64,000 nucleotides of DNA. Origin: Octopus vulgaris. Lineage: Eukaryota. This document shows, piece by piece, positions 1 to 64,000 of the stretch. The position numbers were made by a program, and so were the translations under genes. The notes below the pieces were generated by a model. The model did no database searches. It saw nothing but the letters and a program-made list of their open reading frames with translations, and had not been told where the DNA came from. How positions within the stretch are numbered: the stretch's first letter is position 1; each line of letters starts with the position of its first letter. The stretch covers positions 3,410,001-3,474,000 of the forward strand of contig OX597832.1 of NCBI GenBank assembly GCA_951406725.2, written 5' to 3'.

Positions 1-330
1 CATGCACATATATGCTTATGTATAAGATAGAATTCTTTCAATTTCCATCTTGCAAAGGCATTCACAAAGCTTTAATCAGTCTAGGGCTACAGAAAAAGAC
101 AACTACTAAAATGCCACATAGTGTAACTGAACATGAAACGATATGGTTGAGAAGTGAGCCTCTTACATATGCAATCATATATATATATATATAAATCAAA
201 GGTAAAAAACACAAGTGGAAATTGTCAAAACATACCAAGCAAGAAAAGACGATAGCACAACCATGGCAAACAGGACAAAACAAGATACACGGATCATTCG
301 CAGCCAATTAAATATATATATATTTATATG

Positions 331-362
<32 letters not shown>

Positions 363-400
363 GACACACTCACATATATATATATATATGTAAATATATA

Positions 401-1092
401 TACATATGCATGTATGGGTACAGGACATCACCAACAGTAAACAACATGAAATATGAAAACAAATGAGTTAAATACACAAACAATGAGAGAAAAATATGGC
501 AAACAGGACAAATAATACAAAGAATTCAAAGAACGACCTTCATCAGTTATTGGCTATCTATTTACTCCCATTTCGAGCAACCAAGGACAACATGAGTCTT
601 TGAAGACAGTTGCTCCCATAAATACTAAAATAAAACCTTGAATTTATGGAGGGTCAAAGTTGGGAATAAAAAACAGGACAGTGGAAATATACAAGGAAAC
701 CGAACAAAAGCAAACATGGTGGGTCGTTAGACTAGAATGAGGGTAAAATAGTGAATGCTGAGAGAAAATTTTTCTTTGAAAAGAGAAAAGATAGAAGAGA
801 GAGATTGTAGAAGTTAGTCCTTAGAATCTCCATGCAGGAAAGAAAGATGGTCACATAATGAAAAGAAAGATGGACGATGGTCACATGTGAGCAATGAGAG
901 AGAGAAAAAGCAAAAGAGAGGAAAGAGAGAGACGGATAGAAAACGGTGAAAGGTTAAGATAAACTTACTTATAAGTGGATGTGTAGTGTCTCATTTTTTC
1001 TCTCATTTGCGTATTTAACATTTAACTTATTTGTTTTCATATTTCATGTTGTTAACTGTTGGTGACGTCGTGTACTCATACATGCATATGTA
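401..1092. repeat. Inverted pair of a ~100-bp interspersed repeat end (401-498 versus 992-1092), possibly Penelope terminal-repeat derived
   Basis: tacatatgcatgtatgggtacaggacatcaccaacagtaaacaacatgaaatatgaaaacaaat is the near reverse complement of atttgttttcatatttcatgttgttaactgttggtgacgtcgtgtactcatacatgcatatgta. Both arms end at microsatellites. Confidence 0.7.
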
Positions 1093-1219
1093 TATATATA
1101 TATATATATGTATATGTATGTATGTGTGTGTGTGTGTGTGTGTGTTTGTGTGTGTGTATGCATAATTATATATTTATATTATTGTTTAAGTGAACGCCAT
1201 GCATCCATTTCCAAATAAG

Positions 1220-1273
<54 letters not shown>

Positions 1274-1299
1274 CACACACATGCACGTGTCTATGTATC

Positions 1300-1334
<35 letters not shown>

Positions 1335-1876
1335 GTATGTACATGAGTGCTCTTCTTTCATTTGTCCAATGAAAGAAGGGAAATCAACACATTTATTGGG
1401 AATTACATGTATGGATCAAAACAGATTGATTCAAATTCATTGGTACTCTGAGTTTCAAGTGTCATGCTAATCTTCTGTCATTTTAAATTTGGATGAGAGA
1501 AGTTGATTGTTATTACCATAAGGTGGACTGTGATTAGTTGAGAAGCTTATGTGATGTTGTGGTTTGATATTAGTATATCAGTGACAACAGTTGATCTTGA
1601 GTCACATGATAAAAGGACAGAGTGAGAGAGAGAGAGAGAGAGAGAGATCAGGAATGAGGAAGAAACAGGTGTGTAAAGGAGATGAATGGTTACCCAACCA
1701 TGTATATATGTATATATATATATATATGTATATATATATGTATGTATGTCTAAAAATATATACATATATATATAGGAAAATCCCCCCAAGCTAGGAACAA
1801 GCACAAAAAGACAACAATACAAGGACGTGATGCATGTAAAGTATTAGCAAATGCTCAGGGAAGGAAAGAAAGTAGG

Positions 1877-1909
1877 TTTAACGTTTCGAACAAAGATTTT
1901 CTTCAGAAA
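1877..1909 (-). ncRNA. Degenerate minimal hammerhead ribozyme motif (Penelope type)
   Basis: Minus strand reads uuu-CUGAAGA-aaaucuuuguuc-GAAAC-GUU-aaa. Both core boxes are present with a palindromic AACGUU stem III; stems I and II are weak. Confidence 0.55.
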
Positions 1910-2005
1910 TGGAGGAAAGTACAATAGAAAAGGAAGGAGGAAAAAAGATATATATATATCTCCATTTCTCTCTCTCTCTCTCTCTCTCTCCCTATATATA
2001 TATAC

Positions 2006-2062
<57 letters not shown>

Positions 2063-2080
2063 GATATATATGTATATATA

Positions 2081-2790
2081 TCATCATCATCATCATTGTT
2101 TAACAGCTGCTTTCCATGCTGGCATGGGTTGGACGGTTTGACTGAGGACTGGTGAGCCAGAAAGCTTCACCAGGCTCAATCTGATCTGGCAAAGTTTCTA
2201 CAGCTGGATGCCCTTCCTAATGCCAACCACTCTGAGAGTGTAGAGGGTGCTTTTATGTGCCACCAGCATGAGGACCATTCAAGCAGTTCTAGCAACAACC
2301 ATGCTCAAAAGGTGTTTTTTACATGCTACCTGCATGGGAGCCACTCCAGTGGCACTGGCAATGACCACACTCGAATGATACTTTTCATGTGCTACCGGCA
2401 CATATGCTGGTAAGGCGACGCTGGCAACAATCACGATCGAATGGTGCTTTTCATGTGCCACCAGCACAGGTGCCAATCCGTGGTCCTGGCAACGATCACA
2501 CTTGGATGTGCTTTTAACGTTCCACTGGCATGAGTGCCAATCAGGTGTTACTGTAATTGGCCATATCAGCAATTTTTGATTTTGATTTTTATTTCACTTG
2601 CCTCAATAGGTCTTCGCAAGCAAAGTCTATTGTCCAATAAACGAGGGGTACTCATAAGTAGACTGGTTACACCCAATGGCATAGGCCACAGGTTATGGTC
2701 TCATTTGGCTTGTTAGGTCTTCTCAAGCACAGCATATCTCCAAAGGTCTCAGTCACTGCTTCAGTAAGACCTAATGTTTGAAGGTCATTT
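2081..2790 (-). mobile_element. RTE-like LINE 3' end: end of ORF, 3' UTR hairpin array, conserved tail and (GAT)n
   Basis: Reverse complement of the tail at 38110-38283 (ggaagggcatccagctgtagaaac...ccaacccatgccagcatggaaa...gatgatgat). Five ~65-nt units at ~2245-2560; ORF-end homology at ~2700-2790. Confidence 0.85.
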
Positions 2791-3903
2791 GGCCTCTTCT
2801 ACACTAGTAAAAAGAGTTCACTAGTTAATGCTAAAACATTTGACAAATAAAGTGTGTGTGTGTGTGTGTGTGTGATAGGGCAGGTGGCCTGGCGGTAGGT
2901 ACAGGAACAGCATTTCAGTGACCTGCTGTTTGTTTTAAAGAAGAAAAAATTGGAAATATCGTTTAGTTTTGGATTTATAAAATGGCACACTGTAATGGGG
3001 TGGGGGAAGTGCTAAGGAACATGCATCAATGGGTTTCATCCATGCCCATTTCTCTTCCTGCATAGGAACAATGTCTTTACCAGTGGACATTTTGTGTTCA
3101 GCATTTATCTACATTTAAACAAGAAATGGAATATATTAGTAAAATTCAATGGAAATAATTCAATAATATATTTCATTTCTTGATATGTAAGATACAGAGT
3201 TATCACTGAAAAATCATGAAAATGAAGAAAAATGAAGTGATGAAGAGTCAATGTTTTCACAGAGAACCCCATTCACCACAAAACAAAAGAAAAAAATCTA
3301 AAATTAATTGATTGTGTTAATAAGACATACAACAGTATAACTTTCCACTGTATATAGTAATATTTAATAACAGTATCAAGAATAAATTAAGCAAAATCAT
3401 TCTGTAAATTCTAAAAGCAAAAGAAAAATTGATGTTAAACTATTAATATTTGAAAAGTAAAACTGAATTATTGAGTAAATATATAAAACTAATATACTGA
3501 ACTCTGGACAAGTTCAAAACTTGTACTAAAATTTAGTCTTTCTCATTGTCTCTCATTATTTATATTTCATGTAAATATACAAAAGTATGTTTTGATCAAC
3601 TCTAACCACTGTTTAGTTATCTGTAGTGTATTTTAGAGAAACAAAACAATTTTATAATTCTGCAATAGAAATAAGACAAAAAAAATATGTCTTAGAAGTT
3701 TGCCTCAAAACTACTTTTTTCCATGTTTAGTTTCTCTTTGTTACACCTTGAGCAATGACCTTTTATTGTTGTATTAGGTTTACCAAAATGCAAGTAAAAT
3801 GACAGGCATTAAAAAGTTAGGATTTGAAAAATTTGGAATAAGCTGCAAGTTTTTTTCTTTTAAATATATATATATCTATACATTTTTTTTGTTTTTTTTG
3901 CAG

Positions 3904-3957
3904 GCATGTAGTGGCTGTGAACCTAAATGTCTCTGCAACGGAACAAAAGGAGAACGA
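3904..3957 (+). CDS. COL4A1: Type IV collagen alpha chain (alpha1-like), exon encoding the N-terminal 7S cysteine cluster: ACSGCEPKCLCNGTKGER
   Basis: Polypyrimidine tract + CAG acceptor (3901-3903), GTAAGT donor at 3958, 54 nt, phase 0. The C-x2-C-x3-C-x-C motif running into G-x-K-G-E-R is the collagen IV 7S N-terminus and resembles nematode alpha1(IV) as I recall it. The alpha1 versus alpha2 assignment is tentative. Confidence 0.85.
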
Positions 3958-4298
3958 GTAAGTACCAGCCAATCATTAATTACTTTTGACTCTGAATAAG
4001 TGTGCAGCTTGTTAAATCACAGTTCATTTAGTATCTATTTCCTTGTTTTAAAATTCAAAAGTTTTGTCTTCTGTCCATTTTCTTACTCTTCAAACTCTTC
4101 TTGTTAGGATTGCACTCCAAAATAATTACAGTCTAATGAGCAAAAAAAAGGAAAAGAATAGAAAGGTCTGTAAAACAGATGACTTACAAGTCTGTGTAAC
4201 CCATTAAAATTTCTCATATTACTAGGAATGAATTTGGGAGAAATGTTTCTATGAAACTAAACATTAAAAATTTCAAGGAAAGAGAGAGATTATATATA

Positions 4299-4500
4299 TA
4301 TCATTGAACATCCATTGTCCATGTTGGTATGGGTTGGAAGGTTTGATCAGAGCTGGCAAGCTGGAGAACTGCACCAGACTCCAGTTTGATTTGGCATAGT
4401 TTCTATTGCTGGATGCTCTTCCCAATGCCAACTTTATGGAGTGTACTGGGTGTGACTTTATGTGACACTTCATGGGCGCTTTTATGTGACACTGCAGAGG
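4299..4500 (-). mobile_element. Short RTE-tail / SINE-tail fragment
   Basis: catccattgtccatgttggtatgggttggaagg...gctggatgctcttcccaatgccaac matches the same tail family in reverse. Confidence 0.7.
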
Positions 4501-6561
4501 ATGTGCTTATAAAATTGAGTGAAGAATCAAAGTTGAAATTCGAAGGAAATTCAAAATTTTAAAATGAGTGAAAACAAAAATAAATATAGATAATGGCAAT
4601 GACACAAGAATACAAAAATAGAGAAACTAACATGTAAAATTCTCAGAATCGTTAAGCTGGACTGAAAATAAGTTATTTTGTTATATAGAAATGTTATAAA
4701 CAAACTAGTAACTGAAGTATAAAAATACAAGAATGTCTTAGAATGAGAGAATGTAGGAATCTAGAACAGTCTATACCCTGTTATCTCATTAAGAAGAAAT
4801 AGACAAAATAAGGTAACTCAAGAATATATGTCACTATACATTATGTTAAGAGTCTACTTGAGAATATTAATTTGGCTTTTAAAAAATATTGTATCTGAAA
4901 AGAGCATACAAATGGATAAAAATTGTAAAGGTCTGGAGATTGAAGATTCCTATCTAAATCAAAGTTAACCTATTAAAAAGTTCATTTCTTTTCTGCAGAA
5001 ATCAGAGTTGGATCTCGTCCAAAATCCTTCATCTACATACTGACAGTTTCTAGATCAAACAGCTTTTTATTCTGCTCAACTTCTAACTGTCTGTTTTCTA
5101 AAACAGCAATGAAATAAAATAGGCTGATATCAGCTATTGCATTAATATACTGCAACAGTTCAAACCTGAAACTTAAGAAAAATATATGGATTTTGTAATC
5201 ACTTCATTACAAACTGATAAATTTATCGTTGGATGATTACATAATATTGTGTAACACAATTTTTCCTTGCATAGTAACTGCTATTTCCTATTTGTTTACC
5301 TCAAGAAAGTCTGAAAAATGGTTAATATTTTCTTCACACTTTGCTTTTGTTACATTTATTCAAACCCCAAAGCATTCCTTTCAACATTCCCTACTCCTGC
5401 TCATAATCAGAGATGCTCGTATTGTCAGTCACGAAGTGACATGCTCAAGTAGTTAAGATGAAACAACTTACAAGCAAATCTGTAGTAGTGAGTAGAATAT
5501 TTGCTATAATGATATTTCTGCTTCAGCAACTTGGCACTGAATCTGTCTGAAATGTAATGGAAAAGAGGTCAGTTTCAAAACATTGATGTCCAGATCACAA
5601 AAGCAAAATTTGAAGGGAATAGTAGCCTTTTCTTTTGGTTTCTAGATAGAAGCAAACAGGAATAATACTTACTGACCAAAGATAAAAAATAAAAAATATT
5701 AAAATTTTGTTGCATTGTGTGATTCATACCATTATAAATATCTATGGACAATGAATAGTGATTTCTTATTTAGACACACAACCATTACTTTGTAGAGAAA
5801 GAGTATATTTGGTTGAAACCATTTCAGAAAACTTCTGCATGATCGTTCAATCTTCTAGATATATAAAAATCACCCTCAAATCACACTCCACCATCTTAAA
5901 AACAATATAGCCCTAGAACAGTCATTGGCAAACTGCAGCCTGTGGGACTTTCTGAATGGCACACCAATGAAAAATTACCTTGAATTTTTTTAGAAGTGTG
6001 GTCCACCTAATGATGAGCCATGTCTCATGTGGTCCAAACGTATGTGCATTGTGTGTGTTTCTCTCTCTGTATGTAAGATTAGCAGGTTTCATTTGGTTGA
6101 CCTTTTGGTTGCCTGTATTCATCAGGAAATGAATAAGAAATGACAGGTGATAGGCGAATGGTTTAAAATCAACAAATGACTACAACCAGTCAAAAAAAAG
6201 CTGACTGAGCAGCATGAATTATATTTGGCCATAATTGCCTATTTTACCACTTTGGTTCCTAGCTAACTTTCAAAGGACTAGATTGTTATCCATTTGAAAT
6301 AGCCTGTGCTTAACATGATTTTGTTATTTCCAGAAAAAGGTGATTGAATTCAGAGAATATTGGAATATAAGAAAAAAAAAAAACAATAATTGATTGATCA
6401 TTAGACAAGGACTGATGGAAGAACAATTGTGAGATTTAAATTGAGGGTATAGTAATTGATAGAGGGTATAGTAATTGATAGAGAGCATACAATCTAAAAG
6501 AATAAAAATTTCCATTCTATGTGTATGAGAACGATGGCTAGAAGTATATTGAGTTCTTCAT

Positions 6562-6731
6562 AACCAGCTGATCTAGCAAGCGGGGCCTCATATCAGTGAG
6601 GGGGGCCGATGCGCATTGATGCCGTCGAGAGGTAGGCCCCAAAACGGCGCGCATTCTCTCCTGATGACCCCATACACTTGCTAGCTTCCGATATACGGAG
6701 CTTTTAACTGGTAGCACTTGCATGTGCAAGT
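6562..6731. ncRNA. Candidate structured RNA or element of unknown family (GC/CpG-rich, nested stems, potential pseudoknots)
   Basis: Six to seven nested complementary blocks plus loop-to-internal-loop complementarities. 10 CpGs in 6581-6697 against an AT-rich, CpG-poor background. No family recognised. Confidence 0.5.
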
Positions 6732-7493
6732 TGTTTGCAAGATATCTAAGAAAATGTCACCAGACAAACTTTTTTTTTATTTGGTGCAGTGAAATGGTAA
6801 ATTAATGATATGAATTTTCAAAGTAAAATGATACTCATGTACCTCTAAAGTGAAATGAGAACTGAGAATCAAAACAGGTTGCAGAAAACTTAACTGCAAT
6901 ACTTTTACATTGTAAGTAAATGGGAGACCTTATACATAAGAAACAAATGTGAAACATGCAGTAATAACAATAATAATTATAATAATAATAATAATTATAA
7001 TAATAAAAGCTTTAAACTCTACTGTCATACTTTGAGAATATGAAAGACAGCAAATACTTTCTGTGTTCTGGATTCTTATGTCTAATTTGTATTTAACCTG
7101 ATAGAAGAATGCTGTCATTTCCCTGTTTTACAGACCATCTACTAGAGTAGTATTCAGCATGCAATATCAGATAACTTCCTTTCTGTTGCATCTAGAATTT
7201 GGGTGTGTTGTATTTCTGTTGAGTGTGTTTCTCTCTGTGTATGTGGGGAGAGCAAAGGAGCCAGAGTTTTTTGACATCTTTAGCATTCCACTTCCTCCAA
7301 CTAAGATTCAAAGCTTAAGTATAACAAACTTACTCATATCAGTTACACAGACGTTTTTTTTTTTTTACCTGTTGAAAATTACTGACTGAGAAAGATAGTT
7401 TGATGAATCGTTTCGGATGCAGACAGACAAATGATAAAATAGTGGGAAATTGTGTCTATCTCTTCACACACATATGCACATGTATATTTACAT

Positions 7494-7575
<82 letters not shown>

Positions 7576-7707
7576 TCATGCACGTGTATACAAGTAAGTC
7601 TTAGAGTTAGCTGCTTAGAGGAACATGGCTGAACTACCCTGAATAAAGAACTCAAAGTATTAGGGTTGATTATCAACATGTTTTATTGAATCAGCAGGTC
7701 CAATAAA

Positions 7708-7760
<53 letters not shown>

Positions 7761-7789
7761 GAGAGAGAGAGAGAGAGAGTTATTGAGTA

Positions 7790-8660
7790 ACCATAAAAAG
7801 AAGTGCCACTGCAAGACCTTATGGTTCTCTCCCCACTTCTCCCTAAACATCCAGACATGCATAGGTAAGATTTTTCTTAGGTTGGTTGATAAGCTTTTCA
7901 TGTGATCACACAAATATAGAAAGATCTTTAACAGACATAATTTAAGAATCAGTGTTGAGAAAAAATTACTTAGCACTCCTAAGCCATGGACAGAGGCAGG
8001 TTGTTCATGCAGGATTAGAAATGAATGCCCAGTGGATGCCTGATGTAACACTGAGGCAACAGTGTACCTAGCAAAGGTGGCCTCAAACAGAAACATTACA
8101 AATATCAGTAACATCAATGCCAATACTGGGACATACACTAAAATTTATGTTGGATCTTGTGAATCAAAATTTAAAATTCGCCTGAACAACCACAGATGTT
8201 CTTTCGGGGTCCTGGAGAGATGTAACACAACAAAAATCACAGCATATGTATGGTGCCTAAAGAACGATCATACACCCTTTAACATCAGGTGGAAATTACT
8301 GGAAACTTGTGGACCCTACCACAATGGAACAAGGTTGTGTAAAATGTGTATGGCAGAAAGATATATTATCCTCATGCACTCACATGAGCCACAAGGCTAC
8401 TTAAACACAAGAATGAAAGCTGTGGCGAGTTGTACACATTTTCGGAAATTTTTACTTCGAAATTGGAAAACCTAGCTATCAAGTGATGGATGACAACTCG
8501 CCTGGCCATGACTTTTTAAGAGGAATGTTTCTTGAAATATCAATGGCGCTCTTATGTTTAAAAACAAACATTCTTTGCTGACAACAGTTATTGTTTAGAG
8601 AAACCGAAGAGATGTCTAGTTCATGCTAGATAGGAAACCAATGGTTTTTTTCTAAACTAT
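7790..8660 (+). mobile_element. Penelope-like element 3' fragment: linker, Cys-rich region, GIY-YIG endonuclease, terminal repeat
   Basis: LWFSPHFS...IGKIFLRLVDK...HKYRKIFNRHNLRIS, CSCRIRNECPV, then ORF 8062-8475 VYLAKV...KIYVGSCESKFKIRLNNHRCSF...FNIRWKLL...CKMCMAERYII...YLNTR...CTHFRKFLL. Upstream part has stops. Confidence 0.88.
8593..8657 (+). ncRNA. Type I hammerhead ribozyme motif with U4C core change, downstream of the Penelope endonuclease ORF
   Basis: 11-bp stem I (gtttagagaaa/tttttctaaac), CCGAAGA in place of CUGAAGA, stem II tgtctag/ctagata, GAAA, near-palindromic stem III accaatggt, GUU cleavage triplet. Confidence 0.75.
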
Positions 8661-8936
8661 TACGTAACACACACAAAAATATATGAATATATACATATAA
8701 ATATGAATATAAATAAATATAAATTAAAGATATATGGAAACATGTGGTTAAGGAGTAAACTTCTTACCACACAGCCATGCCTGCATCTAATTAATAATTA
8801 ATTATCAAATAAATTAGATACGAATAATTAATTAAATAATTAGTTAATTAGATAATGAAACTGAAGTGAATATACAACTTTTAGCGGTGTGTTATTTTAA
8901 TTAGCAGCATGAAATTTCCAATATACATGATTATGT

Positions 8937-8987
<51 letters not shown>

Positions 8988-9937
8988 TGTGTGTGTGTGT
9001 GTATCTATGTATGTATTTATGTATATATGGTGCTATTAAATTAGACATGACCAGGACCAAGAACCCAAGTATTATATATATACATAAATCTTCCTCTGTC
9101 TCTCTCTCTAAATATATATATATCCCATTCTTTTATTATATCTTTACTAGGAATGTCAACCACAACAAACTGGGTTTCTTAGAGTAAATCTAATTCTCAT
9201 TTGTTTAATAGAAAATGGTAGTAAACATGAAGATCATATGTCCCTTGAGAATTTGTAGACATTGCATTTAATTTATAAACTGTCCTTTGTCTTTGTGCTC
9301 TCTTTTATTTTAAAGGAGAGATAAAAGAATCATGTGAATTATTCTGTATGCTTCCTTGTATGTTATATGGTTAATAATTTTAGTCTTTCCATTTATCTCC
9401 CATCCAAAGGATACACAAATTCTAAAATGTTGTGAGTTTTAGCATGAATAGTAAAACAGTACATAAAATTAACATATGGGAAGCTGATTATTAAGATACT
9501 TTCTCAATGAACTCAGTCTAGCAAATGTTAGATAATGCCTGCTTGCAGATTTAATAAGCAAGACATTATGAAGTATTAACAGATGCTGAATCATGACACC
9601 CAGTAATTTAAAAACACCAAAAACCTCTAATCCAATGTCCTTCAATTAATTTGCCATTCTTCAAGGACCCCATCTACTACTTATGTTATACATTATATTC
9701 TTATATTATAAGGGCCAGCAATTACTGATTTTATTTTAACAAGTTTATTGTTGATCATGGGAAAAACTGGTACCACCCTTTTATAATTTTTTCATTGTCC
9801 CAAAACAGAATCAGCTTTCCACTTTAGTTACATAGCAACGGGCTTCCAGAATTGGTGGTAATGACTATAATGATGAATACAATCTAATATCATACACTTG
9901 TTTACTTGTTATACATAGAAGTTATTAGTTTATAGCT

Positions 9938-10165
9938 GGTTGGCATCCTTTTTGTCTCGGGAGACAATGGAGTTGCACATAAAATAATCTGGTCCGGCTT
10001 TTTCTGCTGTGGCTGTGTAGCCCTGTCCTGGACAAACACTCTCTCTGGCAGGTGCCGCAAATGTAGCGAAGACTGTTCCTGGCTGGTTGTAATGTCATAG
10101 TTTCTTGTTGACGTCTTTTCTTGTCTTTCCATTTCTCCTCTCTCTCTGTCACTCCTTTGTATTCC
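9938..10165 (-). mobile_element. RTE-clade LINE 3' fragment with C-terminal C2H2-like motif
   Basis: Minus frame ...RYICGTCQRECLSRTGLHSHSRK followed by the short 3' UTR ccattgtctcccgagacaaaaaggatgccaac. Confidence 0.75.
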
Positions 10166-10481
10166 CTCTTTTATATAAATATATAAATGATGGCTTGGAG
10201 AATAAACCAAATATTCCTTCACAAATAGGTATATGTATATATATGTGTCTAAATGTGTGCATATATATATATAGGCACACACAAATGCATGAATAGGTTT
10301 CTGAGTGAATATATGTGTGTATGTGTATATATATACATACCTGAGAGCAAATGACAGAAAGTATAATCTTAGGAATATATCACATTTGGTTAGAGTTATC
10401 TGTATTTAATAACGGTTAACTCAGCCCCACATTACTTTATGTAATGTCACTTATTAAGGTTTCTCTAAAGATATTCTATAG

Positions 10482-10936
10482 ATATGACGCGACCTTTCAT
10501 GTACATGTTGCTAAACTGACAATGAAATGTAGATGGCTGGCTGGCTGGATTTTTAGAACAAGAGAACAAGAAACCATGATGGTCCTCTGGAAGACACTTG
10601 TCCTAAGCCACTTTGACTATTGCTCTCAGCTATGGTCACCATCCAGTGTCAAGTTGATCACAGAACTTGAGGCGATCCAACGAAGCTACACAAAGAAGAT
10701 AGCCTCTATGCAGAATGTAAGCTACTGGGAAAGACTCAAGAGATTAAAATTATATTCCCTGGAGCGTAGGTGGGAAAGATATGCCATAATATACATCTGG
10801 AAGATCCTGGAGGGAAGTGTCCTGAACTTTGGCATCGAGAGTTACGCAAATGCCAGAACTGGGCGCCACTGCGTGGTGCCTAGGACTCCAAACCTGCCAT
10901 CAAGATGTAGGACAAGATTCTGTGATAGCCTGGGCT
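10482..10936 (+). mobile_element. CR1/L2-group LINE ORF2 C-terminal fragment
   Basis: LWKTLVLSHFDYCSQLWSP...LEAIQRSYTKKI...SYWERLKRLKLYSLERRWERYAIIYIWKIL. Confidence 0.88.
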
Positions 10937-10941
10937 ATCAC

Positions 10942-11012
10942 ATCAAATGGCGGTGCCCCAGCATGGCCACAGCTCATAAGCTGAAACTAGAATCAATCAA
11001 TCAATCAATCAA
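10942..11012 (+). mobile_element. SINE 3' tail fragment ending in (ATCA)n
   Basis: ggcggtgccccagcatggccacagc...ctgaaact matches the SINE tails at 44255-44310 and 61380-61430. Confidence 0.6.
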
Positions 11013-13912
11013 TATTCTATCCGAGGATATGAAACATTGTAGCAAAAATCAGTGCTTGTTATAATTTCTATAGAATATCTGTAGAGAAAACCTTAACAAG
11101 TTATGTAAAGTGCCCTGGTATCACAGAAGAATATGGTGTTGACTTAGAAAAATGTTTAATATACTTTATAGTACATTATGGTTGCATAATGGAAGACTGC
11201 GTCCCTACAAGTCATTGATATTTATGTAATGTAGAGCAGCACCAAACTGTTAATGTATACACACACACACAGTGTTACAGTGAATACCATCAAGGAAAAC
11301 ATCTCTGGACATAATTTAGTTTTAACTGCTATATATCAACTGGTTCTTTCAACATCTCAATATCTATCTCTGAGATCCTAAACTATATCTTTATTGCTTT
11401 ACTTACTGTCCCTTGTTTATTTTGTATAGACAGCTACCCTGTTATATTGGTAATAACCTCTTTTTATTCAATTCACACCACTTTTGTTTATCAGACACAG
11501 ATAGCAACAGCTTTATGTCAAGTTTTATTGTTGGAACATAAATGTTGGACTGTAGCTCTGTACACAAACTTTCCAGAATGTATTGTTATAAAAATGAGCA
11601 GTACATAGTCAAACTTAAGGATCTGTACATTAGTTATTGGTTAGTACAACAGCATACAAAACTAGCTTCTGACTAATAAGATCTGCGATTTGCTTTAATT
11701 TCTGATTCCCTCGGAAATGGCATTGGTATCAAAACATCATTTCTCTTACCTATAAATTTAATACTTCTAAAACTCATTGTAAAAAAAGGCAAGCAGTTGG
11801 TTTTAATTGAGGCACTTATATATGACTTTATATTTCCATTTGATTACTAATTTTCCAAAGGTAATATCACATTCTATCAACTTGCTATTATCTATTTTAT
11901 GTAAGAACCCATTATTTCATTATGTTTTGGACATTTAGTCCATTATACTAATAAGTCTCAGGTATAAAAACATTTTCCAAAACTTTAATTAATAAATTAA
12001 TTGAGTATTATAGGAACTTTGCCAATAGACCATAAATTCTTTGAGCTATAAACCTCAACATTAGACTATGTGCACACAAACATATGCATGCACATATCTG
12101 TGTGTGTGTGTGTGTGTGTGTTGATACATATTCCTTTCTTTCAGTCACCACTAGGACCCTTATTCTTGGATGTTTATATGGTCCCAGACTAAATTCAAAC
12201 AAGGAAATTTTTATATTTACACTAAGGGTGCTAATGTTCTTATAAACACATGTACAAATATTGCTAACAATTAAAGTTGTCAGTCTGGTGTCTCCTTACT
12301 GATTGGGTTATCCAATAAGTATTACATGTATTGTACCTTTGATCTTTCTGAAAAATTTTAATTTGTACATAATTTATGTATTGTTATGTTTAGGCAATTT
12401 TGGTTTAGCTTTTACTCTTCTCATTAAGGCATTCTCTGTTGTTTCTTACTAGAGGGTAATGAAATGCTAATTAAAATTTTACTCAGAATTTTATGACATC
12501 TGACAAAATTGTTAGCATTAGACATCTTAATTGACAGGAATTCTAATGCATAACAAACCAGTCAAACTGGAATGTATAAGATTTTTCCTGAAATGTAATA
12601 CATTCACAAATTTACTTTATTTTTGTCTCGACAATTGACCAAGTTTTAAATTGTAAAGGTGCTGGGGCTTTGAATGAGTTTATTTGGTACCTTGCAGTAA
12701 TTTTATCACAAAAATTCACTAGTAATATATCCTTCCTATAGGTTGATGTTATATTTCCTATGGAGCATGCTTGCTTTATCTTTTTTTGGTCTTTGTAGTT
12801 CTCCCTCATACAGAATCCCACATGTTTCATATTTTTTGCTCAGAGGAAGTCATTTTGTTGCTAATAGAGACAACAATTCCCTTGCCATACTCCAGCAAAT
12901 ATGCATTAACTGTATCCCCCTCCAGCACTAATTAAGCCACCAAGGTTATAAAAAGGATCAGGTATGTTTTGTAAACTGCCTGAGTAGTTCAGAGATAATT
13001 TTAAAAAGATGCCTTTATTGCTAACTACTGTGAAACTAACATATCTGAAATCCTAATTCTTTGACAGTTTGCCAGAGATTCCATTTTGTGTACCTATTTA
13101 GTATTTTCTCTTCACATATTATAATATGCAATATCACCTCCTACACACCTTACTATTTTCCTATGAAACCATTTTCTATTTGTGACCCATGATTTTATTT
13201 TTTTTCTAATCAAAAAATTTGGTCTAGGTCATGTTAACCTCTAGATAAAACAATTGTGGTAAAACTATGGAAGTTTGGCTGACTTTGTGAGAAGTAAGTT
13301 ATAAGCATTGCTGAACTCTTATTATATAACCAGTAAAAATGTAAGAAAGCTGATGACAGAACCCTGGTACACTATGTTTACTAATGAATTCACAGCCAAT
13401 TCTTTACTTACATATAGCAACCCTATACATAGCTTACAAGCAACTCACAGTTCAGTCATCTATGTGAAATTTCCTAAATTTTTCTCAGAGTAAAATACAG
13501 TGGTTTATTATGAGCTAGTGTGCATATATATGTTTGTGTGTGTGTGTCTATAAATTTGCTGAGTAAACACATACGTTTTGACTTTTAACTCCAGTAGAAT
13601 ATTTATCAAAGGTAAATATTTGATAAATAATGTCTTGCTGGCATGTACAGTAATATCTGTATCGTTATTGTCTATATTGTTATATGTCTTAATGAATTCT
13701 ATTTCACTGATGATAAGAGATTCTGTGATAGACGAAATTCAACAAGATAGAATTTGGTTAAGCTTCTGGCCATTTTTATTCTTGAAGTTATTAAACCAAC
13801 TGTACTACTATTATTATAATGACTGTACTGTTATTATTACTAGCAGGACTCATGGAAATTCCATGGTATAATTCTGTACATTTGAAAACATTATGCTAAT
13901 ATATTAAATACA

Positions 13913-14415
13913 AGGCAGTAAGCTGGCGGAATTGTTAGTACACTGTGCAAAATGCCTTGTGGTATTCATCTAGTTTTAACATGGCATTGACATGAATGCT
14001 TTTTATGTGAAACTAGAATGAGTGCTTTTTACATGGTGCTAGCACAAGTGCCTTTTACATGACACTGTGACCCCACAAGGTAAAGACCTCTTGGCTAAGA
14101 GAGGGTGAGGGAGGCATGGCTGTAAAGGACCTGCCTGTATGTATGAGTAGCCATAGTTCTACTTAGCTTGATGTGCCTTCTCAAGCACAGCAAATCACCA
14201 GAAGTCTTGGTCCATTGTCTTCTCCTCAGTGAGGTCATCCCATTTCTATTCTGTAGAAACATGTCTGGCCATGGGGAAATACAAATTTGCTTGGACACAG
14301 GTGAGGGTTGGTGACAGGAAGGGCATCCAGCCATAGAAAATCTGTTTCAATAAACTCTGTCCAAGCCATGCAAGCATGGAAAAGTGGATGTTAAAATGAT
14401 GATGATGACAATGAT
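13913..14415. mobile_element. Composite: SINE head (+), RTE 3' fragment (-, ~14000-14235) and RTE/SINE tail (+, ~14240-14415)
   Basis: aggcagtaagctggcggaattgttag resembles the 57618 SINE head; tctcaagcacagcaaatc resembles 2720-2760; ggaagggcatccagcc...gatgatgatg tail on +. Confidence 0.6.
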
Positions 14416-14895
14416 GTTATGTATCACATATCCACACATACACAAAGATCTTTATACATACACATACATACACATTATACATGCACACATACACACACAC
14501 AGTTAGTTAAAAAGATAAATAGATAGATTCCCACATATAGTGTATAGTACAGAAAATAAGTAATAGTCCAGTTAAAATTTAATTTGGTAAAGAAAGCCTC
14601 AGTTGTACGCCTGAAGTTGCTATATTTGCATATTTTAACCCTGTTGAAGAAATATCAGCTTTCACTTTGCAGTTTACCACCAAGCTTCTTAGAATCAAAG
14701 AAAACATTGAAAGAGACTGTTTCCTCCTTTTATTAGTCATGTTCAGTAAAAGTGTTCTCATTGAAGAGCGGATGTATAGTTGATTGTTACTGTTCAAACA
14801 ATTTAGCATTAAAGATACAAAATATTTCCTAAAGTATTAATTAGATTTTAAAATGCTGTGGAGATGTGTAGTTTAGATGTATTTCAAGTAATATT

Positions 14896-15042
14896 TCACA
14901 CACACACACACACACACACACGTATATATATATAGAGAGACAAAACAAAGAATATATATTTGAATGTTTTATGTGTGCATGTGTATGCATGCATACATGT
15001 ATACATTTGTATATATGTATACATGAGTATGCAAATGAATGT

Positions 15043-15074
<32 letters not shown>

Positions 15075-15592
15075 TCATATATATATATACATATATATAC
15101 ATATATATATATTTATATATGTATATATATATATTCATATGTATATATATTTATATATGTATATATATATATATTCATATGTATATATATGTATATATGC
15201 ATATATATATATATGTATATATGCATATATATATTCATATGTATATATATGTATATATGCATATATATATATGTATATATGCATATATATATTCATATGT
15301 ATATGTATTTATATATATATATGCATATATATATTCATATGTATATGTATTTATATATATATATGCATATATATATTTATATGTATATATATATATTCAT
15401 ATGTATATATATGTATATATGCATATATGTATATATATGTATATATGCATATATATATATATATGTATATATGCATATATATATTCATATGTATATGTAT
15501 TTATATATATATATGCATATATATATTCATATGTATATGTATTTATATATCTATGTATTTATATATATATAAATATGTATGTATATATATAT
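14896..15592. repeat. Cryptic (TA)/(TATG)/(TGCA) microsatellite with recurring ~40-60-bp higher-order units
   Basis: Recurrent atattcatatgtatatatatgtatatatgcatat units; source of the YIYI pseudo-ORFs. Confidence 0.95.
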
Positions 15593-16945
15593 GTTGGCTC
15601 TCTCATTGATGAAAATGGCACTCTTCAAGACAATGCCAAAACCATGAGAGAGATGCTGCAGAAACAATACTGCTCTGTTTTCAGCAATCCTGATATGGCT
15701 GATCTGGACTCTATCAATGATGTTACTCCCCAATACACCTTATCGGATATAACCTTTGGCGCCCTAATGTCTTAGCAGCAATAAAGGAATTCAAGCATAA
15801 TTCAGCAGTAGGTCCCGATAGGTTCCCTGCTTGTGTCTTGAAGATGTGTCAACACCAACTTGCCCCCACTGTAGCCAATCTATGGCGGAACTCACTGGAT
15901 GTTGCATTTATACCAGAAAACCTTCTATCCCAGTCTGTTGTCCCAGTTTTCAAGAAAGGAAACAAATCCCTTGCCATGAATTATTGTCCAATCTCACTCA
16001 CCTCTCGTATCATTAAGGTATTTGAGAGAGTGGTGAGATTGCGAATGACTCACTTTCTTGAGAGTCATAATATGCTGAACTCCAACCAACATGGATTCCG
16101 TAATAGAAGGGATTGCCTGACACAGCTACTGCATCATTTTGATGACATTTTGAGAGCTTTGGGAGAGGGTTCCAACACTGATGCTATCTACCTTGATTTC
16201 AGCAAGGCCTTTGACAGGGTTGATCATAAGATCCTTTTGAGAAAGCTGTTCAATATTGGTGTCACTGGAAAGCTGCTGTAGTGGATCAAGTGCTTCCTGT
16301 CAAACAGGACCCAACATGTTGTAATTGAAGGAATCAAGTCCAGCCCAGCCAAAGTCAGTAGTGGTATCCCACAAGGCACTGTGTTGGGCCCACTTCTCTT
16401 CATTATCTATATTAATGACATTACTGATATCATCAAACACAGTAACATCAGAATCTTTGCTGATGATTCCAAGCTCCAGAAGGTCATCAATGGCATGGAT
16501 GACCGGATAAGCCTTCAGTCAGACCTACTGGCTGTTGTCCAATGGGCAGAAAAGAACAACATGTTGCTAAATGAAAACAAATTCGAATTGATCCACTTTG
16601 GAAGAGAGGACACTCTGAAACTCCCATACTCCCTTCCTTCTGGTGAAATTCTCATGGCATCTAACAACATCAGAGACTTGGGAGTAACTGTGGACAACAA
16701 CATAAGCTGGGCTACACATATAAGCAGCAAAGTTGACATGGCCCACAGAATGTGTTCCTGGATTCTCAGAATCTTCCAGTCAGGAGATTCCCACACCATT
16801 ATCCTTCTCTTCTCCACTTTTGCCTGACCCCACCTTGAATACTGCTGTCCACTGAGGTCTCCCTACATGAAACAAAACATTATGAAAATGGAAGCTCCCC
16901 AAAGGTCAATCATGAAACAGATTGATGGCATGTCAGACCTCAACA
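15593..16945 (+). mobile_element. CR1-group LINE reverse transcriptase region, frameshifted and truncated at both ends
   Basis: GPD..PA, VVPVFKKG, NYCPISLTS, QHGFR, IYLDFSKAFDRVDH, SGIPQGTVLGPLLFIIYIND, IFADDSKL, RDLGV; stop codons at ~16279 and ~16825. Confidence 0.95.
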
Positions 16946-18647
16946 TGATCAAAGATTCTGCTGGTCTTGGAAGACTGAAATCATGTTGACTGAAAACATG
17001 TTGACTCAGTTTGGTTAAAACCTTTTCTATCTTTCTGAGGTTTCCTTGAAATGTTATCATAATTCGAGGCTGATATATTGTCCATACGACAAAGTCAAAT
17101 TATTTTATATGCAATGTATGTATGTAAATGGGCAGTTGAACAAATATATACACACAGATACACATAATGTGTTGGTGTGTCTCAAACAACATGTTTACAC
17201 TGCAGGTATTAAATCTTTGCAGTTGTATGTAGCTTACAGTCCTGTGATTAACATAACAACAAATATCTGTGGAGTGAAAGTCTGCTTGCTGATTCCAACA
17301 AATAGAGACAAACAGATAGATCAACTGAGAGAGAGAGAGAGAGGGAGAGAGAGAAAGAGAAAGAGCGAGAATGAGTTTATTTACCCCTATAGTTCTCATT
17401 CCTTGGATACGTAGTGTGGGTGAGAGGTATTAAGATAAATAAACTGTCTATGAATTTCTCTATCTATCAATGACAACACAAGGCCAAACAACAGGTTGTG
17501 GGAAGAATTTTTGAACTCATAAATAAGTCTTCAAGTCTGCAGTTATTTGTTATTTGATTATTGTCATAGTGAAACGTTGGTAGAATTTCGAATTAGAGAA
17601 TCCATACCTCATGGAAAACTACAATGGGTAGTTTTTTGTCTTTTTTTTTTTTAAGTATTCATATGTTTCAGAGAACAGACATTACAATTCTGTAGAAGTT
17701 GTTTTCAGATTCAGATTTTTTTACATTTTTATCCATCCCTAATATCTGTAATTTTTCTCTTTCTCATGAGGTATTGGGCTCCTCGTCTGAAACTCTGCTA
17801 TTATTTTATTTTGTGACATTGCTATATGCCTAATCACACAAGACCACACATAATTGGACGAAAGTAATATCCCTCATTACCTATATGTCTCACACCCTCT
17901 CCAGCCATCTGTAAATCTCTCACTATTCTCTCTCTCTCGTGCACACACAAACACACACCTTCTATCTATTTAGCCATCACTCCCCAACTTCCAACTATAT
18001 ATCTGTGATCTCTTCTCTCTACCTACTTACCTACATACATATATACACACCTGGCTGTCTGGTGTGTGTGTGTGTGTGTGTGTTCTCTAAAGGAGGCCAT
18101 AGTATAGCTGTCAGGTATTGGTACCCATGAATGCCTTAATAGAAGGAATTTTATGGTTATATGAGAAAGAGGTCAGGATTCCCTTCCATTAAAAAATGCA
18201 CGTTTTCACCACAGTTGAAATATTATTAGTGAAATAAGAGATGGACATTAATAACGATCTGTCTTCTTGGTGAATACTTCTCAAATCAGTATCAACACCT
18301 TCCTTACTCAGTTATGCTTTGCTTCTCTGTCCTCTCTGAAACCCAGCATAACTGGCAATAAATGTTCTGCCTGATTGCTACTTTCAATTCTCAGTATTAT
18401 AGCATTTCAAAGCAGAATTTGGTTTTAAACAATCCCATATTTTGCACTCTTAGATCTATTCTACCTGTAAAATATTTAATTGCTGTTTTCATTTCTTAGT
18501 TTAAAGATAGAAAATTAAATCTGGTAAAATTGCGTATTCAATAAAAATTTATATGATTAACTTTTAATGAAGTTCAGAAGTGTTTTGTCAGCAATGTTTA
18601 CTCAACTAAAATAAAATCTATGTTTTTGGTGATTATAATTGCTTGTG

Positions 18648-19148
18648 ACGACCTGTTGAAGCAAGTGAAATCGAAATCAAATTCGATGACTGGCATCCGT
18701 GCTAGTGGAGCGCTAAGAGTACCATCTGAGCATGATCGTTGCCAGAGTAGCTAACTGGCTTCCATGCCGGTGATACGTAAAAAGCACCATTCGAGTGTGA
18801 TTGTTACCAGTGTCACTTTACTGGCACTTGTACCGGTGGCTCGTGAAAAAACATTCAAGCGATGTTGTTGTCAGTGCCGCTGGACTGGCTCCTGTGCAGG
18901 TGGCATGTACAAAACACCATTTGAGAGTGGCCATTGCCAGTACTGCCTGATTGGCCCTCGTGCCAGTGGCATGTAAAAGCACCCACTACACTCTTGGAGT
19001 GGTTGGCGTTAGGAAGGGTATCCAGCTGTAAAAACTCTGCCAGATCAAGATTGGAGTCTGGTGCAGCTAACTGGTTCGCCAGTCCTCAGTCAAATTGTCC
19101 AACTCATGCTAGCATGGAAAGCAGACGTTAAATGATGATGATGATGAT
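18648..19148 (+). mobile_element. RTE-like LINE 3' UTR: five ~65-nt hairpin units, conserved tail and (GAT)n
   Basis: gacctgttgaagcaagtgaaatc start; ctggc-type motifs at 18690, 18755, 18821, 18885, 18951; tail ggagtggttggcgttaggaaggg...gcatggaaagcagacgttaaatgatgatg. Confidence 0.88.
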
Positions 19149-19152
19149 ATGT

Positions 19153-19666
19153 AGTCTCATAAAATTAAAAAGTCTCTAAAAGGAAATGGAGAAGAAAAAT
19201 TAAAAAGATGCTTGGTTTGTTTTATTTGTATTACAATTGGAAAAGTAATGCAAATCAAAAGATGAAAAAAATATACCTATTAAGAGTATAAAAGGAACCT
19301 CCTCAACCAACAAAATAACCCCAAAATATAAAAAAAATTATAAGATATTCTACATACATTTTTCTTATTTTTCTTGAAGAGTTCTAACAATATACAGATT
19401 ATTGCATCTTTTAAAGTTATAATTATTGATGATTCTTAAATATTGTTATATCAAAACATATATGTGTATGAAGAATATCTTCTTGTTTTTTGATATTTTT
19501 AGGTTATTTAGTTGGTTGAGACGGTTCCTTTTAAACTCTTATAGGTATATTTTTCAACTTTTATTTTGCATTACTTTTCCAATTGTAATACAAATAAAAC
19601 GAACCAAGCATATTTAACATTTTTCTTCTCCATTTTCTTTTATTGACTTTTTAATTTTATGAGACT
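19153..19666. mobile_element. Fold-back / MITE-like element with ~205-bp inverted arms
   Basis: Arm 19153-19358 (agtctcataaaattaaaaagtc...aagatattctacataca) is the imperfect reverse complement of 19465-19666; spacer ~105 bp. Confidence 0.85.
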
Positions 19667-19757
19667 GTTTATAGACATATATATTGATGATCTTCCTATC
19701 AATATATCTGGTAAAACCAGATATATTTATGTGGATATTACTTCCTCAGATTCTGAA

Positions 19758-19798
<41 letters not shown>

Positions 19799-20729
19799 CT
19801 GGTGTAGTGCATACCAGTACTAGATTCTTAACTCAAAATTTGAGAAGAGAAAACTAAATAGCATACACTCACTCACACACACAAAACTAAGCATTTTGTG
19901 GTTCTGTGTGTGTATGTATATATATGTGTATGTATGTTACTGTTTTGTGAGAGAGGGTTACGACATGCACAGTCTGGCATTGTTATAATAAACCATTTTA
20001 CTTCATGCAGCTTGCATCACTTATTAATGGTTGGATTCAGTTTACTAATGTGGATAGCCTAAATAGCAACTGTGATTCTTTAGGTGTGGAATTTCTTCAA
20101 ATGTCTCTTAACTGATGTATTTGTGTGGATCTGTTCCTTAATGTGGTTAAGCTGTTTTTGAACAGTGCTCCTCATATAGGAAGCACTTTTATTGCAGATT
20201 TTTTCGTACATATCATAAGCCATCAGTCACATATTGTTGTGCATATATCACTTTGTCTGTTGACTGATTTCTATACAAGAATTTCATTAAACAAGAATCA
20301 GAAAGCATCATCTGTATAGTCAAACTCTCTGCACATTGTGCTTAACAGGTTGAATTACAACATTGGTGCTATCACTGATACACAGCAGTCTCTGAAAATT
20401 CACACTATCTTCAGAGGTACAGGTCTTTCTTATGGGTATATTGGCATTTACTGTGATTTGTCAAAATATGGTGGATAGCTTTTGTTCAAAAGAACCTGTT
20501 GGAATTGCTTGGTATTGATTGATCCATCTACTGCCTCACCACATTTGTTACTTATCCAGAAAATTTCATTTCCTTCTTATGGGCTTGGTTCTGGTGGGTA
20601 GGCCTCATTTTTAGTGTAGAAATAGGTCCCTGCTGCCTACTTTTCTATAAAAATTATTGCTGCTTGTTTGTTCCATTGTAATTGTGAGGTGTAATTGAGC
20701 AGTTCTGGTCAGAATGCAGATCACTTAGC

Positions 20730-20989
20730 ATCTGTCTAAATGACATCCTCTCAAATCATCAGTCATATTTCATTAAGCTTATTTATTTTTTCAAGCTTAA
20801 TTATTTGTATCATTTATCTTTTATTTGTTTCTGTCATCTCCAGATATTTATAATTTAGTTATAAGGTGCAGGCATAGCTGTGTAGTAAGAAGCTTGCTTT
20901 CCAACCACATATTGCTATATTCAGTCCCATTGTATAACACCTTGGGCAAGTGCCTTCTGCTATAGCCTAGGGCTGAACAAAATTTTGTG

Positions 20990-21042
<53 letters not shown>

Positions 21043-21283
21043 ATGTGTCTTTGTGTTTGTGTCCCCACCACTGCTTGACAATTGGTATTGGTTTGTTTAT
21101 GTTTCTGTAACTTAGTGGTTCAGCAAAAGTGTAGAATAAGTACTAGGCTTTAAAAAAATAAGTCAGTTTGTTCAAATGACTGAAACAAATAAAAGATAAA
21201 TGATACAAATAATTAAGCTTCAAAAAATAAATAAGCTTAATGAAATATGACTGATGATTTGAGAGGATGTCATTTAGACAGAT
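20730..21283. repeat. 108-bp near-perfect inverted repeat (20730-20837 / 21176-21283) enclosing a SINE
   Basis: Base-by-base comparison gives 2 mismatches in 108 bp. Confidence 0.92.
20866..21200 (+). mobile_element. tRNA-derived SINE with internal (GT)n
   Basis: gcaggcatagctgtgtagtaagaagcttgc...ttcagtccc...ccttgggcaagtg head; taacttagtggttcagcaaaag...aataagtactaggc...aaatgactgaaacaaataaaag tail; same family at 43537-44315 and 61050-61430. Confidence 0.82.
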
Positions 21284-21581
21284 ATTTTCACAGATAGTAG
21301 ATAAGTAGATGAAAAATAATAAGTTGTTATTCCACCCTGATATTACTTAGATTATTGCACTGTATATATAAAATTTTGCTGCCAGAAATTGCAGATTAAA
21401 ATATATTGACTGTATATAGGAATCTTTTTAAATCTTCATACAGACAATTTCCTTATAAATAAAATCTTTCGAAATGTCTTTTCTGAACAGCTATGACATC
21501 AAGTCAACAAATACATCCATCATCTTAATGTTTACTGAGTACAGCACTTTTATAATCCTATTATTTTGAATTTCTTTTTAG

Positions 21582-21716
21582 GGTAATTTTGGCTTGCGAG
21601 GTTTGCAAGGACCACCTGGTCTCCCAGGATTCCCTGGCAATGATGGCCCTGTTGGAAATCAAGGAGTTTTTGGTGATGAAGGTGACAAAGGAGCAACAGG
21701 TCCAAAGGGACATAGA
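21582..21716 (+). CDS. COL4A1: Type IV collagen exon, 15 Gly-X-Y triplets: GNFGLRGLQGPPGLPGFPGNDGPVGNQGVFGDEGDKGATGPKGHR
   Basis: tttctttttAG acceptor (21580-21581), GTAAGT donor at 21717, 135 nt, phase 0, uninterrupted Gly every third codon, in frame with the upstream exon. Confidence 0.93.
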
Positions 21717-22281
21717 GTAAGTTACAGAATATATTTTTCTATTAATTTTGTTTATTTTAATTGTCAACAAGGCATATTATTGACTAAGAAATATGGACTA
21801 AGAAATATGTAGAGCATTTCGTAATTTTGTACCTGTCATATGTATATGAACATTAGTAATACACACATACGACTCTCTCTCTCTCTCTCTCTCTCTTTCT
21901 CACACACACACACACACTAAAATACTGAAAGCTGTTTTGGTATTCAATGCTTTAAAGCATATTCAATCATTTTGGCAAATTGCTGTCAAAATTACATAAC
22001 AGTTGTAGAAAAAAATATTATTTAATTATACAGTACACTTCAGTGTCTTGCAATAAATGCAATAACTGGTGTTACAAGCTCAATATATATTTTTCTTATG
22101 TAAATTATCAATAACGTTGCAAGTCACACAGTATAGAATGGAACTATATGTTATATAAACCATTGTTTCCTATATGTTATTCTAAAACTTGGTTCATATT
22201 TAGTACACTGGCCAATTCTAAAGTTTGATGCCTTGTGTCATACAGCACTGAATATAGTGCATATATTCAATAGCTAACTAG

Positions 22282-22322
<41 letters not shown>

Positions 22323-22656
22323 GTGATTTAGACTCAGTTGAATTAGGTACTTAAATTTAGGCACCTTGTTAGGATGAACTAATTTGCACACTCAGGCAAT
22401 ATCAGGTGAGTATCAAACTTTATGCAGAATATTTTTCCCCTGCTGATATTCTTGCAGTGTATGCAGATAGCAAAATCTGCTCTTGTTTGTTCAGACATGT
22501 ACTTTTTTATAAACATACTTTCTGTAATACTTTTGAAGTGCAGATTCCAGGGTAGGTAAGTAAAATATAAATGAGTAACAAAGATATATATGTATCAGTT
22601 CATTACAGTGTAATGAATTGACACTTATACACCTGTGTTACTCATTTGTGTGTGTG

Positions 22657-22700
<44 letters not shown>

Positions 22701-22812
22701 CAGGGTGCGATGGGTAAATTGTTGCCATTTTATATTTTTAGTTTTACACATGCACATTGTTTGTTTTTGATTTTGTTGACTACACAATATAGTAGGGTCA
22801 GTTGGGCACTAT
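22701..22812 (+). mobile_element. Probable Tc1/mariner terminal fragment
   Basis: TA followed by cagggtg, a typical Tc1-type terminus; no partner terminal repeat located. Confidence 0.4.
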
Positions 22813-23755
22813 ATATACATACATGCATTTTGAGTTGGCATAGGACTGGAATTTGACCAAAAGAAATGTTCACATTTGATTGTTGAACCAGGAAAATCAG
22901 TCCCTTAGAACCTGCCCCTCAAACCTCTGCACCGATGGTCTTACTATCTCTCCTGTCCCACACAAATAATACTACAAGTACCTAGGCATTGTTGAAAATA
23001 TATCAAAGAGGTTACTATGAATATAGATAGAGTGGCCCCAAAATATTATACCAGACTTAGTAAAATATGGCAGTCAGAACTCCCCTCTTACAGCAAGACA
23101 ATATCCCACAATGCATTTGTAGTACCAGTGGTGATTCCAGCATTTGGGGTACTTGACTGAGCTGTGGGGAAATTTTTCTCCATAGATGTCAAAACCTGCA
23201 AGATACTGACATCAACTTGAAATATCCATAGAAATAGTGATTTTGACAGTTCTACCTAAGAAGATACAAAAGAGGTAGAGGCTTGATATTTTTGTAAATA
23301 ATCTTTGAATGTCACATAGTCTCTCTCAGAGAGCACTTGCTAAACAACAACAGCAAAAATAAATATATTGACTTGGTGCTGAAAAGTGAAGAGAACAATA
23401 TCCTATGTGTCAGCAGTAAGTGCCTCAGGAAGAGAGATCTTCCTGATGACCTCCTATACAACCCCAAAACAGCCAGACTAACATACCTCAAAGAAGACCT
23501 GGAGGGTATTTTCAGCATACCGAAAATAGACTATGCATGGGTATTTTTCCTGAAGACTTGAAGAAGACATTAAGTGCAGCCTCACTTGGACTTGTGACTG
23601 CTACATCACATCACATTTCAATGGCTATGCATTTGAAATCCAAGAACAGGAGATTGCTATGAAATATCTAATAAACAAAAGAGATAGTGAAACCCTTGGA
23701 GCTCCAAGGCACACATTATTTACATTTGATGGATATTTGTCCACATCTCGTTGTT

Positions 23756-23798
23756 AACATGTTTCGGCTGATATACTCTCCAGCCTTCATCAGGTGTC
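23756..23798 (-). ncRNA. Minimal hammerhead ribozyme motif (core intact, short deletion after stem III)
   Basis: gacac-CUGAUGA-a-ggcug-loop-cagcc-GAAAC-auguu. Confidence 0.65.
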
Positions 23799-23887
23799 TT
23801 GGGGAAATTTCAAACTTGGGTTCTCATTCCTAAGGTATTTTTCGATGCTGTTGTTGTTGTTATTATTATTATTACTACTACTACTAC

Positions 23888-23920
<33 letters not shown>

Positions 23921-23922
<2 letters not shown>

Positions 23923-23998
23923 TCACTGCCTGGATTTGAACTTGGAATCTTGGGGTTAGTAGCCCACGCTTCACTCTTGACCACTACACCATATGCCC
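23921..23998 (-). pseudogene. tRNA-like sequence (Pol III A and B boxes) embedded in the Penelope terminal repeat
   Basis: gggcatatggtgtagtggtcaag...gtgggctactaaccccaagattccaagttcaaatccaggcagtgacc: A box TGGTGTAGTGG, B box GTTCAAATCC; acceptor stem does not close. Confidence 0.7.
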
Positions 23999-24198
23999 GT
24001 GGGCAATTATAGAGTGAATTTTAGGGCTTATAAATCTAATATTTTCCTATCTTTCCTTAATACTGGTTCCCATATGCTACTCATATTTGCACTTGGTCTG
24101 CTTAGGAGGCTGTTGTGTCCTAGCATATGTGCTGCTTCTTTTAGTTTTCATATTTTCCAGTGGTGTTCTTTGTCTATTATTATTCAGTAACCTGAATG

Positions 24199-24249
<51 letters not shown>

Positions 24250-24299
24250 GCATCAAAAAATACCTTAGGAATGAGAACCCAGGTTCGAAATTTCCCTGA

Positions 24300-24345
24300 G
24301 ACACCTGATGAAGGCTGGAGGGTATATCAGCCAAAACATTGTGTT
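24300..24345 (+). ncRNA. Minimal hammerhead ribozyme motif with G12A change, consistent with CpG decay
   Basis: gacac-CUGAUGA-a-ggcug-loop-cagcc-AAAAC-AUU-guguu; stem I gacac/guguu and stem II intact. Confidence 0.65.
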
Positions 24346-25799
24346 AACAACAAACAAGATGAGGACAAATATCTGTCAAATGTAAATAATGTACATAATT
24401 CCTCATCTCCAGAAGACATCACTCACGTGATTAGCAGCTGCCCCAAAATGTCATCAAGGTACTATCTCCCAATACGAAATGATGTTGCAAAAACAATATA
24501 CAATACCGTTTGGATAAAAGACTGCATTGGAATAAATATAGAGCGTTCCTCTGTTATTGAATACATACACCAACATCAACATAGGGAATACTGGTGGAAC
24601 ATTGTCATCAAAACATATTTCAAGTGTAAGCATAACAGGTTGGATATCATTGTTTGAGACAAACAAAGAATAGTATGTACTGTTCTAGAGGTCAGCTGCC
24701 CTGCTGATGTAAATATCTCTGAAATCAAAAAGAAAGAGGATAATTATGGACAACTGCTTCAAAATCTCCAGCATCTATATACAGACTATAAATAATAATT
24801 GGTGCACTTGGTTTATGATGATCTGGATAAGCTAGTTTTCAGAAACTAACTTGCACATTACAAATACAATCTGAAAGAGGAACAGTCAAAATACGCAAGA
24901 CTTTTCTCAAGTTTAAAATGTGACATTGTTTTTACTATCTACACTGTAATGATGGAACTTTATTAGAAACCAGCTCCTTCTTCAGAGGAAGAATTCAAAT
25001 AATTACAAAAAAAGAAAACACACACACACACACAAATTAAGTAACTTAGAAACAACCTACAAGTAATCTTTAATTTACTAGCAAAACTACAATTTGGGGT
25101 TAACCTTGTACATTATTTTTTTAATTAAATTGACCTGGCAACACTGACTTCACAAGCTATGCATACAAATATATGAAAATATACTCATACATCTATAAAT
25201 TGGATATATGTTTGTGCATTTATACATTTGTTGGTATATATTAGTGGTCTAAATGATAATTTAATGGATCACTGAGTCAGAGTTACTAGTCACATACAAC
25301 AAATAATTCATCAAAGATAAACTACAAATCCTCTCAAGCATAAAGGTGTTATGAAACATTTAATGCACTCTTTTTCATACAATAGACAACTGGATGAATT
25401 TCTTCTAGACTATAGTTAGTAATTCTGAGTTATCTTTCAATTCAGGAAAGCTTTCTTAAGAAGTTCATAGTTTAAAATTTTTGTTTTATTCCTTGTTACT
25501 GAAGTTGAAATCTAAACCCTGATCAAAGAAAAGATTTATAAGAAAAAATTGCTTGAATAACAAGTGTCAGATGGCTGGCTGAGGCATTCAAACCTGCATT
25601 ATCTTCTTATTAATCTTTAAAATAATTATCATCTTAATTTATTAAATTTAATTGCATTTAAGGAAATGGTTAGAGAAAACTTTTCTTGGGATATGGCACA
25701 ATTGAATTCCACATCTAGTCTTTAGCAGCACGATAGCACTACTAATAAAGGAAATGATTGCATTAAATGCTACTATTTATGCTATGATTTTCTTTTGGT

Positions 25800-26230
25800 G
25801 TAGTCAGGAAGAAAGACAGTCATAGGCCCTATAAGACTGATGTAGTTCAGTCTGAACGCGTGCAGAAAATACATGGGCAAAGAAAGAAGGAATTCCAGAG
25901 AATTGATTAGGGGATGGGAGAGACATAGAAGGAGTGATATATGGAGGAGAGACAAATATGTTTGGTGGGTTTGAGTAGAGGTAGCTTATAACTAGCTTGT
26001 GTTGAGAAACAGTAATAACATTAAACCATTGTAGTAATGACAGAATAAGCAGAATTAGAAGACAGCATGTCTTTACCTGTTATTTGGATGATCTTGTGGA
26101 TGTAGATGTTTGTATGTACAGCAGTATACTATCCTCATCTGGGAGTCTTATTTGGGCTTTGGGAAAGGACAGCAAGCAGAGTATTAGTGCAGAGAAAGAA
26201 GAATGTAGAAATAGTTGAACCTTGTAGTAC
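25800..26230 (-). mobile_element. Highly decayed LINE (CR1/jockey-like) 3' remnant
   Basis: Minus-strand fragments RHAV...LFCHYYNG...LWNS...HVF, with many indels. Confidence 0.45.
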
Positions 26231-27978
26231 ATCAGAAATTGCAGAAAGCTTATCCCTACTTCATAGTGATTGTCTTTTTGTAGGTAATTCTTAGAACTAT
26301 TTAGATGGAGTAGGAAGTGTAATTCAACATATTGAAATCTACATTATTTTTCTTCAAATTAATTAATTCTTTTTTTTTATTCCTGTATCTATAAATACTG
26401 AAGTAATTTGGATCCATGACTTTGCTCCGTTTTCCAGTTGCTAATGTTTTTTAGAAATACTTCGATCCCACAATATTACAATATTTACAGATCTGAAGTT
26501 GTGTGCTTATATGCAAGAAATCATAATATTGTTACTTCTTAATTTACTGGGTTATGAAAGGGTTCCATCCAATTTGATTTAATAAGAGAAAGGGAAAAAA
26601 TTAATGGTCCATAACTTTTTGATGGGTCAGATACTTTGTAATGCTTAAAGATGATTGCTTAACCACCCTAGATTCTTTCTTGTATTTTATCTTTTTTTCC
26701 AATCTGCTTATGTTACATATAACAAAAGAAATAGGAATTTCAGAATTTTTTTCATAACTGACTACACATTTAAGAGCTTTGTGATAAATAGCTTTCAGTT
26801 TTTCTTCTTTGCATTATCTTTTTTCTCTAATCTTCTTGATTATGGGGGACAATTGATTTCTTTGTAACAATATTTAAGCTTGTAACAATATGAATTTTTG
26901 CCCCTTTAATAAAAAAAAGACATCCTGCTCTCATGCCTCGTTAATAGCATCTGTAGTTTATTATAAGTAGTTACACAAATGATTGGTTGAGATATGGCAA
27001 AAGCAGTTGAAATATTTTTTAATGTGGCCAACACATTGTTAGAATACAAAATGCATTGCTTCTTTCACTGAAGACACATTATAAATATTGGTACTTTCAA
27101 ACAGGCAATAGGTTGTTTTAATGTTTTGTTTTATTTTAACTCAACCAAGCCATCAGAATTAAGTATGGGTCATGTACATAATGAGGCTTAATTTCAGATT
27201 TGAGACTAAACAGATATGAATATAATTCCTTATATTTGCGCATTTACACTCACACACACAGGTATGCAGGTTACTCACATTATTATGTTCTGTCCATTCT
27301 GGTGTAATTTAGTAATCAATTGTTAGAGTAAAAGCCAAATCATTATCAACTCAACATTTATTAGTATAATATTGTTGGAATTTAAAAAAAAGCAATAAAT
27401 TCTTCAGGCAGAGAATCAAATAATATAAATAATACCATTTGATTCTCTATCTGAAGAATTTTAAATTGGAAATTTCTTACATGTTTATCCAACATATACG
27501 ACTTTGTGATTTCTATTAGCAAATGAAACATGTGTATGTGTAAATAGTGATTAAATAATACCCCAAAAATTTCCCAGATTCTTGTTTTATATATATATAT
27601 AGATATATATATTACATATATATATATTATATATATATATAAATTACCTGTAGCTACTTCCATACTGAAATTCCATGCTAGCATTCAGGAATTTTGGCAC
27701 AACAGTCTTCAGTAAATTCTGTCATAGCTTTTGAAGAAAAGACAAAGTGGTGTCCTGTCTCATGATGCATTATTTATTACTGCTCTGACTGTTACCCCAC
27801 AAAAGATGTATAAAATTTCATAATCTATCTGCAAGTCAACATTAGCTCTATTTATTATTAGCGTGAGGTTGTTTATTATGTGATCTGTGTCAGTCAAACA
27901 TAAACAGCCCTGTTTTTCAGGTATTATTGTATGGTGTGGCTCTGCCCAAGATAAATCATACAATAGTAGTAGACATAT

Positions 27979-30333
27979 AGGGTGGTAAGACATCTGGCTT
28001 TATAATAATAACAGTAAAATAAGATATATAGTTTAAAAAATATAATTAAAAAGTGAGGGCATATTATGTGATGTATTTAAAAGAACAAAATTAAAAAAAC
28101 CCAATTCACTGCCTACTTTCAATATACAAGTCACATATGTGAAGCAAGTATACCCAAGGCTGGTTGAGTTTTTGTTCTTGTTTCAAGCCCCTAAAGGATT
28201 GCTAGAAAATAAAATTATGCTTAGCCATGAATGAGATAAAGAATTTGAATTTATTGCCCAAAGCAGGAAAAGATATCCACTAAACTGTTTGTGCGCTATG
28301 TTGCATTGGGATGAGGACATCAGCAGGAAGGGGAAAAACTAGTTGAATGCCAGAGATAATTTTAAACACTTGAATTATTGGTGGGTCCTCATTGCCATCA
28401 TTTTTCTCACCTACTTGTTCAACTCCAAATTACAAAATCTCAGCTGTAGAACTGTGTAAAATATATCCTGCCATGAAACATTTAAGACTCATTCAGAAGT
28501 GTTGGTTGTGGAGAAGAGTTGACACAGAAATACATAGCACAAAAATACATGGCACAATTAGTTGAAGCATTTTATTTTTTATCTTGTGACCAAATCATTG
28601 TTAGAATTTAAAATCCATTACTTTTTCCTCTGAAGAAACACTATACATATTAACACTTTCAAGGTGGAAATGGATTGCTTTTAATGTTTTGGCTTATTGT
28701 AATTCTACAAAGCCATGAAAGGGAATGACCTATAGATATATAAGTTAGCTGCGAATACTCAATAAACAATCCCAGGCAAAATCACAGGTTGCCTTTTGGC
28801 AAGGCATAACACATGTTAACCACCCTGCCATGGCCATGGTGAAATCCTGAAGCCCTGAAAAGAGCAGAAATGGCACTATCATTGGAAAGCAGGATGGTGG
28901 TAGGGAATGAAATGCAAAGCATAAAAAAACATTTTGTCTTTGGATTTCGCCCCAATAAAGTGTCTGTATACACTGCTGACAATACAAGTGTAATGTATAG
29001 AAAACACAGGGTTTATCAAAATTTGAAAATCAGCCAAATGAACATTATTTCTCTAATTTGTCTAGCCTATGTTTTGTACATTATAACAGGATTTACTGCA
29101 GGAAAACTGGTGTTTTATGTTGAAAATATTGTGCATAAAATGTACATTTCAGCAAAGTCAGCTGAAAGAACTGTACAGTTAAAAGAATTTTGTGAATTTG
29201 CGGATGTTGGTAATTATAATCTTATGCCATATTGTGGCAAGATGATTCTCACTTTTGCCATTTATTGACAGGATGCTTAAGTGTTGAGAAGTCTTGAAAA
29301 TTATTTTTTGAGTCAAAGTTAGGAGTGGTGCCTAAAGGCACAGTGGAAGTAATTTGCAGGTGAAGGAAATGCCTGTGATTCATCAGAGAGATACTTTTTC
29401 AGTCATGCTTTTGAATCATTCTCAGACACTACTGAAGGACTAAGAAGCCAAGATATTCGGCATCACTTCATTATGTAAGCTAATGACTGAACTGATTAGC
29501 AAACTTGAGAGAAACATAGACTTTTGTTTTGTTGCCTTTGTAGGGTGTACCAAGCTTAGCCAGCTTATACCGGATGCAAATTTCATTATTTTCCAAGGAA
29601 GAACCATAAAACATTTATGATAGGAGTAACTTCTCTGAAAACGGCTTTCATAACAAATCATCAAAACTTATCCGAACAAATATCATACCTTTTGGAGAAT
29701 TGGAGAGCTGTAACCTTCAAGATATTGATATGGATGAGTTATATGAAAAATATGATGTTGTTAGAGGCAATATTCCCGAGAATTGAAAAATGTTATATTA
29801 ACATATTCAGTAAATCTGAGCTTTCTTTTAAAGTCTGAAGATTCTTCTCTATTGCACATCTTCTCTATTACATGCAGTAATGCTTACACAGAAAAAATTT
29901 TTTAATTATGACCTGAACTTGGAGAAAGAAAATATATTGTCAGCAAGTTGATTTAGTCAAAGAAAAACTCAAAATATGTAACTTCACATAGGAGTGCTCA
30001 GGCATTTATGAAAAACTCCGGACCAACAAAAAACTTCTGGAGATTGCAAGAGGCAATAGAAATAGAAGTTTGTAACTATAAGGATACATTTTAGACCATC
30101 CACATCGAGCAGAAATTGTATTAAAATAGAAAAGAGAAATAATGAATCATTATATAAGAAATAATAAATTGCTATATAGGAAAAGGGCTGTGAAGAAAAT
30201 CACCAATAATAACCAAGTTTTTACAGGATTTATATAAATAGTAAAAGTTGCATGTTAGAATTTTTTTTATTTAAAGCTAAAGTAATAATTTGTTGTTTTG
30301 CATTATGGTTTACATTTGGAAATGGCTATCCCA
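27979..30333 (+). mobile_element. Decayed hAT-superfamily DNA transposon (transposase pseudogene)
   Basis: ADNTSVM...LK...ICLAYVL, VENIVHKMY...RTVQLKEFCEFADV (ORF 28870-29268); dimerisation-domain remnant SNAYTEKIF...W...VKEKLKICNF...FYEKL..NKKLL at ~29875-30060. Ends are approximate (agggtggtaaga at 27979; atggctatccc at ~30322). Confidence 0.72.
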
Positions 30334-32047
30334 TACACTCACCCTTATCTTTCTTTCATTAAATTCATCTATGCATTCTGAAATGGCTGTATAAGCCTAT
30401 GTTTGACCTAAAAGGACCCTAGCTTTCATACTGTTTGCATTTGCAATGGTAACATTTTAAAAATCTACAATTATTTTATCTTGTTCCCAGTTATGAAGGG
30501 AGAGATAAGGAAATGCAATATGAAAGACTTGATCACCACACTTGTTAAGTTCCACTAGAATTTTATCTAGTTCTGTAAAAGCTTCTCATTTTTGAGACTG
30601 CCACATTAAATTCTTGAAGTCAGGGTGGAACATTTAGGTTTAGAAAGATGAATGTGTTACTCAGGTGATGCATTGATAGATAATTATATAAATTTTCAAA
30701 ATGTTCTTACCATCTCTGTAGTATAGCACCTTTATCAATTAGATTGAGCATTTGGAGATTTAACAGTAACCCTATCGTTGTGAATCCAATGACGTTTTTG
30801 GCCACTTGAGTGGTTCCTGTATGAGTAGTCTTGTATTCTTTGGCTTTGTCAACCCATCATTGATCCTGCAAGTTCTTAAATCTCCATTATGCTTCTGACT
30901 TAATTATATAATAAGCTGTCTTTGACTTTGTAATTCAGATTGATCTTTTTGTTAAGTTTAGCTTTTCACTTTTCTGCACTTAGAGCTTTTATTATGTGGT
31001 TCTCTTCAATAAACTAATTGGGTTGCTGCCAATTAAATTAAACAAGATTTTTATCTTAAGAATCAAGTCTGTTCATTTAAGAATGCTTTATTCTTCTGCC
31101 AAGATACTGTACACTCGTTAATTATTACTCTTTGTAGTATGATTATTATTACTAACAGTTGGATCTTGAGGATGCTGATTAGTTTTATACTAGCATGGTC
31201 ATCTCTTAAATGTGTAGTATTAGCCTGATATACAATGTCCCTTGGATAATGAATGTTGTTTATACAATCATTATTCAAAGGAAAGGATTCAGTGTTTCAA
31301 CAATTACAGCTATCTTTCTTTGGTTGTATATTGCAAGTCTATTTGTAGAACTAGAACAAATAGGAAACAATACCAGTCACACAATAAAGCAATCACACAA
31401 TAAAAACTTTAAATACAGAAAAACTAAAAGCTAAATTTGGCAAAAGAACAATCTAAATTCTAAAGTCAAAGACAGAATTCATCATCAAGTTAAGTCAGAA
31501 ATGTAATTCCCTGTTACCTGCATTGTAATCTAGTTACCAGGAATGTAAAACAATTCCTTTCCTTAAACAACAAGCACTTCCATAAAGATAACTTCATAAT
31601 TTATTCAACAGAAACAACATAAAAATAGTAGTCCTGCAGTGCTTTCTATAAGAAAAGTTATTTCATTGTATAACCACAAAATCCTCCAAACAATATTTAT
31701 CATATCAGCCCCAGTCAAGTGAATATATGATCACAGATATCCCACATGTGATTAACCCATATATTTTTTTAATAAGTGTATCTACAGCAAAGAAGATAAC
31801 AATATAGTGTATTTTCTTCACTGACTTGTCTCTTTGGGGTATGTTTATTGCGTCAAATTGACAAAATCAGTGAAGTAAATAAATAGCAAGAATCATGTTT
31901 TGATGATAAAAAAAGTCAAATGAATTGTTTTATATTGTGCATAGTATGGTTTAAAAGTAAAAAAAAAATTACTAGTTATATCTCATAGAGAACAATGTCA
32001 TCAATTTAAAACTAATATTTGCAATTATTATGTTTCTTTCTTTACAG

Positions 32048-32092
32048 GGAGACCAGGGTTTGCCAGGCATGCGAGGGCTTCCTGGAATTCCG
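32048..32092 (+). CDS. COL4A1: Type IV collagen exon, 5 Gly-X-Y triplets: GDQGLPGMRGLPGIP
   Basis: tttctttctttacAG acceptor, GTGAGT donor at 32093, 45 nt, phase 0. Too short for the ORF track; found by reading. Confidence 0.92.
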
Positions 32093-32619
32093 GTGAGTAA
32101 ATGTTCATTAATTATTCCTCATTTGTACCAAATTCTTTCAGTAACATTCTCTTTTTTTTTAGTTTAAGATCATTTCATGCTTTTAAATAAAATAATTTAA
32201 GACCATATCTTCAAATTCTTTAAAAAATTACTTTATCAGTCAAAGTTTTGAATGTAAATTATCTCATTCAACAAAGAAATTATTCTACTAATAAATATAA
32301 TAGGATATCCTAGACTATGTAAAAAACCAAAAAAGTCAATCAGCTGAAATGTTAATCTAAAGTTGTTCAATGGTCGGACTTCTTATGACTCTAAAATATG
32401 CGCTTCAGTTTTTATTTCTAATTTATTTCTGTTACAAAACTTGGCAAACCATTATGAATTATTTTTATACCAATTGATTTTAAAGGATTGTGATCACAAA
32501 TAAGAAGTCTAAATTTATGCATGGTGTTGAATATTTCATAATCCATAAATCTATAGCTGTTATTTCTTGCTCCTTTTATTGTTATTGCTTTTGAAAAGTA
32601 AAAGGTCAGAAAACATAAG

Positions 32620-33160
32620 AATAATTGCAGAGTTTGGATAATAGAAATTGGGAAGTTTAAAGGCATGTGTGTTGAAGAAAAGCTGAACTGTAGAAGGACA
32701 GGAGTGAGCATGAGTCTGACAGCTCAGGTGGTAGAGTGTGCTTCATATCAGGCAGAGTCAACAAACAAGAAAAAATGGTGTGTTTGTTTCAGCTTTAAAA
32801 CAAATGAGTCTTATTGCTGCAGAAGCAGTAGATGTTTGGAGAATGGAATTGTAGGTTTGGTGTGAGTGGTATACAAGCAAGAAAAGTCATGCTGAGATTG
32901 AGCCCTGTTTGTAGTTGACCTGTTTATGGAAGAGAGACATGGACGTCTAGGATGCTGCTGAAAGTATAAGAGAGGGTTGATGGAAGCTATTGATACAGGA
33001 TATGAAAATGTGAATTGATGTCTGGTGGGTGAGATGGCATTGATATTATCAATGAATTAGCCATAAAATTTGCAGTGGAAATTTGAGCTTCAATGTTGCT
33101 AATGATAAGTTGGCATCATTGGGACTCATCTTAGTACCCATCTTACTGCCACTCAGGTGT
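32620..33160 (-). mobile_element. Decayed Penelope-like reverse transcriptase remnant
   Basis: Minus strand MGTKMSPNDANL (MGT-x-MAPxYANL motif), then FIDN at the expected YIDD position, INSFH and LDV fragments. Confidence 0.55.
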
Positions 33161-33295
33161 AGATAGAAATTATCAGAGAATGTAGAGCAATTTAGCATAA
33201 GCTAAAGTTAAAAATGACAAAGAAGTGTAGAAGTTTGGTGTCCTTGACATAGGATGCAACTAATAGCAATCAAGGGAATTATAAGTGGATTAAGA

Positions 33296-33311
33296 TATAT
33301 ATGTATGTATG

Positions 33312-33349
<38 letters not shown>

Positions 33350-33351
33350 TG

Positions 33352-33398
<47 letters not shown>

Positions 33399-33841
33399 GT
33401 ATATGTATGTATGTATGTATATATATGTATGTATGTATATATATGTATGTATGTATATATATGTATGTATGTATATATATGTATGTATGTATATATATAT
33501 ATGTATGTATGTATGTATATATATATGTATGTATGTATATATATATATGTATGTATGTATATATATATATATGTATGTATGTATATATATATATGTATGT
33601 ATGTATATATATATATGTATGTATGTATATATATATATGTATGTATATATATATATGTATGTATATATATATGTATGTATGTATATATATATGTATGTAT
33701 ATATATATATATGTATGTATATATATATATATGTATGTATGTATATATATATATGTATGTATGTATATATATGTATGTATGTATGTATATATATATATGT
33801 ATGTATGTATGTATGTATATGTATGTATGTATGTATGTATA

Positions 33842-33874
<33 letters not shown>

Positions 33875-33935
33875 ATATATGTATGTATGTATGTATGTAT
33901 ATATATGTATGTATGTATGTATGTATATATATATA
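33296..33935. repeat. (TATG)n/(TA)n compound microsatellite
   Basis: Directly visible. Confidence 0.97.
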
Positions 33936-34980
33936 TCATCATCATCATCATCGTGGCAAGCGAGGCTGCTAATGGCCATGATCAAATGGTGCTTTTTACG
34001 TGCCACTGGCACGGAGGCCAGTCGGTGCGGCACTGGCAACAGCCATGTTTGGATAGTTCTCTTACGTGTCACCGTCACTGGTACCACAGCTACAATTTCC
34101 ATTGATGTTGATCGATTTTGATTTTGATTTTCACTGGCCTCAACAGGTCTTCACAAGTAGAGTTTTGTGTCCCAAGAAGGAAAAGTATGCATAAGTGGAC
34201 TGGCTACATACCAGGTAGAGGCCATGGGTTATGGTCTCACTTGGCCTGCCGGGTCTTCTCACACACAGCATACTTCCAAAGGTCTTGTTCTCTAGTCATT
34301 TCCTCAGTGAGACATAAAGTTTGAAGGTCGTGCTTCACCACCTCGTCCCAGGTTTTCCTGGGTCTACCTCTTCCACAGGTTCCCTCAACCACTAGGGTGG
34401 GGCACTTTTTCACACAACTATCTTCATTCATTCTCGCCACATTGCCATACCAGCGCAAAAGTCTCTCTTGCACACCACAACTGATGCTTCTTAGGTCCAA
34501 CTTTTCTCTCAAGGTACTTACACTCTGTCGAGTATGAACACTGACATTACACATCCATCGGAGCATACTGGCTTCATTTCTTGCTAGCTTACGCATATCC
34601 TCAGCAGTCACAGCCCATGTTTCACGACCATGTTGCATGGTTGTTCGTACACCTGCATCATACAGTCTGCCTTTTACTCTGAGCAAGAGGCCTTTTGTCA
34701 CCAGCAGAGGTAAGAGCTCTCTGAACTTTGCCCAGGCTATTCTTACTCTAGAAGTTACACTTTAAGCACACACACCTCGCTATTGACTTGGTCAGCTACA
34801 TAATGAAATCTATCAACTATTTCTAATTTTTCTCCCTGGAATGTGGCGGAAGTTGGTCTCTGGGCATTTTCAGTGTTTATTGCTCCTGAGCATCTACCAC
34901 ATACAAAAACTATCTTTCTAGATAGCCTTCCTTTGACATTGCTGCACCTCTTATGTGTTCATAGCTTACACTTGGTACAT
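33935..34980 (-). mobile_element. RTE-like LINE 3' fragment: Cys/His finger, post-RT C-terminus, partial 3' UTR array, (GAT)n
   Basis: Minus frames CTKCKL*THKRCS...FVCGRC...[12 protein letters not shown], then ORF 34237-34701 (KGRLYDA..RT.M.HG.ETWA...LRWMC...RWYG...GRGRPRKTW). Confidence 0.92.
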
Positions 34981-35031
34981 ATATATGTATATGTATATAC
35001 ACATATATATATATATGTATATATATATATA

Positions 35032-35080
<49 letters not shown>

Positions 35081-35136
35081 ATGTATATATATATATGTAT
35101 ATGTATATATATATGTATATGTATATATATATGTAT

Positions 35137-35168
<32 letters not shown>

Positions 35169-35204
35169 GTATATATATATGTATATGTATATATATATAT
35201 GTAT

Positions 35205-35250
<46 letters not shown>

Positions 35251-35893
35251 GTATATGTATATATATATGTATATGTATATATATGTATGTATATATATAT
35301 ATATATATATATGTATATGTATATATATGTATATGTATATATATGTATATGTATATATATGTATATGTATATATATGTATACGTATATATATATGTATAT
35401 GTATATATATGTATATATATATGTATATATATATGTATATATATATATGTATATGTATATATATGTATATGTATATGTATATGTATATATGTATATGTAT
35501 ATGTATATATGTATATGTATGTATATGTATATATATATGTATATGTATATATGTATATATATATGTATATATATATGTATATATATATATGTATATATAT
35601 ATATGTATATATATATGTGTATATATATATGTATATATATATATGTATATATATATATGTATATATATATGTATATATATATGTATATATATGTATAAAT
35701 ATATGTATATGCATATATATATATGTATATGTATATATATATATGCATATGTATATATATATGCATATTTATATATATATGTATATTTATATATATATAT
35801 GTATATATATATGCATATGTATATATATATATGCATATGTATATATATATATGTATATATATGTATATATATGTATATACATATATTTATTTT

Positions 35894-35926
<33 letters not shown>

Positions 35927-35982
35927 GTATATGTATATATATGTATATATGTATATATATGTATCTATATATATATATGTAT
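34977..35982. repeat. ~1-kb cryptic (TA)/(TATG) microsatellite between two head-to-head RTE copies
   Basis: Directly visible. Confidence 0.97.
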
Positions 35983-38283
35983 GGGTGTGCTGAAAGTGTA
36001 ACTGCTAGAGTAAGAATAGCCTGGGCAAAGTTTAGAGAGCTCTTACCCCTGCTGGTGACAAAAGGCCTCTCGCTCAGAGTAAAAGGCAGACTGTATGATG
36101 CATGTGTACGTACTGCCATGCTACATGGTAGTGAAACATGGGCCGTGACTGCTGAGGATATGCGTAAGCTCGCAAGAAATGAAGCCAGTATGCTCCGATG
36201 GATGTGTAATGTTAGTGTTCATAATCGTCAGAGTGTAAGTTCCTTGAGAGAAAAGCTGAACCTAAGAAGCGTCAGTTGTGGCGTGCAAGAGAGACGGCTG
36301 CGCTGGTATGGTCATGTGACAAGAAAGGCTGAAGATAGTTGTGTGCAAAAGTGCTACACCCTAGCAGTGGAGGGAACCTGTGGAAGAGGTAGACCCAGGA
36401 AAACCTGGGACGAGGTGGTGAAGCACGACCTTCGAACTTTAGGTCTCACTAAGGAAATGTCTAGAGACCGAGACCTATGGAAGTATGCTGTGCATGAGAA
36501 GACCCGGCAAGACTAGTCAGGCCATAACCCGTGGCCCCGACCTGGGACGTAGTCAGTCCTGTGCATACCTTCCTTCTTGTGACACTTATGAAGACCTGTT
36601 GAGGCAAGTGAAAATCAAATCAAATCAAATCAAAACAAATCAAAATAGATGAACATCAGTGGAATTGTATTCTTTGTGGTACCAGTGCCGGTGGCACACA
36701 AGAAAACCACCCAAACGTGGCCGTAACCAGTACCGCATCGACTGGCCTCCGTGCTGTGGGCACAACAAACACCATCCGATCGTGGCCGTTCGCCAGCCTC
36801 ATCTGGCACCTGTGCCGGTGGCACATAAAGACACCATCCGAAGACCCGGCGACGTAGTCAGTCCACCTGTGCATACCTTCCCTCTTATGACACTTGTGAA
36901 GACCTGTTGAGGCAAGTGTGTGACACTTGTGAAGACCTATTGAGGCAGAGGCAAGTGTGTGACACTGGTGGAGACCTGTTGAGGCAAGTGTGTGACCCTT
37001 GTGAAGACCTGTTGAGGCAAGTGAAAATCAAACCAAATCAAAATAGATGAATATCAATGGAATTTGTATCTTTGTGGTTCCAGTACAGGTGGCACACAAG
37101 AAAACCATCCGAACGTGGCCGTAGCTGGTACCGCATCGACTGGCCTCCGTGCTGTGGGCACAACAAACACCATCTGATCGTGGCCGTTCGCCAGCCTCAC
37201 CTGGCACCTGTGTCGGTGGCACATAAAAACACCATCCAAAGACCCGGCGACGTAGTCAGTCCACCTGTGCATACCTTCCCTCTTATGACACTTGTGAAGA
37301 CCTGTTGAGGCAGAGGCAAGTGTGTGACACTTTGTGAAGACCTGTTGAGGCAGAGGCAAGTGTGTGACACTTGTGGAGACCTGTTGAGGCAAGTGTGTGA
37401 CACGCGTGACACTTGTGAAGACCTGTTGAGGCAAGTGAAAATCAAAATCAAAATCAAACCAAATCAAAATAGATGAACATCAATGGAATTTGTATCTTTG
37501 TGGTTCCAGTACCGGTGGCACACAAGAAAACCATCCGATCGTGGCCGTTCGCCAGCCACATCTGGCACCTGTGTCGGTGGCACATAAAGACACCATCCGA
37601 AGACCCGGCGACGTAGACAGTCCACCTGTGCATACCTTCCTTCTTGTGACACTTGTGAAGACCTGTTGAGGCAAGTGAAAATCAAATCAAATCAAATCAA
37701 AACAAATCAAAATAGATGAACATAAATGGAATTTGTATCTTTGTGGTACCAGTGCCGGTGGCACACAAGAAAATCATCCGAACGTGGCCGTAGCCAGTAC
37801 CGCATAGACTGGCCTCCGTGCTTTGGGGACGTAACAAACACCATCCGATCGTGGCCGTCCGCCAGCCTCATCTGGCACCTGTGTCGGTGGCACATAAAAA
37901 CACCATCCGAGCGTGGCCGTCTGCCAGCCTCGTCTGGCACCTGCCAGCCTCATCTGGCACCTGTGTCGGTGGCACATAAAAACACCATCCGAGCGTGGCC
38001 GTCTGCCAGCCTCGTCTGGCACCTGTGTCGGTGGCACATAAAAACACCATCCGAGCGTGGCCGTTCGCCAGCCTCGTCTGGCACCTGTGTCGGTGGCACA
38101 TAAAATCACCCACTACACTCTCGGAGTGGTTGGCGTTAGGAAGGGCATCCAGCTGTAGAAACACTGCCAGATCTGACTGGCCTGGTGCAGCCTTCGGGCT
38201 CCCCAGACCCCAGTTGAACCGTCCAACCCATGCTAGCATGGAAAACGGACGCTAAATGATGATGATGATGATGATGATGATGA
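35983..38283 (+). mobile_element. Young RTE-like LINE 3' fragment: open C-terminal frame (35983-36516), amplified 3' UTR, intact tail and (GAT)n
   Basis: [24 protein letters not shown]...LHGSETW...RRLRWYGHV...[17 protein letters not shown] with no stops; CpGs retained; tail 38110-38255. Confidence 0.95.
36501..38105 (+). repeat. Higher-order tandem array of the RTE 3' UTR (four ~340-500-bp macro-units with nested ~31-bp and ~57-65-bp repeats)
   Basis: gacccggc at 36501, 36843, 37241, 37602; nested tgacacttgtgaagacctgttgaggcaagtg and ggcacctgtgtcggtggcacataaaaacaccatccgagcgtggccgt units. Confidence 0.93.
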
Positions 38284-38611
38284 TATATGTATATATATAT
38301 ATTTATATATATATATGTATATATATATGTATATATATATATGTATATATATATGTATATATATATGTATATATATGTATATATATATGTATATGTATAT
38401 ATATATATGCATATTTATATATATATGTATATTTATATATATATATGTATATATATATGCATATGTATATATATATATGCATATGTATATATATATATGT
38501 ATATATATGTATATATATGTATATATATATATGTATATTTATATATATATATGTATATATATATATGTATATGTATATATATATATGTATATATGTATAT
38601 ATATGTATATA

Positions 38612-38668
<57 letters not shown>

Positions 38669-39339
38669 GTATATATATATATGTATATATATATGTATAT
38701 ATGTATATATATGTATATGTATGTATATATATATGTATATATATGTATATATATGTATATATATATGTATATATATATGTACATATATGTATATATATAT
38801 ATATGTATATATATGTATATATATATATATGTATATATATGTATATATATATATATGTATATATATGTATATATGTATATGTATATATATGTATATGTAT
38901 ATATATGTATATATATGTATATGTTTGCATGCATGTATATATATGTATATATATATGTATGCATATATATATATCAATGTATATATATGTATATGTATGC
39001 ATGTATATATATATATATGTATATGTATATATGTATATGTATATGTATATATATATATGTATATATATATGTATATGTATATGTATATATATATGTATAT
39101 ATATATATATGTATATGTATATGTATATATAAATGTATATGTATACATATGTATATGTATATAAATGTATATGTATATGTATATATATATATATGTATAT
39201 GTATATATATGTATATATATGTATATGTATATGTATTTATATGTATATATATATGTATATATATATATATATGTATGTATATGTATGTATATGTATATAT
39301 ATGTATATATATGTATATGTATATATGTATATGTATATG

Positions 39340-39406
<67 letters not shown>

Positions 39407-39539
39407 ATGTATATGTGTATATATATACATATATATATGTATATGTATGCATGTATATATATATGTATATATATGTGTATGCATGTATATATATATATGT
39501 ATGTATATGTATCTATATACATATACATATGTATATATT
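38284..39539. repeat. Cryptic (TA)/(TATG) microsatellite
   Basis: Directly visible. Confidence 0.97.
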
Positions 39540-40007
39540 TAATAAATCTCTGGGCGAGGTATAAACAGTAGCAGCATAACAACGTGAAGTATATTTCCCA
39601 TCTCGCTCAGAGATTTATTATTGCTTGTTTCCACATTTTCAAGATCAGTGACTTTTGTTATTGGAAAAAGTATATATATTTGCACTGGGAACCACTTCCC
39701 ATCGCCAATTGGTGATTGTCACTCTTCTGTGTTCAGCTGCTGTTGCTTCATGAGTTGATTTAGTTACTGTATTTTTGTTGTTGTTGATTTATCTGTTGAT
39801 AAATCATACCACACAACACCACATCACATCACACCACCACACACTAGCACTAGCCACTTTTAGCCCCACCTCATCATCCACACATCTACACATACACACG
39901 TGCATATGTTAAGGTCACCAGCCCTCTTCCACATGCACATGCATGCTCTCTTATACCGAGGCATGCACACCTTCATTTTGGGATCACCACTACTTTATTA
40001 TCTCCCC

Positions 40008-41096
40008 TTATATATATATATATGTATGTATACATATGTATATGTGTGTGTATATATATGTATGTATACATATGTATATGTGTGTGTATATATATGTATG
40101 TATGCATATGTATATGTGTGTATATATATGTATGCATATGTATATGTGTGTATATATATGTATGCATATGTATATGTGTGTATATATATGTATGTATGCA
40201 TATATATATGTGTGTATATATATGTATGTTTGCATATGTATGTGTGTGTATATATATGTATGTATGCATATGTATATGTGTGTATATATATGTATATATA
40301 TGTGTATATATATGTATATATGTATATGTTTGTATATGTGTGTATATGTATATATATATATATGCATATATATATATATGCATATATATATGTATATATA
40401 TATATATGCATATATATATGTATATATATATATGCATATATATATGTATATATATATATGTATATATATATATATGAATATGTATGTATATATATATAGG
40501 AATATGCATGTATATATATATATATATATATGAATATGTATATGTATGTATATATATATAGGAATATGCATGTATATATATATATATATGAATATGTATA
40601 TATATATATATATATATATTGTATATATGTATATATATATATATATATATACATATATATGTATATATATATATATATGTATATATGTATATATATATAT
40701 GTATATATATATATATGTATGTATATATATATATATTTGTATGTATGTATATATATATATATTTATATGTATGTATATATATATATATATTTATATGTAT
40801 GTATATATATATATATATTATATGTATGTATATATATATATATGTATGTATGTATATATATATATTTATATGTATGTATATATATATATATATATTTATA
40901 TGTATGTATATATATATATATATATTTATATGTATGTATATATATTTATATGTATGTATATATATATATATTTATATGTATGTATATATATATATTTATA
41001 TGTACGTATATATATATATATTTATATGTATGTATATATATTTATATGTATGTATATGTATATATATATACATATATATGTATGTATATATATATG

Positions 41097-41165
<69 letters not shown>

Positions 41166-41166
41166 T
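40008..41166. repeat. Compound cryptic microsatellite ending in (TA)n(GA)n
   Basis: Directly visible; includes a local ~60-bp duplication around ataggaatatgcatg (40498, 40560). Confidence 0.95.
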
Positions 41167-43009
41167 GATGGAAAGGTGCTGGTAGGGGTTCATGGAAATC
41201 CTTTCAGTATAGAAACCAAAAATTAACTGGAATGCAGACTCAAACAGAATCTCTTTCTTTCCTTCTTTCTTTCTATCTTTCTTTCTTACCTTCCTCCCTT
41301 ACTTCCTAAATCTATTAGATATCTCAGCCATGGCGTTCTTCTTCCCCCCTGCGTGCATTTAGCTGCTAGTAATATATGTGAATTATCAGATTTATGTGGG
41401 CAGTTTCGTAAAGAATAAGCATTTTTGTAAGTCATATGGGGTCTATTAAATTATTTCTTTTACCAATTATCAAGTCACTCAATAATATTACAGTTGTTTC
41501 ATATATGTTTCTTGTGTGTGTGCATGTTTATCTATATGTTACCCTCCTGCTCCTTTCACACTCACGTTCTTTCTTTCCCTCTCTCTTTCTTTTCTCTCTT
41601 TGTATGTATGTATGTATGTATAAATATATATATACATATATGAAAGAGAGAGAGATAAATATTATTTATGGTATGACCTAATAAAATAGAAATGTTTTCT
41701 AAATAAACAAATTTGGCAATTTCTCTTAATAGCAACCAGATATCATTGTTCCATGAATTAGTATGGTTTTTTCTTTGTTTTTGTCAAAGTTTTGTTTTAT
41801 TTTTCATTTTATTTGTCAAAAGTAGAAAATGTTAGCTTACTTTGATAAAGTAAAACTCTCAACAGAACACTTCAACAAATTAAGCCATAAGTTTAGAAAT
41901 AAAAACTGTTAGCAAAAATTAGTATTATTATTGTCTGTTGTTTTAACTGCAATCTTCCTATTATTTATACTGACACACCAGACTCATAAAATAACTTTAA
42001 AATGTGGCAATTGTCTTAGCAGGAAATTTTTTAAAATTAAATTTCACTGCTCAAATTAACATGATTAACTTTCTCAGGTTATCATCAATTGAAGCCCAGC
42101 ATGTTTTCCTCATAAATGCCACTCCCCTTATTGTAAGAGCAAACATGAATAAATTCTCTGTGTTTAACCATAAATATTGCACATTTTTCATCATAAGTCT
42201 AAACCCCCCCCCCAAAAAAAAGTAATCTTTTGAGATTGGGAGAATGGGGAGTGAGCAAAGGAGTCATACTAAGACTAGTGTGGTGGAAAGTGAAGTTGTT
42301 AGTAAGCTTAAGAATCACTCTGAATTTTTGTCTGCATAAATAAAATAGTAGAAAAGTGATTTTTCTGCAACAAACAGGAGAACATGACACATGTGGACAT
42401 AATGAAAGGATGAGGCCAGTTATTTGTCTGACATTTTATGGAAGAATTAGCACTGATTTCTTTTGGCAAGGCACAGAACAAGTTTGATAGAGGAGGAATA
42501 TAATTGATTAAACTGGCCCAAGTTTGTTATTTATTCTAGAAAACAAAAAAGAAAAGAGGTAAGCTTGGAAGTGAATGAGGCAAATAAAATACTCATAATA
42601 TAATGAATTATTAACATTAAAGTGGAAAGGAAAATGAGAATGATTTTTTTCCAGAGTGAGTTAAAGCCATTGGAGTGTAGGCATATCAGTGAGTAAAGCA
42701 AATGGAATTGGTGGAAAATAAAGTTTAAGAAACTGTATTCTAATTGCAGGTTCACTAAATATGTGGTTGTATTCCAGGAACATTGATAAGGCAGTACATT
42801 CAAACCATCTGGAAAGACTACAGTGAAATATTACACTGTAGATAAGATAGATAAATCAAATTGCATCTTTATTTACTTAACTCTGTGTAAGTTTAAGTAA
42901 TGAATCACTATAGCTACAAGGTGTTTTCATAAGTGTGAATGTATTTGTATATACATATATATTTGTGTGTGTGTGTATGTATGTGTATATGTATATATGC
43001 ATGTGTGTG

Positions 43010-43065
<56 letters not shown>

Positions 43066-43536
43066 TGCATGTATGTTTACATATGTGAGTGTTTGGTTTA
43101 ATATAATTCATTGCAATTTGCATCAAATTATTTTTCAGATATAAATAGCATGTAAAAATGTATAAAGGAAAATGTTTTTAATTTTCTAACCAAAGCTTCA
43201 TTCATTAAGCTATTAAACATCCTAGTCGTATTAAAATTGGCTTTAAATATGTTTTCATTCTATTCTAAATGTTCATATTAAGACAACGATTAATTTAAAC
43301 ATTATTTTCAGTAAATGGTATTAATCATATATTCATTTATAATTGAATTGGACTGCATATTTATGTATAGGAAATTTTTCAAGGAGAGAATATTGCTTGA
43401 TAATGTATTAGGTTTTTGACATGTTTGGAACATTTAGTAATACACATACATAATATCTGTCCGTCCATACATACATGCATCCACCCATGCGTACATATTA
43501 TGTATATGCAGTTAAGTTATCTTTTAAAGAGAAACA

Positions 43537-43690
43537 GCATGCCTGTGTGGTAAGAAGCTTGCATCCCAGCCACATGGTTCCAGGTTCAGTCCCACTGCGT
43601 GACACCTTGGGCAATTGTCTTCTACTATAGACTTAGGCTGACCAAAGCCTTGTGAGTGGATTTGGTAGACAGAAACTGAAAGAAGCCCGT

Positions 43691-43743
<53 letters not shown>

Positions 43744-44315
43744 TTATAATAAGTGTAGGTGGCATATGGGTGGGTATATATTTATAAAAAAGAAGTTTGA
43801 AAATGCCACTATATAAGATAAATTTTAATTTTCTTAGAGATTTTACATGTTTCAGTTCTTCTTGAAAAAACAAACCTTATCAAAAATATTTTTAAAAGTT
43901 AAGTGTAATAAAAAAGTTCATAATTGTCCACGTGGTGGTGTTTTGTGGGAGGGAGCATAATGGCTGTCTTGTGCATTGACTAGATTCATTGGCTGTAATT
44001 GTGAAAATGACTAGCGGCCGAAATAGCAGTAGTAGCTTTTTTATAAATATATTATAATAAGAGATATATGTATATATATTTACGTGTGTGTATCTTTGTG
44101 TCTGTGTTTCTTACTCTATCATCACTTGACAACTGATGTTGGTGTGTTTATGATCCATGACTTAGTGGTTTGGCAAAAATGACCAATAAAATAAGTACTA
44201 AGCTTACAAAGAATAAGTCCTGGGGCCAATTGCTTCAAATAATAATCCTTTAAGGTGGTGCTTCAGCATGACTGCCGTCAAAATGACTGAAGCAAATAAA
44301 AGAATAAAAGAATAA
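43537..44315 (+). mobile_element. tRNA-derived SINE in two parts (head 43537-43691, body/tail ~44085-44315)
   Basis: gtgtggtaagaagcttgc...ggttcagtcccactgcgtgacaccttgggcaa head; aataagtactaagcttacaaagaataagtcctgggg...cagcatgactgcc...tgactgaa tail. Confidence 0.8.
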
Positions 44316-45210
44316 ATCTCTCAGTTTTACTCTGCTAAGAATACCATAAAAGACAGATTGAAGGTGAGCAATACAAACTGTTTAAACCAACAATTAGAAA
44401 CATGTAAGCTATTTGCAATATAGCACATTAAACTACCCACAAGTTATGCAATAATAAATTCATTACATATTGCTAAATTATTTCACCATCATATATTGCT
44501 ACAGTATTTCACTTCTTAATTTGGTTCACAATGCTGATAAAGTTATAATTTTTAAATCTCTGCTAAATGAGAAGTGCTGAATAAGAAATATTTTTGGTGC
44601 ACAGTTTTCTTTTTCACCTAGTTTCTTTGGAAATAGGACAATAAAGAAGTGATGATTATAATCAAGCAATCAGTTAATATCTCATTGGCAAATATTTGAC
44701 AGGTTAAGCAATTCCGTAGCTTTACTTTAATATCAACCATAACTAAGTTTTCTCTGATGTTTTGGGCTCTCCTTTTGGTGCTTGTTTTATGATTGCCCCC
44801 TCCATGACAAGAGAATGTAATTGGTGTTCGCTCAGTTGATCACTGTTTAGGAGTTGGCTTCAATATCTACAATTACTTTGATGTTCCTTAAGTATGTTTC
44901 ATATATGTCAGCAGTGAACTACTTTTAAAAGGTGACAGGTGTACAAGATAATGTCGCCACAGTACAAAGTGAAGCATAAATATTAAGGTGTCAAGCATAA
45001 GACAAACTGCTAAATTTGTATCTCGCCATCAAATAACTTGGCGTAAATAACTTAAGTTACTTAGAAGGCATTTCTCTGATTGTTGTTAAATTTTTATTAT
45101 GTTGCTTACATCTGTATCTATGTGCTAAATATTTATAATGATTTTCAGGCATGAAATGATTCCTAGAGAAGAATTTATTTGATTTCCAGACATAGCCAAC
45201 CAATAATAAA

Positions 45211-45502
<292 letters not shown>

Positions 45503-45954
45503 CGCTGTGTTTTAGTCAAAGCTATGGCCTTAACTGAGTCTGTCCAGAGTCCTCTCTTTGGTATTTCTCACTGATTATGGCTAGAGTTAGAAACGTGTCT
45601 GGGAATCTGACAGTGAGCCACACTGGACAGATAGGGTGTTTTTACATCTTTTTACCATAAGGGACAATTTTTTTTTCCATTGTAACTGCAGGGAATTTGC
45701 CTTTAGAAGTTGAAATATGTCACAAACATATCGATACTAACCTAAAGTTAGCATATATATATATTTATCAGAATTTGCAAAATACACTACATCTTCACTT
45801 TATTGGTGAACCACTTGTTCTCTACCAAGGTTTCAGAAACACTCTTCAAGAAACTGGAATATGTGATCATTGTAAGATTTAGGATGAAACCTCATCACAA
45901 GAGAATGAATAACATTAAATTACTCTTGGGTTGAAAAGAATAAATTTTAAACAA

Positions 45955-46120
45955 TTTTTTATCCTTTAACTGTTTCAGCCATTGGACTGCGGCCATGCTG
46001 GGGCACAGCATCGAAGGGTTTAGTCAAGCAAATCAACCTCTCACTTTTTAAGTTTAGTACTTATTCTATTGATCTTTTTGCTAAAGTGTTAGGTTATAGG
46101 GATATAAATAAACCAACACC
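45955..46120 (-). mobile_element. SINE 3' half
   Basis: tgtttcagccattggactgcggccatgctggggcac...tagtacttattctatt is the reverse complement of the SINE tail. Confidence 0.75.
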
Positions 46121-46929
46121 ATATATTATGTGGTGTAAGAGCACAAACAATGTAGGAAATGGTTTAATATTTATTTCCCTTATAATTTACACTTAAATAT
46201 TTATTAGTATGGAAATGAGGGGCAGTACCTAACATCTTTTGAAGGTCTTCAGATTATAATATAAAGTCGAGTTTTATATCAGTTTATTGGTTGCAAAGAG
46301 ATTATAAACAGGAAAGACATTCCAAAGAGATGCTGTTATCATTAAAAGGATTAAAAATGATTTAGTCAGGGGTTTAAGGATATGAATCATATTTTTCAGC
46401 ATATAAGGTGCACTTTCTTCATATTGGTAGTGATCAGTGTTATTAACGATGGACAATAATGGTGATGCTGGTGATATTTGTTAGTGATAAGGTTAAGTAT
46501 TGTAACTTAGCTTACCAATAATTTATCAAAGAGTGTCAGTCTAAATTTTTATGAATCCTACATATGAAAATGTGTGAGACATTCAGCTTGAGAATTCAAG
46601 GGTAGCAGCAGGTTTTTTCTCACAAATTAGGCCTGCCAAAATTGGGGTGCACCTTATAAACCCAAAAATACATGTATGTGCTTTGTGTGAGTGTAGGTAA
46701 GTGTAGCATTGTGCCATCAGATTAATTTTTATTGCTTATATTAGTATAAAAGAGTCAAAATGGTAGATTTTCCATCAGTGTCCATGGTGACCAATCAGTT
46801 GTTTGACCAACTGAATTCCTACTTGTGAAATGAATGTGTCAGTGGCTGAGTATTCCATGGACACATATACTCTTAGCATAATTCTCAGGTTGAATGATTA
46901 TGGCACAAGGCTAGACTTTTGAATTACAG

Positions 46930-47275
46930 TTACAAATTATAGAAAAAGAGAGAGAACTGATTCCAGTACTGGCCTGATACTGTATTGTACAAGGCCATCA
47001 ATTTTACTAGGAGGGTGTTTAGTCAATTACACCAATACTAGTGCTCAACTGCAATTTATTTTATTGACTCCGAAAAGCTGAAAGGCAAAATTGATCTTTG
47101 CAGAATTTGAGTTCAGAATGTAGAGACACTGTAGAAATGCCACTATGCATTTTATCCAATGCACTTGTTATTCTTCCTGTCCAATGCCTTTGCAATAATG
47201 ATAAAATAACAACAGAACTGTGAGTAATATTGATTTCAAGCTTCAACATAAGGTTATACAATTTGAGGGAGGGGT
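46930..47275 (-). mobile_element. Decayed SINE copies (family of 57618-57833)
   Basis: attttattgactccgaaaagctgaaaggcaaaattgatc...gaatttgagttcagaatg. Confidence 0.65.
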
Positions 47276-50200
47276 GTACTTTGAATATAAGGGAACATGA
47301 TTAAATACCACAATGCTTTTGTAATTTCTGCTACTGTCATCTTGTCTAACATTATTTTCAGCTTATGAAAGTTTCTGATAAACTATAAATACTGAGTTTT
47401 GCAGACAAGATTTTTAATGTACTAAAATTTAATAGGAATTTCTGTATTTGAATTTTTTGTTTGTTTCGTTATTCTTGTGTCAATTTTTTCTCTCTTTAAT
47501 TTGTATAGCTTTCCCTAATATTGGTTCTACAGTCCTTCTTCTTCTACTACTACTACTCTGATTCAGTCACAGTTGGATTTTTATAATAGGGTGTGTCTCA
47601 CAGTTTTAGGTACCTTTGTTAGCAATTAGATTATTTTCATCACCCTAAACATTTTTTTGGTTCAACAATAGTCTAGTGATCAAAGAAAAGCTGTACATAT
47701 AATAAATGATAATAATAATAATGGTTTCTTTTTTTTTGGCCTCAAGGGCCCATACACACAATGCAAAATATTATACAAAAGGGTTTGAAGACCTATGGAA
47801 GAATACACACACACAGGGCAAACAGGAGGTGGAGCAAAAACATTTTATATTCATTTAGGTAGACCTATATATATATATGGGCAGATTTAAAATTTAATAT
47901 ACAAAGCAAATAAGGATAGAACAAAAAAGAAGCTGTTGTGCAAGTTTTCCAAGTTTCTTTATGAAGGTAACAATCTTCCAGCTATCCTCATGTGACAACA
48001 TATCTTGCATCATTATCTTCATAGATTTCTTTCCTATGAGGAAACACAAAAGTGTATTTATTCATACTCTACTACATACCAACATGTCTTTTCACTAATC
48101 ACTTCCTTGATCATTCAGTTGTAACAGTTGCTCCTTTGACTCCTGTCTAAGACCATCTGCAAATGTGTTGCTTCATTGTCCCTATCTGCCAGTAACTGAT
48201 CTGGATCAAAGTATTTCTAGTTCTGAAAATGATTCCTGAAATCTGTTTGTTCACTCCTTCTTTTTCATCTGTACTTTTCTGTGTCTCAACAAGATAGACA
48301 TACAATCTTCTTTGCAGAGGTCATCCCACTCACAACTTTTAGGATTCTCTAGATTGAGATTCACAACTATTCCTGGTAAATTTTAATTCAACAAGACTCA
48401 AACCATTCTACAGTTAATAATGTATTAGTGTTCCAGTCACTCCACTATTATAAAGTTGAAGTTTTCCAAAAGACCTGAAAGAATAAAAAAAATATAACTT
48501 GATAAAGAATCCATGGAGATAATCTTAAATGAAGTTTGTCAATGTTCTTAATAAATCTATCCCTGACTACACTAATATACCACTAATACTTTGTCATGTG
48601 CTCATCAAACACTGATCTACTTCAGTTTCTCATATAAATTTTTAATATAATCTACTGTACTAATTGATTGATTTAAGTTTAAACAGATGTTTTAAAGTTA
48701 AATGTATGATAATGCAACATGAATTTGGCACCAAACTTATGGTATTTTTATAGCTAACTTTCCTAGCTTTTGTTGCATAACACCAATAGTGCTCTATATA
48801 AAATTAAAATCATAGACCTAAAATAAATTGTTTAAAATTTTGATCAGACTCTTATGTTTACTAGCAGTAGGAAGTATTATTATTGAGTCACTTCCTCTCT
48901 TAGAGAAAAATGAATAACCTTTCTTGTGCATTATCATTGAAAATAGCCTAAATTAATGTGATATGACATAACAAGGACCTACATTTTAATAAAGCTACAT
49001 TTTTAATAGATATTTTTTTAGAACTTTGTGACAAATCCTTCAAACAAATTATTGTGTGAGTTGCATGGAAATGCTTCTAATTAAATATGAATGTTAAAAG
49101 TTTTCAAAATGAATTGCAGATGCTATGAATAGAAATGAATTAATATACACTTTAGTTTATTTCTAAGTAATGTCATTATTTCCTCTAGGAATAATTTCTG
49201 TATTTTGTTTTAAAAATCTATGAGACTATATACTATAGTCATACTAAGGTTATGGCCATACTAGGGCACCACAATCTATGCTATTGCAGCTATTGCCTTG
49301 TGTTTGGTATCTAATGAATAAATTTGCTTCTCTGTTAAGCTAGGTCCATCTTACACAGTATGTGTTGATATCTACTTTACTATTCCATGAAGATCCTTTA
49401 TGTTTAATGGAAGACTATTGAATTGTTGAGTTCTTTTTTAAGTTCTTTGCTATTGCAGTAACTCAATCCAATAGAAAGCAAAATATTTGACAGCCTCATT
49501 AGTGTTGAAATTGAGAATTTCCATGCTAAATTTTGGAGCTAGTCTTTCTAGAACCTTCCAGATTTAAAAATTTCTACACAATTTTCCATTCTTCACTCCA
49601 GAAAGTAGAGTAGTAAAGTTTTCATAATTTTTGTATATCAGTTGTTTTATGAAAGCTATCTTCTTTGTGACGAATCATTATGTTGATTTCATCTTGACTG
49701 TATGAGGTGAGCTTGACTCTATGAGGTAACTAATACTAGTACACAGTTGTCCATATCACTAATGTAGAAGACACTGCAGGACTGACATGACTCCTAGTTC
49801 TAAATAATCTCAAGATCTGGCTTGCCATTTGTTTGTAGGTTGTTGCCATTTTAGAAATATGCTCATGAAATAATAATTGGTTGGATTATCAGATCTCACA
49901 CACTCCAACTGGTATTTAGTACTTTTTTGTGCTGTATCCAGCTGGATAATCTTTTGTATCAATCCCCTTCTTCAATCTAATAGTAGGCCTTAAGTGGAAA
50001 ATATAATCTCTTGAGAGTCAGTGTGGGTGCCATGATAAAAATGCTGTGACTTTTTTGTGGTGTGTGGTTTATAGGCATAACATAATGCCTTGATTAATCC
50101 CACTGTATGGTTTCTGAGACCTTTAATCTAATTACAAGCAAATTTAAGTCAAAACCTGGTTTGAGGATGGCGCAGTTTCTCAATATAGGATATACTGATG

Positions 50201-50484
50201 CCTCTGACTATACAATATCAACATTAAGGAAAGTATTTTCACTACCACCATCTCCATCACTAGTAACATCACAATATGTGTAATGCTTTTTAACTATTGT
50301 CATGTTGTAGCACTATAGATAATGTGAAACACTTGTTATCCCTTTTAGAGAAAGAGAAAAAAAAGTGGAAAGTGTGTGAGTGTATAATAGAATATATGTG
50401 TGTGTTGTGTTAGTAGTAATACAAAGTGAACAGTGTAGACCAAACAATGATTCATTTCTCCTATCATTAGGACCCCACAGTTAG

Positions 50485-50705
50485 ACTTGGATTTGGGCTG
50501 TGTTGTACCATACTAATTCATTGCATGTTAGTATAGATTGGCCATCAATTAAATTAATTTCAGTACTTAACTGACCCTTTATTTTATTAACCTCAGCAGG
50601 ATGAAATGCAAAGTTGATTTCCACAGGATTTGAGCTTGAAATGTCAAGATCTGGAATAAATACCATAAGGCATTTTATCCAGTACTCTAACAATTCTGTC
50701 AATTA
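50485..50705 (-). mobile_element. Decayed SINE (family of 57618-57833)
   Basis: tttattttattaacctcagcaggatgaaatgcaaagttga...ggatttgagc...gcattttatccagtactctaacaattctgtc. Confidence 0.7.
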
Positions 50706-52963
50706 ATGGCCCTAGCATGGGAATACTAAGTTTGGTTGTTGTTATCCCTATTACTATTATAAATTCAAAGTGAAGTGTGGTATAAGAGACAATTACTAAT
50801 GGGACCAAGCTTAGCCTTGATATTTGTTCGTAATTATTTCCGTACACTCATGCCAATGATGCTTCTGAGAAAGATGTAGGCATTTCCCTTTCTATATAAA
50901 TTTGAGATCTTTTAACTAGTAAAAAAAAAATCAATAGGTTATGGATAGTATTTCGTACTTTCATACTTAACAACTTATAAGTATATATGTGTGTGTATAT
51001 AATATATATATATATATTTACAAACACATAGGCTGAGTTAATAAGACATCAAATTATTGTCAAAGAGTCTCCACTTTATATCTTAGCAAATGGGATATTA
51101 TAGTCAACAGCTCTAATTATGCAGTAACACTTACTGAATATTTCTGCTATGGAACTGGAGAAAGCAACAGAAAGCTGATCCAGCACTCATCCTCACACTA
51201 GAATCTCCAATTATCTCAGTCTGTCTGGCCTTTAGACATTGGGTGTGGCTCTGAATACAAACGGCATGCAATAGTTGGTGTATAACAGTTGATCCTACTT
51301 CAAATTTCTCAAATATCAACTTAGTGGCAAATTTTTTTCAAATACAAGACAATTTCATGCTATGAACAAACATTTATATATGCACAAGTGAAGTTCTTAA
51401 CCCAATTTAACTACCACTTGGCTCTTGGGTATTGTCATATCGTGGCATAAAGACATAGATAGCTAAATGAAATAAGAGGAAATTTACATGGCTTATTGAT
51501 CAGGCGGCCATGACTAGACTGACTGGTAGTGAATATTTTATTAAGATACGATTGGTTAAATATAACGATAAGTAACAAGCAATCCTACAATCTTACAATG
51601 TAGCTCAATATATCACTGGTGTTGTTAGTGCAAATCTCTGGTGTGAGAAAAATTTCCATCAACCAGTCTGAAAAGGGACATAGGAATTGGTTTTTCTTTT
51701 CTGATAAAGTACATAAAAGAGAAAAAGTAAATACACAGACATAATGAAAATATAAGCTAAAACTGCTTCTGTTTTTAGTGTCTGAAAGCGTTGTAATTTT
51801 GTTAAATGAGAAGTTTGTATGTCAAGAATATAAACATAGTTTCATTAGTGGTAGGTTGTGGTATGAATGAGCATGAATAAGTGTATATTTATTGCCATAA
51901 ACAATATACTATGTGTATATAAAAAAAAACCTCAATCTTTTTCTTGATTATAAGAATCTTGATAACCAGTAATTATTTCTGATTTCTCTGTATTAAGTGA
52001 ATGAAAAATAAATCTATGGTAAATGATATTCTGTAGGAGAGAATACACCCAACATTGCAAGCTAATGAAATATAGTTACTTCACAGTGAGATTGATTCAG
52101 TGAATCATAATAGAGTTAGTGCTTGGTCATACAAGTAGTCACGTTCTATGTGTTGGTTGTTTATACAATGCAATCTCTGTGACAGGATATGAACCATTAA
52201 CCCTGCAGCTGGTTTTTAGTGCCCTCTTCACTTGACCATTTGTGATCTCATGTCAATGTATGAAACATTACCCTGATATTGTCAAATGAAACAAAAAGAA
52301 AAACATTTCCCAACTTTTAAAGATAGTTTATTGTAATAAAGTAAGCGTTTTTAAAATGCTGTGTAAGCAAGAAAACCTGTTTCTAAATGTGAGGATCATT
52401 TTTCTTCTAAGAATTGGACTTAAAGCTTTTAATTTCAACTTACCTGAGACAGCCCATACTGTTCATATTTAAATTAAAATCTTGATAAAAATCTTATTGG
52501 CTGAACGATACCATGACTTTTTAGTTGATTAACATCAACATAACATCAATTTATAATGTTCCAGATATTGCTTATATTGAATATAGGCAATCTGCTCTAA
52601 TGACAAGAGAGTGAAATGCAGAAAATTCCAACACAATATTTACAATTCACTCTTCATTTTCTCAATAATCCAAGATGAGCTTGATTCTTTTCAAAAAAAT
52701 GATTTTCAAAAACTTAGTGCTGCATTATGCTTATGATGTTTGTCCATCATCATTATTACTTTATTAAATTTATAATTAGACGATTATTAAAAAGGAATAA
52801 ATTTTCATAAAAAACAACTACCATCTAGATTCTGTTTATTTTTTAATAACTATATAGTGTGTCAAGCAATAGAAGAAGTATTGGTTTCTTTTGTTTGAGT
52901 ACAAAGATAAATGAGAAGAAATGAGAAATATATTGGTAAGATAAATATTGTGGGGGTAGAGGT

Positions 52964-53174
52964 GGGGGTACTGAAAAGTTCCTGGGTTTGGGTAAAAGAA
53001 TATGTAGGAGGATCAGTTAATTATGATTTTATTGAACATATTCCCTTCTCAGATTCACACACTTATTGCAGCAGTCTTTCAGTTTTTCTTAGCCCTATAA
53101 AAGAACTAGGAAGTTTGGGCCTCCAACCTGACCTTTTGCAATACCCTTAAAGCCAGGAACTTTTCAGCACCCCC
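52964..53174. mobile_element. Tc1/mariner-type MITE
   Basis: Terminal inverted repeats gggggtactgaaaagttcctgggttt / aaagccaggaacttttcagcaccccc. Confidence 0.8.
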
Positions 53175-53547
53175 TTGTGAAGTGTAAAAGCTTCTATATA
53201 AAATTGAAGCCACATGATAATGTCAATTTGTTATGGGATTATTATCCCAACTGCAATTCAAAACTTCATGAATTAAATATTAGTAATTTTTAATATAAAT
53301 TAACAGTTTTAAAAGTTAATGTTTAATAGCTGATTCAATTGAATGTATCTTGGCATTATAATTGTTGGTCTTGCATTCACAATGCAGAAATATCCACACA
53401 TGCCTTACATATATTTTAACAATTATTTTATTTCGGCAATAACATTAAAGATACCTGATTTTGATAAGATAAAACATCTTAATGGGAATAATATTTTGTA
53501 TCATATAATAATAAGTATATATAAGTACAATAGATATACATATTTGC

Positions 53548-53613
<66 letters not shown>

Positions 53614-53924
53614 AAAGAATAAAAGCTCAAATTTCGAGGGGTAAGTAGAAAATATGCATTGGTATTTCTTACAGAAACTCAAGTACAACTATCATAGAGT
53701 TGTATGAGGTGGAATTGATGGTAATTAGTTATGTTGATGTAGTCACTGGAAATATGAGTAGAAAAAAAGGGTTAAGTGAAGTGAGTAATGTTATAGTATA
53801 AGTAGGAAGTAATGCTAGCATATGAATATGGGATGATAGGTAAAAATGCTATGTTAGTATTAGGTAATGATGTAATATAGGCAAGTATTGTGAAGAGAGT
53901 GTTGGGTATTACCATAAATAGATT

Positions 53925-54080
53925 CAGGTACAGTTGTGTCATTAAAGAGCTCAATTTATAATCACCATGTGCTTCTGGGTTTGATCCATTATACAACATG
54001 GGCTAGTTCTACCATAGCCTCATGTCGATCACTACCTTGTGAGTAAAATTTGGTAAATGGAAATTGTGTAGAAGCTTGTT
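53925..54080 (+). mobile_element. Decayed tRNA-derived SINE head
   Basis: tgggtttgatcca...ttctaccatagcctc...ccttgtgagt...tttggtaaatggaaattgtgtagaagc parallels 43537-43691. Confidence 0.6.
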
Positions 54081-54228
54081 ATATATATATATATATATAT
54101 ATATAGCTAATAACCCTTATTGGACTTTCAAGTTCAATACTAAGAAAAAATATTAAAAAATTATGGGTAGATGGAAAGAGGTAATATCAAAATAGGAATA
54201 GGGAATATTTGGTAATATGAATAATATA

Positions 54229-54457
54229 TTGGGTTGATGCATAATTGCTGCAGCTTTTTTTCAACAAATCTTATTCAACAAAAACATCTTTAAATGATTA
54301 TTCTGAAGTATATTCACCATCTACTTCAATTACTGCTTCCCATTTGCTTGGCAGATGGTCAGGTCATCATTTAAAGATGTTTTTGTTAAATATTGTTATT
54401 GTTTTGTTGAATAAAATTTGTTGAAAAAAAAGCCGCAATAATTATGCAGCAACCCAA
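54229..54457. mobile_element. Mariner-derived MITE with TA target-site duplication
   Basis: TA|ttgggttgatgcataatt...aattatgcagcaacccaa|TA with ~70-bp inverted arms; internal minus frame LPSKWEAVIEVDGEYTSE* matches a mariner transposase C-terminus. Confidence 0.9.
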
Positions 54458-57400
54458 TATAATAGTTTATTCTATAATATACAAGAATGATAATTGTGCA
54501 ATAGTTGTGTAAAAGGATAATATGAAGAAAATGTAATGCTATAATAATTAAGGAGTTCAGCAGATAAGCTGTTAGTTATGAATAAATCTATAATGGAAAT
54601 GCAGAACATTTGGCATCACTTGAAAATGACATTTAATTTAGATGGAAAATATAAACATACAGAGTCTCTTACAGCTTTGATATGCAGTCTTAACATCACA
54701 CTTTCAGTTGCAATCCAGACCAGAGTTTTAGTGGTAAACCTCACTGAACACTCATAGTACAAACTCTATTACTTGATGTCAGTTGACAAAGACTCCTTAT
54801 TATATTCAGTAAAATTATAATGTTAAGTGAAAAAACTTTTATGAAGCATATAAGAAATATTAATTTTAAAGACATTAGACCATTATTTTGATAAGAAGAC
54901 TTAAGCCAGATGAACTAACTTCAGTGTATTATTTTATTTGAGCTTGAGGCTTTGAATTCCACCTGGTAAAAAGAAATGCATCTTATTTCTTATTGGCCAA
55001 GCAGCTACAATCAAGTTATATAATTCAAATGTTCATTAACAGATATAATTTGAGCAGTATAGAATGATGGAAATTTCCTTTCATTTGTATATTTTAAAAT
55101 TATTGGTTATAAACTTTTAATACTGTCATATTTTTTACTATTTTTTTTTGTCTGTATTCTTAATTATACTGAGAGACTGAGAATCCAATAAACTTAACTT
55201 TAAAATACATCGCTTTCCAGTCAATAAAGAATTATAAGTTGGTTATATAATCAGTAGGCACATTATAAGCTAAAGAATAAAAAAGGAAAGAGAAAAACAA
55301 GTGGCAGCGAAAAAAACCAAAAAGAACAAAAAAAAAAAGCAATTATTTTTAATAATCAGAAGGTGCAATTTCTAGCAAGTATAGCAAATGTAAGAGCCTT
55401 GACTGTTTATTATTCAGAAACATGCCCGAGCAGGAAGTAGGGGAAGTGGGTCAGCTGGCATGGAACTATGACTTTGAGGAAGGAAATTCCAGCCAGTTAG
55501 AGGCTCTGGTAAAGAATAACTTTTATATAAGCTGTTCTTGCTCATTTATTCAGTTCTCTTACTAGTTCTTACATCTTGCACTCTACAGGTACATGTATTT
55601 ACTTGTAAGCCATACACAAGTAATTTGTATTTAGCTCTAATTACTAAATGGGAGTAATTAGAAAGGATATCCTGTATTTTACATCTTGCTTGGATCTATT
55701 ATCAATTGAAATGGAGAGCTACATATCACAGCTGACCTGGACCTATAACCAACTTTGCATGGTCCTGTTCACAAATAAAGACTGTTTCATACATATGCGT
55801 GAATTAACTGAGTTTGTTAAATTCTATGCAGAATACTGCATAAGAGATTAATGGATATTTCTTTTTTCAACTAAAATAATGAAGGAAAGTAGTTTGGCAT
55901 AGTTCAGCATTAAATTTGAAACTTTGTGGATCTTGGCTCAAATTCTGACAAGATTAACTTAAGTATTCAGCCTACACGTTATAAAATGGCATCAGGTGCA
56001 TGAAAGAGAAAACCAGAATATCTTTGATTTTGGATTTTGAAAATCTGATGAGGAAATTAAACACAAAAGAGGATGAATTATGTGAAATTTTCCATTGTTT
56101 AGTTTCTTTTATAATTTGTAAATGTCATCAGCTAAGAAATCCTGATAGGGACAGAAAAAATAAGGGGAATCAAAGATAAATTTGAGTTCTGTAATTGATA
56201 GGAATCTTCAGGTGGTGAACAGATGTTGGATTGATATACTGAATATTTCTTAAACAGACCAGAATCCTCTTGAGTACATTGATTGCCTTATACATCACAT
56301 AAGTAAGAAACAGCAGTGGCTCCATTGATTAGCATCCCACACAAAACTAATCTTATTCAAAACTTGACATTTACTGTTTTCTAATGTGATTAATTAGCTT
56401 GTCTTACTTTTTTTTCACTTTTGATAGGACTTTTCAGTTTGAAAGACAAATTCCTTAGTGCTGATATCAGTACCATGATAAATACACTCATCCTGCTTTG
56501 ATAAGAGCTAATAATTAGTAGGGAACATAACTGCACTAAAACCCAGCCAAATGAAATTTTCAGACTGCATATCATTCATGGAAAAATATATTAAGGTGAT
56601 AAGGATAAGATGAATGGTGTTTTATTTTTGGAGTTATCACTTTTAGCCATTAGCTTTCATGGCCCTCAAGATTGTACTTATATTTGCAGTATAATATCTG
56701 GCTACATGAAGATTAAAACCACTTGGATACAAGTTGCAAAAATTACTGTACTGCAGTAATTCAGATCTAATTAAGATAAGCAAGTTGATAGAAACCTGCT
56801 ACTTTTTAATGAATGTTGATAGAAAAACACACATTACAACTAGTAGCAAAATTCTTTGAAAAGCAATTTAAATCTCAATGCAGACTTGGTTTTTGAGTCA
56901 TTGAATGAACACCTTACTGTGCATGCTTCAATCTGTCTAGCAACAAATATATCAGTCCCACTTTGTAACAGAGCAATTAGTGCAAAGAAGTGAATCCAGC
57001 TGTAAAAACATTGAATGAAGACATGCAAACTTGGAAAAACTGCCTATCAGTCTCATGTATGCATGTATTTATGTTAATAGAGCACTTCTAAAAAGGAAAT
57101 GAATTGAGATTATTAGAAATAAAATAAAAACAAATTAAATAAAACGCCCAAATTATTTTCATCCAAACAACAATTTTTAGTGCACTTATTCACATATATT
57201 TAATATTTTATATGTAAATGTTTAAATGAACCAACAAAAAAAAAGGCTTAAAAATAAAGTTGTGTTTAGAATTATATTTTATTTTATTTCAAAATAGATT
57301 AATAAAACTAGGAAAAACTTCTATATGAAAAATAACACAGCCAAGTTATTTTTTGGAAATATGTACTTAAATGAGTTCCTTATAAGATTTTAAAATCCAA

Positions 57401-57617
57401 CTCATTATCACATTGGATAATATCTTTGTGCCAGTCAATCTTTTCTTTTTTTTTCTTGCTCTCCATAAACATACCTCCTCTACTCTAAAACTAAACATAA
57501 CCCACCTCGATTAGCCATTTATTTTTGTTAATAATTATTTTTGTTAATAATTATCCACCCCGAAAGTGTGAACCCTACAGGTGAAACTCGTTTTTAGATA
57601 AATTTGTATAATGCAGA

Positions 57618-57833
57618 AAGGTAGCAAGATGGCAGAAACGTTAGCACACCAGGCAAAATACTTAGCAGTATTTCATCTGTCTTCACATTCTAGGTTCAAA
57701 TTCCACTGAGGTTGATTTTACCTTTCTTCCTTCTGGGGTTGATAAATGAAATACCAGTTGCATACTGAGGTCAATCTAATCGACTGGCCCACTCCCCAAA
57801 AATTTCAAGCCTTGTGCCTAGAGTAGAAAAGAA
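57618..57833 (+). mobile_element. tRNA-derived SINE, near full length
   Basis: ggcagaaacgttagc A-box region, ggttcaaattcc B box, cctttcttccttctggggttgataaa core, gccttgtgcctagagtagaaaagaat tail. Confidence 0.82.
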
Positions 57834-57963
57834 TTTGTATAATTTGGGGATAATTATGAGACTCGAGTACAGTTTTCTATGGACTGAGTTTTCTTAAATA
57901 GAATTCCCCACAAAACTGAAGTATTACAGTACATACCCATAGTACAAGACTATGCAAATACTT

Positions 57964-57970
57964 ATATATG

Positions 57971-58001
<31 letters not shown>

Positions 58002-58128
58002 GTATATATATATATGTATATATATGTATATATATATATATATATATGTATATGTATATATGTATATATATATGTATATATATATATGTATATATGTATA
58101 TATATGTATATATGTATATATATATATG

Positions 58129-58159
<31 letters not shown>

Positions 58160-58540
58160 GTATATATGTATATATATATATGTATATATATATATATGTA
58201 TATATATATATGTATATATATGTATATGTATATATATGTATATATATGTATATGTATATATATGTATATATGTATATATATATATGTATATATGTATATA
58301 TATATATGTGTATATATATATATATGTATATATATGTGTATATATATATATATGTATATATGTATATGTATATATGTATATATATATATGTATATATATA
58401 TATATGTATATATGTATATGTATATATGTATATGTATATATATGTATATATATGTATATATATATATATGTATATATGTATATGTATATATGTATATGTA
58501 TATATATGTATATATATGTATATATGTATATATATATATG

Positions 58541-58571
<31 letters not shown>

Positions 58572-58682
58572 GTATATATGTATATATATGTATATATGTA
58601 TATATGTATATATATATATATATGTATATATGTGTATATATGTATATATATATATATATGTATATATGTATATATATATATG

Positions 58683-58735
<53 letters not shown>

Positions 58736-58759
58736 ATATGTATATATATGTATATATGT
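57964..58759. repeat. Cryptic (TA)/(TATG) microsatellite
   Basis: Directly visible. Confidence 0.97.
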
Positions 58760-59517
58760 ATACTTTGATACTTTGATACTTTGATAGGTTTCGGCCATTA
58801 TTGGCCCAGGCCATGTCTAACTTAATAGCACCACCTGGTGAAGTCTTTCAAGTCAGAATTTGGGCACTATGGCCCACTCAAGTAGAGAGTTATTGTTTAC
58901 AGAGACATATCCGGGTGTAGGGGGTTTATCCGGGATTTCTTGAAGGAATCTGTCCAAAGACTTCTTGAACCCTATAGGGTCAGTTTCTGTTTTAATGTGT
59001 TTTGGTGTAATGTTAAAGAGAGCAGGGCCAATTGAGGTGAAATAATTGTGCCGTATTGTTGTTATGAGATGAGAGTGCGATTTTTGTTTTGGGCGGATGG
59101 CACGGGGCCCAAGCCTTGGATGTACCTTAAAGGTGATGCCAACATCATTTGGGCAATGCTGATGGAATATTTTCCACATCATGCAGATGATGTAGCGCTC
59201 ACGACGACGTTGGAGAGAATAGAGTTTTAGCTTTTCTAGTCGACCCCAATAGTCGAGGCCTGTCATGCCATCTATCTTTTTTGTGATTGCCCTTTGAGGT
59301 GCTTCGACTTTTTGATACCTTGTATTGTGTGGGGAGACCACAGTGGACAACAGTATTCAAGGTGGGGTCGGGCAAAAGTGGAGAAGAGAAGGATAATGGT
59401 GTGGATATCTCTCGACTGGAAAGTTCTGAGAATCCAGGAACACATTCTGCGGGCCATGTCAACTTTGGTGTTTATATGAGTGGCCCAGCTTACGTTGTTG
59501 TCCACAATTACTCCCAA
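58760..59517 (-). mobile_element. CR1-group LINE 3' end with (CAAAGTAT)n tail; same family as 15593-16945
   Basis: [15 protein letters not shown]...[14 protein letters not shown]; YWGRLEKLKLYSLQRRRERY...GPALFNITP...FKKSLDRFLQEIPDKP; three 8-mer tail repeats at 58760-58786; shares sequence with 16680-16930. Confidence 0.93.
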
Positions 59518-59569
59518 ATATATATGTATATATGTATATATATATATATGTATATATATATATGTATAT

Positions 59570-59611
<42 letters not shown>

Positions 59612-60921
59612 GTATATATATGTATATATGTATATATATATGTATATAAGACTATTCACATATTGTATGTGTACACTTGAATATATGTATATATATATAT
59701 GTATATATATGTATATACATATATGTATATATATGTATATATATGTATATATATATATGTATATATATATGTATATATATGTATATATATGTATATATAT
59801 ATATGTATATATATATATATGTATATGTATATATATATATGTATATGTATATATATATATGTATATATATGTATATATATATATGTATATATATATATGT
59901 ATATATATATGTATATGTATATATGTATATGTATATATGTATATGTATATATATATATGTATATATATATATGTATATGTATATATGTATATGTATATAT
60001 GTATATGTATATATATATATGTATATATATATATGTATATATATATATGTATATATATGTATATATATATATATGTATATATATGTATATATATATATGT
60101 ATATATATATATGTATATATATATGTATATATATATGTATATGTATATATGTGTATGTATATGTATATATAGATATGTATATATATATGTATATGTATAT
60201 ATGTATATGTATATATAGATATGTATATATATATGTATATGTATATATGTATATGTATATATAGATATGTGTATATATGTATATGTATATGTATATATGT
60301 ATATGTATATATAGATATGTATATATATATGTATATGTATATATGTATATGTATATATGTATATGTATATATAGATATGTATATATATATGTATATATAT
60401 ATAGATATGTATATATATATATGTATATATATAGATATGTATATATGTGTATGTATATAAGTGTATATATATATGTGTATATGTGTATATATATATATGT
60501 GTATATATATATAGATATGTATATATATATGTATATATAGATATGTATATATATATGTATATATAGATATGTATATATGTGTATATATAGATATGTATAT
60601 ATGTGTATATATAGATATGTATATATGTGTATATATAGATATGTATATATGTGTATATATATATATGTATATATGTATATATATATATGTGTATATATAT
60701 ATGTGTATGTATATGTATATATGTATATATATGTACATATGTATATGTGTATATATATATATGTATATATATGTATATATGTATATATGTATATATATAT
60801 ATATATATATATGTGTATGTATATATATGTATATATGTATATATATATATATATATATGTGTATGTATATATATGTGTATATATATGTATATATATATGT
60901 ATATATATATATATGTATATA
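59518..60921. repeat. ~1.4-kb cryptic (TA)/(TATG)/(TAGA) microsatellite
   Basis: Directly visible. Confidence 0.97.
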
Positions 60922-61038
60922 TAGAAACACTGCTAGATGAGACTGGAGCCTGGTGCAGCCTTCTGGCTTCCCAGATCCCGGTGAAACCATCCAACCCTTG
61001 CTAGCATGGAAAACAGACGTTAAACAATGATGATGATG
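60922..61038 (+). mobile_element. RTE tail fragment with (GAT)n
   Basis: tagaaacactgctagatgagactggagcctggtgcagcc...gctagcatggaaaacagacgttaaacaatgatgatg; compare 38156-38283. Confidence 0.85.
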
Positions 61039-61049
61039 TATATATGCAT

Positions 61050-61196
61050 GGTAACTTGGACTAGTGTCTTGTATTGTAGCCTTGGGCTGACCAAGACTTT
61101 GTGGGTGGATTTGGAAACTGAAAGATCATATATATCATATGCTATATGTCTTGAAACAATTTTCATAATTAATAATAAATTCTTGTATATTTCATT

Positions 61197-61231
<35 letters not shown>

Positions 61232-61430
61232 CTGTGTCTCCTTGTGCTGGTGTTTGACCCCCTCCCCATCACTGCTTGGCAACTGGTGTTGGTGTGTTTG
61301 CATCCCCATAACTCAGCAGTTCAGCAAAAGAGACAAATAGAATATGTCCTGGGATCAATTTCTTAGACTAAAACCCTTGAAGGCACTGCTCCAGCATGGC
61401 CACCGTCAAATGACTGAAACAAGTAAAAGA
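61050..61430 (+). mobile_element. tRNA-derived SINE (5'-damaged)
   Basis: tagccttgggctgaccaagactttgtgggtggatttgg...ctccagcatggccaccgtcaaatgactgaaacaagtaaaaga. Confidence 0.75.
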
Positions 61431-61550
61431 ATGATACAATAGGTAGTTCCTGCAGTTACCTCTTCAGGATATCATGCTGTAGCCACATAAGAATAAAGTA
61501 CTCACAAAAATAATATTGTATTCAGGGAATGATTTGTCTCACTGACTTGA

Positions 61551-61769
61551 CCCTTTTGTTACCATATATATTTGGAGATGCTCTGTGTTTCTTTCAATTA
61601 ATTTTAGATATAACAAAGAATTTAGTAAAATAACATAGTTATCATTAAGCTAGTGTTAGGAACAAAAATTGTGACTAAGGTTTGGTGGAAGATTTTAATT
61701 CAAAACCTATGGAAACAAAACATTTGTACTACAGAGCTGGTGGTTTCATCCAGGTTGGTATCGAAAGGG
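61551..61769. mobile_element. piggyBac-type MITE
   Basis: ttga|cccttttgttacca ... tggtatcgaaaggg|ttaa: 12/14 terminal inverted repeat with CCC/GGG ends; TTAA on the right, TTGA on the left. Confidence 0.8.
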
Positions 61770-62059
61770 TTAATATTATGAAATAGAAATCAAGCACCAG
61801 TTCTTATGGGCCCCATGGGTCTTCTGAAGGCATTTACAGTAATACATCACATGTTTAGTTCCCTTGTCAAAAGAAGGAAGTGAATACATTCCAATAAATA
61901 TGTTGCGTTTTACATGAAATTTTCTAACTCATGATGGTTTTAATTAAGAACCTACCTTCCTTTCTTTGCCAAGATCTTTAAAAAAGTCAAACACTTCCTC
62001 CATAAGATTATCTGGCAATTTTATGTTCTTTAATTTAGTAAAACAATCCTTTCAACTAT

Positions 62060-62190
62060 AGACACAAGGTCTGAAATTTTTTTGGCAGGGGCTAGTTGAT
62101 TGCATTGACTCCAGTATTTCACTGGTACCTAATTTATCCACCCCGAAAGGCAAAGTCAACTTTGGCAGAAGTTGAAGTCGGAATGTTTTA
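62060..62190 (-). mobile_element. SINE 3' part (family of 57618-57833)
   Basis: actggtacctaatttatccaccccgaaaggcaaagtcaac. Confidence 0.7.
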
Positions 62191-62350
62191 AGGAAATACT
62201 CTGCTTATTGCCAATATGAGATTAATCGTTTAGAACTGAAATTACTCTATTAAATGTAATGCTTATATATTTACATTATTGTTAATTACTCGTGCATTGT
62301 CTTGTAGCTTTGAGGAATGAAATTGTAGGGTAGGTCTAAGAAGCCAGATC

Positions 62351-64000
<1,650 letters not shown>

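Follow-up and report, generated by a model that had tools for sequence, protein, structure and literature searches.

What is the compact, GC-rich patch at positions 6562-6731 of this octopus DNA? The window (the whole stretch analysed, 64,000 nucleotides of Octopus vulgaris contig OX597832.1) had received a first-pass annotation, in which the patch appeared as an orphan CpG-rich island in a collagen IV intron: a structured RNA with nested complementary blocks, a possible double pseudoknot and no credible ORF, probably antisense to the collagen gene. The elementary observations were reproduced. Seventeen of 18 checked motifs lie where they had been placed, and GGCCCC begins at 6635, inside the terminal loop as claimed; ten CpG dinucleotides fall within 6580-6700, the patch has 55% GC in AT-rich surroundings, and a single copy was found in the window. 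Two Gly-X-Y exons (21582-21716 and 32048-32096) were the only collagen-like exons found, both downstream on the + strand; the placement of the patch in a collagen IV intron is unconfirmed. Elsewhere in the window, positions 14900-15600 hold a long AT microsatellite with a GC content of 12-14%.

The patch is not an orphan. A search of genome G000 returned 2181 candidate copies, of which 40 were scored and are 98-100% identical, and the 12-mer CTCTCCTGATGA occurs 1916 times, versus 85 for a control 12-mer. Across 30 loci, the 3' end of this family (family A) is fixed at GAYATC plus zero to six further letters; the 5' ends vary, lying 217 to over 1709 bp upstream of it. Long copies have a 3737-bp period (a 3.74-kb unit) and a single open frame of 1112-1175 codons. 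The view that there is no credible ORF does not hold, since 6529-6552 are the last seven codons and the stop of this frame. The frame encodes a C2H2-type finger, a reverse transcriptase (RT; PF00078, E 7e-19), a CCHC-type knuckle, and a restriction-like endonuclease (RLE). The finger and nuclease motifs were read by eye; the C-terminal CCHC knuckle and the PD..D/E-type endonuclease were recognized in the translation and aligned across relatives, and no nuclease model was matched in a Pfam search of the protein. A Helitron 3' hairpin, another candidate, was dropped after the RT-RLE ORF appeared.

The best solved relatives of the family A protein are R2 proteins (E 5e-18). There are 197 homologues at E<=1e-30, and the named ones among the 120 listed come from fish and lancelet. 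In a protein atlas, the RT cluster containing the family A protein carries no name. Most of the close protein homologues lie on contigs of 2.4-4.9 kb, about one unit, as collapsed or circularly assembled repeats would. By eye, family A has the RT words VQKAG.PG.PGC.EH, WLDLANAYG, GCTIS, PVKSLGR, and LPGK.K.WCLQ in common with HERO-1_BF and HEROTn, as these are printed in the accessible supplement of PMC7650587. It also has a fixed 3' end, 5' truncation, and mostly non-specific targets, which are the defining traits of HERO in the available text of PMC4640811. Among molluscs, HERO is mainly found in cephalopods (PMC10294476), and HERO families have been recently active according to an octopus annotation (PMC13282606). 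Target-site duplications are rare in family A (2 of 23 copies). The element itself is almost certain; HERO is a tentative label for it, drawn from the RT words compared by eye and from general knowledge of the clade.

Positions 6529-6750 (+) hold the last ~220 bp of one 5'-truncated family A copy. It differs from the long copy L003 at four positions (6531, 6557, 6609, and 6641); two of the changes in the window copy are of the CpG type, one of them in the core of the fold. The features on this copy are as follows.

6529..6750, +: 5'-truncated family A copy, HERO-like RLE non-LTR retrotransposon (unit positions 3521-3740)
6529..6552, +: end of the single ORF of the element, last seven codons (ERWLEVY) and TGA stop (6550-6552)
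6553..6746, +: 3' UTR, up to the usual insertion end of family A, GAYATC (comparison of ends across loci)
6563-6567 with 6708-6712, +: P1, enclosing P2 (folding and motif check)
6573-6580 with 6677-6684, +: outer helix P2 (folding and motif check)
6582-6585 with 6668-6671, +: P3 clamp, directly after CUGAUGA (paired sequence changes between lineages)
6586..6601, +: hairpin H, between P3 and stem II (lineage comparison)
6602-6607 with 6635-6640, +: stem II equivalent; first pair G6602-C6640 in the place of G10.1-C11.1
6610-6614 with 6649-6653, +: P4, in the place of the type-SGC stem I-II interaction helix
6621-6625 with 6644-6648, +: stem III; U6625 corresponds to U16.1 and C6626 to N17
between 6626 and 6627, +: predicted cut, after GUC (position in the hammerhead layout)
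6627-6631 with 6656-6660, +: stem I, followed by a 3-nt linker (6632-6634) to stem II
6641..6644, +: GAAA block, AAAA in the window copy (G12 to A at a CpG; family comparison)
6661..6667, +: CUGAUGA block (CUGANGA; lineage comparison)
6716..6731, +: terminal hairpin, ending 15 nt short of the insertion end (folding and comparison of ends)

The terminal hairpin is a candidate protein-binding or start signal. Because of the change from GAAA to AAAA at 6641, the ribozyme core of the window copy is probably inactive, and we read this copy as a dead-on-arrival fragment with a core mutation.

By eye, the patch had not been matched to a hammerhead. In the family, however, the GUC, GAAA, and CUGAUGA blocks of a hammerhead are present in a non-canonical order; this order, together with AAAA here in place of the GAAA found in 46 of 50 family copies, explains why they were missed. 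We compared five lineages, four of which come from one genome (G000): family A; L069, a metagenome relative (57% identity to family A over 415 residues); and families B, C, and D, found in G000 by a search with a distant protein. The metagenome scan gave three loci, only L069 with its 3' UTR. Identity to family A in the nuclease tail is 32% for B, 30% for C, and 40% for D, and the four other lineages span 30-54%. In all five, the cut site, GAAA, and CUGANGA follow one another in the same order; each lineage has the CUGANGA, GAAA, and NUH core of a hammerhead, from which the window copy itself departs at G12. From 5' to 3', the layout of intact copies is P3, hairpin H, a stem II strand, P4, a stem III strand, UC, stem I, and a 3-nt linker, and then the partner of stem II, GAAA, the partners of stem III, P4, and stem I, CUGAUGA, and the partner of P3.

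The compensatory changes sought in homologues were found in relatives belonging to the four other lineages, and both pairings of the proposed double pseudoknot (ggcccc/ggggcc and gagag/ctctc) are kept with altered sequence. Between family A and L069, stem III changes from GCCG/CGGC to GCUG/CAGC and stem II from GGGGCC/GGCCCC to GGGCUC/GAGCCC, with pairing retained; stem II is GGCCCC/GGGGCC in D and GACCC/GGGUC in C, and its first pair is G-C in all five lineages. P3 is GGGG/CCCC in A, UGGAGA/UCUCCA in L069, 10 bp long in B, and AAGACA/UGUCUU in D; it is weaker in C (48 of 64 pairs). Stems I and III adjoin the core with covariation, as judged by comparing the stem sequences. At the DNA level, family A and L069 are 82% identical over the 86-nt core, versus 59% over the last 600 coding bases and 57% downstream.

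The positions expected to be fixed or free in a hammerhead behave in this way. In a hammerhead, N7 and N17 can vary within certain rules. U16.1 is kept in 50/50 copies of A, 27/27 of B, 16/16 of C, and 24/24 of D, and the commonest N17 is C in A, A in B, U in C, and A in D, never G. The N in CUGANGA is U in A, L069, and D, A in B, and C or U in C. This variation fits the hammerhead rules; the core itself is drawn in the available text of PMC10085705. Among ungapped copies (gapped ones were left out of these counts), CUGAUGA is found in 47/50 A and 23/24 D, CUGAAGA in 20/27 B, and CUGAYGA in 13/16 C, and GAAA in 46/50 A, 19/24 D, 19/27 B, and 7/16 C. The commonest loss of GAAA is a change from G to A at a CpG. 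Family C is decayed, as seen in its GAAA count and in P4 (68 of 96 pairs). Pairing counts are low in D (P3 91/144, H 83/120, stem II 113/144), which we attribute to G-run indels that move the fixed register. In family C (L182-L191, L195, and L197), the end of the ORF, with its final codons and stop, shares sequence with the P3 and H strands; in family D (L125 and the L193-L208 group), ~330 nt of extra repetitive 3' UTR lie between the stop and the ribozyme.

A descriptor of the motif was written after A, L069, and B had been seen and was relaxed after D, so that it is built from these sequences. In its first form, it gave 68 matches in 1.36 Mb, 67 of them in UTRs of these families. With P4 required, it gave 70 matches in 1,979,908 bases, all on the sense strand of A, L069, B, and D UTRs; the chosen B and C representatives were unmatched, and no C copy was matched. 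Shuffled sequences gave 0 matches in 4000 each for A, L069, and D. Viral contigs gave no match to two RNA patterns or in one protein scan, and prokaryote contigs gave five pattern matches, about the number expected by chance and none with the stems. The fold of the 3' UTR is very probably hammerhead-derived, and we think it likely that this core truly cleaves. The two labels offered for the patch, a ribozyme-like RNA and a retroelement UTR structure, would then hold at once, as a LINE 3' UTR with a hammerhead core.

Folding without pseudoknots was less informative. The minus strand of the patch folds better than its shuffles (z -2.94) and the + strand does not (z -1.02), whereas in L069 the order is reversed (+ z -1.55, - z -0.64). 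Since the strand order is opposite in family A and L069, pseudoknot-free folding neither supports the fold nor picks a strand; indeed, the best pseudoknot-free fold of the + strand is without stems I and II as drawn here. The atcag/ctgat stem would bury CUGAUGA, and the reading we prefer for it is an alternative "off" fold; loop sequence matching it is present in A, L069, and B and absent from C and D. An Rfam search of window positions 5500-8000 (to E<=5) and of positions 4500-5500 of L037 gave no ribozyme match, only microsatellite-driven miRNA matches below the gathering score.

The order of blocks points to a known class. Eckert et al. 2023 (PMC10085705) described type-SGC hammerheads, which have the order site-GAAA-CUGANGA, are non-circularly permuted, and cleave; according to the available text, they typically have a 3-nt linker between stems I and II and a helix that connects these stems on their other sides, sometimes abutting stem III without a spacer. 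The UTRs examined here have the S-G-C order, two core pseudoknots, a I-II linker of ~3 nt, and an interaction helix able to abut stem III. They differ in stem II. In a type-SGC ribozyme, stem II follows CUGANGA directly (10.1 with 11.1), whereas in all five lineages the nucleotide after CUGANGA (C or U) cannot pair with the C before GAAA (C.C or U.C), and C11.1 pairs instead with the G that opens an upstream strand; P3 and hairpin H close the gap. Block C is uninterrupted in type SGC and interrupted here. The motif would thus work like a type-SGC ribozyme yet stand outside the type. As a model, it is most simply described as an SGC ribozyme whose ends have been joined and whose chain is opened anew between A9 and G10.1, where P3 and H are predicted to make the base of stem II a four-way junction (with a 3-nt spacer in C).

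This opening has a cost. In the available text, Eckert et al. assume that block C cannot be interrupted (PMC10085705), and core insertions reported in the accessible part of Perreault et al. (PMC3088659) are of only 1-2 nt; with block C interrupted, the core may therefore be slow or dead. Type-SGC ribozymes have been shown to cleave, whereas cleavage by the LINE core is a prediction. The type-SGC motif was found near hairpin ribozymes on contigs from metatranscriptomes; in the main text of PMC10085705, retrotransposons are named in a reference only, and two words of the LINE motif are absent from its supplement. In the literature searched, the term "type-SGC" was found in Eckert et al. 2023 alone.

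Copies that reach the 5' UTR carry a second signal, which was assessed in families A and D. For family A, 30 loci were compared (from 40 scored of 73 candidates): in 24, the sequence upstream of the 5' UTR crosses a single junction and continues as the element's own 3' end, one has ~6 letters of this end, and five are cut inside the 5' UTR. For family D (30 loci, from 40 scored of 54 candidates), 25 cross one junction into their own 3' end, one has 17 letters, and four are cut inside the UTR. In A, 23 of the 24 composites have different flanks and represent independent events; in D, where seven of the 25 have a common flank, there are 19. Each family has a single templated junction sequence, seen in all 24 A loci and nearly all D loci apart from old copies that differ by point changes or small deletions, and the redundancy is present in both old (84% identical) and young (99%) copies. 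Among seven loci of B and C, no full-length copies were found.

The upstream 3' pieces are 27 to about 1980 bp long in family A. They pass through the predicted cut in 18/24 A and 23/25 D composites, and a whole upstream ribozyme is present in 16/24 and 23/25, respectively; none of the 24 or 25 starts at the cut, and most copies extend beyond it, at most by about 1.8 kb. No discrete 5' end was seen among the 30 A and 30 D loci. The fixed junction and the pieces crossing the cut indicate a template that is continuous across both. Among 904 exact matches genome-wide, a single one has its start at the predicted cut (without the natural two letters before it), using a pattern that detects about three in eight such starts; there is thus no trace of cut, unligated templates. 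Four sequencing runs proved to consist of contigs, with no molecule ends. A contig of one of these runs, whose RNA origin is a guess, also crosses the 3'-to-5' junction, but the genome holds this junction too, so the contig is no evidence for an RNA circle. No convincing target-site duplications were found in 12 composites; given their rarity, insertion of the composites in a single event is not proven.

Several composites have features of their own. L046, L048, and L067 are independent, and their starts, no more than one base apart, fall at the terminal hairpin's tip (unit positions 3713-3714), a possible RT stop. L048, L050, L052, L056, L058, L059, L062, L068, L254, and L257 are internally deleted, keep the 5' and 3' UTRs, and are mostly redundant; they are possible non-autonomous, retrozyme-like derivatives. 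The 5' UTR contains hairpins with the loop GGAAAGAC, five in a row in A (L037:4920-5050, +) and one in D (L219), possibly a signal for translation or protein binding; their place on a circle would be just behind the cDNA start. L036 (G000:C11:84626000-84635999) holds inverted family A pieces in a 2.6-kb inverted duplication that includes flank. The composite copy L032 lies inside another LINE, presumably R4/Dong-like by its motifs, with long open frames on both sides.

We lean toward the reading that the 3' UTR of this HERO-type LINE carries an SGC-order core, with a predicted cut after GUC, that likely enables a circular RNA template; for the circular template itself, we see the balance tilting slightly in favor. 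A circular template would account for the fixed junction, the lack of a discrete 5' end, and the redundancy in old and young copies, and a ribozyme in the repeated end would be the means of making the circle, as was proposed for Penelope (PMC4209133, available text), there followed by more-than-unit reverse transcription. A genomic copy consisting of a 3' piece with ribozyme followed by a whole unit with ribozyme would be transcribed, perhaps by read-through. Cleavage by both ribozymes would free a 3.74-kb unit; its ends, a 5'-OH and a cyclic phosphate, would be held together by P2, P3, P4, and stems II and III and joined by the ribozyme or an RtcB-type ligase; circularization by RtcB has been shown for retrozyme RNAs (PMC7229834, available text). 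An "off" fold or bound protein would stop re-cutting. The RT-RLE protein would then nick DNA, and cDNA synthesis would begin some 120 nt 3' of the cut site. Most cDNAs would stop early, as in the window copy, while a few per cent would pass once round and on, rebuilding two ribozymes.

Other explanations account for part of these data. The fold may be a hammerhead-derived but catalytically silent handle for the RT-RLE protein, comparable to the pseudoknot in the R2 3' UTR, with the redundancy arising when the RT reaches the 5' end of a linear RNA and jumps to a 3' end. R2 is capable of template jumping; however, RT template jumps leave ragged joints, and the junction here is one templated sequence per family. 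The split of stem II in all lineages and the lack of a pile-up of starts at the predicted cut both speak for a silent handle, as does the binding of pseudoknotted RNA by R2Tg (PMC12222951, available text), whereas the core letters stay constant across lineages that differ in N7, N17, and the stems. We consider this explanation unlikely. Uncut multimeric transcripts from tandem arrays could also serve as templates, with no circle and a ribozyme that is weak or otherwise used (in translation or RNA turnover). With such templates, no ligation would be needed for copies to have one fixed junction and to be continuous across the cut; but no locus with two whole units was among those examined, the redundancy should shrink each generation and yet is found in both 84% and 99% copies, and it occurs in two families that are only 40% identical in the nuclease tail. 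Such templates seem quite improbable to us.

If the upstream ribozyme instead trimmed host read-through to a linear RNA 5' end, with the downstream copy off, it would act as the HDV-like ribozyme does in R2, a precedent described in the available text of PMC13580325, and the composites that retain a whole upstream ribozyme would be expected. Copies should then begin at the cut, though, which none of the A or D composites does, and most extend past it; this reading is already disfavored, and its chances are slight. The chance that the patch is, as first suggested, a non-coding RNA of the host that lies antisense to the collagen gene is vanishingly small. The better folding of the family A minus strand speaks for it, but this bias is reversed in L069. 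The sense of the element and the conserved hammerhead words are on the + strand, the same strand as the collagen-like exons, and the minus-strand reading was rejected on these words and the reversal; about two thousand dispersed copies have the ORF end attached, and the window copy has CpG-type changes, one in the core. As the origin of the sequence, an antisense host RNA is refuted.

Returning to a ribozyme-made circle, the element resembles HERO in its single ORF with RT and restriction-like endonuclease, its dispersed insertion, and its 5' truncation. No ribozyme, terminal redundancy, or circular template for HERO was found in the literature searched, and the accessible text of PMC13580325, PMC4640811, PMC7650587, and bioRxiv 10.64898/2026.07.22.740005 has nothing on a HERO ribozyme or circle; subscription papers, Repbase reports, and bioRxiv supplements may bear on this. 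With R2, it shares protein relatedness, a structured 3' UTR, and a ribozyme-processed transcript (predicted here). However, R2 is 28S-specific and uses a linear template whose 5' end carries the ribozyme (PMC13580325, available text), whereas this element is dispersed and its ribozyme is part of the 3' UTR, with about 120 nt left to the insertion end. Penelope elements (PMC4209133) and non-LTR retrozymes (PMC7229834), as far as the available texts describe them, likewise have a hammerhead in the repeated end, head-to-tail more-than-unit copies, and a proposed circle. Family A shows such copies with the ribozyme in the repeat, but theirs are type I hammerheads, and they have a telomerase-like RT with a GIY-YIG nuclease or no protein; the element described here is an R2-group RT-RLE LINE with a permuted core. 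It is probable that we are dealing with a known kind of ribozyme in new wiring and a new replication route for a LINE clade.

For the HERO clade as a whole, the case that it replicates through a closed, protein-coding RNA circle by means of a seventh hammerhead wiring (SGC opened at A9/G10.1 through a four-way junction) stands in even balance. If true, hammerhead topology would extend beyond the six orders of blocks that Eckert et al. list, and non-circularly permuted hammerheads, so far from metatranscriptome contigs, would be present in thousands of animal-genome copies. A true LINE would solve the 5'-end problem in the way proposed for Penelope elements, and the model of a circle followed by more-than-unit reverse transcription would become testable with one intact, young, autonomous element. 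HERO consensus sequences would be circularly permutable, perhaps with arbitrary ends. An autonomous R2-group LINE would carry out target-primed reverse transcription from inside a circular template and rebuild its own ends by travelling round it more than once. R2-group proteins are under development for RNA-templated gene insertion, and one that starts inside a circular RNA would represent a different insertion mechanism.

Follow-up and report, generated by a model that had tools for sequence, protein, structure and literature searches.

Octopus genomes contain expansions of RTE-BovB elements, and the 3′ untranslated region (UTR) of one described octopus element, RTE-2_OV, consists mostly of microsatellite, as stated in the available parts of two reports (PMC9115989; PMC8967140). 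For Octopus vulgaris, the supplement of PMC13282606 gives, in the portion available, 176 RTE families and 17 tRNA-Deu SINE families. RTE-derived SINE tails are described as bipartite, with a 5′-UTR piece joined to a 3′ end, and the LINEs Ingi-3_AC and R4-1_ADi as having taken up SINE pieces (excerpts of PMC5786205). Regarding the conserved domains of SINEs, the accessible sections of PMC5804259 (2016) report that no such domains were found in LINEs and put forward three untested hypotheses on their function.

The locus described here lies in a 64-kb stretch of O. vulgaris DNA (the window), in which a first-pass annotation had reported arrays of double-hairpin units behind RTE open reading frames (ORFs). 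The array consists of tandem units with homologous loops in a subfamily-fixed order, its stems and loops have decayed equally since insertion, and the core motif that follows it was also found before the start codon of a related RTE.

The array and its host element

The features of the focal copy and of the other copies in the window are as follows.

15721–16827 (+): decayed LINE reverse transcriptase (RT) fragment of a separate element; Pfam RVT_1, ~25% identity to RTE relatives
18640–18688 (+): 5′-truncated start of the focal copy; RTE ORF-end duplicate and short AAATC-type remnant, no ORF
18689–18984 (+): array of family A, five units (U0 partial, U1–U4); second hairpins start at 18699, 18764, 18830, 18894 and 18960
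18969–18986 (+): end of the last unit, putatively matching a short Nin-DC-type SINE motif taken from published alignments
19001–19035 (+): conserved core motif, also found just before the ATG of a related RTE (locus L121) and in SINE-like elements of other organisms
19097–19148 (+): RTE 3′-terminal motif with small hairpin and (GAT)n tail; in the L121 RTE this motif overlaps the stop codon
2080–2790 (−): second family-A copy; frameshifted ORF tail (~2701–2786), five units (2245–2560), core and tail
33940–34979 (−): copy resembling family B; ORF C-terminus broken, with a PHD-like stretch in it; array made up of U0, U1 and the first hairpin of U2, with (GAT)n directly after it
35983–36516 (+): C-terminus of an RTE ORF (P0001), with relatives identified by protein comparison
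36517–38283 (+): family-B 3′ UTR, locally re-duplicated; four array segments, core (38127–38165) and tail

The focal array at 18689–18984 (+) comprises five tandem units with start-to-start periods of 65, 66, 64 and 66 nt. These values agree with the first-pass annotation, as do the four loops (agtagctaa, tgtcacttta, tgccgctgga and tactgcctga) and the arms of the two hairpins (tGCCAG/CTGGC and GTGCC-ggt-GGCAC). The whole focal copy spans ~18640 to the (GAT)n tail at 19148. Tandem Repeats Finder misses this array and detects the young 62-nt units at 37.9–38.1 kb.

The array had been placed directly downstream of an RT ORF. This does not hold for the focal copy, which is 5′-truncated and has no RT ORF ahead of it; no plus-strand frame open for more than 71 codons occurs within 17400–18700. 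The RT fragment at 15721–16827 was considered as the ORF of the focal copy and rejected, being only ~25% identical to the RTE lineage. The location in an RTE 3′ UTR is supported, the link to an ORF coming from the copies at 2.1–2.8, 33.9–35.0 and 36.0–38.3 kb, in which the first unit begins ~150–200 nt after the stop codon.

Full-length relatives of P0001 are 1040–1097 residues long, share ~40–52% identity with it, and contain PF03372 and PF00078, often together with PF00628. The window itself holds only the C-terminus of the RTE ORF, and the combination of an APE domain with RT is seen in these relatives. The closest named matches are Octopus proteins, with 75–78% identity over 40–45% of the query and, in another search, 91% over 43%. 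All four main copies in the window carry (GAT)n tails and have truncated 5′ ends. Domain layout and tail, rather than a tree, point to an RTE-type LINE as the host element. The clade name also rests on what we take to be a characteristic C-terminal motif.

The element occurs in very high abundance: in run X1, 87,593 contigs map onto 641 bases, with summed depths, which are not copy numbers, of 0.4–5.9 million over the array, 21 million at the core and 53.5 on unique flank. High abundance, a single long ORF with APE and RT domains in the relatives, a microsatellite tail and 5′-truncated copies are features shared with RTE-clade LINEs as presented in the available text of PMC9115989 and PMC8967140. 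Unlike RTE-2_OV (PMC9115989, in part), the element has a composite 3′ UTR of ~600 nt with an array of 62–66-nt units, and its relatives contain a PHD finger. A broken, PHD-like Cys-rich stretch was also observed in the RTE ORF at 34780–34979 (−), and PF00628 occurs alongside RT in many of 101 longer relatives (cnidarians, lancelets and fish). Within the literature entries listed, in so far as their text was available, no paper on PHD-bearing RTE ORFs was found. The unit, the core and the protein gave no match in a viral contig collection.

Further copies in the window

Over 469 nt, the second family-A copy shares 78% identity with the focal copy. Its ORF-end duplication consists of two 37-nt stretches that are 76% alike, and its loops on the minus strand (2245–2560) read gaccacgga, cgtcgcctta, tgccactgga and aactgcttga, as annotated. 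The copy at 33940–34979 has neither the core nor the terminal motif.

The copy at 36.5–38.3 kb has been enlarged locally, with array segments at ~36670–36845, 37070–37240, 37495–37600 and 37740–38110. It contains near-identical 62-nt short-loop units, an extra partial unit of 20 nt, and 33- and 40-nt tandem repeats, the duplications measuring 20, 33, 40, 62, 82 and ~400 nt. At 36840–37680, a segment running from the ORF end to unit 2 is present four times with a period of ~400 nt, and within it the ORF-end duplicate is itself repeated in tandem with periods of 33 and 40 nt; the fourfold repetition may be a local event or the mark of a family. Across copies, the array comprises three to six tandem units of 62–66 nt.

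Are the loops spacers?

The loops had been regarded as unit-specific variable inserts, in the manner of spacers. The six long loops were found to be homologous to one another: their similarity is 4.9, versus 2.5 after shuffling, and none of 5000 shuffles was as alike. Between the focal copy and the 2-kb copy, loops 2–4 are indeed homologous by position, with 3, 1 and 2 mismatches in 10 letters, and the ORF-proximal loop 1 differs at 7 of 9 positions. The 34-kb and 36–38-kb copies carry the other loop set that had been described for them (tgccgcaccga or taccgcatcga; cctcat or cctcgt).

Mapped data extend this comparison to tens of thousands of contigs and reads, across which one loop dominates each array position. 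C accounts for 90–95% of depth at 18748 and for 89–94% at 18817, and G for 56–69% at 18815 (X1, X22). At 18753, G makes up 94–98% in organism E, and organisms A and B have A (7% G); this letter is a subfamily difference. Loose ends and joints indicate other first and last units and skipped units in other subfamilies, the skips being a pattern that paralogous mis-mapping can mimic. Family A is common to organisms A and E, whereas family B is rich in A, with a summed depth of ~2–5 million, and nearly absent from E (0–76 at 37699–37859), showing that array architectures turn over. The presence of one dominant loop per position, together with the subfamily variants, indicates that the unit order is inherited from source elements.

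The mapped population data thus support the earlier proposal that unit order and number are subfamily-specific, and contradict the repeat-spacer architecture proposed with it, since the loops are paralogues of one another that descend from source elements. In CRISPR-like arrays, constant palindromic parts alternate with different inserts. The octopus array resembles these in its interleaving of palindromic constant parts with differing inserts; unlike theirs, its inserts are homologous, 6–11 nt long, fixed within a subfamily and not acquired. The first-pass statement that the array is not CRISPR was therefore correct, the inserts being related to each other and fixed per subfamily.

A composite 3′ UTR

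Downstream of the stop codon, the UTR begins with ~100 nt of sequence and a 37-nt copy of the ORF end (76% alike), after which come an AAATC-type repeat, the array, the 35-nt core and the terminal motif. Sequence comparison makes it look like a composite of the array, a motif found ahead of the start codon in a related RTE, and an RTE end.

The core is widespread in other organisms, with at least 139 loci, ~40 of which have only ~300-nt flanks; blastn of these loci against the array gave no match. The core scan of metagenome contigs covered at least 120 of an estimated 4700 stretches, and of the 141 matches listed in all, 113 belong to one SINE-like type. In the metagenome contigs (L001–L120), an abundant SINE-like element begins ~25 nt before the core and has no tRNA head.

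At L121, the single locus that gives the core a 5′-UTR position, ~25 nt separate the core from the ATG that follows it, which belongs to a related RTE on the same strand (with an APE domain; 65% to P0162). The terminal motif of this RTE can be aligned to the octopus one and overlaps the stop codon, and the element has no array and almost no 3′ UTR. Another locus, L129, combines a 5′-UTR-type piece, the core and a tail. L121 has the form of a tandem RTE junction, in which a 3′ end is followed by the next 5′ UTR and ORF. Several loci (L121, L123, L125, L130–L133 and L139) are animal-type RTE or SINE-like sequences in contigs of prokaryotic metagenome-assembled genomes, probably reflecting contamination.

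Related RTEs and SINE-like elements thus use the same 3′ end without the array. The joining of a 5′-UTR-type motif to an RTE 3′ end resembles the bipartite SINE tails and the SINE–LINE module exchange described in the available text of PMC5786205. Unlike those tails (same source, likewise in part), the octopus bipartite end stands behind an autonomous-type ORF and an array.

Likeness to the Nin-DC/Deu domain

A short Nin-type motif, chosen after the likeness had been seen, matches all three terminal units in the window, with four matches in all versus 0.1 expected. Compared by eye with the Nucella Nin consensus (available part of the PMC4758252 supplement), the last unit agrees at 17 of 18 letters when the majority C is used at 18972. 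The upstream block also matches the consensus by eye, the comparison extending over ~30 letters with no scored alignment. Relative to the 3′ half of Nin-DC/Deu, the unit contains two short blocks in the same order around a variable region (supplements of PMC4758252 and PMC5786205, in part). Block order, mollusc distribution and the abundance of Deu SINEs in octopus are points in common with this domain (excerpts of PMC4758252 and PMC5804259; EbuSINE2 and HaSE1 in PMC5786205). Unlike the domain, the octopus unit corresponds to the 3′ half only, is tandemly repeated and lies in a LINE 3′ UTR, the likeness itself being judged by eye. A Nin origin of the unit is, on the whole, fairly probable.

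No tRNA gene was called and no full-length SINE donor was found within the 64-kb window, and the unit lies behind an RTE ORF, not behind a tRNA or 5S head. The unit would therefore be no more than a derived piece and does not itself qualify as a Nin SINE. Two scans of viral contigs for the Nin motif returned 40 and 5 loci, none of which is a recognisable Nin SINE. PcH-sat of Patella is, like the array, a mollusc tandem repeat, and one derived from a Nin-SINE; it differs in being a 179-bp chromosomal satellite, mostly of the SINE 3′ part, rather than a short ordered array in a LINE (PMC11121367, in part).

How might the array have arisen?

With moderate confidence, we favour the explanation that a SINE tail was captured in the RTE 3′ UTR, that its Nin-like unit was tandemly duplicated and then inherited, and that the inserted copies decayed neutrally. 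In such a course of events, the RT would have switched template onto a Deu/Nin SINE using an RTE end, so that the 3′ part of the SINE was appended. The captured piece would have comprised a Nin-DC/Deu-like unit, the core derived from an RTE 5′ UTR, and the RTE end. Slippage or template jumping may then have multiplied the Nin-like unit, the loops diverging by point mutation in source elements and each subfamily spreading its own fixed order. In the source elements, a small RNA hairpin was probably under mild selection, which held the arms. The terminal motif likely serves in recognition of the RNA by RT and probably suffices for it, because L121 and the SINE-like elements have this motif without the array, which is probably dispensable for that step.

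Several points stand against parts of this explanation. The likeness to Nin covers ~30 letters, no full-length SINE donor was found in the window, the 5′-UTR position of the core comes from the single locus L121, and the comparison that suggests constraint on the arms draws on two decayed copies (p=0.035). Of the copies in the window, all three that extend upstream of the core region and include ORF sequence have an array, which may therefore matter in cis. Selection on a hairpin is weakened by the invariance of the arms, which would suit a sequence-specific site equally well, and by predicted folds in which the double hairpin is not preferred.

Stem divergence, folding and alternative roles

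The stems had initially been described as constant, but in the genomic copies they have decayed to the same degree as the loops. A comparison of the two family-A copies gives 21 differences in 80 arm positions and 6 in 30 positions of loops 2–4. This divergence is neutral decay after insertion. Transitions account for 85 of 95 differences in X1. A different picture was obtained between unit positions, where the arms vary in 2 of 18 columns, versus 10 of 22 for loops, linkers and spacers (Fisher p=0.035; only sites agreeing in both decayed family-A copies were used). Among the 40 of 144 rows listed, majority letters restore 8 of the 11 arm departures of the focal copy, and the other three places fall outside those rows. 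That the arms are steadier than the loops between positions and are restored by majority letters indicates that source elements kept their arms, which suggests mild constraint on the arms there. The first-pass annotation had held that equal divergence of stems and loops, with no covariation, would mark an old neutral minisatellite; a comparison of copies shows such equality, whereas one of unit positions does not.

Over 20 units, the opposing arms can pair in 92% of cells for the first hairpin and 89% for the second. Only one double change occurs in the 5-bp arms, in a single decayed unit, and the arms are thus invariant rather than compensated.

Could the array be a functional RNA scaffold, in which each unit is recognised, for binding or packaging, by the single RTE ORF protein or by a host protein, and in which unit number was selected? 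The constancy of the arms between unit positions amid varying flanking letters is in line with such a role, as is the retention of the arms in family B, in which the loop was shortened. The outer pair of hairpin 2 alternates between C-G and T-A and is Watson-Crick in 13 of 17 distinct rows (902 of 20000 shuffles; p ~0.045, uncorrected). However, both letters of this pair fall in CpG sites, and the rows are connected by descent, the 21 units coming from two families only; deamination alone could produce the pattern. Folding is similarly divided. The focal array folds better than 100 of 100 shuffles (z −2.7), and isolated young units are predicted to fold as a double hairpin, whereas a young stretch of two units and the tail folds no better than shuffles (z −0.58), and both hairpins reach a mean pair probability of at least 0.5 in only 3 of 15 units at a span of 30, 2 of 15 at 70 and 0 of 15 at 300. 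Because each unit contains several direct and inverted copies of one short motif, rival pairings compete with the double hairpin and, in context, dominate over it in the predicted folds. The related RTE at L121, which has no array, also argues against a scaffold, and the (GAT)n directly after a half unit in the 34-kb copy is most simply a deletion and offers no evidence of the array as a priming signal. A scaffold role is, on balance, rather unlikely.

The next possibility, that of a fully neutral minisatellite in which the constancy of the arms reflects recent descent, inter-unit conversion or chance, is somewhat less likely again. It accounts readily for the equal divergence of stems and loops between copies and for the active local re-duplication, and the direct and inverted copies of one motif that fill the unit would favour slippage. 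It accounts poorly for the comparison between positions, in which loops and linkers diverged but the GC-rich arms, the most mutable under C>T/G>A decay, did not; whole-unit conversion would have homogenised the loops as well.

An array of transcription factor sites acting at the DNA level, as an internal enhancer or promoter like the monomer arrays of LINEs, appears improbable. In its favour, the sequence stays invariant with no compensatory change, even in the 3-nt loop of hairpin 2, the core next to the array is a 5′-UTR motif in L121, and the arrays contain 7 of the 7 TGGC-N5-GCCA and 4 of the 7 GCC-N3-GGC sites in the window. The GCC-N3-GGC palindrome in hairpin 2 has what we take to be an AP-2-like shape, and TGGC-N5-GCCA before the short-loop units presumably an NFI-like one. 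Against such a role, the N5 spacing is confined to family B, and no start site was seen in RNA reads, a weak test.

A repeat-spacer system or a self-cleaving or processed RNA array (spacer acquisition, ribozymes or phased small RNAs), suggested by constant arms enclosing ordered, different loops and by the 5′-end ribozymes of RTE elements (PMC5786205, in part), is highly improbable, given that the loops are homologous and inherited, by which the spacer reading is already largely refuted, and that ribozyme searches gave background results.

In these searches, no Rfam match better than E 2.1 was obtained in 18500–19300 or 36450–38300. A crude HDV-like descriptor matched the sense strand of the decayed focal copy at one site and that of the other three copies nowhere, as compared with 8 of 100 shuffles; no sense-strand hammerhead core was found in the copies scanned. 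Likeness to HDV-like, hammerhead, twister and pistol ribozymes was rejected with the Rfam and descriptor scans at background. No shared RNA start or end was detected in three ordinary RNA-seq runs of organism E (~6% of each run), in which mate directions were equal and 83–84% of reads run on into unlike sequence. These libraries may be unstranded and do not sample small RNAs, making them a weak test of processing, and are silent on family B, which organism E nearly lacks. The proposed role of the array in RNA processing or as a small-RNA source thus received no support.

Precedents and significance

Each ingredient of the favoured explanation, capture of a SINE tail followed by duplication of its unit, has precedent: module exchange, bipartite tails and a Nin-derived satellite (PMC11121367, in part). 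Amplification of a Nin-type domain in a LINE 3′ UTR would be new, given the statement on LINEs in the accessible sections of PMC5804259. No description of the array was found in a search of published papers, and the accessible passages of PMC4824008 and PMC6007223 likewise contain nothing on it; because 176 RTE and 17 tRNA-Deu families have been curated in O. vulgaris (PMC13282606, in part), the sequence is probably present in a repeat library. On present knowledge, the array is a detail for the annotation of an abundant octopus retrotransposon rather than a new repeat-spacer system.

A bolder version, which we regard as doubtful, is that an autonomous LINE captured the ancient Nin-DC domain and multiplied it because each copy improves the fate of the RNA (stability, export or packaging). 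If true, the array would provide a dose series made by nature, in which the reason for the conservation of SINE central domains over hundreds of millions of years could be tested directly. Were the unit a Nin-DC under selection in a LINE, its three to six copies and its turnover between close relatives would make deletion and dosage tests possible.

Related sequences and insertion sites

At 33940–36516, two copies of one RTE ORF end, 90.6% identical, face each other head to head across 1 kb of (TA)n-rich sequence. In three of the four main copies, the terminal (GAT)n gives way to (TA)n, which suggests insertion into TA microsatellites. At the 5′ junction of the focal copy (18633–18638), single contigs of X1 and X2 contain a (TA)n insertion that is absent from the window.

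An inverted piece of an RTE ORF end (14177–14233, −) lies beside a SINE-like 3′ part (14306–14408, +) that consists of the core and tail and has no array. At 4300–4495 (−), a third abundant family was observed, in which the last hairpin, the core and the tail are common to the other families and the upstream part is different. Loose ends at 18998 and 38125 in the mapped data also point to this third family, which is a candidate for the donor SINE.
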